Source: an uncultured virus (IMG/VR IMGVR_UViG_3300042519_001519)
Taxonomy: Duplodnaviria > Heunggongvirae > Uroviricota > Caudoviricetes
Reading direction: 5' to 3' (one strand)
Virus record (IMG/VR): IMGVR_UViG_3300042519_001519
Span: 56,047 to 76,046 of that record
Length of the DNA: 20,000 nucleotides
This document shows, in pieces, positions 1 to 20,000 of this stretch. Position 1 is the stretch's first letter. Each line of letters starts with the position of its first letter. The position numbers were made by a program, and so were the translations under genes. Under the pieces are notes generated by a model. The model was not told the DNA's origin and searched no databases. It worked only from the letters and a program-made list of their open reading frames with translations.

Positions 1-1
1 G

Positions 2-418
2 TCCTTAAGAAAAGAAAAAATTGATGCTATTGGGTACGATATTAACGATGTAGTAGAAGATCAGGACTTTCTCTTTAAAAAGAGTATCTTTGACCTAAAC
101 CATAAATCAGAACTAATTATCTGCCTGGAAGTAGCCGAGCACATAGAGACAGAACACAACGACAGTATTGTTGAAAAGTTATACGAAAACCTTAAACCAG
201 GAGGTACTTTAATCTTCACAGCAGCACATCCAGGACAGCAAGGAATAGGTCATATAAACTGTCAAACAAAAGACTACTGGTGGGAGAAGTTTGCAGAAAA
301 AGGATTAGTCCGAGATTTAAAAGCAGAGAAGGATTGGGAAGATTATTTTGATCAAGGAAGAGAGTACATGGGATGGTTCCGTATGAACAAGCTCTTTTTA
401 ACTAGAGTAGGATCATAA
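2..418 (+). CDS. Class I SAM-dependent methyltransferase (Methyltransf_23-like), 5'-truncated by the window edge
   Basis: Not in ORF track. Frame 2 is open from the window start to TAA at 416-418 and translates as ...DAIGYDIN...ELIICLEVAEHIE...LKPGGTLIFTAAHPGQQGIGHINCQTKDYW..., typical C-terminal half motifs (CLEVAEH, LKPGG) of class I MTases. Confidence 0.8.
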   Translation, partial: SLRKEKIDAIGYDINDVVEDQDFLFKKSIFDLNHKSELIICLEVAEHIETEHNDSIVEKLYENLKPGGTLIFTAAHPGQQGIGHINCQTKDYWWEKFAEKGLVRDLKAEKDWEDYFDQGREYMGWFRMNKLFLTRVGS

Positions 419-438
419 AAAGATATTTCTTATATTTA
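408..438 (+). promoter_or_regulatory. Putative promoter, variant copy (TAG-N20-TATATTTA)
   Basis: Same 20-nt spacing and downstream box as five other TTG-N20-TAT(A/C)TT sites; one mismatch in the upstream box. Confidence 0.5.
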
Positions 439-453
439 TTAACATATAACAAC

Positions 454-480
454 AGTGTCGTAGCACCACTTTAAAAACAC
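454..480 (+). ncRNA. PreQ1-I riboswitch-like aptamer, copy 1 (5' UTR of the ORF486-queD-queE operon)
   Basis: AGTG-TCGTAGCAC-CACT-TTAAAAACAC: 4-bp stem, UCGUAG..AC loop and A-rich tail ending AAAAAC; covaries with the copy at 4042; ATG at 486. Confidence 0.65.
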
Positions 481-485
481 ACCTT

Positions 486-809
486 ATGGCAACATATTTT
501 AAGAAGCCTTCCATAGAGAAAGCAGAACAATCGGTTATAATGGATAGAGTTCTAGAACAAAAAAAGAAAGAACTCTCACCAGGAGATTTCAAAACCTATG
601 CAAACTTTACTACTCAGCAAGAACTGCTTGAAGAAGCAACTAGAAGAAATCTATTAGCAATTCCAGATCCAAAACTACATCAACAAATTTCATTTATCAA
701 ATCCGGTATAAGAATACTTGGATACTTTCTATTACCTTTTAATCTTTTATTAGGAGCTGGAGTATTAATTTTAAGTGAAATAGTTGGAATTTACGAAGAA
801 TTAGTTTAA
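486..809 (+). CDS. Hypothetical membrane protein with C-terminal hydrophobic hairpin
   Basis: ORF track; C-terminus HQQISFIKSGIRILGYFLLPFNLLLGAGVLILSEIVGIYEELV is hydrophobic; first gene after the promoter and riboswitch-like motif. Confidence 0.7.
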   Translation: MATYFKKPSIEKAEQSVIMDRVLEQKKKELSPGDFKTYANFTTQQELLEEATRRNLLAIPDPKLHQQISFIKSGIRILGYFLLPFNLLLGAGVLILSEIVGIYEELV

Positions 810-818
810 ATTAGAGTT

Positions 819-968
819 ATGAGAGAGGTGAACGATCACGTAAAAGAAGCTTTAGGTATAAAGCCTAAGAAGAGATTTAAGAAAGACTACACAAAAGCAT
901 TTGTATGGATAGGGCTTGCTCTAATCACAATTGCTATATGGACAACAATTTACAATTTAATATTTTAA
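819..968 (+). CDS. Small membrane protein (49 aa)
   Basis: Not in ORF track. AGTTATG start context; MREVNDHVKEALGIKPKKRFKKDYTKAFVWIGLALITIAIWTTIYNLIF has one TM helix and fills the gap to queD. Confidence 0.6.
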   Translation: MREVNDHVKEALGIKPKKRFKKDYTKAFVWIGLALITIAIWTTIYNLIF

Positions 969-971
969 CAA

Positions 972-1433
972 ATGAAATTTCAAGCAACAAAACTATTTGA
1001 CGGCTACTCAGCATGCTTTCGACAATGGAAAGCAGAGGGTACACATTGCAGATTTCTTCACGGCTATGCCGTATCATTCCGAGTATGGTTCGAAGGAGAA
1101 CTAGACGAAAGAAACTGGGTATGGGACTTCGGAGGAATGAAAAGAGCTAAAGGAAACATCGAAGGATATTCTCCAAAAGCATTTTTCGATTACCTATTAG
1201 ATCATACAACTATTGTAGCAGAGGATGATCCTTATATGGATACATTTAAACAAATGCATAACGACGGCGTTATACAGTTAAGAATACTTCCTGCTACAGG
1301 ATGTGAACGATTTGCAGAATACTTACATTTAAAAATCAATACATTTTTACTTGAAGAAACAAACAGTAGAGTAAGAGCTACTAAGGTAGAAGTTTACGAA
1401 CATGAAAGGAACTCAGCATCTTATGGTGAGTAA
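972..1433 (+). CDS. queD: 6-carboxy-5,6,7,8-tetrahydropterin synthase (QueD/PTPS family)
   Basis: T-fold motifs: FRQWKA..HCRFLHGY, WVWDFGGMK, LDHT, GCERFAE, VEVYEHERNSA. Confidence 0.9.
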   Translation: MKFQATKLFDGYSACFRQWKAEGTHCRFLHGYAVSFRVWFEGELDERNWVWDFGGMKRAKGNIEGYSPKAFFDYLLDHTTIVAEDDPYMDTFKQMHNDGVIQLRILPATGCERFAEYLHLKINTFLLEETNSRVRATKVEVYEHERNSASYGE

Positions 1434-1554
1434 GCCTAACTTAACAATGGACGAGTTTCATCAGTACTTACAAAATGTAATAGACTCTAAATTAGATCTA
1501 AGACAGAAAGTAGTAGCGGTAGAAAGGTATATAAAACAAATAACAGGAAGATGA
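1423..1554 (+). CDS. Small hypothetical protein (43 aa)
   Basis: Not in ORF track. MVSKPNLTMDEFHQYLQNVIDSKLDLRQKVVAVERYIKQITGR; overlaps the queD stop and is coupled by an ATGA overlap to the ORF at 1551. Confidence 0.5.
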   Translation: MVSKPNLTMDEFHQYLQNVIDSKLDLRQKVVAVERYIKQITGR

Positions 1555-1745
1555 AACTGAGTGAAATAATTTACCTAGCAACAAAAGCATTCGATAAAGG
1601 ATGGGACTTTGAAACTCTAAAGTACGGAGATGATTTGTATGGAAAGGAAAAATATGCTTCTGAAGTATGGGAGTATGTAGAAGAGCTGCAAGAAATAGGA
1701 AGAACTGAATTTTACATAAAATATTGTCAATACAATTTATATTAA
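1551..1745 (+). CDS. Hypothetical protein
   Basis: ORF track; tightly packed between neighbours. Confidence 0.6.
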   Translation: MKLSEIIYLATKAFDKGWDFETLKYGDDLYGKEKYASEVWEYVEELQEIGRTEFYIKYCQYNLY

Positions 1746-1746
1746 G

Positions 1747-2520
1747 ATGAAAAGAATAGAAGATTATAACAAAACACTTCCCATTGTAGAGCTTTATACA
1801 GCAGTACAATCAGAAGGAAGTAGAGCAGGTTATCCAACCGTAGTAATCAGAACAACAGGCTGTACTCACAGATGTTGGTTTGGTGATGGTGGATGGTGCG
1901 ATTCTTGGTACACAAGTATACATCCTGAAAAAGGACATATCAGTTTTCAAGATATTATTAACATGTATGATGCCAATCCCCACATCACAGAGATGATGCT
2001 AACAGGAGGATCACCAACAATGCATCCAGCATTAGTAAACGAATTAACACATTTTGCACATGAAAGAAATATTTTCATTACGATTGAGACCGAAGGAAGT
2101 CATTTTCTTGAGACAGATTACCCAATTAATCTATTATCAATCTCCCCTAAGTTCAGTAATTCTGTCCCTAAGGTTGGCATTGCAACACCTCAAGGAGACA
2201 TTACAGATGAGAAAATGATTAAACAGCATAACAAGCTAAGATTAAACTACGATGCAATATCCAAATCAATCTCTTATCATTCAGACTACCATTTAAAACC
2301 GGTATGGGATGGAGAGGATCAAGAAGCATTAAAAGAGATTATGAATTGTATTAAAATGCTAGACATACCAGAAGATAAAGTATGGTTCATGCCAGCAGGA
2401 GATTCAAGAGAAGCTTTATTCAAATCATATCCAAAAATGTTTGATTGGGTTAGAGATAACGGTTATAGATTGACCTGGAGACCTCACATCATTGCATTTG
2501 AAGACCAAAGAGAAGTGTAA
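1747..2520 (+). CDS. queE: 7-carboxy-7-deazaguanine synthase (radical SAM)
   Basis: ELYTAVQSEGSRAGYPTVVIRTTGC N-terminus, Cys triad CTHRCWFGDGGWCDS, LTGGSP, IETEGS, SISPK, C-terminal RPHI. Confidence 0.92.
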   Translation: MKRIEDYNKTLPIVELYTAVQSEGSRAGYPTVVIRTTGCTHRCWFGDGGWCDSWYTSIHPEKGHISFQDIINMYDANPHITEMMLTGGSPTMHPALVNELTHFAHERNIFITIETEGSHFLETDYPINLLSISPKFSNSVPKVGIATPQGDITDEKMIKQHNKLRLNYDAISKSISYHSDYHLKPVWDGEDQEALKEIMNCIKMLDIPEDKVWFMPAGDSREALFKSYPKMFDWVRDNGYRLTWRPHIIAFEDQREV

Positions 2521-2521
2521 G

Positions 2522-2713
2522 ATGGCAGTAAAAAGAGCAACAGAGTTTGAAGTACTAACAGTATTTCATACACTATGGAAAAGTAGAGGGCTTGAAGCAG
2601 CAACAGTAAAAAGACTTTTAAAGGAAGAGTTTGATTTAGAACTAACAGTTCTAGCAAACGGAGAAATATCAGCACAATCACCAGACGGAAAAACTAAATA
2701 TACAATTAAATAA
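2522..2713 (+). CDS. Hypothetical protein
   Basis: Same frame as track ORF 2492..2713; the ATG at 2522 just after the queE stop is the more plausible start. Confidence 0.6.
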   Translation: MAVKRATEFEVLTVFHTLWKSRGLEAATVKRLLKEEFDLELTVLANGEISAQSPDGKTKYTIK

Positions 2714-2725
2714 AAAAACAAAGTT

Positions 2726-3019
2726 ATGACATTAAAAGATCTAATCGATTTAGCAGGGGATAGAGAACTATCAAAATCATATCCAAAAGCAGATGGCCTT
2801 TACATCTGGGATTATAAGTTACAATTCAATCAAGACCTTAATTTAGAGCTAGTATTAATACCAAGTGACTCAGGTAAGACAGGATTTAAAGATAAAGTAT
2901 CTATCGAAGAATTAGTAAATTACGTATTGGAGTCAACAGATCCAGAAGTATCAGGAGACGAAGTTATCTCACAACTACAAATTGTAGACGTGGAAGGAAT
3001 TACAATCGCAAAGGTATAG
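2726..3019 (+). CDS. Hypothetical acidic protein
   Basis: ORF track; AGTTATG start; operonic spacing. Confidence 0.65.
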   Translation: MTLKDLIDLAGDRELSKSYPKADGLYIWDYKLQFNQDLNLELVLIPSDSGKTGFKDKVSIEELVNYVLESTDPEVSGDEVISQLQIVDVEGITIAKV

Positions 3020-3020
3020 T

Positions 3021-3605
3021 ATGAAGAAGTTTTTATTATTACTCTTACTTCCGTTATTAGGGTTTGGACAGTTAAGAGATAGCGTTTATGTAAAGACAGA
3101 CATATACGAGGTAATGTATTCAGAGACATTAGAGCAACCATTGTGGGTAAAGTACCAAGTACTGTGCACTGGAGTAGGAGCATCTAGAAAAGGAATGGAT
3201 TTCTATAAAGATAAAACAATTCATACCTCAGATGAAAAAGACTATGCATTCAATATCTACGACAAAGGACATTGTGCACCAGCAGCTGACTTTAACTGTA
3301 CTAGAGAAATGTTATTTAAAACATTCTCATACCTAAACTGTACTCTTCAAAATGAAAGACTAAATAGAGTTCATTGGAGACTATTAGAAGACTATGAAAG
3401 ACTTTTAGCCTTTTCAGAAGGACCAGTCAACGTTGAAATAAAAATAGTATTTGATAAAAATCCCAGACGAGTTCCGGCAGGTGCAGCTATTCCTACGGCT
3501 TTCTATAAGATTATCAAAACTAAGAGTAAGACAATTGCTTTTTACTTTCTAAATGAAGCACCAAAGAAAGCAACGTTTGTAGATTATCAAGTAAAAATTA
3601 AATAG
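3021..3605 (+). CDS. Secreted DNA/RNA non-specific endonuclease (NucA/Endonuclease_NS, beta-beta-alpha-metal fold)
   Basis: YDKGHCAPAADF (DRGH motif), TFSYLNCTLQNERLNRVHWRLLE, IPTAFYKII; N-terminal signal peptide MKKFLLLLLLPLLGFG|Q. Confidence 0.85.
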   Translation: MKKFLLLLLLPLLGFGQLRDSVYVKTDIYEVMYSETLEQPLWVKYQVLCTGVGASRKGMDFYKDKTIHTSDEKDYAFNIYDKGHCAPAADFNCTREMLFKTFSYLNCTLQNERLNRVHWRLLEDYERLLAFSEGPVNVEIKIVFDKNPRRVPAGAAIPTAFYKIIKTKSKTIAFYFLNEAPKKATFVDYQVKIK

Positions 3606-3607
3606 TT

Positions 3608-4003
3608 ATGGCACTAAAAATAGGAAATAAAGTTTATTTAAGCTGGGATGATATCAACATCTTAGTAGAAGATTTAGCAAATACAATAGCAGCATCAGGA
3701 GCAGAGATTAAATCGATAACAGGTATTCAAAGAGGAGGATTAATACCAGCAGTAATGATCTCCCACAAGCTCCACATACCTTACGTTAGTAGAATAAATA
3801 AAGATACTTTGGTAGTAGATGATATTTGTGATACAGGAGAGACGTTAAAAAATACTATTGGAATGTATACTGCAACGCTTCATTACAAACCAACAGCAAT
3901 CTTTACTCCAGACTTCTACTCAAAAGAAGTAGGAACAGAGTGGATTGTATACCCTTGGGAAAGAAATGACTCAGAAACTATTCAAGATTATTTGAAAAAA
4001 TAG
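3608..4003 (+). CDS. Type I phosphoribosyltransferase (xanthine/guanine PRT-like)
   Basis: LSWDDI, GIQRGGLIPA, PRPP-binding LVVDDICDTGETL, WIVYPWE. Confidence 0.88.
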   Translation: MALKIGNKVYLSWDDINILVEDLANTIAASGAEIKSITGIQRGGLIPAVMISHKLHIPYVSRINKDTLVVDDICDTGETLKNTIGMYTATLHYKPTAIFTPDFYSKEVGTEWIVYPWERNDSETIQDYLKK

Positions 4004-4034
4004 TTGCAGGATAAAGTAAAAAATGTTATATTAA
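4004..4034 (+). promoter_or_regulatory. Putative promoter TTG-N20-TATATTAA upstream of folE
   Basis: TTG at 4004-4006, TATATT from 4027; spacing identical to the other copies. Confidence 0.65.
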
Positions 4035-4041
4035 ATAAAAC

Positions 4042-4068
4042 GGAGTCGTAGAACCTCCATAAAAACAA
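4042..4068 (+). ncRNA. PreQ1-I riboswitch-like aptamer, copy 2 (5' UTR of folE)
   Basis: GGAG-TCGTAGAAC-CTCC-ATAAAAACAA; two compensatory stem changes versus copy 1; folE ATG at 4075. Confidence 0.7.
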
Positions 4069-4074
4069 TCTTAT

Positions 4075-4782
4075 ATGTCAAATAAAAAATTTATCGACGG
4101 TACAGAATTAGTACAAGCCGGATTCGCTAATGGTATTTCCTCTCAATTGGCAAAAAAACAACTAACAGAAGGTCCAGAAGCAAGATTAACTGAAGTAGAA
4201 AAGCAACACATCATTGAAGATGCAGCAGAAGCTTTCGGACAATTCCTTTCAGCTTTAGGATGTGATTGGCAGAATGATCCAAATTCATCTGATACTCCTA
4301 AAAGAGTTGCAAAAGCATACGTAAACGATTTATGGGCAGGTCGATTTGAACCACTAACAAGAATTACAGCATTCCCTTCTGATGGTTATGATGGAATAGT
4401 ACAAGAGAGTAATATACCAGTTACCTCAATGTGCTCACATCACCACCAAACAATTTCAGGAGAGGTAAGTATAGCTTATGTTCCTTCAGCAGATGGAAAG
4501 GTAGTTGGGCTTTCAAAATTAAATCGAATTGTAGAGCAGTTTGCTAGACGTGGAGCTATTCAAGAGCAGTTAACAGTTGCAATTCATAATGCAGTAGATA
4601 AAATCTGTGAAGGTAATCTAGGAGTAGCAGTAGCAATTTCAGCAACACATAACTGTGTATCGTGTAGAGGGATTAAACATCAGGGAGCTTCAATGCAAAC
4701 AGCAAAGTTAACAGGGTGTTTCTTAGATGAAGCATCAGCAAGAGCAGAATTCTATACAAATATTAAACTTGGAAAAAAATAA
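4075..4782 (+). CDS. folE: GTP cyclohydrolase I
   Basis: DTPKRVAKAY, SMCSHHHQ, VVGLSKLNRIV, IQEQLT, HNCVSCRG (Zn ligands). Confidence 0.93.
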   Translation: MSNKKFIDGTELVQAGFANGISSQLAKKQLTEGPEARLTEVEKQHIIEDAAEAFGQFLSALGCDWQNDPNSSDTPKRVAKAYVNDLWAGRFEPLTRITAFPSDGYDGIVQESNIPVTSMCSHHHQTISGEVSIAYVPSADGKVVGLSKLNRIVEQFARRGAIQEQLTVAIHNAVDKICEGNLGVAVAISATHNCVSCRGIKHQGASMQTAKLTGCFLDEASARAEFYTNIKLGKK

Positions 4783-4797
4783 CTAAAACCAAACATT

Positions 4798-4995
4798 ATG
4801 AATTATTGGCAAGTAACTGTGCAATTGGAGCACGAAAATGACCGAGGTCGTATTCAAAGAGTAAAAGAACTTTATTTAGTAGATGCAATTTCAGCAACAG
4901 AAGCTGAAGCAAAGATCTATACAGAGTTCGAAGGAGAGTCTAACTTCGCAGTAGTAGGAGTTAATCAATCTAAAATTATTAAAGTAATTGAATAA
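4798..4995 (+). CDS. DUF4494-like small protein
   Basis: KELYLVDAISATEAEAKI resembles the Bacteroidota DUF4494 signature YLVDA.S.TEAEA.I. Confidence 0.65.
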   Translation: MNYWQVTVQLEHENDRGRIQRVKELYLVDAISATEAEAKIYTEFEGESNFAVVGVNQSKIIKVIE

Positions 4996-4996
4996 T

Positions 4997-5023
4997 AAGT
5001 TGGCTCTTCGGAGCCAATTTCTT
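4997..5023 (+). terminator. Intrinsic terminator overlapping a promoter
   Basis: AAGTTGGCTC-TTCG-GAGCCAATTT hairpin with cUUCGg tetraloop, followed by a T-rich tract. Confidence 0.75.
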
Positions 5024-5030
5024 ATATTAA
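5000..5030 (+). promoter_or_regulatory. Putative promoter TTG-N20-TATATTAA
   Basis: TTG at 5000-5002, TATATT from 5023. Confidence 0.65.
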
Positions 5031-5047
5031 TAAAAAAGTAAAAAGTT

Positions 5048-5560
5048 ATGATTACAGATCCAAAAGTACCTTTTATTGATGAGGTAGAGGAATTTAATGC
5101 CGTAATGGGTAAACCTAATAACTATGAACCAACTATCCCCGAAAGAAAAGAATGGGAATTTGTATACAATTTCATCCTTGAGGAATTGGAAGAATATAGA
5201 GAAGCTTGCGAAGCAGGAGACATCGTTGAGGTTCTGGATGCTTTGTGCGATATTACTTATGTTGCCACTGGGAACGGTACTATGTTACATGGCCTTAAGG
5301 ATAAGATATGGCCAGCATATCAAGAAGTTCAAGCTTCAAATCTATCAAAAGCTTGCCAAACAGAAGAAGACGCTAAAGCAACTGTCATTCAGAGATCGAG
5401 TGAGCAAGGTGAGGAGTGTCATTACGAAAAAGTTGGAGAGTATTACGTTGTTTATAGAACAAGAGATAGAAAAGTAATGAAGAATGTAAATTACTTCCGA
5501 CCAGATCTTTCTCAGTTTTTTACTCAAGAGCAGTTAAGTAAATTTAATAGAATTAAATAA
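5048..5560 (+). CDS. MazG-like all-alpha NTP pyrophosphohydrolase (PRA-PH/dUTPase-like superfamily)
   Basis: EELEEYREA...EVLDALCDITYV acidic metal motif, EVQASNLSK, KVMKNVNYFRPDL. Confidence 0.85.
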   Translation: MITDPKVPFIDEVEEFNAVMGKPNNYEPTIPERKEWEFVYNFILEELEEYREACEAGDIVEVLDALCDITYVATGNGTMLHGLKDKIWPAYQEVQASNLSKACQTEEDAKATVIQRSSEQGEECHYEKVGEYYVVYRTRDRKVMKNVNYFRPDLSQFFTQEQLSKFNRIK

Positions 5561-5763
5561 TGCAAGCAGCACTAGACCATTTAGAAAAGCATAAAGTGTT
5601 TATTGATACTTTAGGTATAGATATGATTCCTTTATCAGAGGCATATAAAGCAGTTGAGAAGTCTATCGATAGTCAACTGGCAGAAGTTATGGAAACATTA
5701 CAAGCACAGTTAGGAGGATTAGTAGAAGATTTACAAGATATAACACCAGAAGATAATGATTAA
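5560..5763 (+). CDS. Hypothetical protein
   Basis: ORF track; overlaps both neighbours (translational coupling). Confidence 0.6.
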   Translation: MQAALDHLEKHKVFIDTLGIDMIPLSEAYKAVEKSIDSQLAEVMETLQAQLGGLVEDLQDITPEDND

Positions 5764-6550
5764 GATAGCACACGAATCACCGAAGAGTATCTTTAAAGAA
5801 GTACAGAAGTATACTGACTATGATTATGCATTAGTGCATTTATTTGAAGAAGATCCAGAATACTTAAAACAGTTTCAAGATGCTAAAGAAGCAGGTAGAG
5901 AAATTATTTTAGATAATTCTATCTTTGAATTAGAAGAAGCTTTTGATGCAGAGAAGTTTGCAGGCTGGGTATTAGAATTAAAGCCAGATTGGTATATAGT
6001 TCCGGATGCTTTAGAGGATGCAAAGAAGACTGTACAGCAAATGACAGAATGGAATAACAAGTATAAAAATCTTCCAGGAAAGAAAATAGGAGTTGTTCAA
6101 GGAAAGACTTACAGTCAAATTAAGACTTGTTATGAGTATATGGATAAGATTGCAAATGTAGATATGATTGCAATTTCATTCGACTACTCGTACTATACAA
6201 ATACTATTTCACATCCTAACAAGTATGTTAGTTGGATGCTAGGAAGGGTTAAGCTACTAGGAGATCTATTGAGAGACGGTGTTATAAACGAAGAGAAGAA
6301 GCATCACCTATTGGGATGTGGATTACCTCAAGAGTTTTCTTTCTACTCAGACTATAAATGGATCTATTCTTTAGATACTTCTAATCCAGTTGTACATGGT
6401 ATAAAAGGAGTTGAGTATAGAGCAGATGGATTATGGTCAAAAGAGTCTCAAAAGTTATTTGAATTAATCAACTACGTACCGGAAGATACGAATATGATTC
6501 TTCAGAACATTCATAAATTCAGATGGTTTGCAAATGGACGCAAAGTATAA
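5756..6550 (+). CDS. dpdA: TGT-fold DNA guanine transglycosylase, DpdA3-like
   Basis: TGT barrel-equivalent motifs IILDNSIFE, IVPDALED, GVVQGK, HHLLGCG, SLDTSNPV; no Zn-binding tail; lies within the preQ1 synthesis cluster. Confidence 0.78.
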   Translation: MIKIAHESPKSIFKEVQKYTDYDYALVHLFEEDPEYLKQFQDAKEAGREIILDNSIFELEEAFDAEKFAGWVLELKPDWYIVPDALEDAKKTVQQMTEWNNKYKNLPGKKIGVVQGKTYSQIKTCYEYMDKIANVDMIAISFDYSYYTNTISHPNKYVSWMLGRVKLLGDLLRDGVINEEKKHHLLGCGLPQEFSFYSDYKWIYSLDTSNPVVHGIKGVEYRADGLWSKESQKLFELINYVPEDTNMILQNIHKFRWFANGRKV

Positions 6551-6716
6551 GATAGGGGAAATGGTTATTATAAATCTCGATAATGAGATTATAGATGCCG
6601 AAGTATTTGGAATAGTAGACAGTAATTCAGGAGGAAAACCTTCGTACAGTTTAAGAGTGAAAGGAAATTTTATCTTTATGAATGAGGATAGAATAATAAG
6701 TATATCACATGAATAG
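6528..6716 (+). CDS. Small hypothetical beta-rich (SH3/KOW-like) protein
   Basis: ORF track; KYKIGEMV start pattern; overlaps neighbours; true start may be 6534. Confidence 0.5.
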   Translation: MQMDAKYKIGEMVIINLDNEIIDAEVFGIVDSNSGGKPSYSLRVKGNFIFMNEDRIISISHE

Positions 6717-7236
6717 ACCTTGGATAGCATTCTTTAGTCAAACAGGATCAGAGATCGTAGAAGTATCAAAGCTACTAGGAAGATGGCCTGACCTTATTAT
6801 TACAAACGAAAGACCAGAACATCTTAGAAAGATTCATCCTGCTTTAGAAAATAAGCACTTAATCTTCGTAGACAATAAGCCTTCAGAAGAAGAACTATTT
6901 CCTCTATTGGCTCAGTATGATAATGCTTTAGTAACTCTTCATGGATGGTTAAGGATTATGCCACCAGGTATTTGTAATCGATTTGAAATCTATAATGGAC
7001 ATCCAGGACTTATAACTCAGTATCCAGAACTAAAAGGAAAAGATCCTCAGCAAAAAGCTTTTGACTTAGGATTAGAACATTCTGGATGTGTTATTCATAG
7101 AGTAACAGAAGGAGTGGATGAAGGAGCTATACTTTTACAGAGACAAGTTTCTATAAAAGGGTTGGAAATAGGAGAATTATTTCATATCTTACATAGTATA
7201 TCAGTAAGTCTTTGGGTAGACTTTTTAAAAAATTAG
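6709..7236 (+). CDS. dpdN: PurN-like 10-formyl-THF-dependent formyltransferase, probable preQ1 formyltransferase DpdN
   Basis: FFSQTGS, LHGWLRIM, YNGHPGL (NxHPxL), SGCVIHRVTEGVDEGAILLQ; adjacent to the DpdA3-like gene and queF. Confidence 0.8.
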   Translation: MNRPWIAFFSQTGSEIVEVSKLLGRWPDLIITNERPEHLRKIHPALENKHLIFVDNKPSEEELFPLLAQYDNALVTLHGWLRIMPPGICNRFEIYNGHPGLITQYPELKGKDPQQKAFDLGLEHSGCVIHRVTEGVDEGAILLQRQVSIKGLEIGELFHILHSISVSLWVDFLKN

Positions 7237-7238
7237 TT

Positions 7239-7763
7239 ATGAAAAGAATAGCATTAGTAGGAGCATCATCAGTAGGGAAGACTACAGTATACGAATTACT
7301 TAAAAGTAAATTACCTGAGTATGATTTTATAAATGAATCAACAAGAACGGTTGGTAGTTATGGATTTCCTATTAATGAAGCAGGAACTTCTGAAACACAG
7401 CTTGCTATTTCTTCTTTCCATTTAGAGGCATTATTAGCTACTAAAGATGTAATACTTGATAGATGTTATTTAGATCTATTAGTTTATTCTACTTATATGG
7501 ATAATTTATCCGATAGTGCTTATACATACATCTTAGATACTTGGTTAAGAGTTAAAGATCAATATACACATTTTATTTATTTCCCTATTGAATTTGCTTC
7601 TGTAGATGATGGAGTAAGGAGTGTAAATGAAGGATGGAGAGAAGCAATTGATAAGCAGTTTGAAATTAACTTAAAGTCAATTAAGTTTGCTGGAGGAGAT
7701 TACTTAACAGTAACAGGAAGTCCTAATCAAAGAGTTGAACAAATATTAAACTATATAAAATAA
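7239..7763 (+). CDS. P-loop nucleotide/nucleoside kinase-like protein (AAA_28/NadR/dNMP kinase-like)
   Basis: MKRIALVGASSVGKTT Walker A, ILDRCYLD, DDGVR; ATG at 7239 in AGTTATG context. Confidence 0.75.
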   Translation: MKRIALVGASSVGKTTVYELLKSKLPEYDFINESTRTVGSYGFPINEAGTSETQLAISSFHLEALLATKDVILDRCYLDLLVYSTYMDNLSDSAYTYILDTWLRVKDQYTHFIYFPIEFASVDDGVRSVNEGWREAIDKQFEINLKSIKFAGGDYLTVTGSPNQRVEQILNYIK

Positions 7764-7764
7764 A

Positions 7765-8691
7765 ATGACACAAGAATTAAATCAAGCAGAAGTTGTAAAG
7801 ATTGCAGGAAAGCATCTAGGACAAGTAGGTGGAGCAGGATATAGCGATACTTACGATCCAAGTCTATTGGTAGAAATTCCACGTTACTTGAATAGAGAAG
7901 CGTATGGAATTGACGATAATAACCTTCCATTTGTTGGAGGAGATGTTTGGAATGCATACGAAGTATCTGCAATCACTACAAAAGGATTACCAGTAGTAGG
8001 AATGTTAAAGATTTGGTATCCAGCCGATTCAAAACTTCACGTAGAGTCTAAATCAATTAAATTGTATTTGAATTCATTCAATATGACTCAATTGGGAGAT
8101 ACAGATCATGAATGTATTAAGTTACTAAAAGAAAGAGTAAAGAAAGACCTATCTGACTTACTACAGACAAAAGTACAGGTAGAGATGTTTACATCAGAGC
8201 ATTCTCCAAGCTATGCCTTTAAAGGATATGCACCATTGGATGCTTTGGTTGACTTAAACAAAATTGAATTTACTTCTTACCATTCAGACGCTACACAGTT
8301 ACAGTCAGAAGAAGTATCTGAAGACTTTGAAATTGGAGAAATAAAAATACAGTCTAATCTTTTAAGATCAAATTGTAGAGTAACAAACCAACCAGACTGG
8401 GGTGATGTATTTATTCATATTAAACCAACAGCAGGAGTTGTTCCTGATTTAGAATCATTAGCAAAATATATTGTAAGTCACAGACAAGTAAGTCACTTCC
8501 ACGAAGAGATTTGTGAAATGATCTACATGCACTTAAAAGAAGCTTACAATCCAGAAGAATTAATGGTAGCTTGTCTTTATACTCGTAGAGGAGGATTGGA
8601 TATTAATCCAATTAGAGCTTCCCATAAGAAATTAATCCCAGGATTCTTTACAGATATTACTTGTAGAATGGCTAAAACATTACGTCAGTAA
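7765..8691 (+). CDS. queF: NADPH-dependent 7-cyano-7-deazaguanine reductase, bimodular type
   Basis: WNAYEVS, VESKSIKLYLNSF (QueF motif), SNCRVTNQPDWG (catalytic Cys/Asp), FHEEICE, YTRRGGLDINP. Confidence 0.93.
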   Translation: MTQELNQAEVVKIAGKHLGQVGGAGYSDTYDPSLLVEIPRYLNREAYGIDDNNLPFVGGDVWNAYEVSAITTKGLPVVGMLKIWYPADSKLHVESKSIKLYLNSFNMTQLGDTDHECIKLLKERVKKDLSDLLQTKVQVEMFTSEHSPSYAFKGYAPLDALVDLNKIEFTSYHSDATQLQSEEVSEDFEIGEIKIQSNLLRSNCRVTNQPDWGDVFIHIKPTAGVVPDLESLAKYIVSHRQVSHFHEEICEMIYMHLKEAYNPEELMVACLYTRRGGLDINPIRASHKKLIPGFFTDITCRMAKTLRQ

Positions 8692-8960
8692 TGGAAGCTA
8701 ACTCAAGACAAGAAGAAGTATTAGAGCTTATTGCCTTAAGAACACCACCAGGAGATAACTGGAAAGGACAATGGCCATCAGCACCCTTACATACAATTGA
8801 AGGACTGGTACCAACTCTATCAGCTTATATGAGAGCGACAGAGTTTAAAGGAGCTTACAGGTTAGAACCTCTAAAAGGAGAACTATACGCCATAAGAACT
8901 CAGACAGTTACCTGGACACCTCCAGAGCCAGAAAAATTTGACCTTTACGGGGAATTTTAG
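8691..8960 (+). CDS. Hypothetical protein
   Basis: ORF track; coupled to the queF stop. Confidence 0.65.
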   Translation: MEANSRQEEVLELIALRTPPGDNWKGQWPSAPLHTIEGLVPTLSAYMRATEFKGAYRLEPLKGELYAIRTQTVTWTPPEPEKFDLYGEF

Positions 8961-8963
8961 TAT

Positions 8964-8994
8964 AAAAGAGTTGCTTAACCGCAGCTCTTTTCTT
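8964..8994 (+). terminator. Intrinsic terminator overlapping a promoter
   Basis: AAAAGAGTTGC-TTAACC-GCAGCTCTTTT followed by CTT. Confidence 0.7.
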
Positions 8995-9001
8995 ATCTTT
9001 A
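8971..9001 (+). promoter_or_regulatory. Putative promoter TTG-N20-TATCTTTA
   Basis: TTG at 8971-8973, TATCTTTA from 8994; closest match to the Bacteroidota TAnnTTTG box. Confidence 0.65.
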
Positions 9002-9024
9002 CATAATATAAAAACAAAAAGGTT

Positions 9025-9480
9025 ATGACAGATTTCGAATTACTACTTAAGAAAGGGCAAGTTGGAGAACAGGTCGCATTAAAATACTTCAGTAAGATAA
9101 CTGAAGTAAAAGATCGCACAGATTATACTGAGCATAAATTCTACCAGAAGAAAGGATTTGATTTCGAATTTCTAAATAGAAAAACACAGACTTGGGATAG
9201 AGCAGAAGTAAAAACTAATATAAGAGAGAATAATTTAACGTTTTTTGAACTGTATAATAAGAAGCAGGAACTAGGATGGTTTAATACCTCTACTGCAGAT
9301 ATATTAGTTCTATTCAGCGTATATAGTAAGAAGCTGTACTACTGCAACTTAAAAGAGATGAGAAATTATATCAATAGTAGAATTGAGAGTAAGTCTATAA
9401 ACTTTAGTACAGTTAAGGACGGAAGTGTTGGAGTATGGATTCCTGTAAATAAGAATAATTTAATTATAGAACTTGACTAA
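9025..9480 (+). CDS. Putative PD-(D/E)xK endonuclease
   Basis: GQVGEQVA...KGFDF...AEVKT motif arrangement; GWFNTSTADIL. Confidence 0.6.
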   Translation: MTDFELLLKKGQVGEQVALKYFSKITEVKDRTDYTEHKFYQKKGFDFEFLNRKTQTWDRAEVKTNIRENNLTFFELYNKKQELGWFNTSTADILVLFSVYSKKLYYCNLKEMRNYINSRIESKSINFSTVKDGSVGVWIPVNKNNLIIELD

Positions 9481-9483
9481 GTT

Positions 9484-11817
9484 ATGCAAATAGAAAAAAA
9501 GTATTACCACGTCGATAGTATCGAGACTATCAACCTTCTTATCGAGCATATTAATCAGTCAGAAGTTCTTGCTTACGATACTGAGACAACTGGACTGAAT
9601 GTAAGAAGGGATCAAGTTGTAGGATGGTCCGTATCAGGAGAAGAAGGAATAGGATTCTATCTTCCAACTCAGAAATGGAATACAGAATTAAATCAATTAG
9701 AGGAATGTATCATTGGCGGAAAAGGAGCACATGACATTACTAAAAAGTTACTCCCGCTGCTTAAGGGTAAGAGACTAGTAATGCACAATGCTTCTTTTGA
9801 CTGCCGAATTACTAAGAACTATTACGGAGTATCTTTATTAGAAGATCTTTGGGTAGATACAGCTCTCCTTGTTCATACAGTACAGGAAGAAGGAGCTGGT
9901 ATGGGAGTGTTTGGACTAAAGGCATTAGCTATCTCTATTCAGAAAGAGATCGGACTAAATGTAGAAGAAGCAGCTAACAAAGAGCAAGTAGAGCTAAAAG
10001 AATCTATTAAAGCAAATGGAGGATCAACTACAAAAGATCTTTACGAGATCTTTAAAGCAGATATGGCAATTCTTTCCAAATATGCTGCAGCCGATACGGA
10101 TTTAACCCTTAGAGTTTGTAATCACTTCTTAAAAGTATTAAAGGAAGAAGGACTAGAGAAATTCTTCTTTGAAGAAGAAGTAATGCCTCTTTACAAAGAA
10201 GTAACTGTTCCAATGGAAGAGATAGGAGTAGCATTAAATCTTCCGTTACTAGAAAAGACTAGAGATGATATTACAAATGACCTACAATCGAATAAAAAGA
10301 TAGTAATTGACAGTATACTAAGCATTCCAGAGGCAAAGGAATGGGTAGTTGATACAGCACTTTATACTTACCCTCCTTCACACAAAGGTAACTGGGCACA
10401 GAATTTAATTATGCTTCACTCTCTTCCTTTAGAGAGAAGCGAAAAGACTGGAAAGTATTCTTTAACTAAAAAAGCTATTGACGAATTAGAAGAGAGTAAT
10501 ATAAAACAATTTCTACTAACAGGAGACTTAAACCTACTAGACGAAATGGAAGTTGTTAGAATTTCTATGTCGATGTGGAAGGAAGAGAATGAAGGAGACT
10601 ATTTGAATATTCAATCTAAGAAACACTTAGGTGAGATTGCATTCAAGTATATGGGAATCAAACCTCTTACTCAGACTAAAAAAGGTCAAGATCAATTTGA
10701 CATGGATATGTTAGAGGAGTTATCTAAGACTTATGAATGGGCAAATAACCTTAGAACATATAATAAGTTACTAAAAATTAAATCAACTTACATCGATAGA
10801 TTCCTAGACGGTCAAGAGGACGGAAGATACTACTTTTACTACAAGCAGCATGGTACGGTATCAGGAAGGTATGGATCAGATGCTCAGCAATTACCAAAGC
10901 CTAAAGAAGAAGGAGAAGATACCCCGCTACTTGTAAAGTATACAAATGTAGTAAGAGAGTTCTTAATTGCAGGAGAAGGAAGAAAGTTAATCGATAATGA
11001 CTATACTTCTCTAGAACCTCACTGCTTTGCTTCTGTAGCAGGTGATATTAATCTTCAAGAGATTTTTAACAACGGATGGGATTTCTATTCTACTGTTGCT
11101 ATTAGAACTGAGAAGCTTGATCAAGATAAAGTAAAATATCCAGACGGTGTTTCACCTGATACTAAATCTCCTATCTTCTTAAAGAAATTAGATCCAGTAA
11201 AAAGAAATCAAGCTAAGGCTTACTCTCTAGGAATTGCATACGGAATGGAAGCATATGCTCTGGCAAAGACTTTAAATATATCTCAGAAAGAAGCTGATAC
11301 TCTTGTAGCAGGTTACCTAGATGGTTTTCCTCAATTAAAAGAGTGGAGAGTTAACTCTAGAGAGCAAGTAAAAAGGCTAGGGTATATCCAAAATAAAGTA
11401 GGACGAATCAGACACTTACCAAAAGTGAAATTGATCTTTGAAAAGTTTGGAGATCAAGTATTGGATTGGAGATTTAGAAAGAGTCTTGAACAGCAGTACG
11501 GAAAAGATCCTGTAATGCAGATGTATAGAGATTATCGAAATGGATTAAACAACTGCTTGAACTACCAGTTACAGTCTTTAGCGGCAGCGGTTGTGAATAG
11601 AGCAGCAATTCAGATTAATAGAAAAGCAAAAGAGTTAGGAATAGACGGTAGAGTACAAGCTCAGATTCATGACCAGTTGATCATAAATGTAAGAGAAGAT
11701 CAAGCAGAAATGTTTATGCCTTACGTTCAAGAGTTGATGGAATTAACAACACAACTACCGGGAGTAACTCTAAAGGCACCACCACAGATAGCAAATAACT
11801 TTGCAGAAGGTCATTAG
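9484..11817 (+). CDS. polA: Family A DNA polymerase with 3'-5' exonuclease domain
   Basis: ExoI YDTETTG, ExoII HNASFD, ExoIII YAAAD; GTVSGR; motif A DYTSLE; motif B RNQAKAYSLGIAYG; motif C IHDQL; no 5'-3' exonuclease domain. Confidence 0.93.
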   Translation: MQIEKKYYHVDSIETINLLIEHINQSEVLAYDTETTGLNVRRDQVVGWSVSGEEGIGFYLPTQKWNTELNQLEECIIGGKGAHDITKKLLPLLKGKRLVMHNASFDCRITKNYYGVSLLEDLWVDTALLVHTVQEEGAGMGVFGLKALAISIQKEIGLNVEEAANKEQVELKESIKANGGSTTKDLYEIFKADMAILSKYAAADTDLTLRVCNHFLKVLKEEGLEKFFFEEEVMPLYKEVTVPMEEIGVALNLPLLEKTRDDITNDLQSNKKIVIDSILSIPEAKEWVVDTALYTYPPSHKGNWAQNLIMLHSLPLERSEKTGKYSLTKKAIDELEESNIKQFLLTGDLNLLDEMEVVRISMSMWKEENEGDYLNIQSKKHLGEIAFKYMGIKPLTQTKKGQDQFDMDMLEELSKTYEWANNLRTYNKLLKIKSTYIDRFLDGQEDGRYYFYYKQHGTVSGRYGSDAQQLPKPKEEGEDTPLLVKYTNVVREFLIAGEGRKLIDNDYTSLEPHCFASVAGDINLQEIFNNGWDFYSTVAIRTEKLDQDKVKYPDGVSPDTKSPIFLKKLDPVKRNQAKAYSLGIAYGMEAYALAKTLNISQKEADTLVAGYLDGFPQLKEWRVNSREQVKRLGYIQNKVGRIRHLPKVKLIFEKFGDQVLDWRFRKSLEQQYGKDPVMQMYRDYRNGLNNCLNYQLQSLAAAVVNRAAIQINRKAKELGIDGRVQAQIHDQLIINVREDQAEMFMPYVQELMELTTQLPGVTLKAPPQIANNFAEGH

Positions 11818-11820
11818 AAG

Positions 11821-11851
11821 TTGTTTCCTTAGATATTTATTCATATATTAT
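11821..11851 (+). promoter_or_regulatory. Putative promoter TTG-N20-TATATTAT upstream of groES
   Basis: TTG at 11821-11823, TATATT from 11844; also contains TATTTAT at 11834. Confidence 0.6.
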
Positions 11852-11880
11852 TAAAATAAGTTATTAACCAAATCAAGTTT

Positions 11881-12186
11881 ATGTCACAAGAGTTATCAGC
11901 TAACAGCGACAGAGTTATTGTAAAGCCTGTTGAATCAGGAGAAGAAAGATTCGGAAGTATTATCATTCCGGATATGGGGAAAGAAAAGCCAGAAATGGGT
12001 GAAGTAGTTTCCGTAGGTCCAGGACGCCAGTCTGAATTTGGACAATTTATTAGAGTAGAAGCCAGTGTAGGAGATGTGGTATTGATTCCTAAGATAGGAA
12101 CAATCCGTATTGACTTTGAAGGTCAAGAATACTTTATACTTCCAGACAGAGAAATTTTAGCAACAATCAGAAAATCACAAGAGTAG
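11881..12186 (+). CDS. groES: Co-chaperonin GroES
   Basis: DRVIVKP, GSIIIPD..KEKP..GEVVSVGPG, VGDVV, EILA. Confidence 0.95.
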   Translation: MSQELSANSDRVIVKPVESGEERFGSIIIPDMGKEKPEMGEVVSVGPGRQSEFGQFIRVEASVGDVVLIPKIGTIRIDFEGQEYFILPDREILATIRKSQE

Positions 12187-12188
12187 TT

Positions 12189-13823
12189 ATGTCAAAACAA
12201 ATTAGTTTTTCAAAAGAAGCTAGAGAGAAATTACTATCAGGAGTAAACCAACTAGCAGACGCAGTAGTATGTACATTGGGACCGTCAGGTAGGAATGTAT
12301 TTATTCAACAACAAGGAGGTAATCCAACCTCAACAAAGGATGGTGTAACAGTAGCCAAAGAAGTAGAATTGGAAGATCCAATTGAGAATACTGGAGCACA
12401 AGCTGTAAAACAAGTAGCAATCGAATCAGCTAGATTGGCTGGAGATGGTACTACAACAGCAACATTACTTGCAAGAGAAATTTATAGCCAAGGATTATCT
12501 GAGCTACAAAATGCAAATGCAGTAGAAGTAAAAAGAGGAATCGATATTGCCACTAAAGCAGTAGTCGAATACTTAAGAGAGAAGTACTCTAAAGAAGTTA
12601 CAGAAGAAGAACAAATCAAACAAGTAGCAACAATCTCAGGTAATAATGACCCAGAAGTAGGAAATCTTATTGCAACAGCAATGGATAAAGTTGGTAGAGA
12701 TGGATTAGTAACTATTGAAGAATCTAAAACAGGAGAGACTTATCTCGAAACTGTAGAGGGTATGCAATTCAACAGAGGATACAAGTCACCTTACTTCGTT
12801 ACAGATAACAATACTATGACTTCAGTATTGAACAATCCTTTAATCCTTATCACAGATAAAAGAATCCAGCACGTAAAAGAGATGCTTCCTTTATTGGAAT
12901 CAGTATCACAACAAAATAAAGACTTACTTATCATTGCAGATGATATTGACGGAGAGGCTTTATCGACATTGGTTGTAAATAAGATGAGAGGAATTCTTAG
13001 AGTAGTAGCAGTTAAAGCTCCTGAATTTGGAGATAAGAAGAAAGCTATGCTTGAAGACATTGCAGCTCTTACTGGGGGTACAGTTGTATCTGAGGAGAAA
13101 GGAATGAAGCTAGACAAATTCGATTTACAGTGGTTTGGTAATTCAAGAAAAGTAACAGTAGGTAAAGATGATACTACCATTGTAGATGGTAAAGGAACTG
13201 AAGAAGCTATTGCAGAGAGAATTGAGCAATTAAAAGAACAAATCGAGAATACAGTTTCACCTTACGAGATTGAAATCTTACAAGACAGATTAGCAAAACT
13301 TATCGGAGGAGTAGCTATGATTCATGTTGGAGGTCATACAGAGGTTGAAATGAGAGAGAAAAAAGATAGAGTAGATGATGCTCTTCATGCAACTAAAGCA
13401 GCTTTACAAGAAGGTATTTTACCTGGAGGAGGAATTGCTTTACTAAATGCTTCTTTCCACTTAACAGAGCATCCATTAGTAGCTCAACATCCAGATCAAG
13501 AAAAAGGATTTGACATTATAATCAAAGCACTTCAGAAGCCATTCAAACAGATCTTAGCAAATGCAGGAGAGACTTCAGAAGTAATTGAAGAGAGAGTAAA
13601 CTACATCTTTGACAATCACAAATGGATTGGATTTAATCCAAGAACAGGGGAGTATGTTGATATGTTAGAGGAAGGTATTATTGATCCAACTAAAGTAACA
13701 AGACTAGCTTTAGAGAATGCAGCATCAGTTGCAGGAACAATGTTAATCACAGAGTGTGTTATCACAAGTATAAAACCAAAAGATGAACAAGGAGCAGGAA
13801 TCGATCCTTCTCAGTTCATGTAA
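12189..13823 (+). CDS. groEL: Chaperonin GroEL
   Basis: [56 protein letters not shown]. Confidence 0.97.
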
Positions 13824-13845
13824 TATTAATTAAAAAGAAAAAAAG

Positions 13846-14013
13846 ATGAACAAGCAAGAATTATTCGAACAAATCGATGAATTGTATCAAAGTTTTGTAG
13901 CAAGCCATAACGGAACTACTAAAAAATCGCAAGCACAAGCAAGAAAGTCTATCGGAGAGGTTAAGAAATTAATCACAGATTATAGAAAAGCTTCAACAGC
14001 AGAGAGCAAGTAA
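13846..14013 (+). CDS. Histone H1-like (Hc1-family) small DNA-binding protein, 55 aa
   Basis: Not in ORF track. MNKQELFEQIDELYQSFVASHNGTTKKSQAQARKSIGEVKKLITDYRKASTAESK matches the Bacteroidota Hc1-like pattern (K....ARK...E..K....RK.S). Confidence 0.65.
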   Translation: MNKQELFEQIDELYQSFVASHNGTTKKSQAQARKSIGEVKKLITDYRKASTAESK

Positions 14014-14092
14014 GCAAGGACCGAGAGGGGAGGGGGCGTCAAAACCTCCTCACCGAAGGTGTCACGCGCAAATTTAACAAATAAACAAACAT

Positions 14093-14458
14093 ATGACAAT
14101 TTTAACATCAATTATTTTAGTGTTAGTTATAGTAGCAGGAACAGCATTCCTTGCATACTATATGCAAAGAGGAACAAAGCCCTTAAAAGAATTTAAAATG
14201 GACTTTGACAACAACAAAGAAGCTCAAGAGTTAGTAGAGTTATCTAAAGAATTGTACAATAAAGACTTACGTCCTATTGTAGCAAAGAAAGCACCTAAGA
14301 AAGACAAAGTAACAGAGCAGGTAGAGTCTATGAAAAAAGTAGTAGAAGCACACGATACTTTGGTAGAAGAGATTAACAAAATATCTCCAGAAGTAACAGC
14401 AGTAGTAGAAGCAGCAAAGCCAAAGAAAAAAAGAAAGTACTACCCTAAGAAAAAATAA
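14093..14458 (+). CDS. Membrane-anchored hypothetical protein with basic C-terminus
   Basis: N-terminal TM helix; ends KPKKKRKYYPKKK. Confidence 0.65.
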   Translation: MTILTSIILVLVIVAGTAFLAYYMQRGTKPLKEFKMDFDNNKEAQELVELSKELYNKDLRPIVAKKAPKKDKVTEQVESMKKVVEAHDTLVEEINKISPEVTAVVEAAKPKKKRKYYPKKK

Positions 14459-14470
14459 TACGTAAAGTGT

Positions 14471-14749
14471 ATGTCAGACTCAATAAAAAAATATCAAGAG
14501 TTACTAGAAGAAGGTAGAACGTTTACCGTTACAGCACATCAGAGAAGTACTATGACCATCATAGAGATACTTCGTGCTTCCGATTGTGCCGGTAATATGA
14601 AAACACTTCTAGAGAAAGCAACAGACATATGCAAAAAAAGTCCGAACCTTACCCCGGCCACTGTATTTCAAATTGCAGGTGATGAGGTAAAGGTAGACGA
14701 GTTATGTGGTAAAGAAAAACAAGAACAATGGAACAACAACCAAGAATGA
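14471..14749 (+). CDS. Hypothetical protein
   Basis: ORF track; operonic arrangement. Confidence 0.55.
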   Translation: MSDSIKKYQELLEEGRTFTVTAHQRSTMTIIEILRASDCAGNMKTLLEKATDICKKSPNLTPATVFQIAGDEVKVDELCGKEKQEQWNNNQE

Positions 14750-14964
14750 ATCTATCGATTGATCAAACACTTCCGGTAGAGTGCGAAAAATGTAACCATA
14801 CATTTTTTGAAGAAGCTCTTCACATTAGAAAGGCAAGTGGAATCCTTACAGGAACAGGTCAAACAACCTACATGCCTATTCCGGTATTTGCGTGCAAGGC
14901 CTGCGGCCATGTCAATACTGAGTTCCTTCCAAAGGAATTAAAGCACATGAATATAGGAGAGTAA
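14728..14964 (+). CDS. Zinc-ribbon protein
   Basis: CEKC...CKACGH pair. Confidence 0.7.
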   Translation: MEQQPRMNLSIDQTLPVECEKCNHTFFEEALHIRKASGILTGTGQTTYMPIPVFACKACGHVNTEFLPKELKHMNIGE

Positions 14965-14985
14965 GAGAGACTTTACTTAAACATC

Positions 14986-15011
14986 AAAGAGGCCTTGTGC
15001 CTCTTTTTTTT
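14986..15011 (+). terminator. Intrinsic terminator
   Basis: AAAGAGGC-CTTGT-GCCTCTTT followed by a T run to 15011. Confidence 0.8.
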
Positions 15012-15099
15012 GTGCTATTTATTAGAAATTAAACCAGTTACTATGAAAAATTTGTTATTACCAATTAGTTACATCTTAACTAAACTAAATAATTATTTT

Positions 15100-15351
15100 A
15101 TGGGATTTTTCAGTATCTTTAAAAAATCAAATGATTACAACGAGAAAGTTGTAATTGGATTCATGTCGTTCATGGTAATGGTAATTGCAATTGCAGTAGA
15201 CCTTGTAACAGGTTACCTAGGTAAAGCGTTAGAATTAAACGAGTACATCTTTGATGCATTTATGTACATCACATTAGGTTCATTCCTTCCAGATGTATTA
15301 GAGAAGTTTGCAGCAATGAAAAACGGAAACAAATCAAATAACGAAGAATAA
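15100..15351 (+). CDS. Small two-TM membrane protein, putative holin/antiholin
   Basis: Two hydrophobic segments and a charged tail, directly before the endolysin; start at 15100 or 15043 (track start 14995 lies inside the terminator). Confidence 0.55.
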   Translation: MGFFSIFKKSNDYNEKVVIGFMSFMVMVIAIAVDLVTGYLGKALELNEYIFDAFMYITLGSFLPDVLEKFAAMKNGNKSNNEE

Positions 15352-15361
15352 AAATTAGATT

Positions 15362-15973
15362 ATGAGCTTAAAAAGTTTACAAGAAAAGATCGGAGTAGCT
15401 GCAGATGGAGCTTTCGGTCCTGGAACAATGAAAAAAGCAATGGAGTTTTACAAACTAACACCAGTTAGAGCGGCTCACTTCTTTGCTCAAACGTCACACG
15501 AATCAGGAGGATTTAAAGCATTCTCTGAAAACTTAAACTACTCAGCACAAGGACTTCAAGGTATCTTTGGAAAATACTTTCCAGGTAACTTAGAAGAGTC
15601 TTACGCTAGAAATCCAGAGAAGATTGCCAATAGAGTTTACGCATCTAGAATGGGTAACGGTGATGAAAAATCAGGAGATGGTTTCAAATTTAGAGGAAGA
15701 GGTGCTCTTCAATTAACTGGTAAAGAAAACTACGCAGCATTTGCTAAGTATTTAAACAAGCCAGAAATTATGACTAATCCAGACTTAGTAGCAACAACTT
15801 ATTCATTTGAATCAGCAATGTTCTTCTTTGACAAAAATAAATTGTGGGAGATATGCGACAAAGGAATTAATGATGCAGCCATATTAGCTCTTACAAAAAG
15901 AATTAACGGGGGTACTCACGGATTAGCAGATCGTTCAGAGAAAACTAAAAAGTATTACGAATACGTTAAATAG
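15362..15973 (+). CDS. Endolysin, glycoside hydrolase family 19, with short N-terminal peptidoglycan-binding-like segment
   Basis: LQEKIGVAADGAFGPGT; AHFFAQTSHESGGF; FRGRGALQLTGKENY; TKRINGGTHGLADR. Confidence 0.9.
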   Translation: MSLKSLQEKIGVAADGAFGPGTMKKAMEFYKLTPVRAAHFFAQTSHESGGFKAFSENLNYSAQGLQGIFGKYFPGNLEESYARNPEKIANRVYASRMGNGDEKSGDGFKFRGRGALQLTGKENYAAFAKYLNKPEIMTNPDLVATTYSFESAMFFFDKNKLWEICDKGINDAAILALTKRINGGTHGLADRSEKTKKYYEYVK

Positions 15974-15984
15974 GTAAATATAAG

Positions 15985-16410
15985 ATGAAAACTTCACTAT
16001 TAATTACATTATCATTGACAACAGCATTAGCATTTATTGGTACATATTTTATGCACCTAACAGCCGATAACATCGAGCAATTCCTAGCAGTAGGATTGGT
16101 TGTCTTTGCTGATGGCTTCTTTGGCATATGGGCCGGAGTTAAGAGAGAAGGATTTCAGACTTGTAAAGCATTAAGTGTATTAAAGACATTTGGTTTCTGG
16201 ACAGTAATGCTGGCAGCCATCTTATCAATAGAAAAAGGATTTACTGGAACATCTTGGTTGAGTGAAACCATTATGGCTCCTTTCTTAGTGTTCCAGTTAG
16301 TCTCTATATTGAAAAATGCCTCAATGGTAGGTATAGTTAAAAACGAACTAGTAACACAAATACTAGACAGATTAGATAAACACAAAGGAGACAGAGATGT
16401 TACAAAATAA
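15985..16410 (+). CDS. Holin (Phage_holin_4_1-like)
   Basis: Multiple TM segments, DGFFGIWAG, SILKNASMVG...ILDRL; follows the endolysin. Confidence 0.7.
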   Translation: MKTSLLITLSLTTALAFIGTYFMHLTADNIEQFLAVGLVVFADGFFGIWAGVKREGFQTCKALSVLKTFGFWTVMLAAILSIEKGFTGTSWLSETIMAPFLVFQLVSILKNASMVGIVKNELVTQILDRLDKHKGDRDVTK

Positions 16411-16750
16411 GCAAAACTTATTATTGGTTATAGTAATTGTATTAATAGGTTATAATATATTTACTACAAACAGTATTAGAACAGACGTTAAAGGATATGA
16501 AGCCAGAATAGATTCAGTCCAAACTAAAATTGATTCAGCACAAGTAATCAATAAACAAATCGATGTTAAGATCGATTCAGTAAAAGAAAATGTAATTTCT
16601 ATTACAAAAGAAATACACCACATAGATAATACCATAACAATTGTAAAAAAACAAACAGATGAAAAAATTAATACTGTTGATAAGTTTTCTAATGCTGAGC
16701 TTGAATTCTTTTTCACAAACAGATACCACCAAGGTAACACTGCCAACTAA
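16397..16750 (+). CDS. Putative i-spanin-like protein (N-terminal TM + coiled coil)
   Basis: TM helix followed by heptad-rich region; located after the holin. Confidence 0.5.
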   Translation: MLQNKQNLLLVIVIVLIGYNIFTTNSIRTDVKGYEARIDSVQTKIDSAQVINKQIDVKIDSVKENVISITKEIHHIDNTITIVKKQTDEKINTVDKFSNAELEFFFTNRYHQGNTAN

Positions 16751-17057
16751 GGTAGTAAGACTAGCAGCAAAAGATTTAGTTCGCTATGATGGATGTAAGG
16801 TAGAATTAAAACTTACTCAAGATAAAGTAATTAAATTACAGGAAAGAGAAGTACAAAAAGATACTATCATCAACTTCTTAACTGTTAAAGATAAGAACAA
16901 TCAGTTCATCATTGGACAGAAAGATGTTCAAATTGGAGAGTACAAAGGAATGACTGATGACTTAAAGAAAGAATTAAAAGGTCAAAGGAATAAAACATTC
17001 TGGTATAAAGTGTTAGCTTTTGTAAGCATATCCACAACACTATACTTCGCAAAATAA
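16659..17057 (+). CDS. Putative spanin partner (signal peptide, coiled coil, C-terminal TM)
   Basis: MKKLILLISFLMLSLNSFS|Q signal; overlaps the previous gene by 92 nt in another frame; hydrophobic C-terminus. Confidence 0.5.
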   Translation: MKKLILLISFLMLSLNSFSQTDTTKVTLPTKVVRLAAKDLVRYDGCKVELKLTQDKVIKLQEREVQKDTIINFLTVKDKNNQFIIGQKDVQIGEYKGMTDDLKKELKGQRNKTFWYKVLAFVSISTTLYFAK

Positions 17058-17064
17058 ATTAAAT

Positions 17065-17092
17065 AAGGCTTGTTTTTACAGGCCTTTTTTCT
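17065..17092 (+). terminator. Intrinsic terminator overlapping a promoter
   Basis: AAGGCTTGT-TTTT-ACAGGCCTT followed by TTTTCT. Confidence 0.75.
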
Positions 17093-17100
17093 TATATTAT
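17070..17100 (+). promoter_or_regulatory. Putative promoter TTG-N20-TATATTAT
   Basis: TTG at 17070-17072, TATATT from 17093. Confidence 0.65.
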
Positions 17101-17120
17101 AGTTATATAAAAATGTTATT

Positions 17121-17390
17121 ATGAACGACAGAGAAGCGATCTTTACTATTGACGAGCCAAGTCAAAAGAAAGAACTAGTAAACCATCCAAACCATTACGG
17201 AGGAAAAGATAATCCCTACGAAGCCATAAAAGTTATTGAAGCCTGGAATTTAGGTTTCTGTTTAGGAAATACCGTTAAGTATATTGCCAGAGCTGGAAAG
17301 AAAGATGCTACAGTTCAAGAGCTTGAAAAAGCTTTATGGTACTTAGAAAGAGAAATCAAAAAACTAAAGGATGGTAAAAAAAACTCTTAA
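17121..17390 (+). CDS. DUF3310 protein (T7 gp1.7/SaV-like, putative nucleotide kinase)
   Basis: VNHPNHYGG, EAIKVI, GFCLGNTVKYIARAGKK, LEKALWYLEREI. Confidence 0.85.
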   Translation: MNDREAIFTIDEPSQKKELVNHPNHYGGKDNPYEAIKVIEAWNLGFCLGNTVKYIARAGKKDATVQELEKALWYLEREIKKLKDGKKNS

Positions 17391-18312
17391 ACAGGTAAGC
17401 CTGATAAGAGACTTCTGTAATCCAGTTATAGATTACAATATCAGCAAATCCATATCGTATAGTCAGACCTTAGCATACAATACTTGTCCACACCAATGGG
17501 CATTGAAATATGTTAAAGGATTGCAAGAGTATAAGCCTTCCATTCATACAGTCTTTGGCACAGCAGTACATGAAGTAATGCAGGAATGGTTAACAGAACT
17601 CTATGAAGGAACAGTAAAGAAGTCAAATGAAATGAATTTGAATGCTCTTCTACTGGAGAAAATGCACACAATTTATGCTCACGAGAAAGAAAAGTACGGA
17701 AAACATTTCTCTACCTCTCAAGAGCTTTCTGAGTTTCATAATGATGGTATTGAAATTCTAGAGTACGTTCGTAAGAAACGCTCTGTTTACTTCGGTACCA
17801 AGTACTATAAGCTGGTTGGAGTAGAAATTCCTCTTATACATAAAATATCTGACAATGTTTTCTTCAAAGGGTATATCGATATTGTTCTCTACGATGACCA
17901 AGACGATAAGTATATCATTTTAGATATCAAAACATCAACTTCAGGATGGAATGACTACGCAAAGAAAGATGATAAAAAGCTAGCACAGTTACTTCTTTAT
18001 AAAGAATTCCTAGCAAGACAATTTGATATAGATGTTGATAAGGTAGATGTAAAATATTTTATTGTAAAGAGAAAGGTTCCTAAAGATCCAGAATTTGCAG
18101 CAATGGGTAGAAGAGTTCAAGAGTTTGTACCTCCATCAGGAAAGATTAAAAGAGGTCAAGCCACTACAGCACTTACAAAATTTATTAACGATGCTTTTGA
18201 TAGTCATGGACAGTACATCGATAAAGAGTACGACAAGACTCCTTCAAGATCAAATTGTATGTTCTGTGAATTTAAAGGAACAGAGCACTGTCATGCAGGT
18301 GTTTTAGGATAA
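17371..18312 (+). CDS. PD-(D/E)xK exonuclease (Cas4/AddB-like, Fe-S cysteines)
   Basis: SYSQ...CP, GTAVHE, GYIDIV, ILDIKT, QLLLY, C-terminal CMFCEF....HC. Confidence 0.85.
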   Translation: MVKKTLKQVSLIRDFCNPVIDYNISKSISYSQTLAYNTCPHQWALKYVKGLQEYKPSIHTVFGTAVHEVMQEWLTELYEGTVKKSNEMNLNALLLEKMHTIYAHEKEKYGKHFSTSQELSEFHNDGIEILEYVRKKRSVYFGTKYYKLVGVEIPLIHKISDNVFFKGYIDIVLYDDQDDKYIILDIKTSTSGWNDYAKKDDKKLAQLLLYKEFLARQFDIDVDKVDVKYFIVKRKVPKDPEFAAMGRRVQEFVPPSGKIKRGQATTALTKFINDAFDSHGQYIDKEYDKTPSRSNCMFCEFKGTEHCHAGVLG

Positions 18313-18347
18313 GGGTATATTTATATATACATATAATTATATAAACA

Positions 18348-18530
18348 ATGAACACTAAAAAATTAACATCGGTTAAGGTAGAAGAAGATCTTCTACAGGA
18401 ATTTAAAGAACAGTGCGTAAGGCATAAATTTTCTCTACAAAAGCTTGTAGACAGAGCAATTTTTTTATATCTTACAGAAGATAACTTCAAGCAAAAGTTA
18501 CACACACAAACAAATATTAAATTAAAATAG
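18348..18530 (+). CDS. Ribbon-helix-helix DNA-binding protein
   Basis: KKLTSVKVEEDLLQEFKEQC...SLQKLVDRAIFLYL strand-helix-helix pattern. Confidence 0.6.
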   Translation: MNTKKLTSVKVEEDLLQEFKEQCVRHKFSLQKLVDRAIFLYLTEDNFKQKLHTQTNIKLK

Positions 18531-18534
18531 TTAC

Positions 18535-19977
18535 ATGAAAGAAAAATTTCGTTATGTTAAGAAGGAGGATCGTAAAAAGATTCTCTTGTTATGCGATGAT
18601 ATTAGGATGCATTCCGGTATCGCAACTATGGCCAGAGAGATTGTTGTAGGAACATCTCACCACTTTAATTGGGTCAATTTAGGAGCAGCTATCAATCATC
18701 CAGAAGCAGGTAAAGCATTTAATATCTCAGCTGAGGTAGGAAAGTTAAACGGTATAGAAGATGCTGATGTAAAGGTAATTCCTAACAATGGTTATGGAGA
18801 TGCTATGCAAATAAGAAATTTAATTGCTCAAGAAAAACCAGACGCTATTTTTATATTTACTGATCCAAGATACTGGACTTGGTTGTTTGAAATAGAAAGA
18901 GAGATTAGAAATGAAATTCCTTTAATGTATTTAAACATTTGGGATGACTATCCAGCACCTCTGTATAATAAACCTTACTACGAGTCATGTGACTTATTGA
19001 TGGCAATCTCAAAACAAACTAAAAATATTAATGAAATAGTTTTAGGAGAAGCAGCTAAGGGTAAGCTACTTAAGTATGTTCCTCATGGAATAAACGATAA
19101 GCATTTCTTTCCTATGACTTCAGTAGATGAATTAGAAACACTAGGTAAATTTAAGAAAGACTTATTCCAAGGAAAAGATATCGAGTTCGTAGCATTCTTC
19201 AACTCTAGAAACATTAGAAGAAAATCTCCAGGAGATGTAATTCTTTCTTATAGAATGTTCTGTGATTTGATCGGAGAAGAGAAAGCTAAGAAATGTGCCC
19301 TTGTAATGCATACACAAGCTGTAGATGAAAATGGTACAGATCTTTATGCAGTAAGAGAAGCAATTTGTGATGACAGTTATGTAAATGTATTCTTCTCACA
19401 AGAGAGATTAGATACTCCACATATGAACTTACTGTATAATATAGCAGACGTTGGAATGCTTATCACTTCAAATGAAGGATGGGGGTTGTCTTTAACTGAA
19501 ACTATGATGGCTGGTAAGATGATTATTGCCAACGTAACAGGTGGTATGCAAGATCAAATGAGATTTACAGATGAGAACGGTAAGTGGATTGACTTCACTT
19601 CAGACTTCCCTTCTAATCATAGAGGAACATATAAGGAGTGTGGTGAGTGGGCAGTCCCTGTATTCCCTTCAAACATTTCAATGGTAGGCTCAGTTCCAAC
19701 TCCTTATATCTTTGATGATAGATGTCGACCAGAAGATGTAGCTAAAGCTTTAGAAGAAGTTTACAACATGGGTAAAGAGGAAAGAAACAGAAGAGGAGCA
19801 CTAGCAAGAGAATGGGTAACATCAGATGAATCAGGAATGTCAGCACGTCAGATGTGTGAGAATGTACTTGATTCAATGGATGAAACATTTGAGAAGTTTG
19901 TTCCTAGAACTAGATTTGATCTTTACAAAATAGAGGACCGACCAAAAAAATATATCACACATAAATTAATATACTAG
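18535..19977 (+). CDS. GT-B glycosyltransferase (GT4-like)
   Basis: KKILLLCDD...SGIA, YVPHGI, NSRNIRRK, SNEGWGLSLTETMMAG (EX7E motif), TGGMQDQ. Confidence 0.88.
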   Translation: MKEKFRYVKKEDRKKILLLCDDIRMHSGIATMAREIVVGTSHHFNWVNLGAAINHPEAGKAFNISAEVGKLNGIEDADVKVIPNNGYGDAMQIRNLIAQEKPDAIFIFTDPRYWTWLFEIEREIRNEIPLMYLNIWDDYPAPLYNKPYYESCDLLMAISKQTKNINEIVLGEAAKGKLLKYVPHGINDKHFFPMTSVDELETLGKFKKDLFQGKDIEFVAFFNSRNIRRKSPGDVILSYRMFCDLIGEEKAKKCALVMHTQAVDENGTDLYAVREAICDDSYVNVFFSQERLDTPHMNLLYNIADVGMLITSNEGWGLSLTETMMAGKMIIANVTGGMQDQMRFTDENGKWIDFTSDFPSNHRGTYKECGEWAVPVFPSNISMVGSVPTPYIFDDRCRPEDVAKALEEVYNMGKEERNRRGALAREWVTSDESGMSARQMCENVLDSMDETFEKFVPRTRFDLYKIEDRPKKYITHKLIY

Positions 19978-19979
19978 TT

Positions 19980-20000
19980 ATGAGTAAACCTACATTAGTA
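19980..20000 (+). CDS. Start of the next gene (MSKPTLV...), truncated by the window edge
   Basis: AGTTATG context immediately after the glycosyltransferase stop. Confidence 0.45.

Follow-up and report, generated by a model that had tools for sequence, protein, structure and literature searches.

Phages that carry 7-deazaguanine bases in their DNA are known for their enzymes. The locus described here raises the question if the synthesis of such a base could also be controlled by an RNA that senses it. We analysed a stretch of 20,000 nucleotides, in the following called the window, which represents the last 20 kb of a virus record of 76,046 bp. An initial annotation of this DNA had placed a preQ1-I-like element directly upstream of a transcription unit with queD and queE and a similar element upstream of folE, and had ascribed to both an output that is independent of a Shine-Dalgarno (SD) sequence.

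The string, the coordinates and the position of the tail cytosine given in the initial annotation are exact (Table 1). From the first base of P1 to the C-A tail the element has a length of 26 nt. C478 is located 8 nt upstream of the A in the ATG at 486-488, and the corresponding cytosine of the folE copy is found at -9 from the ATG at 4075. A search of the window with the pattern TCGTAGNACCNNNNTAAAAAC, allowing up to two mismatches, gave exactly two matches compared with a mean of 0.03 expected from 200 shuffled sequences; none of these 200 shuffles contained two or more. A script combining stem, loop and A-rich tail revealed the same two copies and no third in the whole 76,046-bp record. Covariance model R1, which was derived from relatives, assigned 48.5 and 45.8 bits to the window copies, and the next-best place in the record reached 16.9 bits. 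Script and model therefore bear out the claim that the motif occurs at two sites only, and the claim is valid for the sequenced part of the genome because the completeness of the record is estimated at about 47%.

Table 1. Positions of the candidate riboswitch elements and of the surrounding genes within the window.
Feature	Position	Strand	Sequence, basis or remark
Promoter-like box, copy 1	429-438	+	CTTATATTTA; 15 nt upstream of copy 1; putative promoter
Element, copy 1	454-479	+	AGUG-UCGUAGCAC-CACU-UUAAAAA-CA
P1 5' strand, copy 1	454-457	+	AGUG; pairs with 467-470
9-nt loop, copy 1	458-466	+	UCGUAGCAC (DNA TCGTAGCAC); L1 = U458 C459, P2 5' side = G460-G463, L2 = C464 A465 C466
P1 3' strand, copy 1	467-470	+	CACU; covariation and RNAalifold
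L3, copy 1	471-477	+	UUAAAAA; A-tract 473-477 at -13 to -9 from the start codon
Tail C-A, copy 1	478-479	+	C478 is the putative partner of G463 (minimal P2)
107-aa ORF	486-809	+	putative first regulated gene; phage-only small-protein family
49-aa ORF between small ORF and queD	819-968	+	ORF walk on the near-identical locus L140
queD (6-pyruvoyl-tetrahydropterin synthase family)	972-1433	+	PF01242, E 5.4e-15
queE-like radical SAM enzyme	1747-2520	+	PF04055
Promoter-like box, copy 2	4025-4034	+	GTTATATTAA; precedes copy 2
Twin candidate aptamer, folE copy	4042-4067	+	GGAG-UCGUAGAAC-CUCC-AUAAAAA-CA
P1 5' strand, folE copy	4042-4045	+	GGAG
Loop, folE copy	4046-4054	+	TCGTAGAAC
P1 3' strand, folE copy	4055-4058	+	CTCC
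L3, folE copy	4059-4065	+	ATAAAAA
Tail C-A, folE copy	4066-4067	+	C4066 A4067
folE (GTP cyclohydrolase I)	4075-4782	+	PF01227, E 2.6e-44
DpdA (DNA guanine transglycosylase)	5756-6550	+	96% identity to annotated DpdA of phage immuto; outside aptamer control
Formyltransferase	6709-7236	+	Pfam
queF (preQ0 to preQ1 reductase)	7765-8691	+	PF14819 and PF14489; pathway context

Pfam assignments confirmed that both copies lead genes of early preQ0 synthesis, namely folE in one case and a small ORF followed by queD and queE in the other. For the 107-aa product of this small ORF neither a Pfam nor a PHROG family was found; its homologues form one BLAST cluster of 27 members with the common C-terminal motif PDPKLHQxISFxKSxIR...EIVGIxEELV. 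The other genes with Pfam assignments on the + strand of the window code for a phosphoribosyltransferase, a MazG-like pyrophosphatase, a family A DNA polymerase and GroES/GroEL. The queC gene is located about 19 kb upstream at record position 37096-37743. A further copy of the motif had been expected there from a scan of the whole genome; this copy is absent, and queC is preceded by a promoter-like box of its own and a 67-aa ORF. The covariance model, applied to the whole record, detected no aptamer at queC, queF or dpdA, which belong to the same pathway. QueF is encoded in the window and in all ten related records searched, eight of which bear the element. As a discriminator between possible ligands QueF is uninformative, as it is also present in two records without an aptamer at folE.

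The window belongs to a phage of Flavobacterium type. The closest cultured relative is phage immuto, which shows 84% nucleotide identity to the window over the region from queD to folE with an identical gene order. It has a 49-aa ORF in the corresponding place, and its syntenic counterpart of the queE-like gene is annotated as 7-carboxy-7-deazaguanine synthase. In immuto DNA, G is reported to be fully replaced by 7-(formylamino)methyl-7-deazaguanine (345,000 per 10^6 nt), and DpdN, a PurN-like formyltransferase, is the proposed last enzyme (PMC10516641). Immuto carries the folE copy only. This copy is thus available within a cultured pair, vB_FspM_immuto_2-6A on Flavobacterium sp. LMO8.

The distribution of the element was analysed in 80 viral loci with FolE homologues of 70-94% identity. 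Model R1 matched the folE leader in 46 of them and, in 17, a second site 2.2-2.8 kb upstream; all 63 matches have the same orientation as the downstream gene. In the remaining 34 loci a box of the TATATT type is followed by a short, A-rich leader that lacks the hairpin. Because these element-less leaders retain both the box and the short leader, the element is a discrete module placed between the promoter-like box and the start codon. When viral contigs were searched with a free stem, the pattern (TCGTAGNACNNNNNWAAAAAC) gave at least 125 matches. Among the matches listed, 64 have four or more contiguous flanking pairs and 61 have none to three. The first ORF behind the 64 stem-forming matches belongs to the small-ORF family in 34 cases and is folE in 23, queE in three and queD in two, while two matches lie at a contig end. 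All 62 assessable stem-forming cases among the matches listed, many of them from close relatives and not independent, head folE, queD, queE or the small ORF before queD, and none of the 61 stemless matches listed has such a gene behind it. Copies scattered at random before unrelated genes, the outcome that the initial annotation had named as counterevidence, were not seen among these cases. The Pfam order behind stem-forming matches is small ORF-PTPS-radical SAM, PTPS-radical SAM or GTP cyclohydrolase I. Both copies are found in the window phage; the contigs of L048/L141 and L049/L152 have the queD-operon copy only.

In genome contigs a scan with GNGTYGNAGNACCNCNNWAAAAAC identified 41 loci, and the element was present in only one of them, at both sites; this pattern is narrow and diverged host versions would escape it. 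The single element-bearing contig has a length of 5,922 bp and a GC content of 33-35%, and is filed under a Verrucomicrobiales MAG. Three bacterial look-alikes (L216, L238 and L226) have stems, but no ORF downstream on the same strand and no Rfam match at E<=1, and were judged to be chance occurrences. When 151 genomes of the phylum to which a Hymenobacter locus belongs were searched with model R1, no match reached E<=0.1, and two more genomes were likewise negative; in these searches 48-150 candidates were scored per genome without a positive control, and the result applies to the genomes searched only.

For the comparison of individual positions we used a set of 59 distinct instances. As this set was selected for a 4-bp stem, the complete pairing of P1 is partly circular. 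The outer pair of P1 is AU in 33, GC in 14 and UA in 12 instances, the third pair is UA in 43 and AU in 16, and both G-C pairs including the closing one are invariant (59/59). The covariation score was not reached by any of 500 shuffles and collapses in slid registers, and RNAalifold predicts the same four pairs. A natural exception is L018 with A.A as the outer pair. The queD-operon copy is almost invariant, with AGUG/CACU in 33 instances, so that the covariation signal originates from the folE site and from the comparison between the sites. P1 consists of four base pairs, and of five to six in a few relatives. Free-energy folding of copy 1 gave a competing hairpin (GUGU/GCAC) with -2.4 kcal/mol as the minimum free energy structure, the z-scores were not significant, and the hairpin of the element itself is barely stable alone. 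For so small a motif this type of analysis supports neither side.

The conservation outside the stem is pronounced. Positions U1, A5, G6, A8 and C9 of the loop are invariant in the 59 instances, and C2 is conserved in at least 90% of them. Four adenines of the tail are invariant or nearly so, and the tail C, which was demanded by the search expression, is followed by an A in 59/59. L3 (WUAAAAA) comprises 7 nt in 49 of the 59 instances, whereas tail and ATG are 3-14 nt apart, which indicates that the A-tract is fixed to the hairpin and not to the start codon.

These conserved positions can be compared with the ligand pocket of class I preQ1 aptamers, which are H-type pseudoknots (PMC11625349). 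According to the description given there, a specificity cytosine located just 5' of the 3' strand of P1 forms a Watson-Crick pair with the ligand, and the base before this cytosine is U in type I and A in types II and III; the other edge of the ligand is read by U6 of L1 together with an L3 adenine. The ligand is placed between the floor G5-C16 and the ceiling C7+.G11-C30, and the adenines of L3 dock in the minor groove of P1 (PMC11625349). The equivalents in the window are C466 after A465, U458, A477, the floor G457-C467, C459 and the ceiling G463-C478. They occupy the same offsets as in this published pocket, and each is conserved in 90% or more, or in all, of the 59 instances. Counted from the floor base G457, the U is found at +1, the C at +2 and the G at +6, which corresponds to the offsets of U6, C7 and G11 in the Thermoanaerobacter tengcongensis aptamer as published. 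The AC before the 3' strand of P1 (A465-C466 in copy 1, A4053-C4054 in copy 2) is invariant in alignment A1 and in four extra model matches.

The second helix is less well defined. G463-C478 can form in all 59 instances, in which the search demanded the tail C, and is the only conserved Watson-Crick pair of P2. Beyond it comparative support for P2 was not obtained: the next step is A.A in 59/59, U4-N and G3-N pairs occur in 19/59 and 17/59, and loop variants with UCACAG have an unchanged tail and no compensation. Extended registers of P2, using CUA(U) just before the AUG or a bulged A, were considered and rejected because they occur in only a few sequences and lack conservation.

The Rfam family PreQ1 (RF00522) did not match the 20-kb window at its gathering score of 39 bits or at E<=10, nor did it match 71-nt slices around either window copy at E<=10, either element site in the whole 76-kb record or the 5-bp-stem relative L073. 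One of four slices tested was matched. This slice, L064/L067, is a positional relative with a P1 of 5-6 bp and the loop UUCGAAGCAC; it obtained 21.8 bits (E 0.005), and RF00522 was the best of 4227 families for it, yet below the gathering score. The window copies thus lie outside the formal limits of RF00522, while the likeness to it in putative function is strong. As RF00522 misses the window copies and P2 is unsupported beyond one G-C pair, we retain the term preQ1-I-like of the initial annotation in this restricted sense and do not call the element a demonstrated member of the class.

The canonical class I architecture consists of a P1 of 5 bp, an L1 of 2 nt and a P2 of 4 bp (PMC10639078). 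With type II preQ1-I aptamers, known from the translational switch of T. tengcongensis and the transcriptional switch of Bacillus subtilis, the element shares the G-C floor of P1, an L1 with U followed by C, the AC before the 3' strand of P1 and an A-rich L3 followed by a C able to pair with the loop G. Both are linked to genes of preQ0/preQ1 synthesis, and the element would likewise be an OFF switch. P2 of the T. tengcongensis aptamer is also weak, with two of four steps canonical in the published structure. The element differs from type II by a P1 of 4 instead of 5 bp, an L2 of 3 nt, an L3 of 7 nt, a single conserved Watson-Crick pair in P2, the lack of a buried SD and a score below RF00522 detection; in addition it is phage-borne, and the product of the genes that it would control goes into DNA and not into tRNA. 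In its dimensions it resembles the type III aptamer of Escherichia coli, a 30-mer which was called the smallest natural one and which has the floor G5-C15, a 3-nt L2 and a short L3 (PMC10622847). Common to both are a 9-nt loop, a 3-nt L2, an L3 of about 7 nt and the AC at the specificity base. Type III, however, has a UU motif and a pyrimidine-rich loop paired with an AAGG Shine-Dalgarno sequence that touches the ligand (PMC10622847, PMC11625349), and is described as almost confined to Pseudomonadota in these sources. The element contains UC and GUAG in the loop, the tail CACACC and no SD, so that the dimensions alone agree. The element thus resembles type II in its sequence and type III in its size; its P1 has one pair less than in both types, and an SD is lacking.

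A platform of a known kind, that is an SD buried in P2 or a terminator, was not found. The motifs GGAG, GAGG, AGGA and AAGG are absent between tail and ATG from both copies and from the 59 relatives (0/59), and terminator-like sites were not detected in the regions 350-620 and 3950-4200, in agreement with what had been annotated for both leaders. A precedent for a route other than SD burial is the type I preQ1-I switch of Carnobacterium antarcticum, which is described as regulating translation although the riboswitch is separated from the ribosome-binding site. In contrast to the element, this switch has UC before the 3' strand of P1, binds two ligands and still uses an SD, as far as the published description goes. 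The initial annotation had regarded an SD-independent platform as unusual. This holds for the platform itself, as no SD-free platform is described in the account of class I in PMC11625349. It does not hold for the lineage: the same account lists Bacteroidota among the phyla with class I, so that a preQ1-I element in an SD-less lineage is not unprecedented as such.

For Flavobacterium ribosomes it was reported that they do not use the SD and that mRNA structure and adenines at -3, -6 and above all -12/-13 modulate initiation; the A-rich motif at -14 to -11 of F. johnsoniae is thought to be located near protein S1, and its replacement cut expression by 60-90% (PMC6847099). In such SD-independent initiation regions of Bacteroidia an A-run at about -14 to -10 and low structure promote initiation, and L3 of the candidate aptamer is located there. 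The A-tract covers -13 to -9 in copy 1 and -14 to -10 in copy 2, and overlaps the region from -14 to -11 reported in PMC6847099 in 56/59 instances, in line with the A-rich leaders of Bacteroidota named in the initial annotation. Ordinary Bacteroidia leaders, including those of aptamer-less folE homologues, differ in that they have no conserved hairpin before the A-run. The A-run could partly be kept for translation alone, as aptamer-less leaders also have one. The distance between aptamer and start codon amounts to 7-9 nt in 41/59 instances, and the tail C is 12-13 nt away from the ATG in 12/59.

Upstream of the element the box is found in the form TTCTTATATTA / TCGTATATTA in related loci, and also ahead of element-less folE leaders. 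In 57/59 instances the stem is preceded, at a distance of 0-18 nt, by the end of a TAnnTT word. A scan for the sigma-70 consensus around the box of copy 1 detected nothing. In the RNA data examined the region occurs in assembled contigs throughout. A marine metatranscriptome contains a contig of 540 nt that corresponds exactly to window positions 444-983 and has a higher depth than a contig continuing upstream; in another study a contig spans 406-1151. These data were not taken to favour a transcription start near 444, since contigs can show neither RNA ends nor transcription and one study only stops there.

Taken together, we consider it likely that the element represents a preQ1/preQ0 riboswitch aptamer of class I, type II-like and reduced to miniature size, which represses translation from a very short phage 5' leader. 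With such a switch the phage probably senses and throttles the synthesis of the modified guanine that is incorporated into its DNA. Free preQ1, or preQ0 as its precursor, produced by the phage FolE-QueD-QueE-QueC-QueF pathway, would pair with C466 and stack between the floor G457-C467 and the ceiling G463-C478. The A-tract 473-477 would then be drawn into the minor groove of P1, giving a compact H-type pseudoknot. Docking of this tract together with closure of the knot at a distance of 7 nt from the AUG would deprive the ribosome of the adenine determinant as well as of its single-stranded landing site. The folded state would block loading of the 30S subunit, so that the small ORF and, presumably by coupling, queD-queE would no longer be translated, and the twin copy would act likewise on folE. 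The free state is predicted to be barely structured and would leave the initiation signals open. Such a sequestration of the initiation region had been proposed in the initial annotation and would be consistent with all sequence data. The outcome would be a feedback on 7-deazaguanine synthesis at its first three steps. The presence of QueF here and in the related records makes preQ1 the likely ligand, with preQ0 as the alternative. Type II aptamers are reported to prefer preQ1 over preQ0 and preQ0 over guanine (PMC11625349).

We are more hesitant about a further step, although it is conceivable: with 26 nt, compared with the 30-mer of type III, the element could be the smallest natural riboswitch aptamer, and its expression platform could be of a new kind, with an L3 that doubles as ribosome recognition signal. 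Docking of the ligand would in this case remove the initiation determinant at -14 to -10 directly and without anti-SD pairing. The pared-down helices P1 and P2 may lower the affinity on purpose, so that in a phage that has to replace every G of its DNA the pathway would be switched off only when the free base accumulates.

Several other explanations have to be weighed against a translational preQ1/preQ0 switch. A real 7-deazaguanine aptamer might act on transcription by pausing, Rho-dependent termination or mRNA decay. Ligand-dependent transcriptional pausing can be induced by members of the preQ1 family, as described in PMC11625349, and direct occlusion of the start site is less obvious in those 12 of the 59 instances with the tail C 12-13 nt from the ATG. 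The missing intrinsic terminator after either copy, the leader without space for an alternative helix and the aptamer that in most cases adjoins the start codon (7-9 nt in 41/59) and contains the initiation A-tract make such an output unlikely. We regard it as similarly improbable that the hairpin is a translational operator or another RNA site for a phage or host protein and that its likeness to preQ1-I is coincidental. The failure of Rfam to find the window copies, the unsupported P2 helix, the low stability of the hairpin alone and the near-invariance of the queD-site copy, as expected of a protein site, would fit this explanation. It leaves unexplained that all 62 listed cases are confined to three genes of the very pathway which makes the ligand of the look-alike riboswitch, that all ligand-contacting positions are retained with the correct spacing while the stem is kept by compensatory changes, and that RF00522 is the best family for a relative. 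The lack of the element at queC, queF and dpdA argues against a general regulator protein of the pathway, but does not exclude one.

The same fold could also have acquired a different ligand specificity, for instance for guanine or for a preQ1 derivative peculiar to the phage. Type II aptamers have a longer P1 and a longer L2, ligand-switched variants are described for a related riboswitch class (PMC11625349), and the closest cultured relative ends at formyl-preQ1 in its DNA (PMC10516641). However, the specificity C, the U of L1 and the A of L3, which contact the guanine-like and the minor-groove edges, are all kept, and the regulated genes make preQ0; furthermore, the account in PMC10516641 leaves unsettled whether formylation occurs on the free base or on DNA. 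A change of the ligand therefore seems quite improbable to us. Even less credit, close to none, is given to an element at the DNA level, such as a promoter-proximal operator or initiator region. Its location 7-15 nt downstream of a conserved promoter-like box could be read in this way, but an asymmetric conserved loop between arms with compensatory changes, the exclusive occurrence of the 63 model matches on the coding strand and a spacing that is fixed to the tail and not to the box (0-18 nt between box and stem) speak against it. Pathway-specific placement, compensatory changes in the stem and conservation of the pocket, taken in combination, are explained less well by any of these rivals than by a preQ1/preQ0 aptamer that acts on translation.

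A literature search retrieved no paper on a preQ1 riboswitch in phages or Bacteroidetes; the alignments of McCown 2014 could already contain such sequences. In PMC10516641 and PMC6884629, the two principal papers on 7-deazaguanine phages, the word riboswitch is absent from the main text, so that control of the pathway is not addressed in these texts, and the GenBank records of phages immuto and phiST show no riboswitch feature in the stretches examined. Experiments are feasible because the folE copy is present in the cultured pair immuto_2-6A and Flavobacterium sp. LMO8. The element is an example of a divergent member that would be missed by a curated Rfam model, it may offer structural studies and ligand design a minimal preQ1 pocket of natural origin, and it provides a test case for the gating of translation by a riboswitch where ribosomes ignore the Shine-Dalgarno sequence. 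If the preferred reading is true, DNA hypermodification would, with a metabolite-sensing RNA on folE and on queD-queE, have its first described layer of regulation.

The first gene behind the preQ1-I-like aptamer at the queD site is a small ORF, and its product is a member of a small-protein family confined to phages. The members range from 65 to 107 aa, and their variable N-terminus stands against a conserved hydrophobic C-terminus (PDPKLHQxISFxKSxIR...EIVGIxEELV). Searches of the protein against Pfam and PHROG matched no family, and its neighbours in the atlas are viral hypothetical proteins. Elsewhere in the window (11881-13823) the phage carries its own GroES and GroEL homologues, adjoining the DNA polymerase gene.

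Upstream of both aptamer copies, at the queD and folE sites, and of the queC unit (L259) lies a TATATT-type box in the variants TTCTTATATTTA, GTTATATTAA and TCATATATTAAG. Aptamer-less folE leaders in related phages are also headed by such a box. Boxes of this kind probably serve these phages as promoters, and they resemble the Bacteroidetes -7 element TAnnTTTG. A candidate internal promoter, TTTATATTAAG, may free queE from the upstream aptamer.

Promoter-like boxes and the first gene under the queD-site aptamer
Feature	Position	Remark
TATATT-type box	window 429-438	upstream of queD-site aptamer
Small ORF	window 486-809	first gene under aptamer; member of phage-only small-protein family
TTTATATTAAG	window 1736-1746 (record position 57782)	immediately 5' of queE ATG at 1747
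TATATT-type box	window 4025-4034	upstream of folE-site aptamer
TATATT-type box	L259:1205-1216	upstream of queC unit

Within the queD-site aptamer GUGU (455-458) is able to pair with GCAC (463-466), and this hairpin is the minimum-free-energy fold of the element (-2.4 kcal/mol). With no ligand bound, the pairing would sequester the 5' strand of the 4-bp stem P1 together with the C that is the putative specificity base. In the folE copy, with its loop ...GAAC, a hairpin of this type cannot form. The competing hairpin may be an alternative structure that belongs to the design of the queD-site copy, or it may have arisen there by chance.

Both aptamer sites are present on NYWG01000135.1 (L231/L232), a contig of 5,922 bp with 33-35% GC which is assigned to a Verrucomicrobiales MAG and looks like a misbinned phage contig. 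The folE leader at L060:2960-3003 retains the stem AGUG/CACU and the A-rich tail, its loop reads UUUUAACAC and the tail C is absent; this element is possibly a decayed aptamer copy.

Among the matches listed in the viral-contig scan, the small-ORF family accompanies the aptamer in 34 of the 64 stem-forming cases. Phage immuto (L209:5940-6030, compared with window 420-830) possesses neither the queD-site aptamer nor the small ORF, and its promoter box directly joins the 49-aa ORF that is the counterpart of window 819-968. Aptamer and small ORF behave as a single module that is gained or lost together.
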